This document shows positions 1 to 64,000 of a stretch of 64,000 nt of DNA, in pieces. The notes beneath the pieces are model-generated. The model was not told the origin of the DNA and did no database searches. It worked only from the letters and a program-made list of their open reading frames with translations. Made by a program: the position numbers and the translations under genes. Origin of the DNA: a virus; IMG/VR virus record IMGVR_UViG_3300045988_125802; one strand, 5' to 3'. Numbering within the stretch: position 1 is the first letter of the stretch; the number at the start of each line of letters is the position of its first letter.

Positions 1-344
1 ATCTCTATATCAGAGATATTTGCAGTCTCTGCTTTAATAGAGATATTTGCAGTCTCTGCATGATTTATATCAGGAATATAGTATGAATCTATACTATTAT
101 GTGTAAATATAATTAGATTATTGCCTAGTACAGCTTGTCCTATAGGAACTCCAATGATATTATTGCCAAGACCTTCTATATCCATAAGTTTATTACCTTT
201 CTCATTGACAAGGCTACCTAAAGTATTCTCACCAAGAGGTGTAAGTCTTAGATTTTTATTTTCATAGGAATATTCAGGATTAAATTTGGAAACACTCAAA
301 TCCCTATTCATTCCCTTTATATTGAATACTATGGATTTATTCAT
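1..344 (-). CDS. Tail-associated virion protein, N-terminal 114 codons only (gene runs off the left edge)
   Basis: ATG is the rc of 342-344 and the frame is open to nt 1 (MNKSIVFNIKGMNRDLSVSKFNPEYSYENKNLRLTPLGENTLG...). It is the last gene of the leftward structural string. The product class is inferred from position only. Confidence 0.5.
   Translation of the reverse strand, partial: MNKSIVFNIKGMNRDLSVSKFNPEYSYENKNLRLTPLGENTLGSLVNEKGNKLMDIEGLGNNIIGVPIGQAVLGNNLIIFTHNSIDSYYIPDINHAETANISIKAETANISDIE
12..59 (-). repeat. 27-nt-period tandem coding repeat (2 copies)
   Basis: The identical 21-nt core agagatatttgcagtctctgc occurs at 12-32 and 39-59. It encodes AETANISIK/AETANISDI in the partial tail protein. 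Confidence 0.9.
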
Positions 345-354
345 ATCTAAACAG

Positions 355-1047
355 TTATTGAAGTTTTAACCTTTCTAACTCTCCATTACTCTTAAAGCCA
401 GTTCTATGTTCATTTCCTCTTATTATTAATGTTCTCCATGAATTATAGAAAGATTCTGCCTTATCAATAGATAGTCTATTAAATTCTGTTTGACAGTCTC
501 CAACTGCCCAAGCATATTCTCGCTGAACATTTTGCAGCACAGCTAATTGTATTTTACCTAAGTCAAATAATACTGTGAAACATTTCTTTTTTATATACAA
601 TTCCAATGCTCTAGTGAAACTACTATTGTCTGGAAGAAGAGGAAAACCATCATCATCTACCATAATAGCTTCATAGGATATTTCTATTTCTCCTTCTTTT
701 ATAGAAGTATAAATAATACCTCCCTGTATTTTATATGTGAGGCCAGAATATTCTGTAGGATTGGTATTATTGTGACTTAAATGAAAATTATCTGTAGAAT
801 ATCTAAAGGGAATATTCTCTTTAGTACTTCTAACTTGAATCATTTGATAATAATCATCAGGAAGAGCAGCTCTATAGTCATCTATCTCTAATATGGCTGT
901 TTTGTTTTCAAATATAGAAGGGACTCCTACAATTCTCATAAATTCAATAGTATATGCTACTGCTTTTTCAAGAGTCAAGTTCTGCAACAATGGATGCTGC
1001 ATTATACTGTCAAGTATATATCTAATATTATTATATGCCTCTGCCAT
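355..1047 (-). CDS. Hypothetical structural-module protein (230 aa)
   Basis: Intact ORF packed tightly between structural genes. No motif recognised. Tail-proximal or connector role suggested by position only. Confidence 0.6.
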   Translation of the reverse strand: MAEAYNNIRYILDSIMQHPLLQNLTLEKAVAYTIEFMRIVGVPSIFENKTAILEIDDYRAALPDDYYQMIQVRSTKENIPFRYSTDNFHLSHNNTNPTEYSGLTYKIQGGIIYTSIKEGEIEISYEAIMVDDDGFPLLPDNSSFTRALELYIKKKCFTVLFDLGKIQLAVLQNVQREYAWAVGDCQTEFNRLSIDKAESFYNSWRTLIIRGNEHRTGFKSNGELERLKLQ

Positions 1048-1054
1048 TTCAATA

Positions 1055-1588
1055 TTATTTTATTATAAAAGCATCAAGCTCATTATTTTTAATCTTTAAT
1101 TTCAGTCTAGTTTTAATATTCCTATTAATATTAAATTGGTAGAACAATTTATTTACATAATTGGCTATGTTCTTGTTATAGTAGACCTTGAACACCTCTT
1201 TTTCTGGTATTTTAATAAGTGTTTTATTCTTATAGGATTCCTCATCTTCATACCATAATTTAATGGTTCTATTCCAGTCAATGGGCATATTAGTTTTAAT
1301 TTTCCCATCCTTTATACATATATTTACATTGAACTTTCTCAATTCTAATCTGCCTAATCTACAAGGTAAAGTTATATCATTACCATTTAAGAATAGCTCT
1401 ACTAATTCCTCATTTACTTTTCTAATAATAGAAAAGTATTGATGTTCATTAAGTATATATTTAGGATCCTTTGGTTTATTCTTTCTATAGAATTTGAAGC
1501 CATCATAAACTCCATATGAGTTTCTAACCTTATGGTTTCTATGTCCTGACACTTTCAATATAGAGTTTCTAAAATCAGATAATCCCAT
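1055..1588 (-). CDS. HU/IHF-like (DNABII-like) DNA-binding protein candidate (177 aa)
   Basis: The segment IIRKVNEELVELFLNGNDITLPCRLGRLELRKF resembles the helix plus beta-arm start of Bacteroidetes HU-family proteins. crAss-like structural modules are reported to carry IHF-like genes (from memory). Confidence 0.4.
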   Translation of the reverse strand: MGLSDFRNSILKVSGHRNHKVRNSYGVYDGFKFYRKNKPKDPKYILNEHQYFSIIRKVNEELVELFLNGNDITLPCRLGRLELRKFNVNICIKDGKIKTNMPIDWNRTIKLWYEDEESYKNKTLIKIPEKEVFKVYYNKNIANYVNKLFYQFNINRNIKTRLKLKIKNNELDAFIIK

Positions 1589-1589
1589 A

Positions 1590-2267
1590 CTATTTTTTGA
1601 TATTTACTTCAGATAAATTATCTTTAGCATCATTAATATTGTCCTCTGGTCTATATATTGCAGGGGTGAGAGTTTTGATTATCATCTCTATTAATGGAGG
1701 TACTAAATAATCTTCAATAGGAAATACCCTATCCAATAACTCATTATTTACTCCTAATTGAAGATCTGATGCCGCAGCACAATCTTGGAATACACCATAG
1801 AGATAGATATTTTCTGTATTCAGAAAATCATTATTATTAAATTTAAAATATAGATAGTTATCAGGCCCAATAGAGCAATATACTATGTTTGATAAATACT
1901 TATTATATCCAGTGTATCTCATCCTATCCTTAGAAACCAATGATATTTCTCCATTATAATAATGGCTTGTATATACCCTTTTAACACCAAAAGGCATAAG
2001 TGAGGGTATTCTTTCCTCACTCCTCAAAAACACACCTCCTTCACAAGGTATACCTGATATAGCTGGAACTTCTATTAGGTTTAAATACACTTCTTGATAA
2101 TTATCCTCTGATACAATTTTTCTAGGGTCAGAATATCTCTGTTTTAATAAAATCGCTCTATATTTAACTAATAGAAGTATAATATGTTCCTCAGTAAAAT
2201 TAGAATCATCAGAGAATAGCTTTAACTCATCCAAAATCATATATACTAAATCTCTAAATGTGTGCAT
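1590..2267 (-). CDS. Hypothetical structural-module protein (225 aa), head-tail connector/adaptor candidate
   Basis: Intact ORF with its own TAnnTTTG-type promoter motif upstream. The function is positional inference. Confidence 0.55.
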   Translation of the reverse strand: MHTFRDLVYMILDELKLFSDDSNFTEEHIILLLVKYRAILLKQRYSDPRKIVSEDNYQEVYLNLIEVPAISGIPCEGGVFLRSEERIPSLMPFGVKRVYTSHYYNGEISLVSKDRMRYTGYNKYLSNIVYCSIGPDNYLYFKFNNNDFLNTENIYLYGVFQDCAAASDLQLGVNNELLDRVFPIEDYLVPPLIEMIIKTLTPAIYRPEDNINDAKDNLSEVNIKK

Positions 2268-2292
2268 AGTATAATATTTTAATATTCTATTG

Positions 2293-2300
2293 CAAATATA
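2293..2300 (-). promoter_or_regulatory. Bacteroidetes-type -7 promoter element TATATTTG
   Basis: The rc of caaatata matches TAnnTTTG, about 26 nt upstream of the ATG at 2267. Confidence 0.4.
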
Positions 2301-2370
2301 ATAAATAACGATATGCTATACAAGGATTTAATTACTTTTATATTATATGGATAAATTTAATGTTATAAGC

Positions 2371-2400
2371 AAAAAAAAAGAGGACCTAAGTCCTCTTTTT
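2371..2400 (-). terminator. Rho-independent terminator (bidirectional shape)
   Basis: aaaaaaaaag-aggac-ctaa-gtcct-cttttt. On the minus strand the stem AGAGGAC/GTCCTCT is followed by a T9 run, immediately after the stop at 2410. Confidence 0.75.
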
Positions 2401-2409
2401 GTTACTTAT

Positions 2410-3456
2410 TTAATCTCCCTCAGAAGTATCCAATTTAGCAATAGATAGACCTGTAGCTGAGTTTATAGCAGCTATAATGTCATTAGCTAGCTTATTAGAT
2501 ACTGAATTATTAGCACCAACTTTAGGAACAACCAAAGTTATATCTTTTTCAGATTTTTGTACACCCTCATTGCTGCCTATATAAGCATAATGTATATCAA
2601 TAACATTATATTTACTTTCTGGATCTACTAGATAGCTTGTTCTAATAACATTAGGGAATCCTACCATCCTATAGACGTCTCCTCTCTCACCCATACAGAA
2701 ATACTCTAAGTCAGCAATTTTATGACCATTAGAGATACTATTGGTTGAAGCCACTTTCTTCACAACTCCCCAAATTCTATAATCACCATCAGCAATAATA
2801 GAGTCAGGCTGTAGTGTAAAGTTAACAGGAACCTGTTCCATTACACCAAGAATCCATTCTTGTGGAGCTTCTTCTATTACCAATCCTGTATATGTTCCAG
2901 TTAGAGAGCTTTCTTTGGTATCTTTTGTTACCTCTGCAGGAGTTCCTGTAACTGTATCGGGTTTAGTACCTCCTGTTTCCAGATAGAATTTTAACAATCC
3001 TTCTTCCTCTCTGCTGAAATTCTTAACCAATGATATAGCTAGTGTCTTGTAAAAGTCTGATGCTGTCATACCTGTATAAGCATGTACCATACCATATTTA
3101 TAATATTGATCCTCATCTGACAGTCCAATGTAGTTTCTGAATGCAATCCTTAAAATGTAATCTTGTCCTGCTACAGGATTACCACTATTGATAGTACTAT
3201 CAAGTGTTAATTTATACTTAGCTAAATCATGAGCTAAATCATCAGCATCAGTAGCTTTGGCATAAATAATATTATCAGTGTTTATAAGGTCACTTCTCGT
3301 TATTCCTCCTGCACCCATATATTCAAAATACAAATGTGTCTTATTTGTATCGGATTTTACAGCAATAGCACCTGCTGTATCAGTTTTGATTACATTGGGA
3401 GATTTTAGAGCATTAGCTACATAAAGCTGCCTTACTTGATTTGTTGAAAATACCAT
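2410..3456 (-). CDS. Abundant virion protein candidate (348 aa; capsid-associated/auxiliary)
   Basis: Monocistronic unit with its own TATATTTG motif (3477-3484) and a strong terminator (2371-2400), located two genes downstream of the MCP. No enzymatic motif found. Confidence 0.55.
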   Translation of the reverse strand: MVFSTNQVRQLYVANALKSPNVIKTDTAGAIAVKSDTNKTHLYFEYMGAGGITRSDLINTDNIIYAKATDADDLAHDLAKYKLTLDSTINSGNPVAGQDYILRIAFRNYIGLSDEDQYYKYGMVHAYTGMTASDFYKTLAISLVKNFSREEEGLLKFYLETGGTKPDTVTGTPAEVTKDTKESSLTGTYTGLVIEEAPQEWILGVMEQVPVNFTLQPDSIIADGDYRIWGVVKKVASTNSISNGHKIADLEYFCMGERGDVYRMVGFPNVIRTSYLVDPESKYNVIDIHYAYIGSNEGVQKSEKDITLVVPKVGANNSVSNKLANDIIAAINSATGLSIAKLDTSEGD

Positions 3457-3476
3457 AATTAAAATTTTTAATTAAA

Positions 3477-3484
3477 CAAATATA
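3477..3484 (-). promoter_or_regulatory. Bacteroidetes-type -7 promoter element TATATTTG
   Basis: The rc of caaatata lies about 21 nt upstream of the ATG at 3456. Confidence 0.4.
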
Positions 3485-3489
3485 AGAAA

Positions 3490-4176
3490 TTATTTCACTA
3501 TTTGTGTTGAATATACCCTTTTAGCAATTTCTACTGCCACTTCCAATATTTTTCTATGTAGGGCAGAGTTTAATCTGCACTCTGAGCTGGCTTCTCTGCC
3601 ATTTATAGATAGGCCCTCTGGTAAATCTATCAATATAATAGGGTCAGGCCTAGATAAGTATCTAACAGTATAATTCTTTATATTGTATTTGGATACCAAT
3701 TCTACTGAGTTATCTTTCACATCCAATCTTAAGACTCTTCTGTGATTAGGTCCTCTGTATGGACTATTTATAGTCCTGTAATAATCATCTTGTGACACTG
3801 GGACTACTATGGCATTACTAGATTGACCTAATAATGAATCATCTTCAAGATGGGCTGATTCATATACAATAAACCATATATCATTAGGTAACACAAAAGT
3901 ATAAGAGTCACATGATAATTTGCCACTACACCACATAGATTCACGTGGATTCAACACACAAGTCCTAACTAGATTACTTAAATACCTCTTAGCTTCCTCA
4001 GTATTATCAAATGAGATATTTAAATTACTCTTGCCCCCATACAAGCTTAACACTACTTCTTCTTGTGCTTTTGTTAATATAACAGATTTCTCATATTCAT
4101 CCAATCCAGGAGATTGATTACTTGCTATATTATTGTAATAGATGTCAAATTCATTATTGAACTCTTCGTTAGTCAT
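3490..4176 (-). CDS. Hypothetical structural-module protein (228 aa)
   Basis: Intact ORF, 1-nt spacing to the upstream gene, in the capsid-proximal block. Confidence 0.6.
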   Translation of the reverse strand: MTNEEFNNEFDIYYNNIASNQSPGLDEYEKSVILTKAQEEVVLSLYGGKSNLNISFDNTEEAKRYLSNLVRTCVLNPRESMWCSGKLSCDSYTFVLPNDIWFIVYESAHLEDDSLLGQSSNAIVVPVSQDDYYRTINSPYRGPNHRRVLRLDVKDNSVELVSKYNIKNYTVRYLSRPDPIILIDLPEGLSINGREASSECRLNSALHRKILEVAVEIAKRVYSTQIVK

Positions 4177-4177
4177 A

Positions 4178-5200
4178 TTATTTTATTTTTGCTTGCAAAG
4201 AAAATAATATATCTTGATGCTTTGGTGAATTGAGATACTTAGCAGCTATATTCAATGTTGGCTCTTCATTTATCTCACATAAAGGAGAATTATCACTTCT
4301 TAGGTATAAATAGTTACCTCTATTTGAAATCAAACCAAGCTCTATACATTTCTTTATAAGGACTTTAGTACCTAGGAGAGGATCTGTAACAACTCTTAAG
4401 AATATCTTACTATCTGCTTGAATCAGAGCATTAACTCTTGTTTGTAAAAATTCAAGTTTAGCTGAAGGGGAAGTAGGTCTCCCATCAATAATTTCCACTA
4501 TTACCCTCAGAGTATCAATATCATCTTCAATCTTACCAAACTCTTTATAGCATCTCATTGTAGTGCTCATATTATCCTTATTTACCTTAGTCTCTTCACC
4601 ATCTGATATAATAACAAATTGGTAAGTAGATTTGGGGCTGTCTTGTAATACCTGTAATGATGGAGCAATATAATCTTTATTTGCTAATAGTATCTTGTAT
4701 CTGATGTAATCCTCTGGGTCAGCAAGGTTAAAATAATTATCTTGCTTAGATAATCTTACTCTCGAGATACCTCCTTCATTGCTATCATCCCAGAAATTAT
4801 CCACCTTTTTATAAACACTTAATGCGTTATATTCAAGACCCATTATTTCTTCGAGAAATGCTTTCTCTTTATCTGTAAGAACATTGACAAACATCCCTGA
4901 AGATAATCTTGGTACTGTAAATACTATTACAGCCCCCTCTGCCATACCTCCAGACAATACATGTTTAGGATTATTACCCCATATACCTGTCAATTTAGGT
5001 ATATGTCTTACAATAATTCTTTCATTTCTCAAACAATTAACTGGAGCATCTCCAGACACTTCTATCTTCTCTTGCTTCTTTCTTGTGGTCTTTGCAGTGA
5101 CTTCTTCTTTTGACACTTCTCGGAGTGGAATCTCTGTATCATCTACATCAAAATTAAGTTCAGTATAATCCACTTTCTCTTCCATTTTCTTCTCTACCAT
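4178..5200 (-). CDS. Hypothetical structural-module protein (340 aa)
   Basis: Intact ORF directly downstream of the MCP with an acidic N-terminus. No motif recognised. Confidence 0.6.
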   Translation of the reverse strand: MVEKKMEEKVDYTELNFDVDDTEIPLREVSKEEVTAKTTRKKQEKIEVSGDAPVNCLRNERIIVRHIPKLTGIWGNNPKHVLSGGMAEGAVIVFTVPRLSSGMFVNVLTDKEKAFLEEIMGLEYNALSVYKKVDNFWDDSNEGGISRVRLSKQDNYFNLADPEDYIRYKILLANKDYIAPSLQVLQDSPKSTYQFVIISDGEETKVNKDNMSTTMRCYKEFGKIEDDIDTLRVIVEIIDGRPTSPSAKLEFLQTRVNALIQADSKIFLRVVTDPLLGTKVLIKKCIELGLISNRGNYLYLRSDNSPLCEINEEPTLNIAAKYLNSPKHQDILFSLQAKIK

Positions 5201-5278
5201 ATCTTATATTATTTTCTTTCCTTTGTTTTCTTTCAATAAGGTAAAGGGGAATAGGAGTTTCTCTACTCCCCTTTATTG

Positions 5279-6739
5279 TTAACCCTGCAGAATTGCAGGA
5301 ATAAGTGACATAGTTCTTGTTGGATCAAGAACACAGATACCAAGAGTAGCCATTCTATGAATTACAGCGGCATCTTCATCAAATGACATATAGGGATTAC
5401 CTATTTGTCCTGTAAACGGATTTCTCAATCCCCACTGATAACCTCTATATTCATTATCTCCTTTAATCTTACATTTAAAGATATTAGGTTGGTCCATAGT
5501 ACCAATATACATAATATCATACCTGTAAGAGAAGGCAGGGCCTCCATTTGGATGGATTACTTTGTTCCTTACTGGATCATCATAAAGAGGATCTACATCA
5601 ATTTTAACCCTAACTCCATTAGGAGCTTGATATTCTACAAATTGGAAGCCAGCACTCAATGAGTTTTGATGCAACTTAGACTGCGTCTTTTGAACAACAC
5701 CAATAGAATTATTATCAAGAACGAATTGAGTCCAACCTGATATTGTCTTTAGTACCTCTTTGTGGAATTGAATAGCACCTCTCTCACCAGTTTTGATTAA
5801 GAAGTACCTATCTCCATAATCCAATTTAGAAGCAGAAAGCTCATACAAAGCATCTTCAAGAAGTTTCAAACTAAATGTATTGTAATACATAGTATTGGCA
5901 ACTTCCATTTGCTCAAACAGGCCAGCACCCGTTTTAATAGAATTACCAGATTTACCAAAGTTCATATACTCTCCATTGGAATTTCTGTTGCTTCTACCAA
6001 ATGCCAATGCGTTATTCTTGTATTCAGAGAACTGTTGTTCTACTTCCCATTCTACATTGTGCATCCACTTTGTGGCAACTGTCTTAACTGCTCTACCTCC
6101 CTCTTCTTTAAGGATAGGAATACCTATAGCCAATTTTTTATTCAGCATAGAACCTGGAACCTTATGCTGTATCCTTACTACAGACCATTCATTCCTCATG
6201 GAAATGGGGCTTGTAAATCTGACATCACCTACTTTTCTTGATAACTCTTTTTCTACGAAAGCAGCTTCAACTGAGAATCTCTCTCCTGCAAGTATCCTTT
6301 CAGCAGGAACACCTGTTGTATTGCCTCCTGCAAGTTCTACTTTATACACTGCATTGGTACCTTCCATTCTTGGCTCCCCAAGAATCCTAAACTGATAGAC
6401 TTCATTTAGATTACCAACGATATACTCACCATCAGCAAACCAGTCTTCAGGAAAGACTAAATAAAAAGGAGCAGTACCCACTCCAATCATACCACTATCA
6501 GCCTCAACAACAGTACCATTTTCATCCCTTGCCTCTATAAGAGGAATATTCCTTCTTGAAGAACCAATAACTTCCCAATAGTATTCACTATCATCCTCAA
6601 ATTCTTTTATTGGAAATTGATTAAGGAATGTGTCAAGTGTTTTTCCCCTATAATAGGCCAATAATTGTACCATTAGGTTTGTAGCTTTTTGTGGACTTAA
6701 CTGAAAGATAGCACCAAGATGGTTCTCTTTTGTTAACAT
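5279..6739 (-). CDS. Major capsid protein candidate (486 aa, HK97-fold class expected)
   Basis: Size, position after an acidic coiled-coil scaffold-like gene, and overall resemblance to crAss-like MCPs as I remember them. No catalytic motifs. Needs HHpred. Confidence 0.7.
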   Translation of the reverse strand: MLTKENHLGAIFQLSPQKATNLMVQLLAYYRGKTLDTFLNQFPIKEFEDDSEYYWEVIGSSRRNIPLIEARDENGTVVEADSGMIGVGTAPFYLVFPEDWFADGEYIVGNLNEVYQFRILGEPRMEGTNAVYKVELAGGNTTGVPAERILAGERFSVEAAFVEKELSRKVGDVRFTSPISMRNEWSVVRIQHKVPGSMLNKKLAIGIPILKEEGGRAVKTVATKWMHNVEWEVEQQFSEYKNNALAFGRSNRNSNGEYMNFGKSGNSIKTGAGLFEQMEVANTMYYNTFSLKLLEDALYELSASKLDYGDRYFLIKTGERGAIQFHKEVLKTISGWTQFVLDNNSIGVVQKTQSKLHQNSLSAGFQFVEYQAPNGVRVKIDVDPLYDDPVRNKVIHPNGGPAFSYRYDIMYIGTMDQPNIFKCKIKGDNEYRGYQWGLRNPFTGQIGNPYMSFDEDAAVIHRMATLGICVLDPTRTMSLIPAILQG

Positions 6740-7347
6740 TCTGTTATCCTATAGGCTTTTTATCCTATAGCTCTTTCACTTTACCATTGTGAAAGTTCAG
6801 CATATATCTTCATACTATTTAGTATGTTGGGCACTCGTGGAAGAATTATATTCTATGTGGTTATAAATACATGCTTTCCCGAATGTAGGATTATGTAAAT
6901 AAATCCATTCATAGTTTCATCTTCTATGCGTTACACTGTCCATAGGTATTATCCTATGTCTTAGCACGGTATTACCCTTTATTATTGGAGGGCTTCACCG
7001 TTTTTACCCAATTTTACAAGGGCTTAACCTGTGAGTCAACCCTTCCAATGTTGGAAACCTACCATTTGAAATTTACCTAATTTTCCAGCCATTTTCTCAA
7101 ATTTAATTGTTAGTTATATTTATAATACCATAAAAGTTTATAACTTCTGTGTTCCAAAGTACATCTCCTACCTTTGTAATTGCAAATCATTAACATAATC
7201 TATTTGCTATTCAATTTATTTTGTACTATAGTACCCAGTAGTATTTTCCCTTGAATTTACTTATATCATAGTCTCATTTTATTAGGATTTACTCTGTACT
7301 CTTTATTTATATCTACGGCTTTATAATTTCTTATGAAATTATTCCAT
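6740..7347 (-). other. 608-nt ORF-free, hairpin-rich leader upstream of the MCP gene
   Basis: No ORF of 60 aa or more on either strand. There are several perfect 7-bp hairpins (6749-6770; ctttcac/gtgaaag and catacta/tagtatg downstream of it). The motif TTATCCTATAG occurs at 6745-6755 and 6760-6770, with a variant TTATCCTATG near 6949. Confidence 0.6.
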
Positions 7348-8508
7348 TTACACATCCAAATCCCAATCCTTTCCAATAAAGGATTCAGGATCATCTTCAA
7401 CTCCACTAACAAACCTCAAATTGCCATCAGAGGATCTTGCTGTATTATTAAGGACATGTTCTAACTCTTTAAGGCTCTTTTTTACTTCTCTTTTCACTTT
7501 ACCTTTAACTAAGCCGTCTAAATTCTTAAACCCATCAGTAAGAGTAAACAATAGGCCTAGATTCTTCAAAAAATCAATCCTATTCTCCATTTCATATTTT
7601 TGAATAGCTGTAAAGAACTCTCCTGTCTCAGGATCTTTATAAATAGGCTTACTTATATTATCATATATTTTTTGTCTTGTACCCTTATCCAAAGATAAGT
7701 CACCAAATACCATATTTTCTTCAAGGATGGATTTCCTTAAATCTTCAGCCTGTTTCTTCCTTTCCTGTACTTCTCTTTGAGCCTCTTCTTGAGCTTCCTT
7801 TATAAGACTATCATACTCAGTTTGAAAAAATTCCTTGTTACTAGCTAAAGCTTCTCTTGCATCTTCTAGATCTGTCCCAGAATTAAAAGATTTCTGTACC
7901 TCTCTTTGTGCTCTTTCTTTGCTATAACCTCTATTAATGAAATCTTGATAAATAAGTTGTTGTCTTAATTTTTCACCTTTATCAGATTCATCAGCAATCA
8001 TATTGTCTTGAAGAGAATTTAAATAATTAAGTGTATTCTCATACCTCTTGACTTCATCTGGCTCAATTCCTACATTAAGTGCCTTGTCAATTCTTCTTTG
8101 CCTCTCATCAAGCCTTGCTTGAATTTGATTTTCAATAGCTTCTGCGAAATCTTCAGGTGACTGAATCTTGTTAGCAACATCATCTTCAAGGTCAGGGAAG
8201 ATACCTTCTTCTTTCAAGGCTTTAGCAATGGAAGAGTAGAAGTTATTATTGAGAGAAGTGCCTTTACCTTTTCCAGAATCAGTATCTTCCTTTTCCTCTA
8301 TATCATCTTCTTTTCCACTACCTACGCCCTCTGGCTTATCAGTAAATAAATTATTTACATCAACAACCTCAGTAGTTTCTTCATTATTATCTTTATCTTG
8401 GGGGGCATTGCCCTTATCAGCAGTAGCATCTTGTGTCCCCTCTTCTACAAACAGATCTTCTATTTCATCTGCTCCTAAAATGTTATCCAAACTCAATTCT
8501 TCTTCCAT
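7348..8508 (-). CDS. Scaffolding-protein candidate (386 aa, very acidic, coiled-coil rich)
   Basis: D/E/K/Q-rich low-complexity and heptad-like sequence immediately upstream of the MCP. Composition and position are the only evidence. Confidence 0.45.
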   Translation of the reverse strand: MEEELSLDNILGADEIEDLFVEEGTQDATADKGNAPQDKDNNEETTEVVDVNNLFTDKPEGVGSGKEDDIEEKEDTDSGKGKGTSLNNNFYSSIAKALKEEGIFPDLEDDVANKIQSPEDFAEAIENQIQARLDERQRRIDKALNVGIEPDEVKRYENTLNYLNSLQDNMIADESDKGEKLRQQLIYQDFINRGYSKERAQREVQKSFNSGTDLEDAREALASNKEFFQTEYDSLIKEAQEEAQREVQERKKQAEDLRKSILEENMVFGDLSLDKGTRQKIYDNISKPIYKDPETGEFFTAIQKYEMENRIDFLKNLGLLFTLTDGFKNLDGLVKGKVKREVKKSLKELEHVLNNTARSSDGNLRFVSGVEDDPESFIGKDWDLDV

Positions 8509-8540
8509 CTTCTACTACAATATTTGTTATAAACATAGTG

Positions 8541-8548
8541 CAAAGTTA
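8541..8548 (-). promoter_or_regulatory. Bacteroidetes-type -7 promoter element TAACTTTG
   Basis: The rc of caaagtta lies about 33 nt upstream of the ATG at 8508. The same octamer precedes the gene at 31026. Confidence 0.4.
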
Positions 8549-8662
8549 TGGATAACTCTGTATTTACACAAGTACATAAATAAGCTTCTTATAGTAGTAC
8601 AACAAAAGTATTTGTCTTATATACAAAAAGAAGGACAAGATACTAATCTTGTCCTATCTTAA

Positions 8663-9334
8663 CTAATCTTCTTTAAAGTAATTCCATAACTTAAAACCAT
8701 CTTTATAATCATCATCTTTGAACCAGAATACAACAGCAGATTCAATTATCTTTTGTTCTATGCCATCATTAAACCATGACTTAAACAGTTCACAATAGTC
8801 ATGATATTGTGCATTAATAGCTACATATACATCAGCATGGGTTACACTTTGGGGTATAAATCCTCTATATCTTTCACATACTTCCTTTGCTTTGGATATG
8901 TCAAATTTTTCTCCAACATGTTTTCTACCATTTTCAAAGTGATACATATTAGATACTACATACTTCGCGTAAGAGTCATTAAAATGTTCATTGCCAGTAA
9001 CATCTTTATTCTTCATAGCTTTCATAAACCTATACATATCCTCTTCATTCATATCCCCTGACATCCTATTAATTCTATCAAAGAGTCTATATCGGCCTCT
9101 ATTATCTGAGTTAAGCATTTCATCAAACTCTTCAGGGTAATTATGCCTTCTCATATAAAAATCATCATACATATCATTAAACATCGGAAAATCTCCTTCT
9201 CCTTGGTGTCTCATATAATGACTGTTGTTATTCTTGGACATAAATTCTCTAAACTTGCCTATGAACTCTTGCTCACTCATATTTTTACCTATACCTCTAT
9301 CTTTAAGGTATTTCATTAACATAAGTTCATCCAT
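8663..9334 (-). CDS. Hypothetical protein (223 aa)
   Basis: Intact ORF. No motif recognised. Confidence 0.55.
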   Translation of the reverse strand: MDELMLMKYLKDRGIGKNMSEQEFIGKFREFMSKNNNSHYMRHQGEGDFPMFNDMYDDFYMRRHNYPEEFDEMLNSDNRGRYRLFDRINRMSGDMNEEDMYRFMKAMKNKDVTGNEHFNDSYAKYVVSNMYHFENGRKHVGEKFDISKAKEVCERYRGFIPQSVTHADVYVAINAQYHDYCELFKSWFNDGIEQKIIESAVVFWFKDDDYKDGFKLWNYFKED

Positions 9335-9420
9335 ATCTACTAGTCTTTAATGATTAACATTTCTTTAAAACTTTCTAGATCTGCTATATCAAATACTAAT
9401 CTTTTATCTGTAAAAGGTAT

Positions 9421-9449
9421 AAAAAAAAAGCAACCTTAATTGGCTGCTT
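9421..9449 (-). terminator. Rho-independent terminator
   Basis: The minus strand reads GCAGCC-AATTAA-GGTTGC followed by T9. The hairpin overlaps the stop codon of the 113-aa gene. Confidence 0.65.
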
Positions 9450-9777
9450 TATCGTGCTTATAATAAACTTCCATGATTTTGCTATATATATAAGTGACTA
9501 GATAAGCATCTACTTCATCATTATCTCTCTGTGGTTCATATCCTATGTATCTCCATATAGCATTCTTTATATGCACTGCTTCATGAGCTATACTGCTACC
9601 GCTCCTAAAATTTACTGCTACAAGAGATGCCCCATATTGATCTATAGTTATAGCCTTAGCCTCATTACTCATTTCTTCACTAGGTAAGAACTCATTTAAT
9701 TCTTTCCATTTATCAAATATAACTATAGTAAGTTTATAGTCGAATATTGGTATTATTATCTTCTTTTGGGTTATCAT
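9436..9777 (-). CDS. Small HEXXH zinc-metallopeptidase-like protein (113 aa)
   Basis: AHEAVH motif (HExxH) in the context SSIAHEAVHIKNAIW. Confidence 0.45.
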   Translation of the reverse strand: MITQKKIIIPIFDYKLTIVIFDKWKELNEFLPSEEMSNEAKAITIDQYGASLVAVNFRSGSSIAHEAVHIKNAIWRYIGYEPQRDNDEVDAYLVTYIYSKIMEVYYKHDKAAN

Positions 9778-9819
9778 ATTTTCTTCTCCTAATAATTTTA
9801 ATGAACTCCATTAAGGCTA

Positions 9820-10155
9820 TTAAGCAATCTTTGAGTTTGGATTGCTGCGCAATCTTTGAGTTCTATTATACTTCTTGACAAATTCATCTAATTCTCTCTT
9901 AGACCAACTCAATTCTTTAAAACCTAATTCATGCTTTCCTCTAGGTAATTTTCCTTCTCTAACATAATTATCAAAAGTTGCTCTACTAATATTTAAATAT
10001 TCACATGCTGCATATTTGCTTAATCTGCTATCCTTATCAGTAAATCTTTTTAGATTATTCACTATTTCAATAGCTTCTTCCTCAGTTATATTTGAGTTAC
10101 CAGTATCAATATCAATTATTATTTTTAATAACAAGTCTTTTATGATTTCTAACAT
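9820..10155 (-). CDS. Helix-turn-helix DNA-binding protein (111 aa; excisionase/MerR-like HTH)
   Basis: YAACEYLNISRATFDNYVREGKLPRG is a typical short HTH followed by a basic wing. Confidence 0.5.
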   Translation of the reverse strand: MLEIIKDLLLKIIIDIDTGNSNITEEEAIEIVNNLKRFTDKDSRLSKYAACEYLNISRATFDNYVREGKLPRGKHELGFKELSWSKRELDEFVKKYNRTQRLRSNPNSKIA

Positions 10156-10519
10156 ATAAATAAAGTATTATAAATAATAAAATGCCTATTATTATACTAT
10201 GCAACATTAATAATTCAAAATCAGTAATAGGTATTCCAATATAGTAGTCTATAATGTTAATAATATCAGTTACAAGTATATAGTACAGAAACATTTTATG
10301 ATACAGACAAAATCTGAATACTATAGATGAAAGATACATGAACATCCAAGTAAGTAAAGACATTCCTGCAATATTGCTAAGTACAGGAATATCAATACCT
10401 ACATAAGCTGTAGCAGTGTTAGCTACGTAGAATAATGTTATAAGCATAGGCATATACTTCAACATTATTAACAACAATTTGTATAAAGACTTACTTCTTA
10501 AGCTTTCCTCCATTTCCAT
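10112..10519 (-). CDS. Multi-pass membrane protein, holin candidate (135 aa)
   Basis: About four hydrophobic spans by eye. Last gene of the putative lysis cluster. Confidence 0.45.
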   Translation of the reverse strand: MEMEESLRSKSLYKLLLIMLKYMPMLITLFYVANTATAYVGIDIPVLSNIAGMSLLTWMFMYLSSIVFRFCLYHKMFLYYILVTDIINIIDYYIGIPITDFELLMLHSIIIGILLFIILYLYVRNHKRLVIKNNN

Positions 10520-10657
10520 ATCTGCCTCTTTTGATGCCAGCTTTAGGAGACATTGGTTTTGCTCTACCTGTTCTTTTTGCCATAACTATTTCCCCCTTTT
10601 AGTCTTTCCTTTTCCTTTACAACCACATTTCTTTGCCATAGTCTTTGATATTTATCA

Positions 10658-11086
10658 TTACACAATTTCTATAGTTACTTCTTCTCCATGAGTAATAGCC
10701 TCTTTTATTACTTTGACTAATCTCTCCTCATAAGGAGTTGAATTAAGTACTTTACCTGTCACTTTATTTTCTCCTACAAGAATACACCCAGCTGAGTCTT
10801 CTGCTGTATTTCCCCTATGAATAAGTACTCCTTCAAAAGAAGGAACATCAATTAATCTTGGCAGCTCTCTACCAAATTTCGGAGACATGTTAATTGTTAC
10901 CTTATATTTGCCAAATGGTATACAAGTTTCTCCATAAACCTTCATCTCACCATTATCGAATCTTCCATTCTTGTTTAAATCTCTATTCTTGTCTTCAAGA
11001 GTATTACAAAAGAATTGGTCATCTATGTAAAGATTACCTATGGTGTAGTTATCTTTAAAATATCTTCTCTCAAGTTTCAATCTCAT
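10658..11086 (-). CDS. Cell-wall-acting enzyme candidate (142 aa; DUF5675-like pattern)
   Basis: The pattern TIGNLYIDD..FCNTLED...GETCIPFGKY...SPKFGRELPRLIDVPSFEGVLIHRGNTAEDSAGCILVG matches a phage/Bacteroidetes family I recall as DUF5675. It is flanked by membrane proteins. Confidence 0.4.
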   Translation of the reverse strand: MRLKLERRYFKDNYTIGNLYIDDQFFCNTLEDKNRDLNKNGRFDNGEMKVYGETCIPFGKYKVTINMSPKFGRELPRLIDVPSFEGVLIHRGNTAEDSAGCILVGENKVTGKVLNSTPYEERLVKVIKEAITHGEEVTIEIV

Positions 11087-11453
11087 CTTTGTCCTCCTTT
11101 GATAAAGGAATTGCTCCTCCTAATATATCTTTAATTTGTTCTTCAGTATAGAATTTTCTCTTAATACACCCATTGTCAAGACAAGAGTTATTAAGCAATC
11201 TATGAATAACCCCCTTTAATCTATATACCTCAATTCTATTATTCTCAGCAAGATCAATATAAAACTGAAGCTTCTTGTTATTGTCTCTTACAATATCTTC
11301 ATAAAATTCGAGAGATTTTTTTAAATTCTCTATCTCATTAGAGTCTACCTCACTATTATACTTCCTCCTAGCAAAAAACCAAGAAACCCAACCACTCATA
11401 AAAGTGGTTACCGTACCTACTCCTCCAGTAATAAGTATCCCTAAATCAACCAT
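11070..11453 (-). CDS. N-terminally anchored membrane protein (127 aa), lysis-cluster member
   Basis: TM segment LGILITGGVGTVTTFMSGWVSWFFA followed by a coiled-coil-like region. Confidence 0.45.
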   Translation of the reverse strand: MVDLGILITGGVGTVTTFMSGWVSWFFARRKYNSEVDSNEIENLKKSLEFYEDIVRDNNKKLQFYIDLAENNRIEVYRLKGVIHRLLNNSCLDNGCIKRKFYTEEQIKDILGGAIPLSKEDKDEIET

Positions 11454-11459
11454 TTCTTT

Positions 11460-12083
11460 CTATTTTACAATTTCAACAAACTTCTGTTTCTTATTAGTAC
11501 TATAGGGATTATTATTAATAACTTGCACTTCTAATACTTTATGTTTCCTTTGAAACCACCTTAATATTTTACACTTCTTAGGAGGTTTTATAGTCTCTTT
11601 CTTATAGGCAGTTACTATATAATATTCGTTAATAAACCTTGGAGAAATAGTTATAGTACTTGGATATTTTAGATTTAAATCTATAGAATACCAACTATCC
11701 CTCATCGTAGTATCTATATCCAACTTAGTATCTCTGAATAAAGTATCTTTGAAGATAATAGTATCTTCTTTCTTATTGACAGATAATAAATACTGAAGCT
11801 GTTTAAGATTCTTATCTTTAATGCCTAAATCCTTCCTGATGCTATCCATTTCCATCAATATGGAGTCATTGAAGTACTCTAACTGTGATATGGTAAGCTC
11901 AAATACCCTACTTCTATCTTTCAAGTAGCTATTTTCTTGAGAATATGCTTTCTCATTTTTAATGGCCACAGAAAGTTCTTCCTTTAAAGAAGAATTTCTC
12001 TTGAAGAGTATATAACTGCTTAGAATCAGAATACAGAATGATACTGCAATTCCTATATTAAAATAACGCTTAATATTTATCAT
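11460..12083 (-). CDS. N-terminally anchored membrane protein (207 aa), lysis-cluster member (spanin-like by position)
   Basis: TM segment FNIGIAVSFCILILSSYILF followed by a coiled-coil-like region. Confidence 0.4.
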   Translation of the reverse strand: MINIKRYFNIGIAVSFCILILSSYILFKRNSSLKEELSVAIKNEKAYSQENSYLKDRSRVFELTISQLEYFNDSILMEMDSIRKDLGIKDKNLKQLQYLLSVNKKEDTIIFKDTLFRDTKLDIDTTMRDSWYSIDLNLKYPSTITISPRFINEYYIVTAYKKETIKPPKKCKILRWFQRKHKVLEVQVINNNPYSTNKKQKFVEIVK

Positions 12084-12093
12084 ATCATTATAT

Positions 12094-13041
12094 TTAAATC
12101 CATTCAGCAGCTTGCCTGCACCTTATCTGTGGATTAGATTCACTAGGCCAGTAACTATACATATCATAAGAATATCTACCTAAATCTCCATAATACTTAT
12201 TACTATCCATACTACTCTCCTCAGTATAGGTATAAGCTTCTACCCACTCATATCTATCTAAATCCTCATTATAATAGAGGTAATATCCCCATAGAGTAGC
12301 ATCAAGAGGTAATTGTATTCTAGATTGGCTAAAAGACCCATTATTATATCTTATAACAGTTACATAAGGATGGTTATAAGTTATAGATTTTCCTCTACTA
12401 TACCCAAGGCTTCCAAATTTACTCTCCACTTCATCTAGAGTGCCCAAGTAGCTCCTATTATTTGTTATTACAGGTGAATCAAATAGATATAAGTGATCTA
12501 TAGGCCATGAGTACGATAAATTATTAGATATACCATACCATTCTACTGCATTGCTTCCTAACTCTATACGTACTTCATTTACAAAAGACTTCATGGGAAG
12601 AGTTCCTATCTCTATGTCCTCTCCATCATAATTTGATAAATAAAAGGTTAAAGTCCCACCAAGATTATTATCCATTAGTAAACTGTACTTGGTATTATTG
12701 TAAGTATAATTTATATAGTTCTTGTTACTAGTAAAAGTGCTATTAGAATTTACAATGTAGGTTGTTTGAGAATCTTTAAGAGCAGAGCCAGCCATATTAC
12801 CCTTAACAATAATATTACTTCCATAGGGGACATATGATCTATTTATAATCATGGTCCAAGCATAAGTTGTAGCTCCTGACATATCAGCTATTTGTATAAT
12901 CTCATTATTTGAGTAATTACTGCTATTTTTCAGATTACCTCCAGAATTTATAAATTCCAATTTTGTAATATACTCATTAATAGGGGATAATGCAGTTCCT
13001 AATAAATCATTTACATCCTGTTTAACAGCTAATTCTGACAT
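12094..13041 (-). CDS. Tail-fibre-associated protein (315 aa)
   Basis: Overlaps the stop of the 1020-aa fibre gene by 13 nt. S/N/T/Y-rich beta-type composition. Confidence 0.5.
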   Translation of the reverse strand: MSELAVKQDVNDLLGTALSPINEYITKLEFINSGGNLKNSSNYSNNEIIQIADMSGATTYAWTMIINRSYVPYGSNIIVKGNMAGSALKDSQTTYIVNSNSTFTSNKNYINYTYNNTKYSLLMDNNLGGTLTFYLSNYDGEDIEIGTLPMKSFVNEVRIELGSNAVEWYGISNNLSYSWPIDHLYLFDSPVITNNRSYLGTLDEVESKFGSLGYSRGKSITYNHPYVTVIRYNNGSFSQSRIQLPLDATLWGYYLYYNEDLDRYEWVEAYTYTEESSMDSNKYYGDLGRYSYDMYSYWPSESNPQIRCRQAAEWI

Positions 13042-16000
13042 AACTTATCTTCTAGCATTTTTATTTTATTCTCCAATAATTGTACTTTTAACAATAACAT
13101 TTCTATATAGTCTATAGATTTATAGCCATTGCTATCTGTTTTGACCAAATCAGGAAGTTGAGCTTCTACATCTTGAGCTATGTATCCTATAGAATGCTTT
13201 TTAGACTCTTTTAAGTCAAACTCCTTTAATTTAAAATCACTTATACAATTATATTTAACTATATCTAAGTCTGTTATGTTCTCTTTTAATCTCCTATCTG
13301 AACTCTTATATATATGTGCAGCGGTTATATCTCCTGCAGCGGTTATATCTCCTGTGCCTGATGACTTTGTTACATTAATACCTCCATGTACTCCTAATAC
13401 ATTATCTGAGTATGCTCCTATTCTAATAGTAGAATCATCTAATACAGAATGGAATACCATATCACCTTTCATATAAAGTACTCCTGTATCCACTGAGTCA
13501 GAGCAATCTATCATTACTGTTCCTCCAGCACCTGTTCTTAGTATTATTGGAGCAATAGTCATATCTTTGGTATAAGGTGTGTATCTCTCTGAATTTAATA
13601 ATATATAAGCCTGTTGCCCATAAGTAACAAATCCAGTAGGGATTCTATTGGAATTTCCCACTCTTAGGAAGGCAGCATTATTACCAGAAGATACATTTGC
13701 TCCTACACTTATATAAGTTGCATTAGAAGAATTATTAATATTAGATGGTCCTCCCAATAATACAGCAGGTAATGTATTGCCATTAGAATTAGCTCCTAAA
13801 TTCTCAAGTAGTGCTACCTGAGAGGTAGTCATATACCCACTAGAACTTCTTGTAGCTGACGGCATAGAAGCTGTTAAATTAATAATGGTTCCTGACTTAG
13901 AAGCATTTAATGTTATAGGAGATGTACCACTGGCATTTATTGTACCAATTCCCCCTAAACTACTAAGAGTATAAGTGGTATCTGCCCAAGGAACATTGAC
14001 AAACATCTTTCCCTCACCAGAAAGCTCAACAGGATAGTTTCTACCATTTTCAGCATATCCTATCTTGACTCCCCCTAGTGCACTTGAAGAGGCTTGAGGT
14101 AATGTGTAACTGCTTCCCTCCCAAGGGACATTCACATAAGCCTTACCATTACTGTCTAATTTAACTGCATAATTTTTGCCATTTTCAGCATATCCAATCC
14201 TAATTAGTCCACTAGTAGTACTACTAGCCAGATTTAAATTTCCAGTATGATATAGAGTATTTCTACTATTGCTTGTAACAAATTTAGGATTGCCATCTGT
14301 GGCTACAGCAAGTATATATTGAGCAGAAGAGCTGCTAATCCATTTAATACCTATACCAATATCACTATTAATATCCTTATACAAATAAGGGTCACTATCC
14401 TTATGCCCTAAATTTAATCTACCTGGAATACTTGTGTTCCCGCTCTTGTCAAACACGACAAACTCCCTGACCGGCTTACTTTCGGTAGTCCGTGTTCCCG
14501 AATACTGTGAAAATTTCACTATCTCGTTATAGGTAGAACTCCCTCCGTCATCGCCCGTATATATTTCAAGAATCCCTTGATTATCTTCTGTACTTCTCCC
14601 CACGATTCCCCAATAATCGTTTGCAGCCATGACTGCTTTTATCCCCCTCTCCCCGGAGTTCCCGTAAGAGGCAAATTGCAAATCCCCCGCAAGAGTAGCA
14701 GCAGTACCATATATACTTCCAGCATGTAAAACAGATGCTGATGATGCAACAGCAGTACTAGGTATAGATGATACTCTTTGAGAATTAACTATAAAGTCTG
14801 CCGTAGTTCCAAGCACTGTTATAACAGGGTAATCATTGTCTGAAGTTGAAAAATATAAATCATACTCAAATCCACTTTTCTTGTCATGGTATAAAATACC
14901 ATTAGTTGTTGACCCAAACACTATACCTCTAATATTGATATGAGCACTACTTTCACTATTTGAGTAGATCCAATAAATGTAAAATAAGTTTAAGGAATTA
15001 GTTTGGCTACCTATGAGCAGGGTTACACATCCTTTTTCAACATTTCTGGTTAAGTGGCCTATCTTAAAATAACTACCATAAGTGCTATTAACATAATGTA
15101 TTACCTTAGAATCCCCATTAATAATATCACTTTTCTTTAGATAGGTGTTTACAATATTGTTGCCATTCTCATCGTTTTCGGCATTATCTGCGGTTCTTGC
15201 TCTACTTATTATAAGGGTACCATCTGTATTAACTGAGGCAAACTCACCTCCAGATTTTATAAGTCCTAGATTTTCATCGTTAGCTATACCCAAGTTACCT
15301 TGATGATAAACAGTATAATATGTTGAGCCATTTTGAGCGTACCTAAGATTACTTGATGTAATAGAAAGACAGCCTTTCCTACCAGAAATGAAGTCCCCAT
15401 TTCCTATAATAACCCCCACATCAGAGTTCTGGTCATATCCTATGAAGCCTGCCCCCCCGAAATTAATACCTGTCCTTACCAAATCTGCATCTTCATTTTT
15501 TAGATAAAGTGCTTCCCAGTTGGTGCTTTCAATAGTGTGCTTACCTGAATATACTTCCCCATTAATATGCAAGGGGTATTTAGGACCATTTGTATTAATA
15601 CCTACATATCCTCCTCTAGGCTGAAGTAACAACATGCACCTTTTTGATACAGTTGTATCTGATGGATATACAGATGTTTGTGGATCCTGCCCATCTATTG
15701 TAGTTTGCAAAACTACAGCTTCTGGACCATTGCCATATAAATCGGATTGCTGAGAATATATCTTTAATGAACCATCATTAGCATAGAGAATGTAAGAACC
15801 ATTACTTGTAGTATTATTAGTGTTCCCTACATATAATGAGTGCCTATTTACCAGCTGCCCAGACATTGTTCCTCCACTAAGAGGAACATACTTACCATCT
15901 ATTGATGAGCCTTTATTAAAGGCATCTGGGAAAGAGATTTCATTCCATCTCTTTCCCTCAACACCTACTTTGAATAATCCAGGGTAGTCTGATACCCAAC

Positions 16001-16091
16001 ATAGTTCTCCATTCTTTAAAATAGGGTTTTTATTATTCCACTCTTGAAGAGTATATGTTAGATTCTTAATCCTCACATTGCTTAATTCCAT
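13029..16091 (-). CDS. Tail fibre/spike protein with C-terminal S74-type intramolecular chaperone domain (1020 aa)
   Basis: The C-terminal 91 aa (nt 13032-13304) carry YK/SSDRRLKENI...GYIAQDVEAQLPDLV...coiled coil, the self-cleaving chaperone signature. The N-terminus has the fibre motif LTYTLQEWNNKNPILKNGELCWVSD. There are internal repeats G(L/G)(I/V)(R/K)IGYAENG(K/R)NY.V.L...GK..VNVPW. Confidence 0.85.
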   Translation of the reverse strand: MELSNVRIKNLTYTLQEWNNKNPILKNGELCWVSDYPGLFKVGVEGKRWNEISFPDAFNKGSSIDGKYVPLSGGTMSGQLVNRHSLYVGNTNNTTSNGSYILYANDGSLKIYSQQSDLYGNGPEAVVLQTTIDGQDPQTSVYPSDTTVSKRCMLLLQPRGGYVGINTNGPKYPLHINGEVYSGKHTIESTNWEALYLKNEDADLVRTGINFGGAGFIGYDQNSDVGVIIGNGDFISGRKGCLSITSSNLRYAQNGSTYYTVYHQGNLGIANDENLGLIKSGGEFASVNTDGTLIISRARTADNAENDENGNNIVNTYLKKSDIINGDSKVIHYVNSTYGSYFKIGHLTRNVEKGCVTLLIGSQTNSLNLFYIYWIYSNSESSAHINIRGIVFGSTTNGILYHDKKSGFEYDLYFSTSDNDYPVITVLGTTADFIVNSQRVSSIPSTAVASSASVLHAGSIYGTAATLAGDLQFASYGNSGERGIKAVMAANDYWGIVGRSTEDNQGILEIYTGDDGGSSTYNEIVKFSQYSGTRTTESKPVREFVVFDKSGNTSIPGRLNLGHKDSDPYLYKDINSDIGIGIKWISSSSAQYILAVATDGNPKFVTSNSRNTLYHTGNLNLASSTTSGLIRIGYAENGKNYAVKLDSNGKAYVNVPWEGSSYTLPQASSSALGGVKIGYAENGRNYPVELSGEGKMFVNVPWADTTYTLSSLGGIGTINASGTSPITLNASKSGTIINLTASMPSATRSSSGYMTTSQVALLENLGANSNGNTLPAVLLGGPSNINNSSNATYISVGANVSSGNNAAFLRVGNSNRIPTGFVTYGQQAYILLNSERYTPYTKDMTIAPIILRTGAGGTVMIDCSDSVDTGVLYMKGDMVFHSVLDDSTIRIGAYSDNVLGVHGGINVTKSSGTGDITAAGDITAAHIYKSSDRRLKENITDLDIVKYNCISDFKLKEFDLKESKKHSIGYIAQDVEAQLPDLVKTDSNGYKSIDYIEMLLLKVQLLENKIKMLEDKLCQN
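13318..13353 (-). repeat. 18-nt perfect tandem duplication inside the fibre gene
   Basis: gcagcggttatatctcct occurs twice in tandem and encodes GDITAA-GDITAA, just upstream of the predicted S74 cleavage site. Confidence 0.9.
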
Positions 16092-16122
16092 AGACCATCT
16101 TTATTTTATTACTCTATTAGCC

Positions 16123-16986
16123 TTAATTAGCAAATCCGCACACTAAGGTAAGATTTTCTAAATCAGATGCTTGTAGAGCATTCATTCCTTTAGTTACTGT
16201 AATTGTATCACTAGTTTTAGATATAGATGTAACAACGTTACCGCTTCCTGTTGTTGTGACTTTCAATGTTGTATTTATTGCTGAGGAAATAGCACTTGAT
16301 ATAGCACTATTTATTCCTGTTACAGCAATTCCATTTGAATCAACTGTCAAAAAAGATTCGCTACTGGCACTTTTCTTTACAGAAAATTCACCACCTGCAC
16401 TTAATGAAAGACCAACACCTGCACTATAAACATCTATTAAACCAGACAAGTCTACTTTTACAACCTGATCTCCTTTAGATGTATTAAAGGTTAGAGTCAG
16501 GATACCTGTATCAACATCAAAACTAGAATCTTTAAGAATTGATTCAACTGGGAAATCTACTGAGGATATAGCTACTCCTCCCTTACCTAGCAGGCTTAAA
16601 ACTCCTGTATCGTTATTAAGCGAAAGTTTTAAGGTTGCAGATAGGCCATTTGAATCTTGATTAAGAATCTGTTCATTACTATTGAGTTTTAACTCAACTG
16701 AAGCAACTCCAGACTCCTTGTCTAGAATTTGGATGGCATATCTTCCATTATAATCTATTACTGCATCTTCAATCATGGAAGATACATTCTGTATAATTGC
16801 TTCCTTACTGGCAAATATTATAGGTAATTCATTCCAAGTAGAGGTGCCATTGCCTACTTTAAAATAGTACATCTCATCGGTATCTTGGAAAAATCCAACT
16901 TCCCCCTTTAACAATATAGGATTTCTAGATTCCCAATTTTCCTTGGTAAGGAATTTTTGAGCTACTGTAGCATTATTAATAACCAT
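16123..16986 (-). CDS. Tail fibre protein (287 aa)
   Basis: N-terminal LTKENWESRNPILLKGEVGFFQDTDEMYYFKVGNGTSTWNELP is the same fibre N-terminal motif as in 13029..16091. The rest is S/T/G/V-rich. Confidence 0.65.
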   Translation of the reverse strand: MVINNATVAQKFLTKENWESRNPILLKGEVGFFQDTDEMYYFKVGNGTSTWNELPIIFASKEAIIQNVSSMIEDAVIDYNGRYAIQILDKESGVASVELKLNSNEQILNQDSNGLSATLKLSLNNDTGVLSLLGKGGVAISSVDFPVESILKDSSFDVDTGILTLTFNTSKGDQVVKVDLSGLIDVYSAGVGLSLSAGGEFSVKKSASSESFLTVDSNGIAVTGINSAISSAISSAINTTLKVTTTGSGNVVTSISKTSDTITVTKGMNALQASDLENLTLVCGFAN

Positions 16987-16997
16987 TCTTTTTTTTT

Positions 16998-17282
16998 TTA
17001 GAATTCACAAATAATAGTTACTCTATCTAATTTATTCTTTAAGTCAGATTCTGAAATATCAGCCATAATTAGTCTATATCTTCTAGTTTCAGAATCCCAA
17101 ACATATGTTTTATTATCTTGATCTGTAGCAATATAAATAACATCATCTTCACCTATTGTAGGAAATTCAATACTTGGAACTCTTACTACCCATCTCTTAT
17201 AGCTTCCTATTACTCCCTGTATAGATCCCTTTACCAAATTTACCCTTGTGTTAATATTGCCGCTTAATTGTTTATTATTCAT
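16998..17282 (-). CDS. Small tail-cluster protein (94 aa)
   Basis: Intact ORF in the fibre cluster. A short motif VIYIATDQDNKTYVWDSETRRY resembles fibre N-termini. Confidence 0.5.
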   Translation of the reverse strand: MNNKQLSGNINTRVNLVKGSIQGVIGSYKRWVVRVPSIEFPTIGEDDVIYIATDQDNKTYVWDSETRRYRLIMADISESDLKNKLDRVTIICEF

Positions 17283-17283
17283 A

Positions 17284-17718
17284 TCAAGACTCTCTAAGTT
17301 TCTCTAATACTATAGGTAAAGATCCTTCTACCCACTTCTCATAATAACCACTGTTAAAATCACTTGAAACAATTCTGTCCATTTGCCTATAGCTTAATTG
17401 TCCATCACTATTGAAAGGATATATATCATGATCCAATATAAATCTAAGAATATTGTCCTCAACTACTGCATTAGTCAGTTTATAACTTCCACTATCTAAT
17501 AATTCTGAAGAGACAACTAAAAATTCCTTATCTCCTGGTATATAAAATTCAAAATAAAACTCTGTGTTTATTTTGCCATTCTTAATAAACTCTACAGGAT
17601 TGCCTTCAGTATCTGTTATCTCCGTTATCTCAATAATTATGTCACTGGGAATCTTAATTACCCTACAATTACAACAGCAGCCAACAGGCTCTCCATTTAT
17701 TTCATTCAATATAATCAT
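17284..17718 (-). CDS. Hypothetical tail-cluster protein (144 aa)
   Basis: Intact ORF with 1-nt spacing to both neighbours. Confidence 0.5.
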   Translation of the reverse strand: MIILNEINGEPVGCCCNCRVIKIPSDIIIEITEITDTEGNPVEFIKNGKINTEFYFEFYIPGDKEFLVVSSELLDSGSYKLTNAVVEDNILRFILDHDIYPFNSDGQLSYRQMDRIVSSDFNSGYYEKWVEGSLPIVLEKLRES

Positions 17719-17719
17719 A

Positions 17720-18277
17720 TTATTTTATTTCTACATAATCATACCAAAATACTGTTTTCTTATTTTTGTTTAATGAGTCAGATTTTTTATTCTTTTTATA
17801 CTTATTCAAACATAATCTCGGTATAAAAGGCCATTTAGATTCTTTATGACAATTTGATTCTCTCAGATAATTAGGAGACAATTTACAATAAGTATTACTA
17901 GTTTTATCCCAATGTTTCTTATCACATACATACATGCAATAAGGATAATCATCATCAGAGATAAATATCTGTTTCAAGTGATCCAAATCTCCTTTATCAG
18001 TTTTTCTTAAAGTATCTTCCAGAACAATTCTATAATAGCATTTATGCTTCTCAAGAAGAGATATAACAGACATGACATCCACCTTATATTCACATAAGCC
18101 ATGACATGCTATAAGGTTATAATCACAATCTAATCTAACTCTTAAATCAAAAACTCTGCAACCTTCATGAATTTGCTCAGGTATTGATAAGTTTTGAGTT
18201 TTACTGAATATCTGAAGTATTTTATGTATAAAGTTTTTAGGTTTATAACATGTCATCGAATTATGTGAGCCATACAT
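17720..18277 (-). CDS. PI-PLC X-domain-like phosphodiesterase (185 aa)
   Basis: GSHNSMT ... TQNLSIPEQIHEGCRVFDLRVRLDCDYNLIACHGL parallels the Bacillus PI-PLC segment GTHDS...[23 protein letters not shown]...HHG (catalytic His, Arg, His). It is shorter than a full barrel. Confidence 0.55.
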   Translation of the reverse strand: MYGSHNSMTCYKPKNFIHKILQIFSKTQNLSIPEQIHEGCRVFDLRVRLDCDYNLIACHGLCEYKVDVMSVISLLEKHKCYYRIVLEDTLRKTDKGDLDHLKQIFISDDDYPYCMYVCDKKHWDKTSNTYCKLSPNYLRESNCHKESKWPFIPRLCLNKYKKNKKSDSLNKNKKTVFWYDYVEIK

Positions 18278-18281
18278 ATCT

Positions 18282-19460
18282 TTACTCCTTAATTAAATTA
18301 TGTGTTAATTGTTCTCCCCAGCTATTCTCTTCCAATTTGATCTCTATCAAGCTAGTTTTATAGTTAAAATAAAGAGTGTTATCAACATAGCCACTTAGTG
18401 GAAAAATACATTGATTACCTTTTATTAAGCATTTAAGCCTACAATCAATTTCACCCTTATTATAATTATCCAATATTTCCATAGCAACACTAGGCTCTGT
18501 AATTGGAATGAAATTGCCAGTTATATTATCAATAGTACCTAAATCAATAAAAGTCAAAGAACTAGCACTATTAACACTAGCTAATTTATTTAGCTGAACA
18601 GATTCAGGCATATCTGATGTTATGGAACCAGTTACATGTAAGCTTCCTTCTATATGTACACCATCAGTGGTATTGATATAAACTGTACCACTAGTTATTC
18701 TAACTCCACTATATTCATTTATTTCACCATCACTAAGGTCACTGCCTTCTATAACTACTGGACCATTGTATCCATAAATCTTAATGTTATCCTCAGTTAC
18801 TCCAGTTTTTATAGTTATTGAGCTGTAATCACCATCACTATTATTCTTTGATTTTATTTCAATCGGACTACTACTAGCACTATTTTCAATCAAGTTAGTT
18901 TTAAATGTACCTGCCGTTAAAGTCCCTGTAACTAATGCAGTTCCTGATAAAAGAGAGTCTCCTGTAACATTAAGAGCAGGAAAATCTCCTTGATCATTTA
19001 TAATCAAACTCTTTTTAAGAACAACTCCAGTATTATTTTTTATCGTTACTCCTCCTGAGGATTCAATAACTACATCTCCAGAAAGAGAATTTATATTAAC
19101 ATTGCCTCCTTGTAGATTTGTTGTATCTTCTGAATCAAGATTTAATGACCTGTCTGTATGAACCTCAAAGTTACCATTCTTATTAAGGACTATTCTATTA
19201 ACTCCAGTACCATAATCTGTATCTTGACTAATTGAGAAAGTATCATTTATTATGTTACTACCTTTTTGAATATATGCTCCAAATGCAGTCCAAATCTCAT
19301 GGTTACCATCAGTAATGGAGGTGTTTAATTCTTTAAGTATAGTTGTAAGGGATTTATTATTTGAGTCATATACTCCATCTGTATGAGTAATAGGGTATAA
19401 TTTAGTAGTACTACTCCCTCCTACTAACTGATTTTCTATTAATTCTACTATTTTTCCCAT
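18282..19460 (-). CDS. Tail spike/fibre protein (392 aa; beta-helix-like repeats)
   Basis: Repetitive G/S/T/N/V-rich segments (e.g. VIESSGGVTIKNNTGVVLKK, ITSGTVYINTTDGVHIEGSLHVTGSITS), located in the fibre cluster. Confidence 0.55.
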   Translation of the reverse strand: MGKIVELIENQLVGGSSTTKLYPITHTDGVYDSNNKSLTTILKELNTSITDGNHEIWTAFGAYIQKGSNIINDTFSISQDTDYGTGVNRIVLNKNGNFEVHTDRSLNLDSEDTTNLQGGNVNINSLSGDVVIESSGGVTIKNNTGVVLKKSLIINDQGDFPALNVTGDSLLSGTALVTGTLTAGTFKTNLIENSASSSPIEIKSKNNSDGDYSSITIKTGVTEDNIKIYGYNGPVVIEGSDLSDGEINEYSGVRITSGTVYINTTDGVHIEGSLHVTGSITSDMPESVQLNKLASVNSASSLTFIDLGTIDNITGNFIPITEPSVAMEILDNYNKGEIDCRLKCLIKGNQCIFPLSGYVDNTLYFNYKTSLIEIKLEENSWGEQLTHNLIKE

Positions 19461-19466
19461 AATGAT

Positions 19467-20075
19467 TTAGATTAAAATACCACTAGTTCTTAATTGTGAG
19501 AGTAAGTTATTAAACGATGAGATTACTGTAGATAGCTCAGCAGCAGTGTCAATATTTGCTATATTATTAGATGCCTTGACAAGACCTAAAGTAGCTTTAG
19601 TTGCAGCTGAATATTTTGTATCATTATCATTACTCCAAACATATCCTTCTTCAGATTTTTTAAGTACCTGACCATTAGTTCCTCCTTCTGGAATAAACTT
19701 ATATATTCTACTTGTTATTTCTAAGTAGCCATTTGTAACAACCATAGTATATACTACTAAATTACCTCCAGATATATAATATCTATAATATTCAGAGTTC
19801 TCCCCAATATTTCTGTCTCTGTAAAAAGTAATATGCTCTTCATCCTTAACTAATTCTATAATATCATAATCATTTGATATTGCAAGATCATCTATCTGAA
19901 CTTTAATACCATTATTTAAATCATCTAAGGTTTCAGCACTTATCTTGATACATAAAGAGGATTTTACATTAGTCCATCCATTATCACCAAAATACCTTAA
20001 AATCCCATCATTTAACCAAAGGGAAGTAAGACTTGGTTCATTATCTGATTGTACTATATCATTATATTTTCTCAT
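19467..20075 (-). CDS. Tail fibre protein (202 aa)
   Basis: The C-terminal ATKATLGLVKASNNIANIDTAAELSTVISSFNNLLSQLRTSGIL matches the widespread fibre motif A..GxVK......a.d...l...fN.LL..Lr.sG. Confidence 0.6.
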   Translation of the reverse strand: MRKYNDIVQSDNEPSLTSLWLNDGILRYFGDNGWTNVKSSLCIKISAETLDDLNNGIKVQIDDLAISNDYDIIELVKDEEHITFYRDRNIGENSEYYRYYISGGNLVVYTMVVTNGYLEITSRIYKFIPEGGTNGQVLKKSEEGYVWSNDNDTKYSAATKATLGLVKASNNIANIDTAAELSTVISSFNNLLSQLRTSGILI

Positions 20076-20271
20076 AATTTATATCTGATATTTGTTTTAT
20101 TTCAATATATTTCATTGAGGCATCCAATATAGCTCTATAAAGAGGTACCCAATCTCCGTTGTAGTAAATCTTTATTACAACATCTTTAGCATCTGAAGAA
20201 TCCAGCCATAAAACATCTCTGGATGTAGGCTCTTTATTAGACAGAGCTACTACTCTATAATTCTTTTGCAT
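20062..20271 (-). CDS. Small tail-cluster protein (69 aa)
   Basis: Intact ORF immediately after portal. The motif VLWLDSSD...YYNGDWVPL is shared with the N-terminus of 19467..20075. Confidence 0.45.
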   Translation of the reverse strand: MQKNYRVVALSNKEPTSRDVLWLDSSDAKDVVIKIYYNGDWVPLYRAILDASMKYIEIKQISDINYEKI

Positions 20272-20276
20272 AATAA

Positions 20277-22676
20277 TTAAGTCTTTCTTTTATTATTAAG
20301 AGACTGTCTTTTAATAGACAATTCCTCTTGATGTTTCCTTTTATCTAAAGCTAACTTATCTCTATCTAGTTTAAGTCTTTCATTAAACTCTCTAATCTTT
20401 TCTGCCAAGTTTGCTTTAGCTTCTTCTGAGAATTCATTCTCTGTAATGCCATCATTCTCTTTATTTTCTGATTGCATTTGAGCAATCATTAATTTGACTT
20501 CATTATCCCTAATATTAGCATTCTCTTTCTGTTGAAGTTCAGACTGTTTTTGTTCTATTTCCATTTGAGCAACTTGTTGTTGAGACTCTAATTGTTGTTG
20601 CTGCATTCTAGAATTCCTTTCTTGAATAGCTTGTTCATCTCTCTCAACAAGTCTTTGTTTTTCTGCTAATGAACTAGAACTATATAATTTCATAATAGTT
20701 GAGAATGATAAAGTTTGATTTTGGAGCGCAGCCTGTGCCAATACATCTAGTTTTTGGGAAAGTTCTTGTGTTCCCTGACCGTTATCTACCACTAAGCCAT
20801 AATCTGCTTCAGAAAACTCATCTCCATCTATATCCATAACTCTCATAGAATTATCTGAAAGGATATATTGGAATTTTTTATTCCTTCCTCTTAAAGCTAT
20901 CTTAGCAGTCTCTAGAAAGCACTCTAATACCCTCTTTTTGACATCATCATGTTGGGTAAATAACCATTCAGTTATATGTGAAGATTGTAAAGTAGCTCTT
21001 TCAACCCCTCCTACAGTTTCCCTGTTACTTACTTGCCCTTCTCTTTGCCTTGTAATACCTACAACTTCTGACATCTCCATCTTAATAAATTCAAGAAAAT
21101 TAATTTGTTGTTGAATTGAATTTCCAAATTCAGCATCAATTACTCCAGAAGAAGCATTATTAAGTGCTCCAGATAATATACCAGTAGAGGCTCCTACATT
21201 ACCTTCCTTAAAACTATCTATTACAGCCAAGCCATTTACTTTAGCATAATATATCCACTTTTCTACATCCCATCCCTTAGGTACTTTAGCTAAGTCAAGA
21301 TTTATTATCTTACCCCAATTCCTGGATAACATCTTATTTAGTCTATCATGGATAGTATCATATAGGTAATTATATTGCTTCATTATATCCACTAGAGAGA
21401 ATGGTCTATTATCATTGAGATTATATATAGACCCTATAATACCAAAATGGCATCTTGATAGATTACCCATTCTATTATATTGAATGGCTCTTGGTCTCAT
21501 ATTTACATAAATATCAGTACCTATCTTAGTTCCCTCCCAAGCTTCATTAATATAAAATGACTGCTCTTCTTCTCCCATATCCTTATTGGCAATATACGTT
21601 TCAGGATAAAAACTATATATTTCCTCTCCAGTTTCAGGATCATAAGATTTCACTTTCTTAATTCTTCTTTTTGACTTCCAGTATACTCTAAGTACTCTTA
21701 GATTACCTGCTAAATCATATGGAAGGAGTGAATTTGATATTGAATCCGAAAATAAATTAAGAGGGTCAAAATAAAAACCATCAGTGCTTATTTCTTCCCC
21801 AATCATGTTATTGTTTACATATCCATATCTCTCATCAACATTGTCCATAGAATCTACAGCAGCTTGGCCTACATGATCAGGGAGTTTTTCTATATACTCT
21901 ATATCTTTCTTACTTAAAGACTCATAATAAGTGTCTATTACCTTACCTGGACTCCAATAATCTTCAATGATTATTATATCAGCATCCTCTATCTTAGAGG
22001 AATATCCAGACTTAAATACTCTTACTTTTAATGGATTAAGTCTTTCTATAACAGGTTCTCCTCCTACAATATCACATTGGTAAATCTCTTCACCAACTGC
22101 CATTGCATCCATAAACCCATTATTAAATAATAGTGGCATATTATATTCCTTCATGTAATGATTAAGAAGAGCATTTGCTCTAATCTCTCTCATATCCTGC
22201 CATTCATAAGAGTAGTAATCATTAAGCTTTTCGATTTCCTGATTGAATTCCTCTTCAGATTGAGAAGAGTTAGCTATAATATATTGAAGTTTCTGAAATA
22301 GCTCAGCTTTTTTATTATTTTCAATTTCAGATATTGCATTAGGATTAGTTATAACTACCCTAAAATCAAATACCCTCTTAGATTCTTCTCCCCTAAGAAC
22401 ATTTAATTTGCTGTTCATAATAGGGTAATGTTGGATTCTATCAGGAATAAATCCTGCTTTTATATTATCAGGATTAATGATAAGCTCCAAATCAGTCATG
22501 TGGAGCTTACCATTCAACAAGTCATAATTAATCTTTTTATGAATCACAGACTTCCTCACAAGGCTGTAATTAAAGAAGGTTTTACTGTCTGCCCAGTCTA
22601 AATGCTTCTTTCTCCAAGCCCTATTCTTTCTATTAAAAGGTAGTTGTTGTGGTGGTAAATTTATTAATTCAGACAT
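20277..22676 (-). CDS. Portal protein candidate (799 aa from the preferred start; ORF extends to 22733)
   Basis: Large ORF directly downstream of terL with a Q/E-rich C-terminal coiled coil. The start MSELINLPPQ at 22676 is preferred because a TATATTTG promoter motif lies at 22697-22704, inside the longer ORF. Confidence 0.7.
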   Translation of the reverse strand: MSELINLPPQQLPFNRKNRAWRKKHLDWADSKTFFNYSLVRKSVIHKKINYDLLNGKLHMTDLELIINPDNIKAGFIPDRIQHYPIMNSKLNVLRGEESKRVFDFRVVITNPNAISEIENNKKAELFQKLQYIIANSSQSEEEFNQEIEKLNDYYSYEWQDMREIRANALLNHYMKEYNMPLLFNNGFMDAMAVGEEIYQCDIVGGEPVIERLNPLKVRVFKSGYSSKIEDADIIIIEDYWSPGKVIDTYYESLSKKDIEYIEKLPDHVGQAAVDSMDNVDERYGYVNNNMIGEEISTDGFYFDPLNLFSDSISNSLLPYDLAGNLRVLRVYWKSKRRIKKVKSYDPETGEEIYSFYPETYIANKDMGEEEQSFYINEAWEGTKIGTDIYVNMRPRAIQYNRMGNLSRCHFGIIGSIYNLNDNRPFSLVDIMKQYNYLYDTIHDRLNKMLSRNWGKIINLDLAKVPKGWDVEKWIYYAKVNGLAVIDSFKEGNVGASTGILSGALNNASSGVIDAEFGNSIQQQINFLEFIKMEMSEVVGITRQREGQVSNRETVGGVERATLQSSHITEWLFTQHDDVKKRVLECFLETAKIALRGRNKKFQYILSDNSMRVMDIDGDEFSEADYGLVVDNGQGTQELSQKLDVLAQAALQNQTLSFSTIMKLYSSSSLAEKQRLVERDEQAIQERNSRMQQQQLESQQQVAQMEIEQKQSELQQKENANIRDNEVKLMIAQMQSENKENDGITENEFSEEAKANLAEKIREFNERLKLDRDKLALDKRKHQEELSIKRQSLNNKRKT

Positions 22677-22696
22677 ATGATTCACTCTATTTTCTG

Positions 22697-22704
22697 CAAA
22701 TATA
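22697..22704 (-). promoter_or_regulatory. Bacteroidetes-type -7 promoter element TATATTTG
   Basis: The rc of caaatata lies about 21 nt upstream of the ATG at 22676. Confidence 0.35.
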
Positions 22705-22767
22705 AATAAAGAATTGTATCTATGCAAGTACATAAGTAAATTACTAAGTAAATATACTTATTTCTTG

Positions 22768-25700
22768 TTAAATATTTAATTTAAATCTAGCATCATAATT
22801 CATCTTGAAGAATGGATCATTACCTAAATAAGATGTAGATGCTTTCTCTTCTTTGTTCTTACTTATATCCCCATTATACAATATCATTTTATCTTCCCTA
22901 AGAAGCATTAACATGCCCATAGAAGATATTCTATCAAAGTTCCCTTCTTGATTATATTGAATAAGCTCCTTAATAAGTGCTCGTGATCTTATTGTATACA
23001 AATTGTATACAGTTACCTCCTTCTCTTCGCCATCAATAACTTGTATCATAGGTGTTGGGGCTAATAGCCAGGACCTCAATAGATTCTTTGCATAAGCATT
23101 TATTGCTGCTGTAGCATTAGTTCCCTTAGTTTTATTACCGAAGAACCTACTACCTTTAATCATATCTTTATCCTTTAAGAAATTAAGCACATCAGTAAGT
23201 AAGTATAAGCAATTCATCTTTGAGAAATATGCAAATAATCCTTTCTTATTATTTTCGTAATTCATTCTACCACTGTAAAATAAACACAGCTTTCTACAAA
23301 TCTCATAAAAATCATCTGCAAATAATGGCCTTCCTGTATATTCAGCTACTATCTTATCAGTCCATAAGTCCAATACAAATACTGAACCAAGAGACATAGT
23401 ATTCGATTCATCATCATCATATGGATCACAGCCTAATATATATCTATTATCAAATACCCTTCCTGATTTATCCTTCTCAGGCATTTTATATATCTCAATA
23501 GCTCCGCTTATCTTATTATCTTTATGTGGAAAATCTCTTATAGGTTGACTTGAAGTGGGAGAAAATCTCACTTCCTTACTCTCATCAATGATTAATTCTC
23601 CTACATAAACATCATCAAACTCTTTTGGATTTGAATCTATTTGTCCTAATCTCTCACTAAGATCAGCTACTGGAAATATGTTAATACCTGTCTTTACAAT
23701 AGCTTCAGCGGGAGTAATTGGAATTTCTGCAATAGTTTTAACTATAGTATTAGGGTCAGTAGAGTTATATTTGACTCTATATCTATTGAGGAGTATTTCT
23801 ATAAGAGCTTTTATTACATCAGACACACCATCTTCATTGTAACATCCTTTCCTATTAACATATCCAGGAAAGAAGAAAACAAAGTAGGGTTTACCTTGGT
23901 TATATTTATCATATACATTAGGTATTGCATACATATTATAACCTTTGGGGTTATACATAATTTCCTGAGCACCAGCAAAGTCTGATTCATTATCACCTGC
24001 CGTGTTATGAGTAATTATATTATTAGCTAAATAAGTATGGCTAGCACAAGCAGATAAATTATAAATAGTCTGTTCCCCTATATCTTCAATAGAAGTCACT
24101 TTATAGACTAAATAATCTTTGGAGTAGCCACACTGCTTCTTACTTGGATTATTATTGAACCATTCTACTAATTCTACACATTTATCTCTCTTATAAGATA
24201 CTAGTAAAGATAAGACAGAAGCAGCTCTCGTTAGATTTTCCCTACCATTGATGACTAAAGTATACCAAGGATTTCTATCTTTCTTACCTTGTTTAATAGT
24301 AGGCTTAGTCTTAATAATACTCCCTATTACTCCGAATTTTCTCCATAGTATACTTATTTGCTTCAGAATTTCTTTATTAGATTGAGTCAGTCCTATATAG
24401 CTATTCTTTCCTTTACTATAAATGCACCCATCTGTATCATATAACCCAGACAATAAGTCTATAGTATTCTCTCTATTCAAAGTTTGGTAATTATCAGGCA
24501 ATCTTTTACAAGTCTTTACCTGCCCATAAATACCTATCTCTCTAAGTTCACTACATATTCCTTTAATTCTAATATCCTCGTAGGTTAATCCTTTTTTGGT
24601 GATATGAGTTGCACTTAATCCCCAATCATATTTTCTCTTAACATAATCTAGGAGTTCTATATTTTCTGAGCTGTACTTAGGAGTATTATCTGTACCATAA
24701 GAACCATCTCCTATAAGCATTCCTACTAATCTAGCATCAAAAATGGTATCATCGCCAAATATGGAAACCTCTCTACATTCACAGACTCTATCTCCTACTT
24801 TAATTTCATTAGCTCTTTTGAAATCCTCTTTAAATGACATTCTTCTCTTATTCTCTTCTTTATATGAAGTAATTCTCTTAGAGAATTTAGTTTGCACTAA
24901 TATAGGATGGTCTTCTGAACACTCTATGAAATTACCATTACTTAATGTTATTCTATAGCAGTGCTTAGTAGCGGGCTTAATTAGTTTTCCTATAGGCTCT
25001 CTAGTTATTCCATTACTAACCACTTTAAGATTATCAGTAAAAGCTGTACCTCTATGAAATCCTATAATACCGTCTTCTTTCTTTAACTCCTCTATATTTA
25101 TATATCTACCATTATGTGTCCACACCTTGGTTCCAGCACAAACACAACCCAACATATAGATTTGTCCAAAGACAATATCACCTTCCTGCACTGAAGGCAA
25201 AAGCACATTATACAAATCAACTAATCTTGGGAATGTATTATGAGTAATAGTTAAATCACCTAACACAAACAGGTGATTTTTATCTACTGTAAATCCATAA
25301 TATTCATCTACTTTGTAAGGTTCTACTCTAAAAGTGTAATCATTCCAACATTTCCTGCTCTTATATGATGTAGCTCCTATGCCCTTTTTTCTACCTATCT
25401 TAGTTGGAATAATAGATAGGTCTCCACTAATTCTAAGTCTATAATGTAGAACACCTTTCTTCTTTCCAGTACCAACTCTTGAAGCCATGGAGCATTTAAG
25501 TCCATTACATTCACACATGAATTTCACATCATCCAATATGTGTTTTCTGTCATATCTTTGGGTTATCTCAAAGAAGTTCTTCTTGGAATTATAAGTACCA
25601 TCAGTATCTATTAGCCCAGCAATGACCTGTAGTTGCACTTCTGGAGCATTTACCTTATAATCTTGTGGTACATGCTTATTATTATACAAGTCATATTCTG

Positions 25701-27216
25701 AAAAAAGCCTATTATATACATGAGTAGATTTGCTTATATGAAATACTTTACATGAACCAGACTGACTTAAATCTCTTATAGTACCTTCATAATTATCTGA
25801 TAACCAACTCAACACTTCTACACCTTCATTAGCAATATCTAATCTTGTTGAGTCTCCATCACCCAACCATAATCCTAAGAAATAAGGATTTATAGCCACA
25901 GGGATATAGGGGAAATGTATTGTTGCCTTTGGAATATAATATCCTTTATCCAAGTTCTTAATCTCTAAAAGTTCAGGAGCAGTTAAAGTATGTTCTGTGT
26001 AAGTGCCATTGTTCCAATTATACTTTTTGAAATATACTGGATGGTGACTATTCACTATTTGATAATCTCCATTTGATAGTGTTATTTTATATAATTGGTC
26101 TGTACCATTATACAATTCTTGTACTACCCTTGAAGTATTATCATCTCCCATTAATATATCCCCTACTGCAATATCCTCTACATTCTTAATAGAGCCATCA
26201 TACATCAAAACCTTAGTACCCTTTATGTGGCAACCAAACTCCTCGATAAGAATCTTGGCAGCTCTCTTACCTCTCAACTTAGATTCATCATCCTTAGATG
26301 ATACTCCTAATACTGTATTTTGGGTTCCCATCTCAATATCAAGATCTACATCTCTATAACCCATTATCCAAGTCATCTCTTGAAGAGAGTTCTTCAATCT
26401 CTTCCTTGGGAATTGAGTATTGGCTGCACAGAAATTAGCCATATCTACAAACTTATTAAGAACACCATCTTTAGTAAGGTACTCCTTCTGATAGGCAGTA
26501 ACTATACCCTTTAACTTTTCATATGCTGTCTCATTTTCTCCTACTACAAATATATGACTAAGTATAGATGCAAGGCTATATGATTTACCTTTACCCCTAG
26601 AAGCAAGCTCAGCCATGTGTTGACCACCATTAAAGTTATTATACAGGCCTCCATTAGAAGCTTGGTCTAAGCAATGAAATCTCCAATATATCCCTTCCCA
26701 ACACTCAGGAAGTGCTTCTATTCTATCTGCTCTCTTAGATTTTCTAATTCTCCCATCCTTATCCTTATATTCTCTTACCTTAGAGAGCATCATAGGAGAA
26801 TAATTCAAGAACCAATACATATATCCTGTAATCCACTCTCCATCACTTTCTCTAACATACCCATCCCATATTCTTCTCCTTTCTTCTCTTATCCATTTAC
26901 CATATTCACTATTAGGATTAGCATTAGGTCTGAGATTAGTAAGAGTTCCATACTTCTCATAGTGTATAGCAGTTGGCCTAAAATAATCCATATCCTCAAG
27001 TATATGAGGATTGGCCAAATCTACAATAATCCTCCCTTTATCATCTCTTGGCCTATCTTTAGCATACTCTCTTGTAGGACTTATGAGTCTTTTAACAAAC
27101 TCTACATTATTTATAATATCAAACAGCTGATCTTGAACTTCTTGAGGAAGACCATTAATTAACTCCTCAGTCAACTCAGTCTGATACCTATTCATTTGAA
27201 TCCTCTGAAACTCCAT
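22768..27216 (-). CDS. terL: Terminase large subunit precursor carrying two inteins (1482 aa; about 769 aa after splicing)
   Basis: Walker A-like ASRGKGKS and Walker B KILIEEFG. Removing the inteins restores ..ILIEEFG|TFPRLVDLYN.. and ..GQIYMLG|TAGDNESDF.. The C-terminal nuclease-type region includes YILGCDPYDDD. Confidence 0.85.
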   Translation of the reverse strand: MEFQRIQMNRYQTELTEELINGLPQEVQDQLFDIINNVEFVKRLISPTREYAKDRPRDDKGRIIVDLANPHILEDMDYFRPTAIHYEKYGTLTNLRPNANPNSEYGKWIREERRRIWDGYVRESDGEWITGYMYWFLNYSPMMLSKVREYKDKDGRIRKSKRADRIEALPECWEGIYWRFHCLDQASNGGLYNNFNGGQHMAELASRGKGKSYSLASILSHIFVVGENETAYEKLKGIVTAYQKEYLTKDGVLNKFVDMANFCAANTQFPRKRLKNSLQEMTWIMGYRDVDLDIEMGTQNTVLGVSSKDDESKLRGKRAAKILIEEFGCHIKGTKVLMYDGSIKNVEDIAVGDILMGDDNTSRVVQELYNGTDQLYKITLSNGDYQIVNSHHPVYFKKYNWNNGTYTEHTLTAPELLEIKNLDKGYYIPKATIHFPYIPVAINPYFLGLWLGDGDSTRLDIANEGVEVLSWLSDNYEGTIRDLSQSGSCKVFHISKSTHVYNRLFSEYDLYNNKHVPQDYKVNAPEVQLQVIAGLIDTDGTYNSKKNFFEITQRYDRKHILDDVKFMCECNGLKCSMASRVGTGKKKGVLHYRLRISGDLSIIPTKIGRKKGIGATSYKSRKCWNDYTFRVEPYKVDEYYGFTVDKNHLFVLGDLTITHNTFPRLVDLYNVLLPSVQEGDIVFGQIYMLGCVCAGTKVWTHNGRYINIEELKKEDGIIGFHRGTAFTDNLKVVSNGITREPIGKLIKPATKHCYRITLSNGNFIECSEDHPILVQTKFSKRITSYKEENKRRMSFKEDFKRANEIKVGDRVCECREVSIFGDDTIFDARLVGMLIGDGSYGTDNTPKYSSENIELLDYVKRKYDWGLSATHITKKGLTYEDIRIKGICSELREIGIYGQVKTCKRLPDNYQTLNRENTIDLLSGLYDTDGCIYSKGKNSYIGLTQSNKEILKQISILWRKFGVIGSIIKTKPTIKQGKKDRNPWYTLVINGRENLTRAASVLSLLVSYKRDKCVELVEWFNNNPSKKQCGYSKDYLVYKVTSIEDIGEQTIYNLSACASHTYLANNIITHNTAGDNESDFAGAQEIMYNPKGYNMYAIPNVYDKYNQGKPYFVFFFPGYVNRKGCYNEDGVSDVIKALIEILLNRYRVKYNSTDPNTIVKTIAEIPITPAEAIVKTGINIFPVADLSERLGQIDSNPKEFDDVYVGELIIDESKEVRFSPTSSQPIRDFPHKDNKISGAIEIYKMPEKDKSGRVFDNRYILGCDPYDDDESNTMSLGSVFVLDLWTDKIVAEYTGRPLFADDFYEICRKLCLFYSGRMNYENNKKGLFAYFSKMNCLYLLTDVLNFLKDKDMIKGSRFFGNKTKGTNATAAINAYAKNLLRSWLLAPTPMIQVIDGEEKEVTVYNLYTIRSRALIKELIQYNQEGNFDRISSMGMLMLLREDKMILYNGDISKNKEEKASTSYLGNDPFFKMNYDARFKLNI
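24004..25146 (-). mobile_element. Intein 2 in TerL (381 aa, aa 691-1071) with LAGLIDADG homing endonuclease
   Basis: Starts CVCAGTKVWTHNG and ends ..NNIITHN followed by +1 Thr. LAGLIDADG motifs are RLVGMLIGDGSY and LLSGLYDTDGCI. It is inserted in the YMLG|TAGD coupling motif. Confidence 0.9.
25237..26232 (-). mobile_element. Intein 1 in TerL (332 aa, aa 329-660) with LAGLIDADG homing endonuclease
   Basis: Starts CHIKGTKVLMYDGS (Cys1, block A) and ends ..LTITHN followed by +1 Thr. Two LAGLIDADG motifs are present: YFLGLWLGDGDS and VIAGLIDTDGTY. It is in frame, inserted right after the Walker B motif. Confidence 0.9.
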
Positions 27217-27553
27217 TATACTCTCCCTTTATAATCTTTTCATAAAAACTAGAATGCATCCAATTAAATATCATTTCACTGAATATGATATTAATCTCTC
27301 TTATCACATCCTCTTCTTGACCATTAAGAACCTTAGCAGAATGCTGTAATGTTAATACTCTATGTGACTTCTTATCCTTAACAAACCACAAGGTATATTT
27401 GTAAATCTTGTAAGCTCTAAATGAAGAATGTGGTTCTACTTCTTTATGAAGAATTAAATGACCAGTAGTTTTAATACCGCTTTCCTCTCTCTTTGCTTCA
27501 ATATGCCTATTGAGGCCTTCTACAATATCTTCTGTTTTCATATATTTATGCAC
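27188..27553 (-). CDS. Hypothetical protein (121 aa)
   Basis: Intact ORF overlapping the terL start by 29 nt. Confidence 0.5.
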   Translation of the reverse strand: MHKYMKTEDIVEGLNRHIEAKREESGIKTTGHLILHKEVEPHSSFRAYKIYKYTLWFVKDKKSHRVLTLQHSAKVLNGQEEDVIREINIIFSEMIFNWMHSSFYEKIIKGEYNGVSEDSNE

Positions 27554-28082
27554 TTAAATCATCCTCGAAGATTGTTTTCTCCCCAGACCCTCTCATTCTT
27601 CCTGACTCTCCCATTTCAGAATTGAGAGCCTTTTCTGCCTCATTAAGATCTTTTACAAGGAGAGGTATTTGCTTAATGAGAGCACCCACTTCCTTTAAAT
27701 CCTTAATCTCAAGCTCATCAAATTCCTGTTCCTTTAGCCTCTTCCTATATTTATCAACCATAAATCTTGTATCCTCAAGAAGTAGAGCAGAAATTGGTTT
27801 AAATGACATATAGAAATTCATAGCTTCTGTAACTATCTTATCAGGCTGCCATTTAGGAGGTAACCCTTCCCCCTCTTTTATGGCTTCCATTCTTTCCTTA
27901 TCATCCACAAGATATTGATAGTCACTTCTTGGATCAGCCATAAAATAGATAAAACCAAGTTCCATTATAGCCCTATCTTTATTAATAGTCCTATCTCTTT
28001 GCCATATCTGCCTAAATGGTTTTAGGGCAAAGGCTTCTTCAGATATTACTACCTTATAACCTTCATATTTGAATAATCTCAT
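27546..28082 (-). CDS. Hypothetical protein (178 aa); small-terminase candidate by position only
   Basis: First gene after a strong inverted-repeat terminator, two genes upstream of terL. No motif recognised. Confidence 0.5.
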   Translation of the reverse strand: MRLFKYEGYKVVISEEAFALKPFRQIWQRDRTINKDRAIMELGFIYFMADPRSDYQYLVDDKERMEAIKEGEGLPPKWQPDKIVTEAMNFYMSFKPISALLLEDTRFMVDKYRKRLKEQEFDELEIKDLKEVGALIKQIPLLVKDLNEAEKALNSEMGESGRMRGSGEKTIFEDDLSA

Positions 28083-28225
28083 TACTTTTCTCTTCCTCTT
28101 AAATGGTTTGACAATTTACAAATGAAAATCTTTAAGCTCTCTTGTAATACAGTTCCTACTCTCTTCAAGAGTAGTGAGATCTACTACTCTAATCATTACA
28201 TATTTAATACTTATAAAATCTGGTG

Positions 28226-28277
28226 AAAAAAAAAAGAATTTGTCAAGAGCAGATTTCCTGATAAATTCTTTTTTTTT
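28226..28277. terminator. Long A-tract/T-tract inverted repeat (bidirectional terminator shape)
   Basis: aaaaaaaaaagaattt (28226-28241) pairs with aaattcttttttttt (28263-28277), giving a 15-bp stem and a 21-nt loop. Confidence 0.55.
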
Positions 28278-28301
28278 AATCATATAATTAGTTTTTATTA
28301 T

Positions 28302-28709
28302 CTAGTTAAGATAATTAGGAGATTTAATAACTGGATCTGGAGTTTCCTCATACTCTTCTACTATGAAATCAATATCTCTATCTTGCAGTAACAGACACTG
28401 TTTTCCATCCATTTCAATAACATCAAAATTATAAGTAGTGACTGGGTTGTCAGTTATAACACCATCTTTAAGGGAACCTTCCTTATGTTTCTTTACTGCA
28501 AACCTTGTGGGGTTTATACATACTAGATCACCAACTTTAATATCTCTTACTGAACTTCCTACTGCAAGCACAGTTTGGTACTCTTTCAGTCCTCCTTGTT
28601 GTCTATTCACATTAATTATTCCGCTAAGAGATATTTCATCATGATCATATCTATCCATAGTGGTAATAAGTGCTGTAAACAAAGGTTTCACTTTCTTAAT
28701 CGTTATCAT
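28302..28709 (-). CDS. GroES-like co-chaperonin candidate (135 aa)
   Basis: IKKVKPLFTALITTMD ... YQTVLAVGSSVRDIKVGDLVCINP ... DGKQCLLLQDRDIDFIVEE follows the GroES layout (I.PL.DRVLV / G.VLAVG / VKVGD.V.F / e.lll.e.DIlaivE). Confidence 0.45.
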   Translation of the reverse strand: MITIKKVKPLFTALITTMDRYDHDEISLSGIINVNRQQGGLKEYQTVLAVGSSVRDIKVGDLVCINPTRFAVKKHKEGSLKDGVITDNPVTTYNFDVIEMDGKQCLLLQDRDIDFIVEEYEETPDPVIKSPNYLN

Positions 28710-28969
28710 TGTTTATACGATTTTAATATATCTAATCTCTTCTTTGCTCCCATCATACTACTAAATGTGCAAGTTAGCTTACCTAATGATGGAATATTAA
28801 AGTTTGTCCTTAACTTAGCAAACTCTTCTTCACTAATATCTTCCTTTAAGGGTAGAGATTGTATAGTTTGTCTTATAAATTTCCAATAAGATCTATAAGC
28901 TAAACTTACTACTTCCTTAGGAATATTCAGCTCTTTAGCTATCTTATTTATCGCACTAATGTAATTCAT
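28706..28969 (-). CDS. Small HU/IHF-like DNA-binding protein candidate (87 aa)
   Basis: HU-sized, with N-terminal ISAINKIAKELNIPKEVVSLAYRSYWKFIRQTI resembling the HU helices. The beta-arm region is divergent. Confidence 0.3.
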   Translation of the reverse strand: MNYISAINKIAKELNIPKEVVSLAYRSYWKFIRQTIQSLPLKEDISEEEFAKLRTNFNIPSLGKLTCTFSSMMGAKKRLDILKSYKQ

Positions 28970-29349
28970 TGTAATTCAAAGAGTAACAATAGTTTAAAAG
29001 AGCCATTTTCTTCATTTACGTTTGGAATAAATCTTGGATTTATCCTACCATCTATTATGACTTTACTCTTTCTTAACTTGCTCATAATTACTTGAAAGTG
29101 AGGGAGAGTGATATTACACTCTTCCCTAACTTTTCTCTTTGTATCTTCACTCATTGTAACTCTATCAAGGATATTATCATCTTTGATAACTTTACTAAGT
29201 TCATATCTATGCTTTACAAAACTTGTAATTACATCAATTTCTCTATCAGTCAATTTGTGGAAAGGATATAAAAACTCAAACCAATATCTAAAGAGTCTGC
29301 CATTTAATGAAGTAGGAATTCTTATTACATTGTCAGCTTTCCCATTCAT
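28966..29349 (-). CDS. Hypothetical protein (127 aa)
   Basis: Intact ORF with a 4-nt overlap to the next gene. Confidence 0.5.
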   Translation of the reverse strand: MNGKADNVIRIPTSLNGRLFRYWFEFLYPFHKLTDREIDVITSFVKHRYELSKVIKDDNILDRVTMSEDTKRKVREECNITLPHFQVIMSKLRKSKVIIDGRINPRFIPNVNEENGSFKLLLLFELQ

Positions 29350-29358
29350 ATAATTAAT

Positions 29359-29676
29359 TTACTCCTCTGGTTTATCTTTATTTTCTGTAGTACTTTCCTC
29401 TTTTGGAATGGTCATTAGCTCTTCGATTTCAGCGGTACATCTGCTTACAAATGACTCAGTAAAATTGGATTTATTTACTACTACTTTAAACAGACATTCT
29501 AATCTCTTGAAGGCGTTACTTACATTAGCTTCTTGCAATTTTGCATATAGCTGCCTGACTTGTTCACTTAATTGATGGGCAACATTTTCTAGCTGTTCAT
29601 AGGTCAATTTTTCAGATTTATTATCAGTAGATTTGATATTTTCTGAACCTGTTTTTACTTCTTTATTCTCTTCCAT
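29359..29676 (-). CDS. Hypothetical acidic coiled-coil protein (105 aa)
   Basis: Intact ORF. Confidence 0.5.
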   Translation of the reverse strand: MEENKEVKTGSENIKSTDNKSEKLTYEQLENVAHQLSEQVRQLYAKLQEANVSNAFKRLECLFKVVVNKSNFTESFVSRCTAEIEELMTIPKEESTTENKDKPEE

Positions 29677-29899
29677 TCTTTTTAATTATTAAAGGTTTAC
29701 CATATTTTTTCTTGTATATTTCCTCCCAAGATTCTATATCAGTAGAATCTATGTTAGTAGATCCGCACTCATCACAATAATCTATGTTATCCTCAAGTAT
29801 TACAATCTTTAGTGATAAACAGTTTTTACAGTAAGCTACTGGAATTGAATTATAATCTTCATTGGAGTCATTTCCACTTATATTATTTGAGATTTTCAT
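29663..29899 (-). CDS. Zinc-ribbon protein (78 aa)
   Basis: CKNC...17 residues...CDEC forms a four-Cys ribbon. Confidence 0.5.
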   Translation of the reverse strand: MKISNNISGNDSNEDYNSIPVAYCKNCLSLKIVILEDNIDYCDECGSTNIDSTDIESWEEIYKKKYGKPLIIKKNGRE

Positions 29900-30161
29900 A
29901 AATTCGCTTCTTTAATTCATTAGTATACCTACTGCACACTTCCTTTCTCTTGCTTGTATTAGCTCTATTATTAAAAGGTCTTTTTGGTGCAATATACCCA
30001 TCACTAGTTATATCTCCTCTATTTATAGCTCTTCTTACTGACCTAAACTTATTGACTCCATAATAGGTAATTAAACGTAAAGGTCTATTATCTTTTATAT
30101 AGTTCTCAAACTCCTCTTGATTCATTAAGTCTCTTTCAATTTTCTTTCTCTCCTCTTCCAT
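29883..30161 (-). CDS. Hypothetical basic protein (92 aa)
   Basis: Intact ORF. Confidence 0.45.
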   Translation of the reverse strand: MEEERKKIERDLMNQEEFENYIKDNRPLRLITYYGVNKFRSVRRAINRGDITSDGYIAPKRPFNNRANTSKRKEVCSRYTNELKKRIYENLK

Positions 30162-30169
30162 ATATAATA

Positions 30170-30379
30170 CTATATCAGTGCTCTATAAAATACTAGAATA
30201 AATTGATTACTCTCTCTCAATAGAGAGACAATATCTTCTTTTTTTATTCCCTTCTCATTAGAGATTTTTACAATTTCTCTAATTGTACTAGAGGTTACTA
30301 CATCCATAACTTTATGGACTGACTTATCATTATAAGTCCTTACAGTTTTGGTTAATTTATTCTCTTTATTCCCTTCCAT
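30170..30379 (-). CDS. Hypothetical protein (69 aa)
   Basis: Intact ORF, first CDS downstream of the tRNA array. Confidence 0.45.
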   Translation of the reverse strand: MEGNKENKLTKTVRTYNDKSVHKVMDVVTSSTIREIVKISNEKGIKKEDIVSLLRESNQFILVFYRALI

Positions 30380-30414
30380 ACTTAAAAATGGAAAATAAAT
30401 TTAACAATTTATTG

Positions 30415-30485
30415 AGGCTCCTATCAGAGTTGAACTGATATTACTGGGTTACAAATCCAGCCTTCTACCATTGAAGTAAGGAGCC
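30415..30485 (-). tRNA. tRNA-Thr (anticodon TGT)
   Basis: The rc folds as GGCTCCT-TA-CTTC-AATGGTA-GAAG-G-CTGGA-TTTGTAA-CCCAG-TAAT-ATCAG-TTCAACT-CTGAT-AGGAGCC-T. There is one A.C mismatch at the base of the anticodon loop. Confidence 0.8.
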
Positions 30486-30489
30486 ATTG

Positions 30490-30573
30490 TAGCTTAAGAG
30501 GGACTCGAACCCTCACAGCCTCAATGGCCAAAGGATTTTAAGTCCTTCGTGTCTACCATTCCACCATTAAGCC
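30490..30573 (-). tRNA. tRNA-Leu (anticodon TAA), type II
   Basis: The rc folds as GGCTTAA-TG-GTGG-AATGGTAG-ACAC-G-AAGGA-CTTAAAA-TCCTT-(16-nt variable arm)-GAGGG-TTCGAGT-CCCTC-TTAAGCT-A. Confidence 0.85.
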
Positions 30574-30579
30574 ATCACC

Positions 30580-31026
30580 TTAATAAGGTCTATTATCACA
30601 GAGTTCAAACAAGTACTTATATTTTAAAATATTGTGAATGAATGTCTCACATTCAGATCTAATACCTACATATATAATATCTCCAGGTATTTTTTCATAA
30701 AAGTCTAAAGTACCATTTCTTACTTCTTTAATAAAGTCTATAGCATTTAACTTATCACTTAGAATCCCCTTGATAGAATTAGGTTGCATCTTCCCCAAAA
30801 TGCCCATATACTCTTCAGCTAAACTATCTTGGTAGTCTGATAATACATCAAGAAATTCATCAAGATATACATGTATATTCTTTTTAGGTGCTGCCCAATG
30901 CAAATTCTTACATTTAGTTTTCCACCCTTCAAGTTGATTCAAGAAGTCAATAAAGAACAGAGAGCTGGATACTTCTGTACTTCTGCTTGTCTCCATTGGA
31001 GTAAATAGGTTATCTTCTTCAAACAT
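30580..31026 (-). CDS. Dps/ferritin-like four-helix-bundle protein candidate (148 aa)
   Basis: CKNLHWAAPKKNIHVYLDEFLDVLSDYQDSLAEEYMGILG parallels Dps (..HW....G.nF..vH..lDe.......D.iAER...lG), including the His, His, Asp and Glu ferroxidase positions. Confidence 0.5.
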   Translation of the reverse strand: MFEEDNLFTPMETSRSTEVSSSLFFIDFLNQLEGWKTKCKNLHWAAPKKNIHVYLDEFLDVLSDYQDSLAEEYMGILGKMQPNSIKGILSDKLNAIDFIKEVRNGTLDFYEKIPGDIIYVGIRSECETFIHNILKYKYLFELCDNRPY

Positions 31027-31046
31027 ATTTCCTTATTTTAGTATTG

Positions 31047-31054
31047 CAAAGTTA
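31047..31054 (-). promoter_or_regulatory. Bacteroidetes-type -7 promoter element TAACTTTG
   Basis: The rc of caaagtta lies about 21 nt upstream of the ATG at 31026. Confidence 0.4.
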
Positions 31055-31114
31055 AGTAAAATAATTGGGATTATCAATCAATTTCCTAATTATTTTCATA
31101 TTATTTTTTTTTAG

Positions 31115-31195
31115 TACCCCCTGCAAGACTCGAACTTGCAATGCCAAAGCAACTGGTTCTAAGCCAGTCATGTCTACCAATTCCATCAAGAGGGC
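31115..31195 (-). tRNA. tRNA-Leu (anticodon TAG), type II
   Basis: The rc folds as GCCCTCT-TG-ATGG-AATTGGTAG-ACAT-G-ACTGG-CTTAGAA-CCAGT-(12-nt variable)-GCAAG-TTCGAGT-CTTGC-AGGGGGT-A. Confidence 0.85.
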
Positions 31196-31201
31196 ACATT
31201 G

Positions 31202-31275
31202 TGTTTCCACTTGGGCTTGAACCAAGGACCCCCTGATTATGAGTCAGATGCTCTAACCAACTGAGCTATGGAAAC
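31202..31275 (-). tRNA. tRNA with CAT anticodon (Met, or Ile if lysidinylated)
   Basis: The rc folds as GTTTCCA-TA-GCTC-AGTTGGTTA-GAGC-A-TCTGA-CTCATAA-TCAGG-GGGTC-CTTGG-TTCAAGC-CCAAG-TGGAAAC-A. Confidence 0.85.
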
Positions 31276-31330
31276 ATTATTTCCTTTTGTTGATATATGG
31301 TATATACCTCAACTACTCTTTTATTTATAG

Positions 31331-31402
31331 CTGCCACAGTAGATTCCGACACTACAACCTTTTGATTAACAGTCAAATGCTCTTCCTTTGAGCTATGTGG
31401 CA
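31331..31402 (-). tRNA. tRNA-Asn (anticodon GTT) with atypical T-loop
   Basis: The rc folds as TGCCACA-TA-GCTC-AAAGGAA-GAGC-A-TTTGA-CTGTTAA-TCAAA-AGGTT-GTAGT-GTCGGAA-TCTAC-TGTGGCA-G. The T-loop GTCGGAA lacks the usual TTC and there is one T.T mismatch in the T stem. Confidence 0.7.
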
Positions 31403-31558
31403 ATATATTACTCTCTTATTTGAGAGTAATAGCACCTTCTATAAAGAAGGTGCTATGATAATTATTAAATCAAAAATCATTAATAAAGTAGTTTCTTTAA
31501 CCTCTAACTACCAAAAAGAGGGTTCAAGCAAAAAGCTCTATATTATGAAAACATGGTG

Positions 31559-31631
31559 TGGAGAATGAGAGACTCGAACTCTAAATTTTTTCTTGCAAAG
31601 AAAACGTGTTGCCAATTACACTACAAACCCC
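31559..31631 (-). tRNA. tRNA-Ala-like (anticodon TGC), irregular acceptor stem
   Basis: The D arm (GTGT/ACAC), anticodon arm (TTTTC-TTTGCAA-GAAAA) and TTCGAGT T-loop are good. The acceptor GGGGTTT/ATTCTCC keeps G3.U70 but has two U.U mismatches and a 3-nt 8-9 linker. Confidence 0.5.
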
Positions 31632-31749
31632 ACTATGAGCCTATAAGCATAGTACTCTACTTATAGTTGTTTACTCCTTATCTATCCATAATCAATAACC
31701 CTTGTTATTGAGAAGTAATCGAAACTTCATACAGGAGGTAATCTCATAG

Positions 31750-31822
31750 TATAGTAGATAGGACTCGAACCTACATCTTCTGCATCCCAAATGCAGTACC
31801 TTACCAATTAGGCTACTACTAT
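31750..31822 (-). tRNA. tRNA-Pro (anticodon TGG)
   Basis: The rc folds as ATAGTAG-TA-GCCT-AATTGGTA-AGGT-A-CTGCA-TTTGGGA-TGCAG-AAGAT-GTAGG-TTCGAGT-CCTAT-CTACTAT-A. Confidence 0.85.
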
Positions 31823-31830
31823 ATATACTG

Positions 31831-31916
31831 CGGAGAGATGAGGTCCCGACCCCCAAACAATTTTATTGTTCCCATTGTTTTCAAGACAAGTCTCAGTCCT
31901 ACTGAGTTATCTCTCC
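31831..31916 (-). tRNA. tRNA-Ser (anticodon TGA), type II, atypical T-loop
   Basis: The rc folds as GGAGAGA-TA-ACTC..TGAG-A-CTTGT-CTTGAAA-ACAAT-(18-nt variable hairpin AACAAT/ATTGTT)-TGGGG-GTCGGGA-CCTCA-TCTCTCC-G. Confidence 0.75.
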
Positions 31917-31968
31917 ATTTGCCTACCTACCTCTGTAGGATAGGACTTTAGTAGAGTAGATAGATTAG

Positions 31969-32041
31969 CAGAGTGTGGGAGAATTGAACTCCAATCTCTT
32001 GATTGACAGTCAAGCACATTAACCACTATGCTACACACTCT
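31969..32041 (-). tRNA. tRNA-Asp (anticodon GTC)
   Basis: The rc shows acceptor AGAGTGT/ACACTCT, D arm GCAT-AGTGGTTA-ATGT, anticodon arm CTTGA-CTGTCAA-TCAAG and T arm TGGAG-TTCAATT-CTCCC. There is a one-nucleotide register ambiguity at positions 8-10. Confidence 0.7.
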
Positions 32042-32097
32042 AAATTATAAAAACTATTATAAGATTTCCTAAAACCAATCTTCCTTGGATTACATTA

Positions 32098-32105
32098 CAA
32101 ATGTA
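32098..32105 (-). promoter_or_regulatory. Bacteroidetes-type -7 element TACATTTG upstream of the tRNA array
   Basis: The rc of caaatgta lies about 57 nt upstream of the first tRNA (Asp). Confidence 0.3.
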
Positions 32106-32209
32106 AGTATAATATTTGAATTATGCAATCTTTTCTTCAATTACTTTTCAACTTAAATATCATTCTCTTGTCTTGAAGACATATAAAAGAATTGATTTCT
32201 AGGTTTGAT

Positions 32210-32620
32210 CTATATTCTCTTTGGGTTAAGACCTGCTAGCCTGTTAGCCCAAGTCTCAGCATAAAACTTGAAGTAGTTCCATTTAATTCCTACCTTACTA
32301 CATAGGTAATATGCTATGTTATGTAGTAATGATGGGATTACTATTACTATCAAATATAGTGGGCCTAATATATCAGATTGTTTACTGTGCCCACATTTAT
32401 GTCTCATAGATTCTTCTGATATAGGACCATTGATGAAGATATAATCTCCTAGAGGTATACATGAAGGTAAAATATTACTCAATATAATAATATTGCCATC
32501 TACTATACCACATCTATATGCAGTTTGACATAATATACCTTCTATACATAAAGCAAGTATATTCTGTGGTAATTGCCATAACCATTTGATTGAATCCTTG
32601 ATATAATCTGTAACTCTCAT
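32210..32620 (-). CDS. Hypothetical membrane-associated protein (136 aa); first gene of the leftward block
   Basis: Intact ORF with the hydrophobic segment GPLYLIVIVIPSLLHNIAYYLC and a conserved-looking RHKCGHSKQSDILGPLY segment. Confidence 0.5.
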   Translation of the reverse strand: MRVTDYIKDSIKWLWQLPQNILALCIEGILCQTAYRCGIVDGNIIILSNILPSCIPLGDYIFINGPISEESMRHKCGHSKQSDILGPLYLIVIVIPSLLHNIAYYLCSKVGIKWNYFKFYAETWANRLAGLNPKRI

Positions 32621-33148
32621 TTTTATATAAAATATCCCTGGAATTTTCTTTTAGAGAAAAAAAAAAGAAAATTCAAAGACTAATAATCTTCTCATTCAAT
32701 TACTAACTTCATTAAGCCCGTTCTTTTAATACCCCTAAAGTGTGATTCCCTGTGCTTTTTCTCAGATAGATGCGCTCACACAACTTAATTTATATAGTAA
32801 TCATTTTAGTAGTATCGGGGACAACCTCAAGAACTATGTAAAAGTGTTCTCTACTAACCCGACTTCTGACCCATTACTTTTTTACCTCGTGGGTGATAGG
32901 TATATCTATCTATACCTCTACTAGGGCACAAAGATATGTAAAAAATTTGATATATGCAAATATATAAATAAAAAAGAATTATTGAGATAAGAATTTTTTT
33001 TTTGAAATTTTTTTTTCTAATTTTTTTTTCTTGGTATTTACAGAAGTGGTAGATACACCAACCACACCCTCCCCATCACTTAGCCCAAGGGGGTCCTACC
33101 CCCGTAGCTAAAACAATTTCATTATTAACAAATTAACATTTTACCATT
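32621..33148. promoter_or_regulatory. Divergent intergenic control region
   Basis: 528 nt between the divergent first genes. It holds three T9-T10 tracts (32994-33003, 33008-33016, 33021-33029), an A9 tract near 32660, and the GC hairpin GGGGG-TCCTA-CCCCC at 33089-33103. Confidence 0.5.
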
Positions 33149-33409
33149 ATGGAAAAGAATTTAGTATTCAATGACACTCTGACAGTAGAGCAGTTCAAGG
33201 CACAAATGAATGTATCACGCATTGATGTGAAGAAGAATCCCAAGACAGGCAAGCTCTTCTTCACCTATGGTGCAAAGACAGGTGCAGTTGCAGTCAAAGG
33301 CATTCCACAGCATCCAATGCTGAGCAATGTCACTGGCTCTGATGGTTCTAACTTCTGGCTTCTGCATGAGGAAGGTCAGGGAGGTGCACCTGTATTGGCA
33401 AGCTTCTAA
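33149..33409 (+). CDS. Hypothetical small protein (86 aa); first gene of the rightward block
   Basis: Intact ORF, visibly more GC-rich than its surroundings. The antisense ORF 33215..33457 is rejected. Confidence 0.6.
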   Translation: MEKNLVFNDTLTVEQFKAQMNVSRIDVKKNPKTGKLFFTYGAKTGAVAVKGIPQHPMLSNVTGSDGSNFWLLHEEGQGGAPVLASF

Positions 33410-33694
33410 GGGATTGCAGGCTTTATGCCTGCTTTCCTTTTTATTTCCTCTAAGCATTAATAGTGTTTAATCCTTTGAACATTAATAGTATTTGTGTGTA
33501 AAAGTTATATGAGTAAGCATTAGTATGCTCTTAGTATAACTCCAAGATATGTTACACATTATATTATATGTAATAGGATTTAACCCTGTTAGTGTATGGA
33601 GTGAGATAAGATGTGCTCTATTTACATCTCTTCCTGACAAGAGGATTAGAGAGGTAAGTAGAGTATTTAGAAGTTCAGTTCATTGAGTAAGTAG

Positions 33695-33746
33695 GATAGG
33701 ATAATAGAGTGTGGAATACACTTTATATCCTATCTCCTTTGTTTTG
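33695..33746 (+). terminator. Hairpin plus T-rich tail (terminator-like)
   Basis: GATAGGATA (33695-33703) pairs with TATCCTATC (33726-33734). An inner AGTGT/ACACT pairing is present. The hairpin is followed by tcctttgttttg. Confidence 0.4.
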
Positions 33747-33756
33747 TGAGATAGTA

Positions 33757-33836
33757 CTGACATTTTGTCAGTCTGTCATTAATCTATAACTTGTTGATTT
33801 ATTGAGAGTTAATAACATAAACTGACAAAATGTCAG
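33757..33836. promoter_or_regulatory. Pair of 6-3-6 palindromic operator-like sites
   Basis: CTGACA-TTT-TGTCAG lies at 33757-33771 and its exact complement orientation CTGACA-AAA-TGTCAG at 33822-33836. Extra half-sites occur at 33643-33648 (ctgaca), in 33771-33780 (tgtcat) and in 33837-33848 (atgaca). Confidence 0.45.
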
Positions 33837-33978
33837 GTGTATGACATTATAACACCCTCCCACAAATACCTCTCATCAAAATCACAGTCAGTAAAACAAT
33901 TATTCAATAATATATGACTGTTTTTACTATTACAGTGATTACGTATATACTTTTGTTAAGCCTTATGATGATTAAACT

Positions 33979-34191
33979 ATGGCAAGAAAACATACATATC
34001 ACCGAGAAAACTGTGACTGTTTTGTAAGAGAAGTCATAGTAGATGTCTATGGAAGAACAATAGTTCTGGGTGGACAACATGCCTTTGAATGGTCTATAAC
34101 TATTCACACAAGAGAAAGAATAGTAAAGACTGTTTATCCTAATGGCAGAGAAGCAAGAAAAGAGTTCTACAAATATAAAAGAAAGAAGTGA
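33979..34191 (+). CDS. Hypothetical small basic protein (70 aa)
   Basis: Intact ORF that begins a chain of stop/start-overlapping small ORFs. Confidence 0.5.
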   Translation: MARKHTYHRENCDCFVREVIVDVYGRTIVLGGQHAFEWSITIHTRERIVKTVYPNGREARKEFYKYKRKK

Positions 34192-34283
34192 TGGATTTAT
34201 TCATATACTTATTAGTAGGCTTACCATTAAGCCTACTCTTTCTTTATATCATATTTGATGCAGTAAATGGAGATAACAAATGA
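34191..34283 (+). CDS. Possible 30-aa hydrophobic peptide
   Basis: MDLFIYLLVGLPLSLLFLYIIFDAVNGDNK. Its ATG overlaps the upstream TGA (TGATG) and its TGA overlaps the next ATG (ATGA). It is below the ORF-track size cutoff. Confidence 0.35.
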   Translation: MDLFIYLLVGLPLSLLFLYIIFDAVNGDNK

Positions 34284-34537
34284 AATACATTCTATTATTA
34301 CTATCAATTATGGTATGTTCTTGTGGACCACAGGAGCCATTTGAAGAACAGAGAGAAACAACAAAAGTAGATTCAAGTTATTACTTTAGAAATATGGCAG
34401 AATTAGAACTTGAAACACAGCAAGTGGTAGAAGAATCCATTGCTTGTGACTATGGCAAACAGTTTACATGTCCTAACTGTGGTGAGCCTTTTGATGGACA
34501 TGAGTGTGAGAATTGTAAATACACAGAAGAAAGATGA
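34280..34537 (+). CDS. Lipoprotein-like small protein with C-terminal Cys4 ribbon (85 aa)
   Basis: Signal peptide plus lipobox-like MKYILLLLSIMVCSCG. C-terminal CPNCGEPFDGHECENC. Confidence 0.55.
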   Translation: MKYILLLLSIMVCSCGPQEPFEEQRETTKVDSSYYFRNMAELELETQQVVEESIACDYGKQFTCPNCGEPFDGHECENCKYTEER

Positions 34538-34773
34538 AAAGATTCAAGCTTATACTTAAAGGAGTGTTACTATGGGTAACAGCCTTTGCAGTTATGCTCT
34601 TCATATCAGGAGTAGATAGCATTTATGACAATGGATATTTCATACACTCAATCATTGTGTGTGTAGTATTATGTTATACTTGCTATAAGCTAATATCTGA
34701 AGAGGAATTTGAAATATTGACTCTCTATAAATGGTTTAACAAAATAACAGGAGAAGAATCATGCGAACAATAA
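34534..34773 (+). CDS. Small two-pass membrane protein (79 aa)
   Basis: Hydrophobic spans GVLLWVTAFAVMLFISG and SIIVCVVLCYTCYKLI. ATGA overlap with the upstream gene. Confidence 0.55.
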   Translation: MKRFKLILKGVLLWVTAFAVMLFISGVDSIYDNGYFIHSIIVCVVLCYTCYKLISEEEFEILTLYKWFNKITGEESCEQ

Positions 34774-35522
34774 TTGTAGTTTTCACAGACAGGAAGGTAT
34801 CTCTCAATGAGGTATCTTCCTACAAGAAGTATAAATTCTTATGCAACTATGATACTATATCTCTCTATGATATGGTAGAAGACCCAAGATATACTGGTAA
34901 GATGATGGTAGTAGGGTTTACTTGTGATACTGATAGAGTTCAACAAGGAATGACACTGAAAGACATCTATATTACCAAGGTAAATGGACAAGTTATCAAT
35001 CAGCCTGCTGGATTGGTTAATGGTAGCTTAGCAGGAAGTGATTTTGACATTGACAAACAAAGAACAAGCAACATGGAAGAGAAAAGAAATATCAAGGTAA
35101 CACTTGAACAGGCAATGGAGTGGTATAATAGTGGTAATAGTACATTGCGTACATTAGCATTGAGTGCATATACTGAGGATGAATTGAAGTTCAATCTCAA
35201 GTACATCAACAGCAAGGTATGCAATACATGCTTTTGTGCCAGTGTTCCTGCTAATGAAGCAGAGAAGTACAATACACTTGCAGACTTGGCAATCATTGCT
35301 AAGTTCTTCAATGGCTCTTGGAAGAAAACCACAAACAATACAGGATATTTCCTTGGCAATTTCAATGCTGAATATGGTCCTGTAGTTGATACTTGTAATG
35401 GTGTTAGTGTATATCAACACAATACTGTACAGTATGCAGGTGTTGTGTATTTCAGGAATCAAGAAGATGCAATCAAAGCAATCAAGATTTTGGGTAAAAG
35501 AGTAAAGAGTCTATTTGATTAA
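34761..35522 (+). CDS. Hypothetical protein (253 aa)
   Basis: Intact ORF. No motif recognised. Confidence 0.6.
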   Translation: MRTIIVVFTDRKVSLNEVSSYKKYKFLCNYDTISLYDMVEDPRYTGKMMVVGFTCDTDRVQQGMTLKDIYITKVNGQVINQPAGLVNGSLAGSDFDIDKQRTSNMEEKRNIKVTLEQAMEWYNSGNSTLRTLALSAYTEDELKFNLKYINSKVCNTCFCASVPANEAEKYNTLADLAIIAKFFNGSWKKTTNNTGYFLGNFNAEYGPVVDTCNGVSVYQHNTVQYAGVVYFRNQEDAIKAIKILGKRVKSLFD

Positions 35523-35688
35523 AGAAAGAATATTTGCACTTAGTAAGATTGTCTATTAACTATAGCTCTGATAGATAGTCTCCTTGTGACGGGTGAAGGG
35601 AAGATAGTTCAATAATCAGGACTATTACCATTAGGGAGGATAGTAGGAAATAACAATGGAGGAATACCTACTATAAGTGCTTATAAAT

Positions 35689-35760
35689 ACTCTCATAGTT
35701 CAGTGGATAGAATAACTCTCTCCTAAAGAGTAGACACAAGTTCGAGTCTTGTTGGGAGTA
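35689..35760 (+). tRNA. tRNA-Arg (anticodon CCT)
   Basis: ACTCTCA-TA-GTTC-AGTGGATA-GAAT-A-ACTCT-CTCCTAA-AGAGT-AGAC-ACAAG-TTCGAGT-CTTGT-TGGGAGT-A. Confidence 0.8.
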
Positions 35761-35876
35761 CTGAGGTATTACTCATATAAGGTAATTTGATTGTTTTTAG
35801 GTAAAGGATTTTTAGTTCGGGTGACATATTGTCACTACAGGTCAAAGGTTCGTGAGAATATTTGACCTTTTGTGAT

Positions 35877-35950
35877 GTCTCCATAGCTCAATTGGATAGA
35901 GCAACAGACTTCTAATCTGTAGGTTGTGAGTTCGAGTCTCACTGGAGATA
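35877..35950 (+). tRNA. tRNA-Arg (anticodon TCT)
   Basis: GTCTCCA-TA-GCTC-AATTGGATA-GAGC-A-ACAGA-CTTCTAA-TCTGT-AGGTT-GTGAG-TTCGAGT-CTCAC-TGGAGAT-A. Confidence 0.85.
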
Positions 35951-36091
35951 CAATGTCTATTTAACCACTATTTCCTGACCATGCTGGGCAAAATGACTGA
36001 AAATGTGGTGCTGGTAGGTAAGCTACTGTTTCTTGTTTTAGCTTGTACTTTGTTCTTAGAAAAGAATCAAAGCAATAGGGAATCACATTGG

Positions 36092-36175
36092 GAATGTATA
36101 GCTTAATGGTAAAGCAGCGTGGTACCACTTCAAAACAATGAGAGCAAGATGTAGGTTCAACTCCTACTACATTCC
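36092..36175 (+). ncRNA. tRNA-shaped element (84 nt) without a foldable anticodon arm
   Basis: There is a perfect 7-bp acceptor GAATGTA/TACATTC, a D arm GCTT-AATGGTA-AAGC and a T arm GTAGG-TTCAACT-CCTAC. The 35-nt middle (agcgtggtaccacttcaaaacaatgagagcaagat) gives no 5-bp anticodon stem by hand. Confidence 0.4.
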
Positions 36176-36186
36176 TATCTTATAAT

Positions 36187-36580
36187 GGGGCATGATTGGT
36201 TTTGATTACTGATTATTTGGTAAGAGAACATGCAAAGACTGATGGAAAGACATCAAACAATTAAATGGCACATCCTATAGAATTGCTGCCTGATTTAGGC
36301 TGAGTAGCACTTACTTGGAAACAGAAAGGTGTATTGCCTTAATAAATGGTTCTCTGTTTTATAGATTAAGGCACTTATGAAACAAAAATAGAGGTTTATA
36401 TATGATAAGATTAATCTACTTTAAAGTCTTATCTGTAACTATGAGTAGGTAGGAAAATTTCCTTATCAAATAGGAATATTATTAAATTGACAGATAACTA
36501 ACTGTATAACAAATAAGTAAGCATGTGAAATTCTTTTATTAGAGGTTAGTAAGACAGGGGTTCGAGTCCCCTATGCTCCA
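36187..36580 (+). ncRNA. ssrA: tmRNA (transfer-messenger RNA)
   Basis: The 5' end GGGGCAT pairs with the 3' ATGCTCC, including G3.U70, and the discriminator is A. The T arm is AGGGG-TTCGAGT-CCCCT. The 5' GGGGCATGATTGGTTTTGA resembles the Bacteroidetes tmRNA 5' end. The tag ORF at 36267-36293 is GGC ACA TCC TAT AGA ATT GCT GCC TGA (GTSYRIAA*). Confidence 0.8.
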
Positions 36581-36614
36581 CAAAACAATCTTAGTATTAA
36601 CAAAAAAAAAAAGT

Positions 36615-37010
36615 ATGTTTTATGTATTAATGTTTGAGTTCATGCTATTGGGAGTAATAGGTGGACTATTAGGTATATTCTATAGGAATTGCCTGAAGGT
36701 TGAGGATATGATATTCTATCCTTTGTATAGTAAAGTGTTTGTACCTATGGTTAAAAGTGGCAATAGGTTCTTACATTTTATAGCATATCCATTGGGATTC
36801 TGCATCTATTGTAGTACCTTTTGGATAACCATGCTCATTCTTATACTCTTCTTGACAAGCTGGGACTCACTTCCTAAGTGGCAGGATATTGTAATAGGAA
36901 TTATAGCAGCAGAAGGTGTAGCTCACCTGATAGTGTGTATAAGTTGCAGATTCTTAATACATAAACATCCTGACTTAGATAAGGATTACTTAAAACATTT
37001 ACATGAATAA
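36615..37010 (+). CDS. Multi-pass membrane protein (131 aa from the internal ATG)
   Basis: The track ORF starts at 36573, inside the tmRNA acceptor stem. The in-frame ATG at 36615 follows an A11 leader. There are three to four hydrophobic spans. Confidence 0.55.
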   Translation: MFYVLMFEFMLLGVIGGLLGIFYRNCLKVEDMIFYPLYSKVFVPMVKSGNRFLHFIAYPLGFCIYCSTFWITMLILILFLTSWDSLPKWQDIVIGIIAAEGVAHLIVCISCRFLIHKHPDLDKDYLKHLHE

Positions 37011-37025
37011 CTAAAACAGTAAGAT

Positions 37026-37925
37026 ATGCAAAAGGATTTAGTTTTCTTCAAGAAGGAAGGTGAAGAAGGAGTAGCCTTAACTTCTACAAGTGCTAACCAT
37101 ATTGCTAACTTAGCTAAGGAGTATATTCAAGGTGCGGAGACACAATTGAATAATATAAGCTTCTTTAATGTTGAGGTGGCATTGGTAGGCAGTACTGGAG
37201 GTGCAAGTACCATTCAGACAGGGGAATCATCCGAAGTTTTAGATAGCTTACAATCATTGCTTGAGGGAGTAGCACAGGCTAAATCCCTTATAGCTTGGTT
37301 GAGAGAAGGCATCAAAGCTAAGGAGAATCTGATGAAGGGCTTGCAGACTATCAGCCTTGAGGATTGGTGTAAGGAGAATGGAATGGTTAAGCCTGAAACT
37401 CCTAACTATGGTCATGTATTGACTGAAGTAGAGTATTATGCTTCTCTTCCTATCAAGGAGAGAAACAGATACTATCAGTTAGAGACTGAGGCTGCTGTAT
37501 TAGGTAAGTATATTCATCCTGATGGGCACTTGTCTGATGTAAGAAAGGAGTTAAAGGACAATATTTATCATCCTCATAAAGTGGATGGTAAAGGCAGGGA
37601 TGCCCTTATCTACACCTATACTCCTACTACAAGCATAGCTATAGTAGACAATGTATTCTATGAACTTCAAAAGAAGCACAGAGAAATACAGGCTCAACTG
37701 AATGCTATGAAGTACAGCTGTGAGCAGGCTATCAATGAGTCCACTAATAAGGTGAACACAGAGTTTATGGCTGCTTCACAGAAGTACCAAGCTGAACTCA
37801 AAGATGTATTAGGAGCCTTCAAGACATGGAAGGATGAGAAGTCTCAAGAGTACAGCAAGTTGAAGATTGTAGTACCTAACTCACTGTTAGGTATTTATAA
37901 TACTATCAACTCTTTGGGCAAGTAA
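37026..37925 (+). CDS. Hypothetical protein (299 aa)
   Basis: Intact ORF. No motif recognised. Confidence 0.6.
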   Translation: MQKDLVFFKKEGEEGVALTSTSANHIANLAKEYIQGAETQLNNISFFNVEVALVGSTGGASTIQTGESSEVLDSLQSLLEGVAQAKSLIAWLREGIKAKENLMKGLQTISLEDWCKENGMVKPETPNYGHVLTEVEYYASLPIKERNRYYQLETEAAVLGKYIHPDGHLSDVRKELKDNIYHPHKVDGKGRDALIYTYTPTTSIAIVDNVFYELQKKHREIQAQLNAMKYSCEQAINESTNKVNTEFMAASQKYQAELKDVLGAFKTWKDEKSQEYSKLKIVVPNSLLGIYNTINSLGK

Positions 37926-38177
37926 ATAAGGACTTGGGATATTAATCCCTAACCTTATTGAATACACATAGCAGGTATCTGTTCTTATTCATAGAATTAA
38001 TTGCTAATAAAAAGTGATATATCTAATGCTCAGCCATTAGATAGTCTGTTATTCCAAAATAACCAACCCTATGAAGTCTGACTGATGGAGGGATGTTCTT
38101 GTTCTTGATGGAATGACAGGTTCTTGCTATTGATATTGGCTTTGTGTTGGTAGGTATTTGCTATGTGTAACTTGTCT

Positions 38178-38265
38178 TTGTATCTTGGTGTAATTGGTAG
38201 CACATCAGAGATAGGAGTAATCCCGTATTGCATCTGGAGGTTAGGTTCGAGTCCTAAGATACACC
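38178..38265 (+). ncRNA. tRNA-shaped element (88 nt, type-II length) with aberrant anticodon domain
   Basis: The acceptor is TGTATC/GATACA, with a T-C mismatch at pair 1-72. It has a D loop TAATTGGTAG and a T arm TTAGG-TTCGAGT-CCTAA. The 3' end reads ..GATACACCAC. The middle shows only a TCAGA/TCTGG pairing that encloses 23 nt. Confidence 0.35.
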
Positions 38266-38293
38266 ACATTTATTGTTTCACTTCTAAAAAAAG

Positions 38294-38659
38294 ATGGAAA
38301 AGAATGAAGAAAAGGTTCTGGAAAGAAATCTGGAACAGGAGCATTTTGAAGATGCTGCAATAGCCATTAAAGGTGGCAAAGAGAATGGTGGTTTAACCAA
38401 TGTTGAACTTGTTGAAAACTTGGTAGAAAGCTACAAAGGTAAGACAGTGCAAGCACCTATTGAGGTGATTATAACAAGTGCAATATTCCTCAATGTGAGA
38501 GAGTTGATGGGTATTATTGAAGCCTTGAAATATACTCTTCACGTTAAAATGACAGAGGAGTTGAGAGAAAAAGCAGATAAGGGAGAAGCTACAGCAAGAG
38601 ATGCAATAGCTGCTCTTATGCTTGCTGTAACTATGAAGAAAGAATCTGAAGAAGATTAA
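38294..38659 (+). CDS. Hypothetical acidic protein (121 aa)
   Basis: Intact ORF with an A-rich leader. Confidence 0.55.
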   Translation: MEKNEEKVLERNLEQEHFEDAAIAIKGGKENGGLTNVELVENLVESYKGKTVQAPIEVIITSAIFLNVRELMGIIEALKYTLHVKMTEELREKADKGEATARDAIAALMLAVTMKKESEED

Positions 38660-38664
38660 TAAAC

Positions 38665-39099
38665 ATGAGTGAAATCAAGTTAAGTCTGAGTATTGAGCTT
38701 CGAGGAAGCACAATGTTCAGCAAGGAGGAGTGCCTTAAAACAACTCACAAAGTGATTGAGAAGAAGACCAAAGCTGGTAAAATCTACAAGAAAACCATTG
38801 AGGTAAAAGTAGAGGATTGGGACAAGATGGAGAAGCACACTATGAGAGTGACTGACACAGATGGCACCAATCCAGAGATTATCACTTTCCATACAAGGAA
38901 GTGTAAGCCAGCTACACAGTCCCTGAACATGAGCAAAGAGGCTTATGAATATATGATTGATAAGGATTCTTGTCCTTCATGGTCTAAGCCTGGCAGGTGG
39001 GCTGCAATGAGTGAAAAGGAAAGACTTGAAGCTCATTTGCAGAGAACCTGTGAGCATGTAGGAGGTAAATCTTTCACTTATGAAGTGTTAGGAGATTAA
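38665..39099 (+). CDS. Hypothetical protein (144 aa)
   Basis: Intact ORF followed by a terminator. Confidence 0.55.
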   Translation: MSEIKLSLSIELRGSTMFSKEECLKTTHKVIEKKTKAGKIYKKTIEVKVEDWDKMEKHTMRVTDTDGTNPEIITFHTRKCKPATQSLNMSKEAYEYMIDKDSCPSWSKPGRWAAMSEKERLEAHLQRTCEHVGGKSFTYEVLGD

Positions 39100-39116
39100 T
39101 TATCTCAGTGTAAGAA

Positions 39117-39158
39117 GAAAGGAGTATGCTGAATAAGCTGCTCCTTTCTTTTTTTTTT
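39117..39158 (+). terminator. Rho-independent terminator
   Basis: GAAAGGAG (39117-39124), a 16-nt loop, then CTCCTTTC (39141-39148) running into a T10 run. Confidence 0.7.
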
Positions 39159-39242
39159 AGTGTAAACTGATTAAATAATAAGGTTATTATGACTAAAAAA
39201 AAAGTATAACATAGTCTTAATGCCAAGGTAAATGATGGAGAT

Positions 39243-39785
39243 ATGGCAGAATTTGTATATTTCAAGAATGCTTGTAGGATGTGGTATCCTGTAGGACAGT
39301 ATTTCTCTTCAGATAACTTTGATTATATAAGAGAAGCTGCATCTTCCATTAATAAAGTGTTCCCAACAGGTAAACTTATCTTGGTGGTAAGAGGTCATTC
39401 AGGCTCCATACTTGCAGGTAGTATAGCATATATACTGAAAAGGAAAGGTAGAAAAGTGTTAATATCTGTATCAAGGAAAGCAGAATCTACTCATGGTGAC
39501 AATCTTGAAGGTGTATATCCTTCATGTATTTCAGATGATACACACATAATAGTTATTGATGATTTTGTCCAATCAGGTGAAACTATTGAGGCTATACTCA
39601 AAGATTTGACTGAAAGAATAGAGGGTGTGGAAGTATTTGACATGTTATGTGTTGCTAATCACTGGGATGAGGATGATTTGACTGAGGAAGGAGGAAAGAG
39701 AGGAACTAACAGATATTGGGAGGCAAACAAAAGGATTGCTTCTCATTTTGAGTATATATTGTGCAACAGACCAGATGAGAAATGA
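39243..39785 (+). CDS. Type I phosphoribosyltransferase-fold protein (180 aa)
   Basis: PRPP-binding signature THIIVIDDFVQSGETIEAIL (hhhhDD..tG.T). The size is typical of APRT/HGPRT-like enzymes. Confidence 0.6.
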   Translation: MAEFVYFKNACRMWYPVGQYFSSDNFDYIREAASSINKVFPTGKLILVVRGHSGSILAGSIAYILKRKGRKVLISVSRKAESTHGDNLEGVYPSCISDDTHIIVIDDFVQSGETIEAILKDLTERIEGVEVFDMLCVANHWDEDDLTEEGGKRGTNRYWEANKRIASHFEYILCNRPDEK

Positions 39786-39952
39786 AAGTATTAGTGGTAC
39801 TACTTCTATTCTACTTAGTATGGGCATACATTAGGTATGACCCTAAGTTGGATTGGATAGAGAAAGAGGGTAAAACCCTGCACATCATACTGTGGTATAA
39901 CAAGTATTATTGGAGTGGGGAAGTAAAAAGAGTCTATGTAAAACTATTTTGA
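39782..39952 (+). CDS. Possible 56-aa membrane-anchored peptide
   Basis: ATGA overlap with the PRTase stop. MKVLVVLLLFYLVWAYI... fills the gap to the next gene. Below the track cutoff. Confidence 0.4.
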   Translation: MKVLVVLLLFYLVWAYIRYDPKLDWIEKEGKTLHIILWYNKYYWSGEVKRVYVKLF

Positions 39953-39955
39953 GAC

Positions 39956-40699
39956 ATGATAGAATTTGGAACTAAAAGGTCAGGTGGTGGTAAGAAATCA
40001 AGACTTCATAAGAAGTTTCCAAGAAAGAAGATAGACAGGGTAGGTGAGAAAGTTGCTGGATGGTTTAGAAGAAATTGGGATGATGATAGTTATCCTTATT
40101 TCAGTGGAAACCTTCATAAATTTCTCTTATCTAATGTAGACAGACCTGTTGATAAAGTATTCTCTGAGTTTTTGGGTAGATGTAGAACATCAGCAAAGAG
40201 GTACAATCTTAAGCATGAGTTCTATAGCATGTTTGAGGAAAAAGAGGATATTGGCTGTTGGGGAGGATTCTATCTTACTAATGGTATTATCAACTATAAG
40301 AAGAAAAGAAAATCTCCTCATAGAAAATCTCCTGCATCTATATTAGACCTCAATAGAAATCTCATCCCTGAAAACCTCAATGCCATATGCAAAAGATGTG
40401 AAGAAACACATAAAAAGCAATATTTAGGGAAGTTTTGGGTAGATTATAAAACCTTTCAAGAAGTGTACATCATAGAAAGAAAGGTATGGGATGATTGGAT
40501 TTATGACTATAATACATTCAAACTCACGCAACACTACAAGAGATGTTATCTTTATGGAGTAGGCTCAGGTGCACATAAGCATTCTTGGACTTCACAGAGT
40601 AGATTACATCCAAAAGTTACTTATGGAATAGTTGATTCTTTTGATATTATGAGAGATAAGTCTGATATTATATTCATTACTAAATACAAATCCCAATAA
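39956..40699 (+). CDS. Hypothetical basic protein (247 aa)
   Basis: Intact ORF with a K/R-rich N-terminus. Confidence 0.55.
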   Translation: MIEFGTKRSGGGKKSRLHKKFPRKKIDRVGEKVAGWFRRNWDDDSYPYFSGNLHKFLLSNVDRPVDKVFSEFLGRCRTSAKRYNLKHEFYSMFEEKEDIGCWGGFYLTNGIINYKKKRKSPHRKSPASILDLNRNLIPENLNAICKRCEETHKKQYLGKFWVDYKTFQEVYIIERKVWDDWIYDYNTFKLTQHYKRCYLYGVGSGAHKHSWTSQSRLHPKVTYGIVDSFDIMRDKSDIIFITKYKSQ

Positions 40700-40724
40700 G
40701 AAATACAATTTTATTAAAAGGAGT

Positions 40725-40916
40725 ATGAAAACAAGTACAATAAGTAAGCTGGTGGTATGGGTTATCTTATTTATAATCCTACTTAATGTAGGATTTAGTA
40801 TGATAACAATGCCTAATACAATAGGGAATGTGATTGGGTTTCTTATTGTAGTAGCTATAGTGGTTATTTCAATCAAAACAAAATGTCTAACAACTATTAA
40901 ATTCAATAAGAAATGA
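40725..40916 (+). CDS. Small two-pass membrane protein (63 aa)
   Basis: Hydrophobic spans VVWVILFIILLNVGF and VIGFLIVVAIVVISI. Confidence 0.5.
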   Translation: MKTSTISKLVVWVILFIILLNVGFSMITMPNTIGNVIGFLIVVAIVVISIKTKCLTTIKFNKK

Positions 40917-41167
40917 CTGAAGAAAAAGTGAAACAAGGTGAAGAACTACTCAGGAGGCTAAGTAGACTCAAAGACCAAAGAAGCAGGTGGGAGAAGGGAG
41001 TATGTTTCTTTAGACTTGAGCTTGCTGATGTCACGGGGTATAATGGGAGGTAGAATACCTTCAGTATAGATGATTCCTTTATCAACTTTAATGAGGTCAA
41101 GCTACTTGCCATAGCCAAGATTGATAGGAGAATTTCAGAAGTTCAGGAGGAGTTTGATAGGTTGTAG
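40913..41167 (+). pseudogene. Small ORF interrupted by one in-frame TAG (46 codons, TAG at 41051-41053, 37 codons)
   Basis: ATGA overlap with the upstream gene. MTEEKVKQGEELLRRLSRLKDQRSRWEKGVCFFRLELADVTGYNGR*NTFSIDDSFINFNEVKLLAIAKIDRRISEVQEEFDRL*. The downstream half has no ATG of its own in frame. Confidence 0.3.
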
Positions 41168-41178
41168 AAAGAAACCAA

Positions 41179-42042
41179 ATGTTTAACAATAAATTAAAAG
41201 AAAACGTGAAAAGTAAGTTTATTAAAGGGCTTTTGTTCACCTTTATGGTGATGACAAGTGTGATGTTCACCTCTTGTGGTTATGAGAGGGTGGATGCTGG
41301 TTATGAAGGCATCAAAGTGAATCTTTATGGTGATGACAAGGGAGTGGATGACATTACTCTTGTCACTGGTGCAGTATGGTATAATCCTGTTACTACTGCT
41401 GTGTATGAGTATCCTACATTTGTACAGACTGTAGACTATGCTCCATTCAGTATCAATGCCAAAGATGGTAGCTCATTTACAGTAGACCCTACTATCTCCT
41501 TGAAAATTGTAGATGGCAAATCTGCTGAGGTATTCAAGAAGTATAGGAAGGAGGATATTACTGAGGTTATCAATACAACTCTGTACAACTATGTAAGGAA
41601 TGCTTTCAGAATCCAGTTGAATAATTACACTACTGATGAACTGGTGAGCAAAAGAGAAGAGTTTGAGAAAGCTATTGAAGATAGACTGGCTAAGGAGTTA
41701 CTTGCTGAGAATTTTCAGTTAGAGCAGATGACTTCAGGTCTGCAATATCCTCAGACTCTTGTAAATGCTATTGATGCAAAGAATGCAGCAGTTCAAGAGG
41801 CTCAGAAAGCACAGAATGAGGTATTGAAGATTAAGGCAGAAGCTGAGAAGAAGATTGCAGCAGCAGATGGTGAAGCACAGGCTTTGAGAATCAAGGGTGA
41901 TGCAGAAGCAGAGTATAATAGAAAGATTGCTGCATCCTTATCTCCTTTGATTGTACAGCAAATGATGCTTGACAAGTGGGATGGTAAATTGCCTGTATAT
42001 GGCACAGTGCCTACATTATTCAAAGATATAGCAGGTAAATAG
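41179..42042 (+). CDS. SPFH/band-7 (prohibitin/HflC-like) membrane protein (287 aa)
   Basis: N-terminal TM or lipoprotein-like anchor (..VMFTSCGYE). SPFH core VDAGYEGIKV...FSINAKDGSSFTVDPTISLKIVD. C-terminal Ala/Glu-rich coiled coil AQKAQNEVLKIKAEAEKKIAAADGEAQALRIKGDAEAEYNRKIA. Confidence 0.7.
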   Translation: MFNNKLKENVKSKFIKGLLFTFMVMTSVMFTSCGYERVDAGYEGIKVNLYGDDKGVDDITLVTGAVWYNPVTTAVYEYPTFVQTVDYAPFSINAKDGSSFTVDPTISLKIVDGKSAEVFKKYRKEDITEVINTTLYNYVRNAFRIQLNNYTTDELVSKREEFEKAIEDRLAKELLAENFQLEQMTSGLQYPQTLVNAIDAKNAAVQEAQKAQNEVLKIKAEAEKKIAAADGEAQALRIKGDAEAEYNRKIAASLSPLIVQQMMLDKWDGKLPVYGTVPTLFKDIAGK

Positions 42043-42043
42043 T

Positions 42044-42382
42044 ATGTGGTGGATTATTATAGCTATCATATTTATTCTCATTACTATCTATATACTCAAA
42101 GATACTCATGTCAAAGTATATGATAGTGACTACTATGCTAAATTACAAGAGGAGTATGACCTCAAGTTACCTGTATGGGCATTACTGCTCATAATACTTG
42201 TGTATCTTATCCCTATTGTAAACATTATAGCATTTGTAGCTTTTCTTATTTTCTACATTGTACATGCAGTATGGGACCCTAAAGATTGTGAGGATGAAAC
42301 TCATGTGTTCTCATTAAATGGGAACAACTGGGTAACTAAAAGCCTGTTGGCAATAAAAGAAATATTAAACAAGAAGATATGA
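42044..42382 (+). CDS. Membrane protein (112 aa)
   Basis: Two or three hydrophobic spans. 1-nt spacing after the SPFH gene and a 4-nt overlap with the next gene. Confidence 0.55.
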   Translation: MWWIIIAIIFILITIYILKDTHVKVYDSDYYAKLQEEYDLKLPVWALLLIILVYLIPIVNIIAFVAFLIFYIVHAVWDPKDCEDETHVFSLNGNNWVTKSLLAIKEILNKKI

Positions 42383-42870
42383 AACAAAGAGTATTCAATG
42401 TACTCATTTCTCTTGCAGTATTAGGTCTGGGGGCTGTAGTGCTCTCAGACCACTACAAGGGAGATGACCCGCCTCAATATGAGGTGGTAGATGTCAAATT
42501 AGTGCAACCAGAGTTTCTGTTATCAGAAAATCCTGAGGAAGACTTAATTGCTGTGATGGACTATTATGGGGTAAAACACCCTGAAATAGTCTATGCACAA
42601 GCTGTACTTGAAACTGGTCATTTTAAGTCAGACTTATGTCTGAATGGTAATAATCTGTTTGGCTTATACAATAGTAAGAAACACAGATACCATACATTTG
42701 ACCATTGGACTGAGAGTGTGGTTGCATACCTTGACTATGTGCAATATAGATACAAACCTCCGAATGATTACTATAAGTTTTTATCAGACATAGGGTATGC
42801 AGAAGACCCTGACTACATTAACAAACTAAAAGGAATTGTAAGTAGAAATGACAAGAGAAGAAGTGAATAA
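42379..42870 (+). CDS. Membrane-anchored GH73-type N-acetylglucosaminidase (FlgJ/AcmA-like) (163 aa)
   Basis: N-terminal TM. AQAVLETGHFKSDLCLNGNNLFGLY matches the GH73 pattern A.lE(S/T)G.f.S.l....NNlFG, with the catalytic Glu. Confidence 0.7.
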   Translation: MKQRVFNVLISLAVLGLGAVVLSDHYKGDDPPQYEVVDVKLVQPEFLLSENPEEDLIAVMDYYGVKHPEIVYAQAVLETGHFKSDLCLNGNNLFGLYNSKKHRYHTFDHWTESVVAYLDYVQYRYKPPNDYYKFLSDIGYAEDPDYINKLKGIVSRNDKRRSE

Positions 42871-43987
42871 CTTAGCTTTGTCCAAGATAGACAAAGCTAA
42901 GTATCTTATCTTAGAACTTATTACTGGGATGGGAAAGACCAAAGTAGCAATAGACCTCATTAATCATATATGTGATAGGGTATTCAGAAATGATGAAAGT
43001 CCTACTACTATACTTATTCTTGTGGCTAAGACTGTGCATAAGCAGACTTGGAAGGATGAGATTGAGAAATGGGGAGGTATCAAGTCTGACTATATTACCA
43101 TTGAATGCTATGAGTCACTAAAGAACTATGAGAACTCATACTTTGATGTAGTAGTGGCAGATGAGATGCAGCATTTGTCAGAAGCAAGAATTGATGTATT
43201 GGAGACTATCCATATCAATGAGTCTTTCATTGGATTGTCTGCCACTATTAAGAGAGACATGAGGGATTATTTCATCTACAACCACAAGGCTGAGGTCATT
43301 AAGTGTGGTCTCAAGGAAGCTGTAGAAGATGAAGTATTACCTGAGCCTACAGTATATCTACTGCCTTTGACTTTGGACACTACTAATTATACCTATAAGG
43401 TTAAGAAGTTTGGTCGTGATATAATCACCACCCAGAAAGGTTGCTATGATAGTATCTCTTCACTTATAGAGTGGTACAAGAATAAGTACTTTAATTCAAG
43501 AAATGAGAGAATAAAGAACTTATGGCTTTCAACAGCAGGCAAAAGACTGAAGTGGTGTGCTGAACAGAAGGAAGCCCTTGTACTATCTCTTCTTGACAAG
43601 TTCAGGAATTACAAGACTTTGACTTTCTGTAGTAGTATTGAGCAGTCAGAGAGGTTAGGTAAATACAATATCACCTCGAAGAATAAGGCTTCAGTGAAGA
43701 ACCTTGAGATGTTTAATCTCAATAAGATTAAACATATTACTGCCTGTAATATACTCAATGAGGGTGTGAACTTGACTAATTGTAGGATAGGTATATTCTG
43801 CAACTTGAATAGTTCGGAGATTGTAGTAAAGCAAAGAGTTGGTAGAATACTTAGACACAAATCTCCTATTATCATCATACCTTATTTTAAGGATACAAGG
43901 GAAGAGGAACTTGTGCAGAAGATGATAGAGGAGTACTCTGAGGATTCTATCATAAGTGTTGATAGTATTAATGACATTAAGCTATGA
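42848..43987 (+). CDS. Superfamily-2 (SNF2/DEAD-like) helicase (379 aa)
   Basis: Walker A LITGMGKTKVA, motif II VVADEMQH, motif III GLSAT, motif VI QRVGRILR. Confidence 0.75.
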   Translation: MTREEVNNLALSKIDKAKYLILELITGMGKTKVAIDLINHICDRVFRNDESPTTILILVAKTVHKQTWKDEIEKWGGIKSDYITIECYESLKNYENSYFDVVVADEMQHLSEARIDVLETIHINESFIGLSATIKRDMRDYFIYNHKAEVIKCGLKEAVEDEVLPEPTVYLLPLTLDTTNYTYKVKKFGRDIITTQKGCYDSISSLIEWYKNKYFNSRNERIKNLWLSTAGKRLKWCAEQKEALVLSLLDKFRNYKTLTFCSSIEQSERLGKYNITSKNKASVKNLEMFNLNKIKHITACNILNEGVNLTNCRIGIFCNLNSSEIVVKQRVGRILRHKSPIIIIPYFKDTREEELVQKMIEEYSEDSIISVDSINDIKL

Positions 43988-44583
43988 CAATTTGTTTAAG
44001 TAAAGAAGGATGTCAGAAGAACAACATTAGTCTTGCTGAGGCTCTCTTGATGCTTGCCATCCATAATAATGCTGACCTTGATACAGCTCAGAAGGAGCTG
44101 ATTAAGAAGGGCTATATAACTGCTAATAGGGATGACTTATTCCAACAGATTGGATGGAGACTTACTAATAAAGGCACTGAGGTAATAGATTCTGTGATTG
44201 TGGATTCTGATAAGAAACAGGAACCTAATGACAGGTTAATTCAGTTGGCTACAAGGCTCAAAGAGATATTTCCTAAAGGCAAAAAAGATGGTACTAACTA
44301 TTATTGGGCAGATGGAGTAGCTTTGATTGTACGAAGATTAAAGTTATTCTTTAAGAAGTATGGAAATACTTATACTGATGAGCAAATCATACAGGCAACC
44401 AGTAAGTATGTGGAAGGTTTCAATGGAAACTATACATATATGAGGTTATTAAAGTATTTCATATTCAAAGAGAAAGTTGGTGCTGCTGGGGAAGTTGAGG
44501 GGGATTCGGAGTTGATTAGTTATATTGAGAATGCTGACCAGACAGATAACCTTAAAAATGATTGGACATCTACATTAAAATGA
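43984..44583 (+). CDS. Hypothetical protein (199 aa), replisome-organiser candidate by position
   Basis: Intact ORF between the two helicase genes. No motif recognised. Confidence 0.5.
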   Translation: MTICLSKEGCQKNNISLAEALLMLAIHNNADLDTAQKELIKKGYITANRDDLFQQIGWRLTNKGTEVIDSVIVDSDKKQEPNDRLIQLATRLKEIFPKGKKDGTNYYWADGVALIVRRLKLFFKKYGNTYTDEQIIQATSKYVEGFNGNYTYMRLLKYFIFKEKVGAAGEVEGDSELISYIENADQTDNLKNDWTSTLK

Positions 44584-45758
44584 ATACATTAAGAGAAAGA
44601 GTAACAAAGAATCTACATGCTAGAAGGCAAAGGATTCTTGATGGACAATTAAATTGTATTCCATCCCCATTTAAAAGATTTAGTAATGACTTTATAGGTA
44701 TAGAACAATCCTGTTACTATACTATAACTTCATTCACTAAGGGTGGTAAATCACAATTTATGTCATACACCTTTATCTATAAGCCTCTTATGTTCTGTTA
44801 TTATACAAAGGCAGATATAGATATAAAGATATTGTATTTTCCTCTAGAGGAAACTCCAGAGAGAATTATGCAGAGATTTATATCTTGGTTGCTGTTTGAT
44901 TTTAGTCATGGAAGGATAAGAGTAAGTCCAAGAGACTTAAGAAGCACTACCAAGGCTGTTCCACAAGAAATACTTGATATAATTAATACTGAAGAGGTAC
45001 AAGATATAATCAGGTACTTTGAAGAACATATAGTATTTCCTGATGAAGCTTGCAACCCTACAGGTATATATAAGTGTTGTGTTAGATATGCAGAGGAACA
45101 TGGTAGTACCTATTATAAGACTGGGCAATATAAAGACGAGTTTGGGGTAATACAAGAGAGACAAGTATTTGATAGATATGAGCAAGATAATCCTAATGAA
45201 TATAGATTAATAGTGATAGATACTATTAATCTCATAGATACTGAAAGAGGGATGACCCTCAAACAATCTATGGATAAACTCAGCGAATACTGTGCTAAAT
45301 ATTTGAGGAATAGGTATCATTATTCCCCTGTAATAATCCAGCAACAAGCTTTTGATCAGGAAGGAAATGAGGCCTTCAAATTGGGTAGGGTAAGACCTTC
45401 GGTTGCAGGGTTAGGAGATAGCAAGTATACCTCAAGAGATAGTAATGTAGTACTTGGTCTATTTTCACCATTCAGATTTGCTATCAAGGACTATGAAGGA
45501 TATGACATTTCCAGGTTCAGGGATAACATAAGGTTTCTTGAAATGATTGTTAATAGAGATGGTGAGAGTGGTGGACTATGTCCTCTGTTCTTTGATGGAG
45601 CTGTATGCTACTTTAATGAGCTTCCAAGACCTAATGATAAAGATGGGTTATCAGAAGTATATAGGTACATAGATTCAACAATAAATCAAACTAACAAGAC
45701 TGCTAAGTCCTTCTTTAGTCATATTAGGAGGAAATTAGGTAAAGGGTTGCATCAGTAA
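44580..45758 (+). CDS. DnaB/RecA-fold replicative helicase-like protein (392 aa; alternative start 44562)
   Basis: Walker A-like SFTKGGKSQF, Walker B RLIVIDTINLI, and VVLGLFSPFR (DnaB-like H3). The ATG at 44580 forms an ATGA overlap with the upstream stop. Confidence 0.6.
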   Translation: MNTLRERVTKNLHARRQRILDGQLNCIPSPFKRFSNDFIGIEQSCYYTITSFTKGGKSQFMSYTFIYKPLMFCYYTKADIDIKILYFPLEETPERIMQRFISWLLFDFSHGRIRVSPRDLRSTTKAVPQEILDIINTEEVQDIIRYFEEHIVFPDEACNPTGIYKCCVRYAEEHGSTYYKTGQYKDEFGVIQERQVFDRYEQDNPNEYRLIVIDTINLIDTERGMTLKQSMDKLSEYCAKYLRNRYHYSPVIIQQQAFDQEGNEAFKLGRVRPSVAGLGDSKYTSRDSNVVLGLFSPFRFAIKDYEGYDISRFRDNIRFLEMIVNRDGESGGLCPLFFDGAVCYFNELPRPNDKDGLSEVYRYIDSTINQTNKTAKSFFSHIRRKLGKGLHQ

Positions 45759-45823
45759 GAAATATCTCATAGATTTGAAGTCTAATTTAGAAGTAATAAT
45801 ATTATAAATGAGAAGAAAAGAAA

Positions 45824-46132
45824 ATGGCAAATGCAGTGATTCTATTAGGAAAAAGTGGGACAGGTAAAAGTTCTAGTATCAGGGGTTTAGATCCCAAAGA
45901 GACTGTGGTACTAAATGTCCTTGGCAAAAAATTACCATTCAAAGGCAGTAATAATTTGTACAGTGAGAAGAATAAGAATCTATTCAGAATAGATGATTAT
46001 ACTCAAGCTATTAACATGTTACAAGGTATAGATAAGAATGCCTCTTATGTTCATAACATTATCATAGATGATGCTATCTATATCATGAGAAAGGAATACT
46101 TTAAAAGAGCTAAAGAAACTGGATTAAATTAG
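45824..46132 (+). CDS. P-loop ATPase (AAA_24/Sak4-like), exon 1 (ORF as seen; true exon probably ends at 46124)
   Basis: Walker A LLGKSGTGKSS and Walker B HNIIIDD. The ORF stops 2 codons after ..KRAKETG, at the start of intron-like sequence. Confidence 0.7.
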   Translation: MANAVILLGKSGTGKSSSIRGLDPKETVVLNVLGKKLPFKGSNNLYSEKNKNLFRIDDYTQAINMLQGIDKNASYVHNIIIDDAIYIMRKEYFKRAKETGLN

Positions 46133-46902
46133 CCATAGTTCAGTATAAATTACTCAAATTGCTGGGAAGCCCTTAGAGCCTTTAGACTACAAAGTAGCCA
46201 GTAATGGCAAGCTTGAATGTTTGAAAACTAAAGGATTGGGTAATCAGCAGCTAAGGGTGCTATGTTATAGCATCAAAGTTCAACGACTAAAAGGGTAAAT
46301 GTATGAAGATAAAGAATAAACATCCAAGAGAGTACAGAATTTGGAAAGCAATGAGAAGTAGATGTAATGCTCCTTGCTTTGATAAAAGCACTTACAGGAT
46401 AAAGAATATAAAATGTTGCAGAAGATGGGATTCTTTTGCTAATTTTATAGAAGATATGGGTCAATGCCCTGAAGGTTGTAGCATAGATAGAATAGATAAT
46501 AGTAAAGACTATGAGCCTTCAAATTGTAGGTGGGCAAATAATAAGGTTCAAGCATCTAATAGAGGTGATTTTACTCCTTTAATAGAATACAAGGGGGAGA
46601 AACATATTCTCAAAGATTGGTGTAGGATTCTCAATAAAAATTATTCTACCATGAGGAAGAGAATGTATAGACTGAACATGTCTTTTGAAGATGCTTTGAT
46701 TTACGTAGACCCTAGAGATAAACTTATTCTGTGGGAGGGGAAATATTATACAAGACAGGAACTATGTGCACTGTATAATATACCTTTACAAAACTTTTAT
46801 GATAGAAGTCATAAGGGTTGGTCTCTTGAGAGGATACTTAAAACACCTATACATACATAAGATATAGTCTATTCCTTTATGAAAGTAAAGGTAGTTAAGA
46901 TG
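46125..46902 (+). mobile_element. Group I intron (about 778 nt) carrying an HNH homing endonuclease ORF
   Basis: Candidate P1: exon CTGGAT (46119-46124) pairs with GTTCAG (46138-46143), with a terminal U.G. The P7 strands are GACTA (46285-46289) and TAGTC (46865-46869). The intron ends in G46902. It shares the 15-nt block aaagttcaacgacta and the 10-nt block gatatagtct with the nrdD intron. Confidence 0.65.
46303..46860 (+). CDS. Intron-encoded HNH homing endonuclease (185 aa)
   Basis: YRIWKAMRSRCNAP...CRRWDSFANFIEDMG...SIDRIDNSKDYEPSNCRWANNKVQASN is the HNH_3-type signature common in phage homing endonuclease genes (HEGs). Confidence 0.7.
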   Translation: MKIKNKHPREYRIWKAMRSRCNAPCFDKSTYRIKNIKCCRRWDSFANFIEDMGQCPEGCSIDRIDNSKDYEPSNCRWANNKVQASNRGDFTPLIEYKGEKHILKDWCRILNKNYSTMRKRMYRLNMSFEDALIYVDPRDKLILWEGKYYTRQELCALYNIPLQNFYDRSHKGWSLERILKTPIHT

Positions 46903-46922
46903 GCAAATATACAGAATTAGCT

Positions 46923-47279
46923 ATGCACTTTCAACAAATCATATCTACTATTGAGAGCATGAGAGATGATGTAAATGTATTCTTAATCCTTCATAGTGAA
47001 GATGTTCAAAGTGATAAAACCACTATAGGATATAAAGTAAGCACTGTTGGACATTTGATTGATAATCAATATAATCCTGTGGAAGTAGTTCCTATGGTAC
47101 TATATTCCTCTATCAAATATGATGATAAAGGGATAGCCACTTATGGATTTTATACTCACAGATTTATGGATGGTGTGGTAGAAATACCTGCTAAATCTCC
47201 TGCAGATATGTTCACTGAAGATTTTATTCCCAATGACCTTGGAATAGTAGTTAAAGCTATGAAGGAATATTATGGATAG
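46923..47279 (+). CDS. P-loop ATPase (AAA_24/Sak4-like), exon 2 (first ATG shown; exon probably begins at 46903)
   Basis: The frame is open upstream to 46899 (..GKYTELA-MHFQQIISTIE..). It continues the ATPase fold (VFLILHSE...). Confidence 0.65.
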   Translation: MHFQQIISTIESMRDDVNVFLILHSEDVQSDKTTIGYKVSTVGHLIDNQYNPVEVVPMVLYSSIKYDDKGIATYGFYTHRFMDGVVEIPAKSPADMFTEDFIPNDLGIVVKAMKEYYG

Positions 47280-47544
47280 ACAAACAGTAGTAGAGGTAAG
47301 TAATATTTTGAATCAAGGAAAAATCCCCAACAATTCTCTGCAAATTATAGTTGAGTATTGCAGAGAGAAAGGTAAACAGGAAGATGCTATACCTGCCTTT
47401 ATATCAGTAATTTCTACGGAAAATATGTTAATCAGGAAGTGTCTGGAAGGGGCTATGGATTATTATAAGACAAAATTCAAAGTGTGCGAGTTATATAGTG
47501 CTCCCAATAGTTTAGGGATCCGAAACTTATTATTAATATATTAA
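47272..47544 (+). CDS. Hypothetical protein (90 aa)
   Basis: Intact ORF with an 8-nt overlap to the upstream gene. Confidence 0.5.
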   Translation: MDRQTVVEVSNILNQGKIPNNSLQIIVEYCREKGKQEDAIPAFISVISTENMLIRKCLEGAMDYYKTKFKVCELYSAPNSLGIRNLLLIY

Positions 47545-47558
47545 AAACAAAGAGAAGT

Positions 47559-47999
47559 ATGAACAAAGTATTGTCAATAAGACAGTTTGCATCAGTAAAA
47601 AGGATTGCAATGAATGTAAATCCTCTGGTGGTTAAAAAGAATAAGGTCGCTGCCAGGATTAATGAACTTAATGCAGAGTATAATGCTCTGACTGAGGAAA
47701 TTGAAGGACATGAGATGGGCATCAAAGCCCTTACTGGCGGTTATACCAGTGAAGATTTGGTTACTAAGAGAGTAGAAGATACTGGTAAGGTAGACAAGGA
47801 GGGCAAACCTATCAAGAAAACTACTTATGAACCTAAAGAGGGAGTAGTTATCTTCAATGAACAGGCTAATGTATATGAGATTCATATAGAAGAGCCTAAA
47901 CTTGAATATAGAATTATCGAAGTAGGTAATACCGAAAAAGTTCCTGAAGTAGAGGTAAAAACAGGAATAGATACCTCCATAGATCCTTTTAATGAGTAG
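47559..47999 (+). CDS. Hypothetical protein (146 aa)
   Basis: Intact ORF. The antisense ORF 47592..48011 is rejected. Confidence 0.55.
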   Translation: MNKVLSIRQFASVKRIAMNVNPLVVKKNKVAARINELNAEYNALTEEIEGHEMGIKALTGGYTSEDLVTKRVEDTGKVDKEGKPIKKTTYEPKEGVVIFNEQANVYEIHIEEPKLEYRIIEVGNTEKVPEVEVKTGIDTSIDPFNE

Positions 48000-48067
48000 T
48001 AAACTATACATGAGAGATAATAAAGAAGATTTGAAAGTATAAAAAACAGCTTATAAAAACAATAATT

Positions 48068-49012
48068 ATGTATAAGAAGAAAACAGGTTCCACTTTTATG
48101 GCTTTTAGTAAAGGTACAGAAAGCAAAGAGGGTAATGAAATTGTAAGATATACAGGTGTTGCTCCTGTGTTTGTATTGGCTGTGAACCCTAGCAAAGAAG
48201 AATTGGAGAAATTATATAATACACAACTTGAGAATGCTCCTGAATACCTCGGAGAGATTGAAGTAGGTGAAGATAAACATAAAGTGAAAAATGTCAGGCT
48301 TGATTTTATTGTCAAAACCGATGCTGAAAAGTGTAATGGTATTGAGTTTGTTACTAAAGTAGCTTTCTTCATTAGAAATGAATATAGGTATAATAAAGAT
48401 CGAACCAAAGTACAGGTAATTGACAAGTATGGTAGAACTGCTTGGGTTACTATTGAACAGGCTAAAGCACATGAGATCCCTATGTATAAAAATGGTCCAG
48501 CTAATCTTGATAAAGACTATAGACCTGCTTATCATGGTGAGGAAGAGCTTACTGGATTTATAAAGGCATATCTCAACATTCCTAATGTAATGAAGTATGT
48601 CAATAATACTTGGGTTATGGTAGACAAACCTGAGGATTGTGAAGCAAGACTTGAGAGCATTGCTGAGTACTTCAAGGGTAATTTCAAGGAGCTGAGAGAT
48701 GTTATTGCATTGCAGCCTAATAACAAGGTTAAAGTATTGTTTGGTGTAAGAACCACTGATGATAACAAGCAGTATCAGGCTGTTTATAATCAGATGTTCT
48801 TGAAGAACAATATCACTGACTACAGTAAGTTGGATGCAGACTTGCAGGAAAGAAAGGCTGCTGGTGCATATCCTACTACTGAGTTTACTGTGGGTGACTT
48901 GAAGGAGTATGATGTAGAATCTACTGACCTTAGTAACTCTGGTGCAGCAGGTGATATGCCTTTCCCTGCTGGTGATACTGCTGGTGGTACACCTTGGGAT
49001 TTTGGTAAGTAA
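48068..49012 (+). CDS. Hypothetical protein (314 aa); ssDNA-binding protein candidate
   Basis: Lies between the ATPase and the primase. It has a flexible G/A/D-rich C-terminal tail (..NSGAAGDMPFPAGDTAGGTPWDFGK). The SSB call is positional and compositional only. Confidence 0.5.
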   Translation: MYKKKTGSTFMAFSKGTESKEGNEIVRYTGVAPVFVLAVNPSKEELEKLYNTQLENAPEYLGEIEVGEDKHKVKNVRLDFIVKTDAEKCNGIEFVTKVAFFIRNEYRYNKDRTKVQVIDKYGRTAWVTIEQAKAHEIPMYKNGPANLDKDYRPAYHGEEELTGFIKAYLNIPNVMKYVNNTWVMVDKPEDCEARLESIAEYFKGNFKELRDVIALQPNNKVKVLFGVRTTDDNKQYQAVYNQMFLKNNITDYSKLDADLQERKAAGAYPTTEFTVGDLKEYDVESTDLSNSGAAGDMPFPAGDTAGGTPWDFGK

Positions 49013-49036
49013 GTAGTAATTTCTAAAAAAAAAGCA

Positions 49037-50077
49037 ATGGCAATCAGCAAAGGTAAATCTTCTGTGAGCCTTGATGATATTCTAAGTAAAGTGACAGAAG
49101 CAGACATTTTGTCATATTACTTAGGAGTCACAGAGGTTCCTTGTATTATAAATAGTCCTCTTAGACAGGACAGGAGACCTTCTTTTGGTCTTTATTCTAC
49201 TGATGGTAGAAGAATATTTTACACAGATTTATCCACGAGGGATAGAGGAGGTCTGTTTGACCTGCTTGGTCATATGTGGAACTGTGGTTATAAGGAAGTT
49301 CTAACAAGGGTTAATGAGGACATTTCAAAGTTCTGTGGTGGTGCCAATATTCATTCATATACTCCTTGTGCTGTAAGAAGTACAAATAGTTACAACAAAG
49401 ATACAGACTTGCAGTGCAAAGTCAGAGATTGGAGGAGTTATGATATTGAATACTGGGCATCCTATGGTATAACTTTAGAATGGCTCAAGTATGCAGAGGT
49501 TTATCCCATATCTCATAAGATTGTCATAAAGGATGGTCATAGATATGTGTTTGGAGCTGATAAGTATGCCTATGCTTATGTAGAACACAAGGAAGGTAAA
49601 GTTACTCTAAAGATATACCAGCCTTTTAATAAAGCTGGTTATAAGTGGAGTAACAAGCATGACAATTCTGTAGTAAGCCTATGGACTAAAGTACCTGAAT
49701 ATGGGGAACAGATTTGCATCTGTTCTTCACTGAAAGATGCTTTATGTCTATGGGCTAATACAGGTATTCCATCTCTTGCCATTCAAGGCGAGGGATATAG
49801 GATGAGTGATACTGCAATTAGTGAACTGAAAAGAAGATACAAACAAGTCTTCATTTGCTTGGATAATGATGAGCCAGGATTGAAAGATGCTCAGAAGTTA
49901 GCTGAGGAAACAGGATTTACTAATGTAGTATTACCACCCTTTAATGAAGGGAAAGATATTTCAGACTTGTATAAGGCTAAGGGCAAAGATGAGTTCCTTA
50001 GAATAATCAAGCCTTTATTCAACTCTTCAAGACAAGAGGACAATGATTGGAATGATTTGCCCTTTTGTATAGATTAA
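49037..50077 (+). CDS. DNA primase (DnaG-type TOPRIM) (346 aa)
   Basis: TOPRIM acidic cluster VFICLDNDEPGLKDAQKLAEE. N-terminal SPLRQDRRPSFGLY resembles the primase Zn-finger/template-binding region but lacks the Cys/His ligands. Confidence 0.65.
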   Translation: MAISKGKSSVSLDDILSKVTEADILSYYLGVTEVPCIINSPLRQDRRPSFGLYSTDGRRIFYTDLSTRDRGGLFDLLGHMWNCGYKEVLTRVNEDISKFCGGANIHSYTPCAVRSTNSYNKDTDLQCKVRDWRSYDIEYWASYGITLEWLKYAEVYPISHKIVIKDGHRYVFGADKYAYAYVEHKEGKVTLKIYQPFNKAGYKWSNKHDNSVVSLWTKVPEYGEQICICSSLKDALCLWANTGIPSLAIQGEGYRMSDTAISELKRRYKQVFICLDNDEPGLKDAQKLAEETGFTNVVLPPFNEGKDISDLYKAKGKDEFLRIIKPLFNSSRQEDNDWNDLPFCID

Positions 50078-50118
50078 AGTTTCAATAAGTCCAATTTATA
50101 AAAAAAAAAAGTGAAAAC

Positions 50119-50826
50119 ATGGAAGCAAGAAAAATTACAGTCGTACAGACTAAGAATCAGAAAAAGAGTGTTATCATGTCAGCAGCCACGACCCTTGCTG
50201 AGTTGAAAAGTGACCTGAGAGCCAATGGTATTGACTATAATGGTATGACCTTCTTTGAGGGTACATCAAAGGTTGAATTGAAGAATGATGCTTCAGTTCT
50301 GCCACATGATGTTCCTTACAAGGGCACTATCACAAATGAGTTGGTTTTCATGCTTACTAATACCAACAAGAAAATCAGAAGTGGTGCTGTTGCAATGAGT
50401 AGAGCTGAGGCATACAATGCTATCAAATCTATGGGTTTGCAGGATGCTTGTGTAAAGAAGTTTGGCAAAAACTTCACTATGTGTAAGACTGCTGACCTTA
50501 TTGCATTGGTACAGAGTAATGGTGCTTCAAAGCCTGCTCCTGCTGCTCCTAAAGCTGAAGCTAAGGCTGAGACTAAGAAGGAGGGAAAGGTAGAAGCACC
50601 TGTAAGTAATGGTGGTGAGTGTGTTGATACTGTAGCAAGAGCTGCTATCAGCAAGTTGGTGGAAATTCTTGAGGACAATGGCACAATTGAAGATTATGAG
50701 AAAGAGAAAGTGCTTGATATTCTTGGGGGTGCAGTAGAAGTTGCACCATCTGAGGAATATAAGCCTAAGTCAGCTTCTCCTTACTCTGATGATGAGATTG
50801 ATGATATGTTTAATTTTGTAAACTAA
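50119..50826 (+). CDS. Hypothetical protein (235 aa) with possible N-terminal beta-grasp (ubiquitin-like) region and HeH/SAP-like motif
   Basis: Residues 5-95 alternate like ubiquitin (KITVVQT / KSVIMSA / TLAELKSDLRANGI / MTFFEG / LVFMLTNTNKKIRSGA). KTADLIALVQSNG is HeH-like. There is an A/K/E/P linker, and internal SNGG and ILGG motifs. Confidence 0.55.
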   Translation: MEARKITVVQTKNQKKSVIMSAATTLAELKSDLRANGIDYNGMTFFEGTSKVELKNDASVLPHDVPYKGTITNELVFMLTNTNKKIRSGAVAMSRAEAYNAIKSMGLQDACVKKFGKNFTMCKTADLIALVQSNGASKPAPAAPKAEAKAETKKEGKVEAPVSNGGECVDTVARAAISKLVEILEDNGTIEDYEKEKVLDILGGAVEVAPSEEYKPKSASPYSDDEIDDMFNFVN

Positions 50827-50831
50827 ATTAT

Positions 50832-51371
50832 ATGGTTGAAATATGGAGACCTATACAAGGATATGAAGGGTTATATGAAGTTTCTAATTTAGGGAATGTG
50901 AAATCTCTAAGTAGGAATGCTTTACTAAGCAAGCACAAGAATAACAGAGGATATTTATCTGTAAGCTTATACAAGGAAAATGTAGGAAAACATTATCTTG
51001 TACATAGACTTGTAGCACAGGCTTTTATTAATAATCCTTTCAACTTACCTTATGTAAATCATAAAGATGAGAACCCTATTAATAATGTTGTAAGCAATCT
51101 TGAGTGGTGTAGTCAAAGTTACAATGTAAATTATGGGAGTGCTCAAGAAAGACTCTCTTCAAAGAAAATTAGTAAAAAGAGAGGACTAAAAATAGCACAA
51201 TATAGGGCAAGTATTCTTGTAAAGACTTATAACTCAGCTTCTCAAATACAAAGAGAGTTAGGATATAATACTGCTCCAATACTTAATTGTTGTAGAGGAG
51301 GATATTATAGAGGAGGTAAGTGGGTCTCAGTATCTCAATCTTATGGCTTTGTTTGGAAATTTGCAGAATAA
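50832..51371 (+). CDS. Free-standing HNH homing endonuclease with NUMOD4 motif (179 aa)
   Basis: IWRPIQGYEGLYEVSNLGNVKS (NUMOD4). HRLVAQAFI...VNHKDENPINNVVSNLEW (HNH_3). It is a paralogue of 63055..63594 and 59997..60599. Confidence 0.8.
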   Translation: MVEIWRPIQGYEGLYEVSNLGNVKSLSRNALLSKHKNNRGYLSVSLYKENVGKHYLVHRLVAQAFINNPFNLPYVNHKDENPINNVVSNLEWCSQSYNVNYGSAQERLSSKKISKKRGLKIAQYRASILVKTYNSASQIQRELGYNTAPILNCCRGGYYRGGKWVSVSQSYGFVWKFAE

Positions 51372-51376
51372 TATAG

Positions 51377-51420
51377 TAGGTGAGGAGATTAGAAATGCCC
51401 CCTTACCTACTTTTTTTTTT
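51377..51420 (+). terminator. Rho-independent terminator
   Basis: 10-bp stem GTAGGTGAGG/CCTTACCTAC (one G.T pair) followed by T10 at 51411-51420. Confidence 0.8.
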
Positions 51421-51428
51421 ACAGTAAT

Positions 51429-52733
51429 ATGAGTGGAGAAACAATTAAATTAATTGAGGAGAAGATAGAAGAACTATATAACTCCTTGATGGACAGACCA
51501 CTCCGAGTATTAAGCATATTCAATGACTTTTTTGGAGAGGATAAAGTTGATATGCAAGGATATTGGAGTTTGGACAAGTTCAAATCTTGGATGAATATAG
51601 AGCCTTTATCTACTTATATTCCTGATGGTAATATTGTAAGCATGAACAGGAATGACTGGAGCATGTATAAAACATGGGCTATTACTGATTTACCTGGAGA
51701 CCAGGTAGAAAAGGTTGTAAATGTGCTTACAAGTACTACAGTAAAGGAAAGAATTGGTAATGCTAAGTTCAATGGCATATTCATTCTTGTACATTTTCCT
51801 CATATAAGAGTAACTAATGAGCATGACAGATTTGTGGATATTAACCATCTGTGGGCTAAGGTAAAAGTAATGTATAATGGCACATTGAATGGTGGATTTA
51901 CACTTAACAGGTCAGAATATACTATGCTTCACATTAGCAGTGGATATATGCACAGTCATATCGATAGTATTCCTACAAGTGACTTTACCAGTTTTCAGAA
52001 TCCTTGCACAGGCAATGGTCCCATCAATGGTACTATTAGTGCCCTCAATAGGGATTATGATGAGGATATATGGAATATGTTTTGTCTTGAGCTAAGTAAG
52101 TATGTAACTGTAGAATCCATTGCTGGCAGACCTTATAAATATCTGGAAAAGTTAGGTACTAATAACATGGAGATGGGTGTAGATAGGTTTGTTACATATC
52201 TATCACCAGGCTACTACTATGGGGGTGCTCTTAGTTCTGATAAGTTGAAGGAGTTTGTAAGAGGCTTTATCAATTCAAAGAAACTTAAATTCAATTATGT
52301 AAATGGCTCTTATTCTATTGGTATGTCACTTATTGAGTTTATTGTACTTATTAGCAATGAATTTATTAAGTGGTATAATGACCAGTTTAATAAAGAGGAA
52401 CTAACTGCCAAGTTTGCAGAATTGAAGAGGAAAGGTACCTTGAAAGAATGTATCATAGATAATGGGAAGATTTACTATGATAAAGGTAGGAACAATGTAA
52501 ATACCTATGCCCAATATATAGGCAAGAAGGTTTGCATGTTCAAGGGAAGAGAGGTTACTGTTGATATTACAGATATTGCTGAGGTAAGGAATGAGAATAA
52601 GAGTATAATTCTTAATATTCGTACCGCACTATACATATTAGCAACAATACTTAAAGTGTTAAATTATAGATATGGAAGAAGTAAAGCAACCCACGAAAGT
52701 AATCAGCTTGGTACAGAAGTCAGGTACTTATAA
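51429..52733 (+). CDS. Unknown protein (434 aa), first gene of the JAB/E1-like cassette; E2-like role is only a hypothesis
   Basis: Intact ORF starting 9 nt after the terminator. The segment ILVHFPHIRVTNEHDRF...YMHSHIDSIPTSDFTSFQNPCTGNG has a His...Cys arrangement that could be UBC-like, but I cannot verify this. Confidence 0.55.
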   Translation: MSGETIKLIEEKIEELYNSLMDRPLRVLSIFNDFFGEDKVDMQGYWSLDKFKSWMNIEPLSTYIPDGNIVSMNRNDWSMYKTWAITDLPGDQVEKVVNVLTSTTVKERIGNAKFNGIFILVHFPHIRVTNEHDRFVDINHLWAKVKVMYNGTLNGGFTLNRSEYTMLHISSGYMHSHIDSIPTSDFTSFQNPCTGNGPINGTISALNRDYDEDIWNMFCLELSKYVTVESIAGRPYKYLEKLGTNNMEMGVDRFVTYLSPGYYYGGALSSDKLKEFVRGFINSKKLKFNYVNGSYSIGMSLIEFIVLISNEFIKWYNDQFNKEELTAKFAELKRKGTLKECIIDNGKIYYDKGRNNVNTYAQYIGKKVCMFKGREVTVDITDIAEVRNENKSIILNIRTALYILATILKVLNYRYGRSKATHESNQLGTEVRYL

Positions 52734-53889
52734 TTATAAGCTGATTATCCCAGCAGAAGTGGAGAGAAAGATAAGATTTGCCTGCCAAAAGGTGTGGAGT
52801 ACTGAATGGTCAGGTACACTATTCTTTACACATGAAGGTTCATTTGAAAATAATGACCTTGTAATAAGATGTGTGGATATTTACATTATGGATATTGGTA
52901 CTCAAGCCTATACAGAGTTTGATATGAATCCTGATGTGATAGCCTATATGTGTGAGAATCCTGAGCTACTTGATTGCCAAATAGGTCTTATACATTCCCA
53001 TAACAATATGAGTACTTTCTTTAGTGGAACAGATACTGCTACTCTAAAGGAGGAAGGTAGGGATAGAAATAACTTTGTATCTCTCATTGTGAATAATGCA
53101 GGTACTTATACTGCTGCAATTACAAGGAGAGTTAAGTCAAAGCAGGTCAAAGAGTCTGTGTCTTATGAGTTCTTTGGTGATGGTGAAAAGCATGATACTA
53201 AGGAATATGTAAGTAGTGCAGATGAAATTGAATGGTTCTATCTTAAAATAGAGAATGAAAATGAAACATTTTCATTCCCAGACATGGCAGCAAGACTTGA
53301 GGAAATCGAGCAAGCCAAAGCAGAAAGGGCAGAGAAAGCTAAGAAAGCTCGAACACCTGTATATCAAGGTGGCTATAAACCTGTTATTGCTAATTCCTAT
53401 GGTACAAAGGCAGGTCCAGCAAATCTTGTCAAGAAGGAAGCTGATAAGCCTAAGGTAGCTCAGCCAACTCTCTTTGATAATGCAGATGACTTGCCATTTG
53501 AAGAGGGGTATGACATACCTTATGGTCATGTATCATTTGATAAGGTTACTTTGAAATCTCTTGTACTTCAATTGATTACAGGTAGTATTATCATTTCTAA
53601 TGATAGTAAGATTGACATTACTAAATGGGCTAAGTCAATGCCTACACTGTATGAAAAGAGGTTTGGTAAAGGCAAAGCTGGTATGGATAATTTCAAGATA
53701 TGGGCAGAGACCTATGCAGAGTATCTGACATGGTATATAACAGATGAGAAATTAGAAGAGCTTGGCTTTGATGAAACAGAAATTTGTGCTATTTGTGCCC
53801 ATGATATGATAGAGGAGCTTACAAAACTCCCTGAAAATGATTATATCAAAGGGTATATTGATGCACTTCAAAAGTATTTAGTATTATGA
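52672..53889 (+). CDS. JAB/MPN (JAMM) metalloprotease-domain protein (405 aa)
   Basis: Complete JAMM signature: upstream Glu (STEWSGTLFF), then HSHNNMSTFFSGTD, which is HxHx7Sx2D. A C-terminal extension of about 220 aa has unknown function. Confidence 0.75.
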   Translation: MEEVKQPTKVISLVQKSGTYNYKLIIPAEVERKIRFACQKVWSTEWSGTLFFTHEGSFENNDLVIRCVDIYIMDIGTQAYTEFDMNPDVIAYMCENPELLDCQIGLIHSHNNMSTFFSGTDTATLKEEGRDRNNFVSLIVNNAGTYTAAITRRVKSKQVKESVSYEFFGDGEKHDTKEYVSSADEIEWFYLKIENENETFSFPDMAARLEEIEQAKAERAEKAKKARTPVYQGGYKPVIANSYGTKAGPANLVKKEADKPKVAQPTLFDNADDLPFEEGYDIPYGHVSFDKVTLKSLVLQLITGSIIISNDSKIDITKWAKSMPTLYEKRFGKGKAGMDNFKIWAETYAEYLTWYITDEKLEELGFDETEICAICAHDMIEELTKLPENDYIKGYIDALQKYLVL

Positions 53890-55004
53890 GTGAAGAAGCA
53901 ATTGAGGCATATAACTCTCTTATGGAGAGCCTCAATGAAGGTGATGTTCGTGAATATAATGAGGTGGGACATGCTGACCTTAGTACCTTCAACAGTGTCC
54001 TTAATAGTATTAGAATGGGTCTCATTACCTCTCTTTATGTTGTTGGTTTGGATGGTGTACCTAATACCTATAAAATTGTATATAGTAGCACTGAAGGTGT
54101 AACAGGTAGAATCTTTGTCAATGAACACTTCAAAAGTTTAATTGAAGAGGCTTGGGCTATAAGGATAGGTAACTCTGTAGAAGATGATGGTGACAGCATT
54201 AGCTTTGAACTTTCAGAGGAAGAACAGGCTATTCTTGACCAAGCTGTAGAAGATGCACACCAAGAGATACCTACAAACTCTGCAACTTTGCTTGTGGATG
54301 AAGCTACAAGTAGGTTTAGTTCTGCCATTTGGTATGAGAACATTCAGAAGAAGACTGTCATTTTGGCAGGTGTAGGTGGCATTGGTAGTTATGTAGGCTT
54401 CTTATTGGCAAGAATGAAGCCAGCTTCCATGTTTATCTATGATGATGACATAGTGGAAACTGTCAATATGTCAGGTCAGTTATATGGTCAATCTGATTTA
54501 GGTAGACCTAAAGTATCTGCACTGGCTGAGATGATTAGAAACTATGCTGGCTATAGCAGTGTCTTTGCAATAAGGGAAAGATTCACTGATGAATCTGAGG
54601 CATCAGACATTATGATTTGTGGCTTTGATAACATGGCAGCAAGAAGACTCTTCTTTAATAAATGGGTAAATCATGTTCAATCCAAACCAGAGGAGGAAAG
54701 GAAGAATTGCCTGTTCATTGATGGTAGGTTGGCAGCAGAGGAGTTTCAGGTATTGTGTATCAAGGGAGATGATGAGTACAACATCAATAGGTACAATAAT
54801 GAGTTCCTATTCTCTGATGCAGAAGCTGATGAAACTATCTGCTCCTATAAACAAACTACCTTCTGTGCAAATATGATTGCATCTTATATGGTTAATTTGT
54901 TTGTAAACTTCTGTGCTAATCAATGTGAGCCTCTCATTGATAGAGACCTGCCATTCCTTACCACATATAATGCAGAAACAATGTATCTTAAAACTGAAGT
55001 ATAA
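53886..55004 (+). CDS. E1-like (ThiF/MoeB/UBA-family) adenylyltransferase-domain protein (372 aa)
   Basis: Rossmann loop KKTVILAGVGGIGSYVGFLLA followed by IYDDDIVETVNMSGQLY and RPKV, the typical ThiF layout. Candidate Cys residues lie in ETICSYKQTTFCANMIA. The N-terminal region of about 150 aa is unknown. ATGA overlap with the JAB gene. Confidence 0.65.
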   Translation: MSEEAIEAYNSLMESLNEGDVREYNEVGHADLSTFNSVLNSIRMGLITSLYVVGLDGVPNTYKIVYSSTEGVTGRIFVNEHFKSLIEEAWAIRIGNSVEDDGDSISFELSEEEQAILDQAVEDAHQEIPTNSATLLVDEATSRFSSAIWYENIQKKTVILAGVGGIGSYVGFLLARMKPASMFIYDDDIVETVNMSGQLYGQSDLGRPKVSALAEMIRNYAGYSSVFAIRERFTDESEASDIMICGFDNMAARRLFFNKWVNHVQSKPEEERKNCLFIDGRLAAEEFQVLCIKGDDEYNINRYNNEFLFSDAEADETICSYKQTTFCANMIASYMVNLFVNFCANQCEPLIDRDLPFLTTYNAETMYLKTEV

Positions 55005-55774
55005 TGGAATTTAACCCAAGATTTGCATATAATGTAATGGGTGTTTTCAATAGCAGTGAGTCTGGTAATCCAGACCAGCTTGAAATGAATCTGTCTCTTG
55101 ATAGTAACAATGTATTTAGAAGAAGCCTTGTCATTGAAGTAAACAATGATGAGGTAGAGATACCTGTGATTGCAAGAGAACACTTTGAGAAGCTGGTTTC
55201 AGACAATATGGCTTATCCCGCAATTATGGGAATCAAGAGGATAATATTGCCATTATATGACAATGCACCAAGCCAAGAAAGAAGAACCTTTGATAGTATC
55301 ATAGCTCAATTATTTACTAATGTAGGATATGGTAAAGGATTGCAGAAGATAACTACCAATAAGGGTGAAGTGTATTATGGTGGTAAAGGTATCATCTTTG
55401 ATGAGAGCTACACTCCATTACTATTATGTACATTAACTGCAAGAAGTGTACATACTGAGGATAATGGTAATGCTATGGTCTATTACAGACCTGTATGCCA
55501 TGTCAGTCCCAAAGTATTCTTAGAGTCTGATAAGTTGATTAATAAAGGCATCATCAAGAAATTGATTCCCTATTATACAAGTAGGGATATAAATTTCCCA
55601 AGAAACAATTACAGCTTCAGCAGTAATCCAGAGGACAGGAAAGTAAAGGTCATAGTAGATAATTTCAATAAGTTCTTTGTAGAACCTATTAAACCTACTC
55701 CATCTGCCTGCTCTAATGATGCACTGAATGAATGCCTTATTGACAATATTGATGACATAATGATGTTGATATGA
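55004..55774 (+). CDS. Unknown protein (256 aa), last gene of the JAB/E1-like cassette
   Basis: TAATG overlap with the E1-like gene and ATGA overlap with the UDG gene. No motif recognised. Confidence 0.55.
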   Translation: MEFNPRFAYNVMGVFNSSESGNPDQLEMNLSLDSNNVFRRSLVIEVNNDEVEIPVIAREHFEKLVSDNMAYPAIMGIKRIILPLYDNAPSQERRTFDSIIAQLFTNVGYGKGLQKITTNKGEVYYGGKGIIFDESYTPLLLCTLTARSVHTEDNGNAMVYYRPVCHVSPKVFLESDKLINKGIIKKLIPYYTSRDINFPRNNYSFSSNPEDRKVKVIVDNFNKFFVEPIKPTPSACSNDALNECLIDNIDDIMMLI

Positions 55775-56448
55775 CATTAGATGAATACTTTGGAGATTGG
55801 ATGAAGGTAATTGATAGGACAGAGCTTAATAATGTAATGGCTAAGGTTGGGCAAGAATACAGGAGGAAACCATTGTGTCCTGCCCAATCTGATGTATTCA
55901 GAGCATTTGAGCTTTGCCCTCTCAATGACTTGAAAGTAGTTATGTTAGGTCAAGACCCCTATCCACAAAAGGAAGTGGCAACTGGAGTATTATTCGGGAA
56001 TAGAAAGGAAGTTGATGAGGATAACTTATCTCCTTCATTAAATGTTGTTAAAGAGGCAGCAATTAATTTTGAAGTTCCACATTATTGTATTACCTTTGAC
56101 AACTCTCTTGAGAGTTGGTCTAAACAAGGAATACTAATGATAAATTCTGCACTCACTGTAGAAATGAATAGGATAGGTTCCCATGTGATGTTGTGGAGAC
56201 CCTTCATAGCTAAATTGCTAAAGAACTTGTCTGAATATAATACAGCTATAGTATATGTATTGTTTGGCAGGCAAGCCCAAACCTTCAAACCTTATATTAA
56301 TGATAGGTTCAATCATATCATAGAGATTGAACATCCTGCATACTTTGCAAGGAGTGGTACTAAGATGCCACATCAGCTATTTGTTGATATAAGTAATAAG
56401 GTAAAAGAGATTTATGGTGTACCTATAAAATGGTACGAAGAGTATTAA
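55771..56448 (+). CDS. ung: Uracil-DNA glycosylase, family 1-like (225 aa)
   Basis: VFRAFELCPLNDLKVVMLGQDPYP (GQDPY water-activating loop), ATGVLFGN, and a C-terminal IEHPAYFA in place of HPSPLS. Confidence 0.75.
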   Translation: MTLDEYFGDWMKVIDRTELNNVMAKVGQEYRRKPLCPAQSDVFRAFELCPLNDLKVVMLGQDPYPQKEVATGVLFGNRKEVDEDNLSPSLNVVKEAAINFEVPHYCITFDNSLESWSKQGILMINSALTVEMNRIGSHVMLWRPFIAKLLKNLSEYNTAIVYVLFGRQAQTFKPYINDRFNHIIEIEHPAYFARSGTKMPHQLFVDISNKVKEIYGVPIKWYEEY

Positions 56449-56465
56449 TACTAAACAAAAAAAAA

Positions 56466-57020
56466 ATGGAAAAGATTTATTTGACAAATGGTAAGGAAGT
56501 ACAGATTGGAGACACTTTGACTAAAGTATCTAAGGTAGTAGACCCTTTCTTTGGTGAGGGTACTGTAGTTCAGCACATTGTGGTAACTAAGGACATTCTT
56601 CCTAAGCTCCTTGAGGCTGGCATTGTTACTACTACCAAGCCTGCAAAGTCTGCTGTGGTTGAATCTGAGGTTCCTATGGAGCTGGAGTACTACATTCAGA
56701 AGATTGCAGAGAAACTTGGTTGGAAGATTGAGAAGGTCTATAACTATCTCAATAGTGTAGATACTATTCTTCCTGCTGCTGCATTCTCTATGGTACTTAG
56801 AGAAGTAGCCATTGAGTTGGACAAGAAGTATGAGGACCATATTGAGAAGAGTCCTGAGATTTATGTAATCTCTATGCTTGATGGTAGAATCACTAAGGCT
56901 AACAAAGCCCACATCAAGAACTATAGGAACTTCGCAGCATTTAGATCTATAAATGATGCTAAAATTGCTTGCAGAATCACTAAAGACCTACTTAAAAGAT
57001 TATTCAAGAGTGACAAATAA
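56466..57020 (+). CDS. Hypothetical protein (184 aa from the preferred ATG; ORF opens at 56430)
   Basis: The ATG at 56466 follows an A11 leader and avoids overlap with ung. Confidence 0.5.
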   Translation: MEKIYLTNGKEVQIGDTLTKVSKVVDPFFGEGTVVQHIVVTKDILPKLLEAGIVTTTKPAKSAVVESEVPMELEYYIQKIAEKLGWKIEKVYNYLNSVDTILPAAAFSMVLREVAIELDKKYEDHIEKSPEIYVISMLDGRITKANKAHIKNYRNFAAFRSINDAKIACRITKDLLKRLFKSDK

Positions 57021-57498
57021 GAAAATTAGGAATGCCACTATATGTACTGCCAAGAATGTAACTTTTAAAAGTGTATTAGAGAAGTCATGCTTTACTTATC
57101 TTGAAGAGCAAGGATTTATGCCTGAATATGAACCAAGAAAGTTTACTATCTTTCCTTCCTTTATTCCCATAACTCCCTTTTATGATAAAGAGACTGATGT
57201 ACAACAGAAGAAAAGAGTTGAATCTCTAGGCGGGCAAAGAGGCAAAGAGCTTAGGTTATGTGATAAGTCAGTTCCACCAATTACATATACCCCAGATATA
57301 TATATAAGGTATAATAATTTGGATATTTGGATAGAGTGTAAAGGATTCGCTAATGATGTGTTTCCTTATAAGAAAAAGATGTTTAGGAAGTTGCTTGATG
57401 ACATATATATAAAAACAGGACAAAAAAGTATGTATTTTGAAATATATTCCAAGAAGCAGCTTTTACAGGCTATAGAAATTATCAAAGGTCATGGATAG
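56953..57498 (+). CDS. T7 endonuclease I-like Holliday-junction resolvase (181 aa)
   Basis: FKSVLEKSCFTYLEEQGFMPEYEPRKF ... ITYTPDIYIRYNNLDIWIECKG parallels T7 gp3 (FRSGLE..L...G..FEYE / YTPDF......VE.KG). Confidence 0.6.
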   Translation: MMLKLLAESLKTYLKDYSRVTNKKIRNATICTAKNVTFKSVLEKSCFTYLEEQGFMPEYEPRKFTIFPSFIPITPFYDKETDVQQKKRVESLGGQRGKELRLCDKSVPPITYTPDIYIRYNNLDIWIECKGFANDVFPYKKKMFRKLLDDIYIKTGQKSMYFEIYSKKQLLQAIEIIKGHG

Positions 57499-57805
57499 TA
57501 AAGAACCAGTAAGCAGAATAAGAGCCTTAATTCCTTCATTACCTGAAGGAGATATAGAGCTTGCATATAAATTCTTGAATGATAGAGATTTTGGCTCTCT
57601 CCAACTCTTGATTAATTCATCTCTTGTTAGAGTAAAAAAGGGCCTCAATAGAGAGAATCCTAGAGAGGAATATCTAAAAGCAGACCTTGGAGGGATGGAA
57701 AAACTTAAGTTGGAGATAGATCTCTATTGTGAGGTATTTGAATTACCAGAACAAGATGGATGTGATGGTTTTAGTAGTGAAGAATATAATCAAGATTATT
57801 ATTGA
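57491..57805 (+). CDS. Hypothetical protein (104 aa)
   Basis: Intact ORF with overlaps to both neighbours. Confidence 0.5.
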   Translation: MDSKEPVSRIRALIPSLPEGDIELAYKFLNDRDFGSLQLLINSSLVRVKKGLNRENPREEYLKADLGGMEKLKLEIDLYCEVFELPEQDGCDGFSSEEYNQDYY

Positions 57806-58854
57806 TGGAAAGAAAATCTTTGAAAAGTATATCTTGGGATGTTCCTGAAGAAATATATAGGATAGATCCTGCACTAAGCTACTCGATCCTCGCAAAATAT
57901 GAAAGAGAGGGATTTAATAACTTAGATAAACTATTTGACAAGTTAGAGACACCTTCTCTTACCTTTGGTAGTGCTGTAGATAGTATTATCACAGGTGGTC
58001 AGGAAGAGTTTAAGAAAAAGTTTATAGTTGCTGAGTTTTCTTCTACTCCAGACTCTATTATAAAGATAGTAAAATCTTTGTTCAGTCAGTATGGAAATTC
58101 TTATAGGAGCCTTATTATGATTCCTGATGATGCAATTATTAAGGAGACTGAACATCAGAGTTATCAGATGAACTGGAGACCTGAAACAAGGGCTAGGGCT
58201 ATCAAGGAGAAAGGAGCTGACTACTATAATCTGTTATTTATAGCAGACGGTAAGACTATACTTGATACTCAGACTTATCAAGATGTATGCAATGCAGTAA
58301 GAACATTGAAAGAGAGTAAATCCACTCAGTTCTACTTTGCAGAGGATAATCCATTTGAACCAGATATTGAGAGATTCTATCAGTTAAAGTTCAAAGGAGA
58401 GTTTAATGGTGTAAAGTATAGAAATATGGCTGACTTAATCATAGTCAATCATAAAGAGAAGTGGGTAAGGCCAGTAGATTTGAAAACAAGTTCCCATACA
58501 GAGTGGGATTTCTATAAATCCTTTGTAGATTGGAGATATGATATTCAAGCCAGACTATATTGGGCTATTATAAGGCAGAATATGGATAAGGATGAGTGCT
58601 TCAAAGACTTCAAGCTGCTTGACTATGATTTTATTGTAGTCAATAGGAGAATCCTTGTCCCATTGGTGTGGACTTGTCCATTTACACAGGCAGTAGGTAC
58701 ATTGAAATTTGGAAAGAATGACCAAATAGAAATGAGAAGTCCTTTTGTGATAGGAGAAGAGCTTTCTTCTTATCTCACTTCCAGACCAAAGGTGCCTATG
58801 GGAATTAGTGAAACTGGCCCTAATGATTTAAGAGAATGGTTAAATACATTGTAA
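57802..58854 (+). CDS. PD-(D/E)XK (RecB/Cas4-like) exonuclease (350 aa)
   Basis: ADLIIVN...VRPVDLKTS (D...D/ExK) followed by YDIQARLYWAI (the QhxxY motif of RecB-family nucleases). Confidence 0.55.
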   Translation: MMERKSLKSISWDVPEEIYRIDPALSYSILAKYEREGFNNLDKLFDKLETPSLTFGSAVDSIITGGQEEFKKKFIVAEFSSTPDSIIKIVKSLFSQYGNSYRSLIMIPDDAIIKETEHQSYQMNWRPETRARAIKEKGADYYNLLFIADGKTILDTQTYQDVCNAVRTLKESKSTQFYFAEDNPFEPDIERFYQLKFKGEFNGVKYRNMADLIIVNHKEKWVRPVDLKTSSHTEWDFYKSFVDWRYDIQARLYWAIIRQNMDKDECFKDFKLLDYDFIVVNRRILVPLVWTCPFTQAVGTLKFGKNDQIEMRSPFVIGEELSSYLTSRPKVPMGISETGPNDLREWLNTL

Positions 58855-58855
58855 T

Positions 58856-59941
58856 ATGCAAGTAGTAAAAAGAGATGGCAGTATAGAGGAATTTAATGTT
58901 GATAAGATTATAAGTGCTGTAGAAAAAGCCTTTAAGTCTTGCAACAAGAAAATGCCTCAGTATCTGTATGATATGCTGGGTGCTTTATTTGGCACTTTGG
59001 AAGGAGATACTATAGGTATTGAGGAGATACAAAATAAGGTTGAGGATGTTCTTATGAATGATAAACACTTTGATGTAGCAAAGAGGTATATCATTTATAG
59101 GGAACAGCATAAGCAGGCAAGATTCATTAGGGAAAGAATTGACTATATGAATGAGTATAGTCAATCCAATGAGAATGCAGCTACTTCATCAGAGACAGAT
59201 GCTAATGCAAATGTAACTATGAAAAATGTTGCCAACCTTGAGGGTGAAGTGTATAAGACTACTAATAGGGTTATTCAGAGGCAAAGAATGAAAGACAAGC
59301 TGAATGAAATGTACCCTGAAGTAGCCAAGAAGTATGAAGAGGATTTGAACTCTCATGTCATTTATACACATGATGAAGCAACTACTCCTGTCTTGAAGCA
59401 GTATTGTATGGCTGTGAGTCTATATCCTCTTATGATTGAGGGAGTAGGAAACATTGATGGCATCACTCCTAATCCACCTAATGATTTACAGTCATTTAGT
59501 GGTCAAGTAACCAATCTTATCTTCTTATTATCTTCACAGTGTAAAGGTGCAGTAGCAGTAGGTGAATACTTTATTGCTCTCAACTATTATATTGTGCAGG
59601 AATTTGGAGTTAATTGGTATGAGAAACTGGATGTGATAACTACTACAGGATATTGTATCAAGCAGAGGACTATCAGAGATGCTATATATAAAGCATTCAA
59701 GCAGTTTATTTATGGTATAAACCAGCCTGCTGGTAATAGGTCATATCAAAGCCCATTTACTAATGTGTCTTATTATGATCACACCTATTTTGATTCACTA
59801 TTTGGAGAGTTCTACTATCCTGATGGTACTAAACCTCAATGGGAAGCGGTAGACTGTCTACAAAGGCTGTTTATGAAGTTCTTTAATAAGCTGAGAACTA
59901 AACAGATTCTTACATTCCCCGTAAATTATTCTGCGGCTTAA
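58856..59941 (+). CDS. nrdD: Anaerobic ribonucleoside-triphosphate reductase (class III), exon 1 (ORF as seen; exon probably ends at 59922)
   Basis: N-terminal ATP-cone MQVVKRDGSIEEFNVDKIISAVEKAF. The ORF terminates 5 codons after ..ILTFPV, where intron-like sequence begins. Confidence 0.8.
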   Translation: MQVVKRDGSIEEFNVDKIISAVEKAFKSCNKKMPQYLYDMLGALFGTLEGDTIGIEEIQNKVEDVLMNDKHFDVAKRYIIYREQHKQARFIRERIDYMNEYSQSNENAATSSETDANANVTMKNVANLEGEVYKTTNRVIQRQRMKDKLNEMYPEVAKKYEEDLNSHVIYTHDEATTPVLKQYCMAVSLYPLMIEGVGNIDGITPNPPNDLQSFSGQVTNLIFLLSSQCKGAVAVGEYFIALNYYIVQEFGVNWYEKLDVITTTGYCIKQRTIRDAIYKAFKQFIYGINQPAGNRSYQSPFTNVSYYDHTYFDSLFGEFYYPDGTKPQWEAVDCLQRLFMKFFNKLRTKQILTFPVNYSAA

Positions 59942-60757
59942 CAGAGTAATCTGTTATGAAAACCTCTTTAACTGCTGAAAAATCCTAGTATAAGATTTGG
60001 AAATGTTAGAAATATTTTTCAACTTTATAGGACAATTAGCAACTAAGATTATGCAAAATGAAGTTTGGAAAGAGATAAGTGGATATGAGGGTTACTTTGA
60101 AGTAAGTAACCTTGGTAATTTCAGAAGTAAGGATAGGATCATTAGGTATAAAACTAATGGAACTAGATTATATCCTGGAAAACCCTTAAAGACGGAAACT
60201 ATAGTAGAAGGTTACCAAAGGATAGTACTTATGAAAGAAGCTATAAAGAAGAGACACATGTGTCACAGACTTGTAGCTCAAGAATTTGTACCTAATCCCA
60301 ATAATAAGCCCTATGTAAACCATATCAATGGTAATAAAGCTGATAATAGAGCTGAAAACCTTGAATGGGTAACTCAATCAGAAAATGAATTACATTCTCA
60401 TAATGTTCTTGGAAACACCATGAGGGGTAAAACATATCCTAAGAAAGTAATAGCAACTTTTCCTAATGGAGGAGATAAAGTAATATTTGACTCTATGAGT
60501 GATGCTATCAAGTTCTTAGGAGCTGGCTGTATTGAAGGGCTTAAGAAAGCTATATCTGCTAATAGAGTTTATCATGATTTCAAATGGGAATTTGCATAAT
60601 AAAGTTCAACGACTATTCCGAAAGGAAGTACACCTAAGTAGGTGGAAATGGGAGGAATCCTAGAAATAGGATTGTGATATAGTCTGAACTGCATAGTAAT
60701 ATGCAGAAGTTCATAAGAGAACTGCATAGAATTAACGACTCTATGTGAACACATTTG
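59923..60757 (+). mobile_element. Group I intron (about 835 nt) in nrdD carrying an HNH homing endonuclease ORF
   Basis: Candidate P1: exon CCGT (59919-59922) pairs with GCGG (59933-59936), with a terminal U.G. The P7 strands are GACTAT (60611-60616) and ATAGTC (60679-60684). The intron ends in G60757. The predicted junction is ..LTFPV|ETMAMVYD.., and the alternative is 59927-60758. Confidence 0.65.
59997..60599 (+). CDS. Intron-encoded HNH homing endonuclease with NUMOD4 motif (200 aa)
   Basis: VWKEISGYEGYFEVSNLGNFRS; HRLVAQEFV...VNHINGNKADNRAENLEWVTQSEN. Confidence 0.8.
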   Translation: MEMLEIFFNFIGQLATKIMQNEVWKEISGYEGYFEVSNLGNFRSKDRIIRYKTNGTRLYPGKPLKTETIVEGYQRIVLMKEAIKKRHMCHRLVAQEFVPNPNNKPYVNHINGNKADNRAENLEWVTQSENELHSHNVLGNTMRGKTYPKKVIATFPNGGDKVIFDSMSDAIKFLGAGCIEGLKKAISANRVYHDFKWEFA

Positions 60758-60764
60758 GGAAACA

Positions 60765-61856
60765 ATGGCCATGGTGTATGACCCTAAGACCAGTGATATT
60801 ATAGATAAAGACTATAAGGATTTTACTGCTGAAATGTATGCAGAAGGACATAGTTTCTTTACTTATATCTCAGATAGTGCTGACAGCCTTGCATCCTGCT
60901 GTAGATTGAGAAATGAGCTTGCAGAGAATACCTTTAACCCTACATCAGGATTGACTGGGGTTATGACTGGTAGCTGTAATGTTATTACTCTTAATATCAA
61001 TAGAATTGTTCAAGACTGTGTGAAAAAAGAACATCTCGGAAGCAAAAAATCCCAATGGAGTGATGAAGATATTATAATTCTTAAAGAGTACTTGATAGAT
61101 ATTCTTGGAAGGGTTTATAAGTATCATATTGCTTTCAAGACTATGCTTTATGAAATGGAGGATATAGGAATGTTTGCAGCTTCTAATGGTGGTTATATCC
61201 ATATTAGCAAGTTGTATAGTACAATAGGAATCAATGGGCTAAATGAGGCTGCAAGGTTCTTAGGTATGACTGTTAGCAACAATAGAGATTATATTGAGTT
61301 TTTGCAGTTGATCCTTGGTACTATTAAGGAACAGAATAAATTGCACTCTATTCATGATAAGAAGAGGCCATTCTTGTTTAATTCTGAGGTAGTTCCTGCT
61401 GAAGGATTAGGAGGTAAAAACTATAGATGGGATTTGGAAGATGGATATGTAGTTCCAGAGGATGAGAATTTATATAATTCATACTTTTATAATGCACATG
61501 ATGACACCTCAGTACTTGATAAGTTTATACTTCATGGAAGACAGACTTATCAATATACTGATGGGGGTAGTGCAGCCCATATCAATCTTGAAGACCACCT
61601 TAGTAAGGAACAATATCTCAAGCTGATAGACTTTGCAATAGCTAATGGAACCAACTACTTCACATTTAATATTCCTAATAGTAAGTGTGATGACTGTGGC
61701 TACATTACTAAGCATCCTATCACTGAATGCCCAAAGTGCCATAGTAAGAATATCACTCAATATACAAGAGTGATTGGCTATCTCAGACCTATCAAATCAT
61801 TTGGCAAAGACAGGCAGATTGAAGCTAACAAAAGAGTTTATAGTAAAGGTGTATAA
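60765..61856 (+). CDS. nrdD: Anaerobic ribonucleoside-triphosphate reductase, exon 2 (first ATG shown; exon probably begins at 60758)
   Basis: SCCRLRN motif, a C-terminal Zn ribbon CDDCGY...CPKCHS, and the glycyl-radical motif TRVIGYLRP. Confidence 0.85.
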   Translation: MAMVYDPKTSDIIDKDYKDFTAEMYAEGHSFFTYISDSADSLASCCRLRNELAENTFNPTSGLTGVMTGSCNVITLNINRIVQDCVKKEHLGSKKSQWSDEDIIILKEYLIDILGRVYKYHIAFKTMLYEMEDIGMFAASNGGYIHISKLYSTIGINGLNEAARFLGMTVSNNRDYIEFLQLILGTIKEQNKLHSIHDKKRPFLFNSEVVPAEGLGGKNYRWDLEDGYVVPEDENLYNSYFYNAHDDTSVLDKFILHGRQTYQYTDGGSAAHINLEDHLSKEQYLKLIDFAIANGTNYFTFNIPNSKCDDCGYITKHPITECPKCHSKNITQYTRVIGYLRPIKSFGKDRQIEANKRVYSKGV

Positions 61857-61893
61857 TTTGTCCTTAAGATTTTGTTATTTGCATTATTTTTAG

Positions 61894-61901
61894 TACCTTT
61901 G
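61894..61901 (+). promoter_or_regulatory. Bacteroidetes-type -7 element TACCTTTG
   Basis: Matches TAnnTTTG, about 18 nt upstream of the ATG at 61919. Confidence 0.35.
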
Positions 61902-61918
61902 CATCAAAATAATTTAGT

Positions 61919-62647
61919 ATGGAAGATAAAATTTTACAAAGTTGTGGTGATGTCTTGGTAATAGAAGGTAAATCAACAAAGAAAGTAAGGAATAGGTACT
62001 ATTACACAGGACATTTTGAGGGATATACCAGAAGGCTATATTTTAGATTAGATAGTGCCCAATATGGTAATGTCTCTAATCCAGATAAGAGAGATGAATA
62101 TGGATTTATCTGTGATGAGTCTATTACTGATAAGCATATTTATAATGTTTGGAAGAATATGGAGAGGAGATGTTATGACCCTAAATGTCCTGCTTACAGT
62201 ACTTATGGAGCTAAGGGGATAATAGTATCAGAAGAGTTCAAGATATATTCAAATTTTAGGAGATGGTATGAAGAAAATGGAGATAGTAGTCATAGTCTCG
62301 AAATAGATAAAGATTGCAAGCCTCTTATACTGAATATTCCTAAAATATACTCCTCTAATACCTGCATCCTCTTACCTCCAGAAATTAACACTTTTATTTC
62401 AACTATAGGTAAGGGTATTTATCTTACTTCTCATAATACATATTGTGTTAGGTTGAGAAGAAGATTTGCTAAGGTTAATAGAAATTTCAAAACTTTGGAA
62501 GAAGCAATTGCTTATAAAAAGGATAAAGATATGGAGTATCTTAATATCTTGGTAGAAAAATATCCTCTATCTGTAGATAATCTTAACATAGTTAAAAAGT
62601 ATGTTGAAATATTTGAATACTCAAGTGACATTTGCAGAAGTGCCTGA
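61919..62647 (+). CDS. Free-standing homing-endonuclease-like protein (242 aa), same family as 46303..46860
   Basis: HIYNVWKNMERRCYDPKCPAYSTYGAKGIIVSEEF matches the Y..W..M..RC....Y..YG.(R/K)GI.V motif of phage HNH HEGs. The downstream HNH residues look degenerate (EIDKD). Confidence 0.55.
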   Translation: MEDKILQSCGDVLVIEGKSTKKVRNRYYYTGHFEGYTRRLYFRLDSAQYGNVSNPDKRDEYGFICDESITDKHIYNVWKNMERRCYDPKCPAYSTYGAKGIIVSEEFKIYSNFRRWYEENGDSSHSLEIDKDCKPLILNIPKIYSSNTCILLPPEINTFISTIGKGIYLTSHNTYCVRLRRRFAKVNRNFKTLEEAIAYKKDKDMEYLNILVEKYPLSVDNLNIVKKYVEIFEYSSDICRSA

Positions 62648-63089
62648 CGAAATTACATTATGTATAAACATTACAGGATGTAAAAATGGATGCAAAAACT
62701 GTCATAGCTCTTACTTGGCAGAGGATATTGGTAATCCACTGAATAAGACAGTCCTCAGCAAACTTTTGGAAGATAACAAGGGAATATCTTGTGTGTCTTT
62801 CATGGGTGGTGATAGGGACACTATACATATAGTAGCTTTGGCAAGTTGGGTAAAAACTCATACAAACTTAAAGGTTGCATGGTATAGTGGTAGGCAAGAG
62901 ATTAGTGATATAGTAGCAAGGCAATTAAGGTGGTTTGACTACATTAAACTTGGACCCTATAAGGAAGAGTTTGGTCCACTTAACAGTAGGACTACTAACC
63001 AGAGATTCTATAAGGTTAGTGATGGAGAATTAGTAAATATAACAAGCAGATTTTATGACAGAAATTTGGAAACCTGTAGTGGGATATGA
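62601..63089 (+). CDS. nrdG: Anaerobic RNR activating enzyme (radical SAM) (162 aa)
   Basis: CINITGCKNGCKNCHS contains the Cx3Cx2C cluster motif. Size and position next to nrdD fit. Confidence 0.8.
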   Translation: MLKYLNTQVTFAEVPDEITLCINITGCKNGCKNCHSSYLAEDIGNPLNKTVLSKLLEDNKGISCVSFMGGDRDTIHIVALASWVKTHTNLKVAWYSGRQEISDIVARQLRWFDYIKLGPYKEEFGPLNSRTTNQRFYKVSDGELVNITSRFYDRNLETCSGI

Positions 63090-63594
63090 AAGTCAATATC
63101 AAGTATCAAACCTTGGCAATGTAAAATCCCTTAATAGGGGAATATTAATGTCTCCCTCTACTACTCCTAATGGATACTCTATAATTAATCTTAGTAATAA
63201 TGGCAGAAGGAAGTGTTTTGCAATTCATAGATTAGTAGCTCAAGCTTTTCTGTCTGACTATAATGATTCACTAGAAGTTAATCATAAAGATGAGAATAAA
63301 GCTAATAATTCTGTAGAAAATCTTGAGATGTGTACTAGGCTATATAACATGAGATATGGCACTGGTATAATAAGACATGCTGAGAGTAAAAGAGCTAATA
63401 ATCATAGAAAAGTATTACAGTATGATTTAGACGGAGGTTTAATTAAAGAGTGGGAGAATGCAAGAATAGCATCTGAAACTCTTGGAATTAGTCATGCTAA
63501 CATCATAGTAGCCTGTAGAGGCTATTATACTAAGAATAGTAGGAAATATCCTGTAAAGTCAGCTTATGGGTATGTTTGGAGATATGCAGATTGA
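63055..63594 (+). CDS. Free-standing HNH homing endonuclease with NUMOD4 motif (179 aa)
   Basis: IWKPVVGYESQYQVSNLGNVKS; HRLVAQAFL...VNHKDENKANNSVENLEM. It overlaps the nrdG 3' end by 35 nt. Confidence 0.8.
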   Translation: MTEIWKPVVGYESQYQVSNLGNVKSLNRGILMSPSTTPNGYSIINLSNNGRRKCFAIHRLVAQAFLSDYNDSLEVNHKDENKANNSVENLEMCTRLYNMRYGTGIIRHAESKRANNHRKVLQYDLDGGLIKEWENARIASETLGISHANIIVACRGYYTKNSRKYPVKSAYGYVWRYAD

Positions 63595-63615
63595 TAAAAT
63601 ATAAGTTTTGGAAAC

Positions 63616-64000
63616 ATGAAACTGAAAATTAAAGTAAAAGTATTGACTGAGGGCTGTATGCCTGTAATTAGTGAGAATGGTGATTGGATTGATTTGAAAT
63701 CGGCAGTAGATATTACTATTCCTGCACCACAGGCCAGTGTCCTTAAAAGGAAGATTGTTGAAGGAGAGAGAGTAGGTCATAGGAATATAGAGATCTCTAC
63801 CTATTATATCCCTCTCGGAGTTGCAATGCAACTACCTAAAGGATTTGAAGCTATTATTGATTCAAGGAGCAGTGGTCCTAAGAAGTTAGGATTGTTCATC
63901 CCAAATGGTCAAGGTGTAGTGGATAATACATATAATGGTAATAATGATCAATGGCACTATGTATGTTCTCCTATGAGAGAGACTACTATTGAAACTGGCA
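63616..64000 (+). CDS. dut: dUTPase (trimeric type), N-terminal 128 codons; runs off the right edge
   Basis: ATG at 63616. NGDWIDLKSA (motif 1-like) and IIDSRSSGPKKLGLFIPNGQGVVDNTYNGNND (motif 3: RSS...G.iD..Y.G). Confidence 0.8.
   Translation, partial: MKLKIKVKVLTEGCMPVISENGDWIDLKSAVDITIPAPQASVLKRKIVEGERVGHRNIEISTYYIPLGVAMQLPKGFEAIIDSRSSGPKKLGLFIPNGQGVVDNTYNGNNDQWHYVCSPMRETTIETG

Follow-up and report, generated by a model that had tools for sequence, protein, structure and literature searches.

The window analysed in this study, a stretch of 64,000 nucleotides, belongs to a crAss-like phage and carries a genuine phage tmRNA (ssrA) gene on its plus strand at positions 36187-36580. Most probably, this is a one-piece tmRNA gene that functions in a crAss-like phage (Crassvirales, Steigviridae-like) infecting Bacteroidales, and it is located in a small translation module. 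An earlier note on this DNA had proposed a full-length phage tmRNA, and this was borne out: the tRNA-like domain is intact, the context of the resume codon is right, and the tag is in frame, ends in AA, and has its stop codon in H5. The Bacteroidales host predicted there agrees with the taxonomy of related records. CrAss-like phages rank among the most abundant human-gut viruses, and little is known about how they interact with host translation. The window contributes a single divergent allele of a gene type already known from a relative, cr106_1 (MT774378), where it is annotated in GenBank as SsrA. Across a whole sub-clade the tmRNA is conserved, with a separate tag class, a minimal PK1, and a freely exchangeable interior, and no SmpB was found in the records. 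This provides a testable handle on how crAss-like phages keep ribosomes going in infection and another on which tmRNA parts are truly needed in nature. Annotation gaps among crAss-like tmRNA genes come to light as well.

ARAGORN called a one-piece tmRNA at 36187-36581 with the same tag as in the earlier note, GTSYRIAA*. The gene was delimited as 394 nt including the discriminator A on the basis of ARAGORN, RF00023, family covariation, and the MFE structure. In a local search of 801 nt, the alignment to RF00023 ran from end to end (model positions 1-374) with 46.4 bits and E=4e-17, but this score was 0.6 bit short of the Rfam gathering cutoff of 47 bits. The tmRNA was not listed in a whole-window Rfam scan at the gathering cutoff because of this shortfall, as the permissive local scan showed. 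The shortfall itself was due to the interior, where posterior probabilities were low. The homologs scored 74.3 (cr106_1), 65.7, 64.3 (L022, the nearest relative), and 60.8 bits, all over the gathering score, and L022 has the 5' and 3' modules in common with the window tmRNA. No ORF of at least 40 aa was found inside the tmRNA on either strand.

Homologous loci were found at 60 places in related phages, comprising 57 IMG/VR contigs and 3 GenBank genomes. The window gene shares the features of this family: its 5' module contains the 20-mer TTATTTGGTAAGAGAACATG, its tag fits the pattern xxT(S)Y[R/K][V/I/A]AA, and it is syntenic with tRNA-Arg(CCU) and tRNA-Arg(UCU). When the phage core was compared with 67 Bacteroidota tmRNAs by nhmmer, matches reached at most 22 bits and lay at the ends only, and a recent bacterial donor was rejected on this basis. 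The synteny of the tmRNA module was repeated across the 57 viral contigs. Together with the weak similarity to Bacteroidota, this rules out a host fragment. An ARAGORN survey detected tmRNA in 402 of 18,146 phage genomes, or 2.3% (PMC9004378). The earlier statement that tmRNA genes are rare in phages is thus correct in general, but they are common within this crAss-like clade. In the literature, we found crAss tmRNA only as mentions of ARAGORN in methods sections, and no crAss entries were found in the supplements of the tmRNA database paper. Family members of 440-450 nt and those containing introns were missed by ARAGORN, and the copies in cr128_1 and tikkala are unannotated or covered by hypothetical CDSs.

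Covariation was tested on a 24-sequence family alignment, with slid alignments and 500 shuffles as controls, for helices including the acceptor, T-arm, helix 2, H5, PK2 stem 1, and the last hairpin. Across the 58 helix pairs, 99.6% were paired and 10 were compensatory, compared with 41-51% pairing in the slid controls, and none of the 500 shuffles matched the observed values. The unconstrained MFE structure of the 394-nt RNA recovered all the named helices (z=-3.3). The acceptor is formed by GGGGCAT (36187-36193) and ATGCTCC (36573-36579), with G3.U70 as the alanine identity pair and A36580 as the discriminator, exactly as the earlier note had described. All 7 of its pairs, including the G.U at position 3, were invariant in 24/24 sequences. 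CCA is not encoded at the 3' end of the tmRNA, and CAA follows the discriminator A. After the acceptor lies a D-loop analogue without a D-stem, GAUUGGUUUUGA, as in tmRNAs. The T-arm AGGGG-TTCGAGT-CCCCT, also recognised previously, was located at 36556-36572; its 7-nt loop fits the TTCRANT pattern, and it showed compensatory changes at 4/5 pairs across the family. Helix 2 (H2a-d) has its 5' strand at 36206-36233 and its partner strand at 36521-36552. Its 27 pairs were 99-100% paired, with 9 one-sided changes (GU/AU) and 1 compensatory change from C-G to U-A.

At the position of PK1, the family alignment showed a 5-bp hairpin, UGAUG-GAAAGA-CAUCA (36240-36255), whose middle pair underwent a compensatory change from A-U to U-A. 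When the sequence and the alignment were inspected by eye, no complementary partner for a second PK1 stem was seen in the 6-nt loop or the flanks. A pseudoknot was rejected here because the 6-nt loop is too small for a second stem. The A/G co-variation of the two AAAGAC/AGAGAC copies was also considered as a pairing and rejected, since it is not base pairing. PK1 is reduced to a simple hairpin and departs from the textbook form. PK1 of the E. coli tmRNA can be replaced by unrelated sequence with activity kept (PMC2481249), so the absence of PK1 is no argument against function. Downstream, the H5 stem GCCU/AGGC (36288-36300) encloses the UGA stop and has 4 pairs that were 100% paired, 3 of them invariant and 1 changing from U-A to U-G. 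PK2 stem 1 is formed by GCACUU (36307-36312) and AGGUGU (36327-36332); its 6 pairs were 100% paired, and the closing pair is G-C, G-U, or U-A depending on the lineage. The last hairpin before helix 2, ACAG-AUAACUAA-CUGU (36490-36505), was doubly compensated at 3 of its 4 pairs relative to GUGG...CCAC in the relatives.

The region of PK2 stem 2, PK3, and PK4 (36332-36515) is a variant-specific interior of 184 nt that is unique to the window. L022 is 94-98% identical on both flanks of the interior, and its homology stops exactly at these boundaries. The window interior was a singleton when the interiors of the loci were clustered. It had no significant match among the loci or GenBank phages, and a metagenome scan with a 24-mer taken from it gave no match. 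The 24-mer of the tag likewise had no match in the metagenome scan. The window allele therefore rests on a single assembly, because its exact tag and interior were found in no other contig. Of the PK1-PK4 architecture that the earlier note had envisaged, covariation supports PK2 stem 1 and the hairpin preceding helix 2, the PK1 position is occupied by the simple 5-bp hairpin, and the singleton interior gave a non-significant z of -0.9 when folded alone. A candidate pseudoknot can be drawn in the interior between AAACAG (36319-36324) and CUGUUU (36354-36359), and further candidate stems are UGCCUUAAU/AUUAAGGCA and GAUAAGA/UCUUAUC. The interior is exchanged freely between genomes.

The tag frame GGC ACA TCC TAT AGA ATT GCT GCC TGA was confirmed at 36267-36293 by ARAGORN and by the family variants, and it encodes GTSYRIAA* with a predicted added peptide of A-GTSYRIAA. 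The resume codon GGC lies 11 nt from the end of the hairpin, close to the textbook distance of ~12 nt after PK1. Upstream of it, U(-5) and A(-4) (36262-36263) were invariant in the family alignment (T76, A77), and UAA[A/C]U preceded the resume codon in 60/60 loci. A86 and U85 of the E. coli tmRNA are determinants of the reading frame (PMC2481249). U(-5)A(-4) of the window is the equivalent of the frame-setting E. coli U85/A86. The 60 loci contained 14 coding variants of the tag, all in frame and with whole-codon indels. Synonymous changes occurred at Asn, Ser, and Ala(-2), and the stops were TAA or TGA. These patterns show that the family tag evolves like a translated frame.

With the exception of one extended variant, the phage tags end in Y-[R/K]-[V/I/A]-[A/V]-A; R or K stands at -4 across the phage family, and the consensus is GNTSYRVAA. 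The comparison with host tags that the earlier note had proposed revealed a clear difference. The phage family has R/K at -4 and V/I/A at -3, whereas the sampled Bacteroidota tmRNAs have Ala at -4 in 67/67 and L, M, F, or I at -3 in 66/67. The Bacteroidota tags follow G[EN]xN[YF]A[LM]AA, and GETNYALAA, the tag of Bacteroides, acts as a strong degron in that genus. The tag of the window had been called atypical. It does differ from host tags, but Arg(-4) is family-wide, so only Ile(-3) and the exact tag are specific to the window. Since the basic residue occurs throughout the family, Arg(-4) is not an adaptation of this one phage, and the atypical character is a trait of the whole phage family. 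The tag is best read as a conserved variant of GETNYALAA, the host degron, in which position -4 is basic and position -3 is beta-branched. The invariant Arg codon of the tag, AGA, is one that tRNA-Arg(UCU) reads. The tmRNA needs UGA as a stop because the tag ends in UGA and there is no second in-frame stop nearby. The idea of a suppressor tRNA or recoding was rejected, as the tRNA found only by Rfam at 31331-31402 on the minus strand proved to be an ordinary tRNA-Asn(GUU).

The module stands at the beginning of a plus-strand block of replication genes in the order tRNA-Arg(CCU), tRNA-Arg(UCU), an ~80-nt element, a tRNA-like RNA, the tmRNA, and ORF131. The two tRNA-Arg genes (35689-35951, plus strand) are syntenic with the tmRNA across the family. 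The ~80-nt element (36000-36083, plus strand) precedes the tRNA-like gene and the tmRNA. It was conserved at 90-98% identity in 22 loci, where it usually ends a few nt before the tmRNA, and is a candidate promoter or leader of the unit. A scan for sigma-70 promoters and terminators was uninformative, with promoter-like sites below the shuffles and no terminators. The 86-nt tRNA-like gene (36091-36176, plus strand) lies 10 nt upstream of the tmRNA. ARAGORN labelled it 'Trp cca'; the program mislabels the tRNA-like genes next to the tmRNA. Alignment and folding showed normal acceptor, D, and T arms and a non-canonical middle (25 nt vs 13 expected), with an Rfam tRNA score of 49.6 bits. ORF131 (36615-37010, plus strand) encodes a small hydrophobic protein and starts ~35 nt past the tmRNA. 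In the long-class loci its position is kept and its amino-acid identity is 95-100%, and it had no Pfam or PHROG match. A mechanical ORF at 36573-37010 overlaps the last 8 nt of the tmRNA; its real start is likely the ATG at 36615.

We next consider how the RNA may act. A tblastn search with E. coli SmpB, a query 100% identical to annotated SmpB records, found no phage SmpB in the window (64 kb of a ~100-kb genome), the loci, or the crAss-like records. This suggests that host SmpB is used. Host RNase P would cut the precursor at G1, followed by 3' trimming and addition of the CCA that the gene does not encode. Host AlaRS would then charge the RNA with alanine via the invariant G3.U70, and host SmpB and EF-Tu would bring it to stalled ribosomes with an empty A site. 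Translation would resume at GGC (36267), 11 nt past the hairpin that replaces PK1, with the invariant U(-5)A(-4) fixing the frame. The nascent chain would gain A-GTSYRIAA and be released at the UGA in H5, and the C-terminal ..IAA may route the product to ClpXP-type proteases. The phage likely benefits through added ribosome-rescue capacity in the infected cell. The RNA may, as the earlier note proposed, supplement or rewire host trans-translation. In a further, rather unlikely scenario, the degron is retuned (basic at -4 and beta-branched at -3 vs A-L in the host), and the phage tmRNA outcompetes the host tmRNA for SmpB and alters the fate of the tagged polypeptides. If true, proteolysis could be slower or rerouted, or the products could escape a host adaptor or sensor, and the tmRNA would be a tool of host takeover or anti-defence beyond spare rescue. 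The rapidly exchanged interior cassette and the neighbouring tRNA-like RNA, which lacks an anticodon, could belong to the same arms race.

The RNA might also act as a competitor or decoy that binds host SmpB, EF-Tu, or ribosomes and displaces or inhibits the host tmRNA, for example blunting the host response to stalled ribosomes, with tagging being incidental. As no phage SmpB was found in the records searched, the RNA must compete for host SmpB, and the phage mini-tmRNA DS6A, which has no CDS, inhibits the host's tmRNA in E. coli (PMC11915505). One family member, shortened to 91 nt, consists of the tRNA-like domain alone (L037, 47.3 bits), but it comes from a single short contig and is perhaps a mere deletion. 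An RNA that served only as a decoy could do without its tag frame, resume context, stop, and C-terminal AA, all of which are kept with synonymous variation in 60 loci. We regard such a role as improbable compared with ribosome rescue.

A decaying or neutral passenger without present function, be it left from an old capture event or a piece of an attachment site, would explain the patchy distribution of the gene. The module is wholly absent from the closest GenBank genome, bajarodcaudo virus 1, and in the cultured crAss001-like and PhiCrAssBcn genomes the match is limited to the tRNA-Arg part of the query. The 3' end of the tikkala copy (L002) has been replaced, and the interior is swapped freely among genomes. 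The damaged or truncated copies (tikkala and L037), together with the absence of the module in the closest GenBank genome, indicate that the gene is dispensable. However, the window gene is of full length and no mere 3' fragment. G3.U70, U(-5)/A(-4), and the GCC-stop in H5 are invariant, the helices are kept by compensatory changes, and the tRNA-like domain is intact in 51/61 copies and interrupted in 6 more solely by a T-loop intron with the 3' exon present. These observations make a functionless relic very improbable. To our knowledge, an integrase context is not expected in this phage group. Finally, a software artefact, in which an ordinary tRNA-like sequence is combined with chance features, could be suspected from the RF00023 score under the gathering cutoff and from the mislabelling of nearby tRNA-like genes by ARAGORN, but it has practically no chance of being correct and is effectively refuted by the family evidence, as two independent methods, covariation with controls, the conserved tag frame, and high-scoring homologs concur.

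Among known genes, the closest is the tmRNA of cr106_1 (MT774378.1 / NC_055871.1; Steigviridae, Mahstovirus), annotated as 'transfer-messenger RNA, SsrA'. The two share a homologous 5' domain, the hairpin at the PK1 position, the tag frame, H5, PK2 stem 1, the last hairpin, helix 2, and the tRNA-like domain, as well as the neighbourhood, in which tRNA-Arg(CCU) and a long tRNA-like gene precede the tmRNA. The cr106_1 tag, DNTYRVAA, belongs to the same tag family, and 4 positions distinguish the window tag from it, one of them being V to I at -3. The cr106_1 gene is 304 nt long compared with 394 nt in the window, has an unrelated interior, ends its tag with TAA instead of TGA, and scores 74.3 bits against RF00023 compared with 46.4 bits. 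Other family members carry introns. In the cr128_1 type and L061, a group I intron is inserted after the second T-loop nucleotide, which corresponds to subsite 3, whereas the window gene is intron-free. Group I introns at subsite 3 of the tmRNA T-loop had been reported from the class Bacteroidia only, and LAGLIDADG homing endonuclease genes were found in tmRNA introns by a Pfam/HMMER screen (PMC11915505). The phage intron contains an antisense HNH/endonuclease VII-like ORF.

The phage tmRNA resembles the one-piece tmRNAs of Bacteroidota in its overall architecture and in the 5' signature UGGUUUUGA...GGUAAG...CAUGC. The earlier note had pointed out that the 5' leader resembles that of Bacteroidetes tmRNAs, and in a genome collection the pattern TGGTTTTGA..GGTAAG..CATGC indeed matched mainly Bacteroidota contigs. 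Further shared features are a resume codon of GGC or another G-starting codon, a tag of 8-9 residues that carries Tyr at -5 and ends in AA, a stop in H5, and probably the dependence on SmpB. The phage RNA differs in the hairpin at the PK1 position, in the distance from helix 2 to the resume codon (33 nt vs ~46 in L068), in the R/K at -4 and V/I/A at -3 of its family, and in its unencoded CCA. Among other phages, the Methylophilales phage Melnitz reportedly has a two-piece tmRNA. Huge phages encode a tmRNA plus SmpB (PMC7162821). As in those cases, a virulent phage carries its own rescue RNA beside tRNA genes. In contrast, the window gene is one-piece, comes without a phage SmpB in the records searched and without a riboswitch, and resides in a genome of ~100 kb, and its tag is related to that of the host phylum and consistently altered.

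The earlier note had placed a tmRNA gene at 36187-36580 (+), and a check of the sequence confirmed every feature that it had listed, with the coordinates. GGGGCAT (36187-36193) pairs with ATGCTCC (36573-36579), including G3.U70, and the discriminator is A36580. The T arm AGGGG-TTCGAGT-CCCCT lies at 36556-36572 and the tag frame GGC ACA TCC TAT AGA ATT GCT GCC TGA at 36267-36293. ARAGORN called a tmRNA at 36187..36581 with the tag GTSYRIAA*. In a permissive scan of 36000-36800 with the Rfam tmRNA model RF00023, all 374 model positions were aligned (E=4e-17), but the score of 46.4 bits was below the gathering score of 47, and RF00023 was absent from the whole-window Rfam scan at gathering thresholds. 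Posterior probabilities were high at both ends and low across the interior. Neither strand of the gene contained an ORF of at least 40 aa; a mechanical ORF (36573-37010) overlaps the final 8 nt, and its real start is likely ATG 36615. The 3' CCA is not encoded, and CAA comes after the discriminator.

The nearest relative, L022 (IMGVR_UViG_3300045988_001753), has the same gene order and 94-98% identity on either side, and homology with it breaks at 36332-36515, within the tmRNA. This 184-nt interior had no significant match among the fetched loci or GenBank phages, and metagenome scans for it and for the window-specific tag sequence gave no match; the window allele is known from a single sequence only. 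Clustering divided the family interiors into four unrelated groups, with the window interior as a singleton. Folded alone, the window interior was not significant (z=-0.9). The window score falls below the RF00023 threshold because the interior is unique; the L022 tmRNA reaches 64.3 bits. Judged from these comparisons, the interior is a swapped cassette.

Three GenBank crAss-like genomes matched the tmRNA itself: cr106_1, Kehishuvirus 'tikkala' and cr128_1. In cr106_1 (MT774378), a 304-nt gene is annotated "transfer-messenger RNA, SsrA"; it carries the tag DNTYRVAA (ARAGORN) and scores 74.3 bits with RF00023. The related copies in 'tikkala' and cr128_1 are both unannotated as tmRNA. The invariant helix 2 20-mer retrieved 57 IMG/VR contigs, mostly of 90-100 kb, and ARAGORN called a tmRNA in about 40 of them. 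By our own parsing, the tRNA-like domain was intact in 51/61 copies, and six of the other 10 were broken solely by a T-loop intron, with the 3' exon present downstream. The genes fall into size classes of 301-303, 316, 377-386, 394 (window only) and 439-450 nt, and no other copy exceeds about 80% identity to the window tmRNA. The order tRNA-Arg(CCU), tRNA-Arg(UCU), tmRNA recurs throughout the family. In 'tikkala' (OQ198717), a cultured phage of Bacteroides cellulosilyticus, the copy at L002:3209-3492 has its T-stem and acceptor 3' strands replaced (..GGGTTCGAGTCCAACCATCCCCA) and is therefore probably non-functional; two hypothetical CDSs (WEU69822.1, WEU69821.1) are annotated over it in GenBank.

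Across 60 loci, we found 14 tag coding variants, every one in frame. The variants differ in length by whole codons (8, 9 or 13 residues), codons for Asn (AAC/AAT), Ser (TCT/TCC) and Ala(-2) (GCT/GCA/GCC) change synonymously, the stop is TAA or TGA across the family, and UAA[A/C]U always stands directly before the resume codon. These results indicate that the tag segment is translated. The invariant phage U(-5)A(-4) corresponds to U85/A86 of E. coli tmRNA, where the frame is set mainly by A86 and about 12 nt separate PK1 from the resume codon (PMC2481249); the phage hairpin at the PK1 position ends 11 nt 5' of the resume codon. Such coding-type conservation disfavours the main rival explanation, in which the RNA would act as a decoy or competitor for host SmpB. 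That explanation draws a little support from a 91-nt tmRNA derivative in a related contig (L037:9457-9550 (-)) and from the precedent of mycobacteriophage DS6A, whose CDS-less mini-tmRNA, an inhibitor of host tmRNA, the derivative resembles (PMC11915505). Only the tRNA-like domain is left in the 91-nt form, which has the acceptor, the T-arm and some of helix 2, lacks the hairpin, tag and interior, and still scores 47.3 bits with RF00023. A plain deletion, or faulty assembly of the 11.7-kb contig, could also account for it.

To assess structure, 24 diverse family members were aligned over the 5' and 3' modules that they have in common, and pairs were counted for the acceptor, T-arm, helix 2a-d, PK1-position hairpin, H5, PK2 stem 1 and last hairpin. 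Standard pairs filled 99.6% of cells over 58 pairs, compared to 41-51% when the 3' partners were slid by 1-3 columns, and 10 pairs had changed on both sides (0-2 when slid). For pairing, compensatory-pair counts and covariation score alike, no shuffle out of 500 attained the observed value. Compensation was strongest at the T-stem (AGGGG/CCCCT, AAGGG/CCCTT, GAGGG/CCCTC, UUGGG/CCCAA and UCCAG/CUGGA), at the last hairpin (ACAG..CUGU in the window, GUGG..CCAC in relatives), and at the pairs that close helix 2d and PK2 stem 1, which covary too. G3.U70 was invariant. The unconstrained MFE of the 394-nt RNA gave back all named helices (z=-3.3; 0/100 shuffles as good). The PK1 position is a plain 5-bp hairpin with a 6-nt loop. 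Helix 2 and the resume codon are 33 nt apart in the phage versus about 46 in L068, a Bacteroidales tmRNA with a clear PK1. The phage RNA thus differs from the textbook tmRNA in this hairpin and in an interior that alone lacks significant structure. A relic or att-fragment of no current function is disfavoured by the full-length gene, its invariant functional sites and helices kept by compensatory changes.

The commonest tags were DNTYRVAA (25 loci), GNTSYRVAA (16) and GNTYRAAA (11); rarer ones were DNTSYRVAA, DNTYKVAA, GNTSYKVAA, GNTSYRAAA, GNSYRVVA, the window's GTSYRIAA and an extended AKSYRMTPALMAA in the contig L017. The window tag had been described as atypical for both Arg at -4 and Ile at -3. 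Only the Ile and the loss of the Asn codon proved private to the window; R/K at -4 is found family-wide. A structure-anchored pattern matched at least 120 genome loci, mostly Bacteroidota, and ARAGORN found 67 tmRNAs among the matches listed. Their tags were G[E/N]xN[Y/F]A[L/M/F/I]AA and close variants, and none of these 67 had a basic residue at -4. The phage consensus GNTSYRVAA has the length, G1, T3, Y5 and C-terminal AA of the Bacteroidota-type tag; the consistent differences are R/K in place of A at -4 and V/I/A in place of L/M at -3. Flynn and colleagues reportedly found in 2001 that E. coli ClpX reads the C-terminal LAA-COOH and that position -4 contributes to ClpA recognition. By analogy, the phage tag should remain a degron, possibly with altered kinetics or routing. 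The native Bacteroides tag GETNYALAA is a strong degron in Bacteroides (bioRxiv 10.1101/2025.03.18.644028). Just upstream, the phage encodes the tRNA that reads the invariant Arg codon AGA, tRNA-Arg(UCU); tRNA and codon may be functionally linked. In L017:4369-4755 (-), the 13-residue tag, whose C-terminus is nearer the host-type ..A[L/M]AA, is followed by three consecutive stops (TAA TGA TAG) and an insertion of about 86 nt before H5.

An HMM of the phage core matched those 67 bacterial tmRNAs weakly (at most 22 bits) and at the ends only. This similarity points to an old phage lineage, and would not fit recent host capture or an assembly chimera. The search for an SmpB homolog in the window found none, the best match having E=0.17 over 27 residues, and none of 68 phage records with SmpB was crAss-like; these were prophage ends, Lak megaphages and other huge phages. 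We infer that the tmRNA must use host SmpB, AlaRS, EF-Tu, RNase P and CCA-adding enzyme.

BLAST placed the window among crAss-like phages (Crassvirales, Steigviridae/Asinivirinae relatives), with bajarodcaudo virus 1 as the best GenBank match over 20 kb (about 84% identity); Bacteroides phages and the uncultured phages cr128_1 and cr85_1 matched as well. With a GC content of about 30-37%, the window is AT-rich; it has 11 tRNA genes (ARAGORN, Rfam). GC skew changes sign near 33-34 kb, and coding switches at ~33000-34000 from minus-strand genes on the left to plus-strand genes on the right; the tRNA/tmRNA module lies just inside the plus-strand block, which runs on into replication genes. The genes that follow the tmRNA are of the replication type, a helicase and a primase among them, and also include those for a PRTase and an SPFH/Band 7 protein. 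ORF131 (36615-37010 (+)), a small hydrophobic protein without a match in Pfam or PHROG, keeps its position, always starting about 30-35 nt past the tmRNA in long-class genomes, where it is 95-100% identical in amino acids even with differing tmRNA interiors; short-class homologs (50-59% identity) lie further downstream. A ~80-nt element at 36000-36083 (+) is 90-98% identical in 22 related loci and better conserved than its surroundings. In most cases its end is a few nt 5' of the tmRNA, and in cr106_1 it is downstream of that gene; it may act as a promoter, a leader or a processing element. Bajarodcaudo virus 1 lacks the whole block 35957-37005 (tRNA-like gene, tmRNA and ORF131) as a unit, and thus the module is accessory.

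The tRNA-like gene lies at 36091-36176 (+), 10 nt upstream of the tmRNA, with homologs at L017:4766-4851, L019:755-840 and L022:13536-13621 and more distant ones at L001:3077-3164 and L011:8407-8494. These 86-88-nt genes have normal acceptor, D and T arms, with compensatory acceptor changes between lineages. The middle is about 29 nt instead of the expected 17, without a canonical anticodon stem-loop, so the ARAGORN labels 'Trp(cca)' and 'Ile(gat)' are not meaningful. The gene may be a tRNA with an insertion, or its RNA may serve as a decoy or a processing signal. Related phages have a second family of tRNA-like genes, 90-92 nt long, at a distance of 1.5-2 kb from the tmRNA (L002:1030-1119, L007:8233-8323, L008:10262-10353, L011:10190-10280, L018:12411-12501, L027:2786-2875, L037:11011-11101, and L044, L046, L049, L055, L059 and L060). 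In place of an anticodon arm, its members have a stem of about 8-9 bp, variable with compensation and capped by a conserved 15-nt loop UGAUU(A/U)UUAAAGGUAG; ARAGORN located five different 'anticodons' within the stem, and one representative folded with z=-3.2. Rfam tRNA matches of 112 nt (L061:11596-11707 (+)) and 144 nt (L007:2329-2472 (-)) far exceed normal tRNA length, which suggests further tRNA genes with insertions or introns. An Rfam tRNA at 31331-31402 (-) (54.6 bits), missed by ARAGORN, reads as an ordinary tRNA-Asn with the anticodon loop CU-GUU-AA.

Some of the related tmRNA genes, belonging to two separate sub-lineages, are split by group I introns (RF00028, 86-88 bits). The break follows GGGUU in the T-loop, at loop subsite 3, and the 3' exon resumes 0.87-0.9 kb further on. 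Such introns interrupt the cr128_1 copy (L003:3437-~4300), those of L013, L035, L040 and L051, and that of L061 (~13460-14350); intron-less cr128-type alleles occur in L009, L014, L024, L032, L042 and L056. Subsite 3 has been reported from class Bacteroidia only, and a Pfam/HMMER screen of tmRNA introns found LAGLIDADG homing endonuclease genes (PMC11915505). The presence of phage introns at this otherwise Bacteroidia-only subsite suggests that introns have been exchanged between phages and hosts or that phage contigs were mis-binned. The cr128_1 intron contains an antisense ORF, QOR59651.1 (L003:3653-4213 (-)), which is probably a homing endonuclease: its PHROG matches were to endonuclease, endonuclease VII and HNH families (E=7e-20), and it carries a zf-FCS motif.

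Taken together, the sequence comparisons best support a working tmRNA that would supplement ribosome rescue during infection and add A-GTSYRIAA. tmRNA has been reported in 402/18,146 phage genomes by ARAGORN (PMC9004378), and huge phages carry it together with SmpB (PMC7162821). A literature search found no paper analysing crAss-like tmRNAs. The features of the family, namely the R/K(-4) tag class, a hairpin for PK1, exchangeable interiors, the lack of SmpB, and T-loop introns at a Bacteroidia-specific subsite 3 with an HNH-type endonuclease, merit a short specialist note and are not categorically new. The window gene is a divergent addition to the phage tmRNAs, one member of its family being already annotated in GenBank.

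Follow-up and report, generated by a model that had tools for sequence, protein, structure and literature searches.

A candidate ubiquitin-like conjugation system encoded by phages, with an unconventional partner protein

Does a phage that encodes both a JAB-type peptidase and an E1-like enzyme tag proteins with a ubiquitin-like protein (Ubl) of its own, and, if so, which gene encodes the tag? The question is raised by the window analysed here, a stretch of 64,000 nucleotides of viral DNA (IMG/VR record IMGVR_UViG_3300045988_125802), in which an initial annotation had described four genes, starting at 51429 behind a terminator, as a cassette for conjugation and deconjugation. All four ORFs (A–D; Table 1) lie where they had been placed and have the lengths given for them. 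The functional unit, however, begins upstream, at 50119: the preceding 235-aa protein, previously named merely as a test substrate, has a ubiquitin fold and an invariant Gly of the C-terminal type. On balance, we favor a reading of 50119–55774 as a phage-borne system of five genes for Ubl activation and conjugation, with a non-canonical partner.

Table 1 Features of the module and its surroundings, in window coordinates or protein residues.
Feature	Position	Strand	Basis or remark
Ubl precursor 'up235', 235 aa	50119..50826	+	Orthologue of crAss001 gp79
up235 N-terminal ubiquitin-fold domain	residues 1-84		AF2 model
Gly89 codon, predicted processing and activation site	50383..50385	+	Motif K-K-I-R-S-G / A
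up235 three-helix tail domain, putatively HeH/SAP-like	50401..50523	+	Sequence pattern only
up235 acidic/aromatic C-terminal peptide DDEIDDMFNFVN	50788..50823	+	
HNH/NUMOD4 homing endonuclease	50832..51371	+	Pfam NUMOD4 E=1.5e-15; PHROG HNH endonuclease E=6e-49
Hairpin and U10, intrinsic-terminator or attenuator-like	51375..51420	+	Between Ubl gene and A
Protein A, 434 aa, orphan fold	51429..52733	+	Orthologue of crAss001 gp78
Protein B, 405 aa	52672..53889	+	Orthologue of crAss001 gp77
B N-terminal JAB/JAMM metalloprotease domain	about residues 20-160		Pfam Prok-JAB
Protein C, 372 aa	53886..55004	+	Orthologue of crAss001 gp76
C variable N-terminal extension	residues 1-140		
C compact E1/ThiF-type adenylation domain	residues 141-372		Invariant Cys319
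Protein D, 256 aa	55004..55774	+	GKG[FYI]I motif; orthologue of crAss001 gp75
UDG gene	55771-56448		Directly after D

The precursor is composed of the ubiquitin fold, a flexible KKIRSG tail leading to G89, a three-helix domain, a disordered linker, a helical hairpin and a C-terminal motif. In the AF2 model, the fold (pLDDT about 90–97) follows the order beta-beta-alpha-beta-(beta-beta)-beta, and pLDDT falls below 50 over residues 85–90. All top 50 Foldseek matches in the PDB are ubiquitin-fold proteins (such as SUMO1, ubiquitin, ISG15, UBX and DIX), at probabilities of about 1 and with TM values reaching 0.72; E-values for this small domain are modest (1.5e-3 to 1.5e-2). Gly89, at the end of the fold and on the disordered tail, is kept in 154/154 aligned homologues and is the sole invariant residue of the whole family; the sequence downstream is unalignable. 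The last two residues of the Ubl are Ser-Gly, not Gly-Gly.

Nature also separates the Ubl from its tail at this residue. Stand-alone forms (7 loci, about 25 protein clusters), found in crAss001-like phages and in four distant environmental lineages, end at the Gly plus 1–3 residues, and in one locus (L167) a homing endonuclease interrupts the gene exactly after the Gly, with the tail starting at its own ATG. An intron scan of this split gene detected none; the same scan found a group I intron in another locus (L098), which serves as its positive control. In the tail, helices are modeled at residues 95–105, 108–115 and 124–135 (pLDDT about 90), and a 'GKNFTxCxTxxL' motif is kept in crAss001-like phages and some other lineages. 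As Pfam and NCBIfam searches returned no family match for this domain, we infer from its pattern of residues that it is probably HeH/SAP-like and DNA-binding. The C-terminal peptide, likely a protein-interaction motif, is kept in crAss001-like phages and forms a short helix in the model (224–230); in environmental lineages, a similar acidic/aromatic motif either has a tiny ORF of its own or is found at the N-terminal end of A.

Two elements lie between the Ubl gene and A. The HNH gene is missing at this place in bajarodcaudo virus 1, crAss001, DAC17, Dulem virus 41 and FpV4, and is an insertion outside the system. The hairpin has an 11-bp stem (51375–51385/51401–51411) followed by U10 and a dG of −15.5 kcal/mol (z=−3.0 versus shuffles); a simple terminator scanner missed it solely on account of its 15-nt loop. 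At the equivalent site, 132/154 loci have a hairpin with a U-tract, its sequence differing between lineages, compared with 10/145 at the primase/Ubl and 1/164 at the JAB/E1 junction. The terminator of the initial annotation is thus real as a hairpin with U10, but, being conserved within the module, it does not mark the border of a cassette. Since it stands between the Ubl gene and those for the enzymes, the module is not a simple single operon.

The hairpin that sets the Ubl gene apart from A–D would also suit a system without any Ubl chemistry, in which a replisome accessory protein uses its ubiquitin fold only for structure or interactions, adjacency reflects a shared role in replication, and the JAB and E1-like proteins act elsewhere, for example in peptide or nucleotide adenylation (MccB, PaaA, TcdA). 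Beta-grasp domains widely serve as non-conjugated adaptors (PMC1949818). We regard this as the least probable of the alternatives weighed here: it does not account for a Gly on a disordered tail being the only invariant residue with nothing conserved beyond it, for natural forms that stop just past that Gly, or for the co-occurrence of Ubl, JAB and E1 in nearly every sampled locus, and neither a microcin-like peptide gene nor a tRNA-modification context was seen.

The predicted trimming protease is protein B. Its JAMM motif, described earlier as complete, is intact, comprising STEWSG (E45) and HSHNNMSTFFSGTD (H108, H110, S118, D121), and 140–142 diverse homologues all share these five catalytic residues. 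The JAB domain, in which every one of them is kept, is not RadC-like, a possibility that had been considered. The Pfam Prok-JAB match (E=9.4e-5, 22.7 bits) falls just below the 25-bit gathering score, and the closest solved sequences, themselves weak matches, are JAMM1 and Rpn11-like proteins. The C-terminal half is variable and helical.

The predicted activating enzyme is protein C, in which the ThiF/E1-type Rossmann loop is present (LAGVGGIGS...DDDIVETVNMSGQ; Pfam ThiF E=1.3e-17, 64 bits, cut-off 28) and G162, G164, S168, D186, K209, D248, R253 and C319 are each found in 145/145 sequences. Against PDB sequences, the family profile retrieves MccB, UBA5, PaaA, Uba1, ThiF and MoeB at 1e-13 to 2e-11, with MccB, UBA5, Uba1 and ThiF scoring about equally; that MccB, PaaA and TcdA are among the top matches agrees with adenylation outside Ubl chemistry. 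In PADLOC, C matches Cap2 E1-E2 models (to 7e-12) and BilD (4.7e-5). By contrast, every NCBIfam match (ThiF, MoeB, MoeZ models) lies far under its curated cut-off, for example 66 versus 159 bits, and spans only the generic nucleotide-binding half. C therefore scores better on Cap2-type conjugation E1 models than on any curated ThiF/MoeB equivalog, all of which it fails, and we rejected its placement in a cofactor-biosynthesis ThiF/MoeB clade, the outcome that the initial annotation had held against its own proposal.

Protein A is most likely a carrier or ligase in the E2 position. It matches 1,529 representatives of 50%-identity clusters at E<=0.001. The conserved core lies at about residues 100–240, and Y173, H175, S176, H177, C193, G195, E229, S230, G233 and P235 are invariant; C193 is the only invariant Cys, and no Fe-S-type motif is present. 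The AF2 model is confident (pLDDT 92.1, pTM 0.84), and Foldseek found it no neighbor (best E 1.1) among PDB entries that should include Cap2, Bil and Bub structures; BFVD matches are uncharacterised crAss-like orthologues only, and Pfam, PDB-sequence, PADLOC and NCBIfam searches gave none. Compared with a UBC profile, the core reached a probability of 0.15%, a weak test because the UBC sequences used were approximate. The UBC-like fold that had been envisaged for this protein is thus not detectable by either comparison.

A module without a UBC-type E2, and with a compact, single-domain E1 whose best NCBIfam matches are named ThiF, could instead be a sulfur-carrier or cofactor-type system. As in ThiS/ThiF, MoaD/MoeB, CysO/Mec+ and QbsE/QbsD, the Ubl, trimmed by the JAB peptidase, would then be adenylated by the E1 and turned into a thiocarboxylate, and A would pass that sulfur, through Cys193, to a nucleic acid base or a small molecule in phage DNA or nucleotide metabolism, among whose genes the module sits. 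A Ubl with a 1–3-residue extension that is cut off by a JAB peptidase is exactly the format of CysO/Mec+ and QbsE/QbsD. Gene neighborhoods of JAB, ThiS and E1 for sulfur assimilation are also known (PMC1779556). We nevertheless consider such a system, and such a substrate for A, unlikely. The ThiF, MoeB and MoeZ matches are as low and partial as described; among the cassette proteins scanned, the family searches brought up no rhodanese, cysteine desulfurase, PP-loop thiolase or cofactor gene; sulfur carriers do not usually bear a DNA-binding-type tail with an interaction peptide, as this Ubl often does; and A offers one invariant Cys without an Fe-S-type motif.

Gene organization speaks to the extent of the preferred conjugation module. 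The order primase - Ubl - A - JAB - E1 is near-universal in ~160 IMG/VR viral loci, with the Ubl gene immediately upstream of A in about 150, and recurs in crAss001, DAC17, Dulem virus 41 and FpV4. The genes are thus co-conserved, the Ubl with A, JAB and E1 in about 160 loci, and 74 deposited phage genomes, among them crAss001, DAC15/17 and Flavobacterium FpV4-like phages, show this order too; the A and E1 genes mark the identical set of 74/50,697 phage records. The stop/start junctions B/C (ATGA), C/D (TAATG) and D/UDG (ATGA), where the frame of D overlaps both neighbors, are exactly as first described, with the correction that A and B share 62 nt (52672–52733).

D has direct homologues in 100 loci, whereas 160 have an ORF of some kind behind the E1 gene. 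Run against 54 of the other ORFs at this place, the D profile gave 23 weak matches, with about 1 expected by chance; hhalign connected D with cluster c1 (60%, E=8e-5), and c1 with c0 and c0 with c4 (96% each), compared with 0.1–0.2% for controls. Pfam, PHROG, PADLOC and NCBIfam gave no known family. D is a rapidly evolving fifth member, an accessory protein, possibly a specificity factor or target. In the favored reading, the module has as its members the Ubl precursor, A, the JAB peptidase, the E1-like enzyme and D, with the homing-endonuclease gene as an unrelated insertion.

The system is best read as resembling Bil and Bub while belonging to neither. BilC pre-processes BilA, exposing its Gly (10.1101/2023.09.26.559546), and BubCD cuts a BubAB fusion directly after a conserved Gly (PMC11601596). 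The likeness to bilB-bilC-bilD noted initially extends to gene order; it does not extend to A, which has no detectable UBC/E2 fold, leaving the module without a recognisable E2, or to the E1. Whereas BilD has an IAD-AAD-CYS architecture, the phage E1 is a single adenylation domain of roughly 225 aa, in the MoeB/ThiF/UBA5 size class, to which enzymes of non-conjugating sulfur-carrier systems typically belong as well.

The tagging of phage tail proteins by host Bil systems can be reversed by JAB peptidases (10.1101/2023.09.04.556158), and a Bil-like system is reported from Bacteroides (PMC12135933). The module might accordingly serve mainly as anti-defence against Bil or type II CBASS Cap2/Cap3, with the JAB peptidase stripping host Ubl tags off phage proteins, the phage Ubl and E1 acting as decoys or competitors, and no replication-linked tagging program of its own. 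Cap2-type E1 models being the closest defence HMMs to C, and the fast, arms-race-like evolution of D, are in keeping with this. The location is not: even very distant phage lineages share the same position and order beside the primase, a fixity not typical of accessory anti-defence genes. The Ubl and JAB genes have, moreover, taken up homing elements and introns at their conserved sites, a pattern familiar from phage housekeeping genes. A simple deconjugase would need neither its own Ubl with an activatable Gly nor a catalytically intact E1, and B has no PADLOC match to BilC or Cap3. We judge this reading, decoys included, very unlikely.

Under the favored reading of Ubl conjugation, the Ubl would first be part of a longer precursor, with a DNA-binding-type tail in this phage and just 1–3 extra residues in others, and B would cut after Gly89, freeing its C-terminus. 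C would adenylate the Gly with ATP, probably forming a thioester on Cys319, and the Ubl would pass to target lysines, most likely via A, whose Cys193 lies next to a His-Ser-His loop; B could also undo the modification. The core of the initial proposal, a phage-borne module for conjugation and deconjugation, is strongly supported by what is observed: the ubiquitin fold, its invariant Gly, genes naturally split at that Gly, intact JAB and E1 catalytic residues, and a Ubl strictly co-conserved with A, JAB and E1. Cleavage, adenylation, thioester transfer, the parts played by A and D, the protein targets and the biological role are what we infer from it. In crAss001, the orthologous block lies among genes whose transcription falls in the middle, replication-associated class (PMC8375218). 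As these genes always adjoin the primase gene within a middle-expressed DNA-replication block, the tagging would most likely affect proteins of the phage or the host while the genome is replicated or the host is taken over. With a Ubl, its predicted trimming protease and its predicted activating enzyme all encoded by the phage, it is probably the virus itself that tags proteins: this gut phage and a large group of Bacteroidota-infecting phages would thus carry out ubiquitin-like modification of their own.

The 235-residue protein encoded upstream of proteins A–D (the 434-residue protein A, the JAB protein B, the E1-like protein C and the 256-residue protein D, orthologues of crAss001 gp78 to gp75, respectively; positions of all features are collected in the table) appears to be the precursor of a ubiquitin-like protein (Ubl). 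Forty diverse homologues can be aligned over the first ~90 residues only and are unalignable beyond; the sole invariant position in this alignment is Gly89, at the very end of the alignable region within the motif K-x-K-S-G, and its equivalent is present in all homologues retrieved (154/154). In an AlphaFold2 model built from 89 sequences, residues 1–84 adopt a beta-beta-alpha-beta-(beta-beta)-beta arrangement (pLDDT ~90–97), residues 85–90 (KKIRSG) are disordered (pLDDT below 50), and beyond this tail come a domain of three helices, a disordered linker and finally a helical hairpin with a short helix at the C-terminus. When the modelled domain was compared with the PDB using Foldseek, the top 50 matches were all ubiquitin folds (Mpe1 UBL, SUMO1, ubiquitin, ISG15, UBX, DIX), with a probability of ~1, TM-scores of up to 0.72 on the target and E-values (1.5e-3 to 1.5e-2) that are modest, as is usual for an 85-residue domain. 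The model places the domain in the beta-grasp (ubiquitin) fold, and its flexible tail, conserved glycine and precursor form predict, from sequence and model together, a Ubl of the conjugatable type.

When 5.8 billion proteins were searched with a profile of the Ubl domain, the matches included many stand-alone proteins of 91 residues that end in ...KKI(K/R)SG followed by KF, IC or IL, and four distant environmental lineages have Ubls of 75–83 residues ending in KVKSG plus one to three residues, with no endonuclease nearby. By analogy, a glycine followed by one to three residues is the arrangement of a precursor in which a peptidase has still to expose the C-terminal glycine of the Ubl. Such exposure has been demonstrated for BilA and BilC (10.1101/2023.09.26.559546), and BubCD cleaves BubAB directly after the conserved glycine (PMC11601596). 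The invariance of the terminal glycine and the occurrence of stand-alone precursors both speak against a reading in which these proteins take part in no Ubl chemistry at all, which we regard as very improbable.

In locus L167, one of the homologous loci collected, a degenerate NUMOD homing-endonuclease gene lies directly 3' of the glycine codon and the tail forms a separate ORF with its own ATG. A group I intron was considered as an explanation for the 91-residue stand-alone Ubls and rejected on the basis of this ATG and of an Rfam scan of L167 (E ≤ 1), which found none; the scan does detect a group I intron in locus L098, and a very divergent intron may escape it. The annotated start of the homologue in phage DAC17 (gp88), at position 2636 of its locus, cuts off the first two Ubl strands, both of which are brought back by the longer ORF from 2579. 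An acidic/aromatic motif (variants DDEIDDMFNF, EIDDFF and EDDF) shifts by lineage among three places, where it ends the Ubl tail, begins A or stands in a tiny ORF of its own, which suggests that it is a portable interaction peptide of the system.

Positions of module genes, their neighbours and associated elements, in window coordinates or in those of the homologous locus named
Feature	Sequence	Position	Size or remark
Protein upstream of primase gene	window	48068-49012	314 aa
Ubl precursor	window	50119-50826	235 aa
Ubl domain	window	50119-50385	
Gly89 codon	window	50383-50385	
Acidic/aromatic peptide, Ubl-tail C-terminus	window	50788-50823	
HNH/NUMOD4 gene	window	50832-51371	
Hairpin	window	51375-51420	
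A	window	51429-52733	434 aa
A/B shared stretch	window	52672-52733	62 nt
B (JAB)	window	52672-53889	405 aa
C (E1-like)	window	53886-55004	372 aa
N-terminal extension of C	window	53886-54305	~140 residues
R-F-S-x-A-x-W of C	window	54312-54332	contains Arg143
N-M-S-G-Q of C	window	54441-54479	
D	window	55004-55774	256 aa
Uracil-DNA glycosylase (UDG) gene	window	start 55771	follows D
Acidic/aromatic peptide, tiny separate ORF	L142	3818-3967	
Acidic/aromatic peptide, tiny separate ORF	L138	3786-3926	
Acidic/aromatic peptide, N-terminus of A	L136		
Acidic/aromatic peptide, N-terminus of A	L098		
HNH/NUMOD invasion	L167	6291-6804	
HNH/NUMOD invasion	L025	3464-3976	
HNH/NUMOD invasion	L060	3802-3945	
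Group I intron in JAB gene	L098	4971-5207	Rfam RF00028
LAGLIDADG-type ORF	L098	5195-5977	minus strand
DAC17 gp88, longer ORF	L006	2579-3319	
892-aa protein	L004	3256-5934	Xanthomonas phage PhiXhv-15

The four ORFs that the initial annotation had described downstream stand as described, as do their ATGA, TAATG and ATGA junctions, the JAMM motif of B (E45 in STEWSG, then H108-S-H110-x7-S118-x2-D121) and the GVGGIGS loop of C. Protein B matches Pfam Prok-JAB with E=9.4e-5 and 22.7 bits, against a gathering score of 25 bits; residues E45, H108, H110, S118 and D121 are invariant in 140–142 sequences, the C-terminal half being variable, and the complete E...HxHx7Sx2D signature identifies B as a predicted JAB/JAMM (MPN+) metallopeptidase. 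Protein C matches Pfam ThiF with E=1.3e-17 (64.2 bits, cut-off 28.1) and has the GxGxxG, Asp, Lys and D-x-x-R elements of the E1/ThiF/MoeB adenylating superfamily. Its core of ~225 residues is conserved, with G162, G164, S168, D186, D188, N194, K209, D248, R253, D279, R281, Y303 and C319 present in 145 of 145 sequences; from the spacing of the cysteine after the DN motif, we infer that C319 lies on the crossover loop. The first ~140 residues of C are lineage-specific and highly variable, with no counterpart in FpV4, Dulem virus 41 or environmental homologues. The start of the gene differs between deposited annotations, the ORF of bajarodcaudo virus 1 being annotated ~90 codons shorter. E1 and ThiF enzymes have an N-x-x-R-Q motif; the C family has N-M-S-G-Q at this place, so that the expected arginine is missing. 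A near-invariant Arg143, in R-F-S-x-A-x-W upstream of the Rossmann loop, may serve as a substitute arginine finger.

The assignment of C within the superfamily bears on its chemistry. All matches to the NCBIfam models for ThiF, MoeB, UbaA and MoeZ fall far under the curated cut-offs, the top one being ThiF PRK08644 (66 bits against a cut-off of 159) and the others lying further below theirs; only the N-terminal half aligns, and C is accordingly placed outside the ThiF/MoeB cofactor-biosynthesis clades. In a profile search, MccB, UBA5, PaaA, Uba1, ThiF, TcdA and MoeB matched about equally (1e-13 to 2e-11) over the nucleotide-binding half only, and among the defence-system HMMs of PADLOC the Cap2 E1-E2 models scored best (7e-12), with BilD at 4.7e-5. 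The failure of all NCBIfam cut-offs, the near-equal E1 matches and the best match to Cap2 argue that C represents a distinct E1-like clade and not a cofactor-biosynthesis enzyme. That the trio of Ubl, JAB peptidase and E1-like protein acts on the Ubl glycine is, in our judgement, highly probable, and much likelier than an outcome in protein conjugation or the role ascribed to A.

The family of protein A is large, with matches to 1,529 representatives of 50%-identity clusters (E ≤ 0.001), and has Y173, H175, S176, H177, C193, G195, E229, S230, G233 and P235 invariant and N130 near-invariant. Its AlphaFold2 model is confident (pLDDT 92.1, pTM 0.84), and the local order of a helix, three long strands, an H-S-H loop, Cys193 and two helices is, in the model, reminiscent of an E2. 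The initial annotation had suggested that the 434-residue protein might prove to be E2-like; a Foldseek search with this model gave no E2 and found no neighbour in the PDB (best E 1.1, TM-score <0.15), and a viral structure library returned uncharacterised orthologues only. Profile–profile alignment with a manually entered set of UBC sequences gave a probability of 0.15% (hhalign), Pfam (including Prok-E2 and UQ_con), PADLOC, NCBIfam and PDB-sequence profiles were all negative, and no extra Pfam domains were found in long homologues. On these tests a UBC-type E2 is rejected as a family assignment and is kept as a positional analogy: the likeness consists of the His-Ser-His...Cys motif and the gene position. 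Protein A thus holds the E2 slot with a plausible Cys/His (or Ser) active site, as its invariant residues suggest, and may act as a Ubl carrier or ligase.

An 892-residue protein that adjoins a distant ThiF-like gene in jumbo phages was examined as a possible A+B fusion in Xanthomonas jumbo phage, and rejected, as HMM and hhalign comparisons with A, B, the Ubl precursor and D were negative and Pfam gave no match. Both of its ends are cysteine-rich (CxxC clusters), and a segment 'IHPH...GSLCLGS' resembles the UBC HPN...Cys signature.

In 160 loci an ORF on the plus strand comes next after the E1 gene, and D itself is recognisable in 100 loci. The D profile gave 23 weak matches among the 54 downstream ORFs not recognised as D, with a chance expectation of ~1. 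In hhalign comparisons, D aligns with one cluster of these ORFs at 60% (E=8e-5, 124 co-linear columns), this cluster with the largest one at 96%, and the largest with a third at 96%, compared with 0.1–0.2% for controls. We take D to be a probable fifth member of the module, one that evolves fast and shares a GKG[FYI]I motif.

The module is found in a wide set of phages. The window belongs to a crAss-like phage whose closest deposited relative is bajarodcaudo virus 1 (~80% nucleotide identity). The match to crAss001 (Steigviridae) is confined to the E1 core, and crAss001 has the same string of genes: primase gp80, gp79, gp78, gp77, gp76, gp75 and UDG gp74. In this genome gp79, gp78 and gp75 are labelled hypothetical, gp77 'metalloprotease domain' and gp76 'thiamine biosynthesis protein ThiF', so that domain-level annotations already exist in databases; a literature search found no paper tying Crassvirales or crAss001 gp75–79 to ubiquitin-like systems. 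The label 'thiamine biosynthesis protein ThiF' hides the system and is corrected here. By tblastn, the E1-like protein occurs in 83 phage records (crAss001-like Steigviridae, Dulem virus 41, the FpV4 group of Flavobacterium psychrophilum, which is non-crAss, and, as distant matches, some jumbo phages), 74 of which also encode A; these 74 take in every Bacteroides, Flavobacterium and faecal uncultured phage of the set.

The neighbourhood survey proposed in the initial annotation, in which 160 IMG/VR loci collected by their E1 protein were searched iteratively with HMMs of each block protein, shows the module genes to be co-conserved, with the order primase, Ubl precursor, A, B, C essentially invariant and the UDG position variable. 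Cellular homologues were sought with the E1 profile in 185,579 species genomes; the only matches were phage contigs that had been binned, a single prophage-like region in a Puia metagenome-assembled genome (MAG) and two isolated ThiF genes of Myxococcota, whose neighbours are unrelated. The module is thus essentially confined to phages, the known hosts of which are Bacteroidota. The Puia sp. contig (DASYBV010000020.1, 373 kb, Chitinophagaceae) contains a complete primase-Ubl-A-JAB-E1 block, which could stem from an integrated prophage, although the phage group looks lytic otherwise, or from faulty assembly or binning. The gene immediately upstream of the primase gene encodes a 314-residue protein, co-conserved in 105 loci, whose C-terminal tail is acidic/aromatic (...TPWDFGK); this protein has no NCBIfam match and might be a phage single-stranded-DNA-binding protein.

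A hairpin lies at the junction of the Ubl gene and A (dG -15.5 kcal/mol, z=-3.0, followed by a U10 tract), and the initial annotation had begun its four-gene cassette after it. A hairpin and U-tract are present at this junction in 132 of 154 loci, with sequences that differ between lineages, compared with 10 of 145 loci at the primase/Ubl and 1 of 164 at the JAB/E1 control junction. Because it is kept here and rare at the controls, the 'terminator' is a conserved feature inside the module and not the start of a cassette. We infer that it acts as an attenuator, making the stoichiometrically consumed Ubl more abundant than the enzymes; alternatively, it could be the simple end of an upstream transcription unit. 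The reading frames of A and B overlap by 11 to 179 nt across lineages, with a length of 2 modulo 3 in nearly all overlapping loci, which puts B in the +1 frame of A; in two loci the overlap is just 1 nt. In the crAss001-like lineages compared, the A C-terminus (...[RK]-[YF]-[LI]) and the B N-terminus both seem conserved, and the overlap could be translational coupling or a programmed shift.

Since the HNH/NUMOD4 gene is missing at the equivalent place in relatives, it is an insertion, and HNH/NUMOD elements have invaded the block repeatedly. In the window the gene sits between the stop codon of the Ubl tail and the conserved hairpin; in close relatives it sits exactly after the Ubl glycine codon and splits the gene, so that the Ubl ends two residues later and the tail becomes an ORF of its own. 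The L098 intron (63.8 bits, E=1.6e-15) lies between the HxH and SxxD codons of the JAB gene, which is split in ~7 loci; intron insertion at codons of the active site is characteristic of phage genes with important functions.

By analogy, in gene order and in the predicted trimming of a precursor Ubl by a JAB peptidase, the module would work like Bil and type I Bub. With Bil (BilABCD, 'ISG15-like') it shares the order Ubl, second protein, JAB peptidase and E1, a precursor Ubl whose reactive C-terminal glycine the peptidase must expose (predicted for the phage module) and the absence of an E3. By contrast, Bil is host-encoded and tags phage structural proteins in defence, whereas the present module is phage-encoded, lies in the replication block and has a fifth gene, D. 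The BilB slot is taken by A, without a detectable UBC fold, and BilD has the architecture IAD-AAD-CYS (PMC11601596), whereas the phage E1 is a single compact adenylation domain (~225 residues) with its cysteine in the core; the BilD HMM gives a weak, partial match to C over ~100 residues, and the PADLOC HMMs for BilB and BilC match nothing. Of the parallel with bilB-bilC-bilD drawn in the initial annotation, the gene order therefore remains, and the UBC fold of A and the BilD-type E1 do not.

Type I Bub ('6E'; BubAB, BubCD, BubE) has five functional units in the same order (Ubl, partner, JAB, E1, fifth protein), a Ubl made as a fusion to a downstream protein with release after a conserved glycine (predicted for the phage module), and a compact single-domain E1 with a weak sequence match between C and BubCD. 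However, the Bub Ubl is fused to its E2 and the phage Ubl to a helical, acidic tail; JAB and E1 are fused in Bub and encoded by separate overlapping genes in the phage; the Bub E1 lacks a catalytic cysteine and follows an oxyester route, whereas the phage E1 has the invariant Cys319; and neither D nor its neighbours match the DUF6527 serine protease BubE in Pfam. Thus, lacking a UBC E2, an IAD-AAD-CYS E1, Ubl-E2 and JAB-E1 fusions and a DUF6527 protein, the module falls outside both Bil and Bub. Type II CBASS is likewise excluded: the likeness to Cap2/Cap3 extends to a JAB peptidase and to the E1 adenylation domain (the best defence match, with Cap2 structures also matched), but Cap2 is an E2-E1 fusion and C has no fused E2 domain, a dedicated Ubl replaces the CD-NTase C-terminus, and Pfam and PHROG detected no CD-NTase or effector family in the eight window-block proteins scanned.

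In the archaeal SAMP/UbaA/HvJAMM1 and the bacterial CysO-MoeZ-Mec+ and QbsE-QbsC-QbsD systems, a small Ubl is served by a compact E1 of MoeB type and by a JAMM peptidase, without a UBC E2; the peptidase trims a short C-terminal extension or removes conjugates, and these systems show that an E1-only route is feasible, leading to conjugation or to sulfur transfer. The phage module has these three components and likewise no UBC E2, and this parallel, in particular with CysO/Mec+ and QbsE/QbsD, makes a sulfur-carrier pathway the main rival to conjugation. We nevertheless hold it to be unlikely: C fails every ThiF and MoeB threshold, as well as those for UbaA and MoeZ, and no sulfur-donor or thiolase gene, rhodanese domain or sulfur-metabolism neighbour was found among the block proteins scanned. 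The phage Ubl also differs in ending in Ser-Gly, and the module adds the conserved proteins A, with its invariant Cys/His site, and D. Bacterial JAB/Ubl/E1 neighbourhoods of the E2-independent kind have been described, as has the TAPI Ubl of phages lambda and T1, with a conserved C-terminal glycine, a C-terminal domain fusion and predicted release by JAB (PMC1779556). TAPI with TAPK (JAB-NlpC/P60) is the only phage pairing of Ubl and JAB that we found described; it belongs to a tail-assembly cluster, has its JAB fused to NlpC/P60 and includes no E1, whereas here an E1 is present, the location is the replication module and the phages are unrelated ones.

Taken together, we class the module as a Ubl system encoded by phages in which the second enzyme, a role that would fall to A, is non-canonical. 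In the proposed mechanism, B would cleave the Ubl precursor after Gly89, and C would adenylate the Ubl and form a thioester on Cys319; the Ubl would then move to target lysines, probably through A, B would reverse the modification and D would be accessory. Action would fall in the middle, replication phase, a timing suggested by the position of the orthologous block in crAss001 (PMC8375218). We lean, if narrowly, towards this reading as a whole. A more far-reaching version, in which conjugation is self-contained and virus-encoded, the E2 step is performed by a structurally new Cys-dependent family (A), and host or phage proteins are tagged during replication, remodelling the replisome or disarming the host, is offered tentatively. 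An anti-defence role against host Bil or CBASS, which concerns biological purpose and is compatible with conjugation, seems distinctly unlikely; the fixed position beside the primase and the self-sufficiency of the module in Ubl and E1 argue against a pure deconjugase. Conjugation by the mechanism proposed is directly testable, because orthologues exist in cultivable phages whose hosts are in culture as well, and explicit predictions are available for the cleavage site, the catalytic residues and the remnant left by trypsin.

To our knowledge, all experimentally characterised prokaryotic Ubl conjugation systems (CBASS Cap2/Cap3, Bil and Bub) are host weapons against phages, and the module would give the virus the chemistry that hosts use against it. 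The module is conserved as part of the core of many Bacteroidota phages, a large group to which the cultured crAss-like phages crAss001 and DAC15/17 of the human gut and the fish-pathogen phages of the FpV4 group belong. The pairing of a clear Ubl, JAB and E1 with the highly conserved A, whose fold had no PDB neighbour, suggests that A may be a new type of Ubl-transfer enzyme in the place of an E2; alternatively, the system may work without an E2. If A does represent a new E2 family, a bacterial virus would for the first time be shown to have a complete system for Ubl conjugation, together with a new class of Ubl-transfer enzyme.
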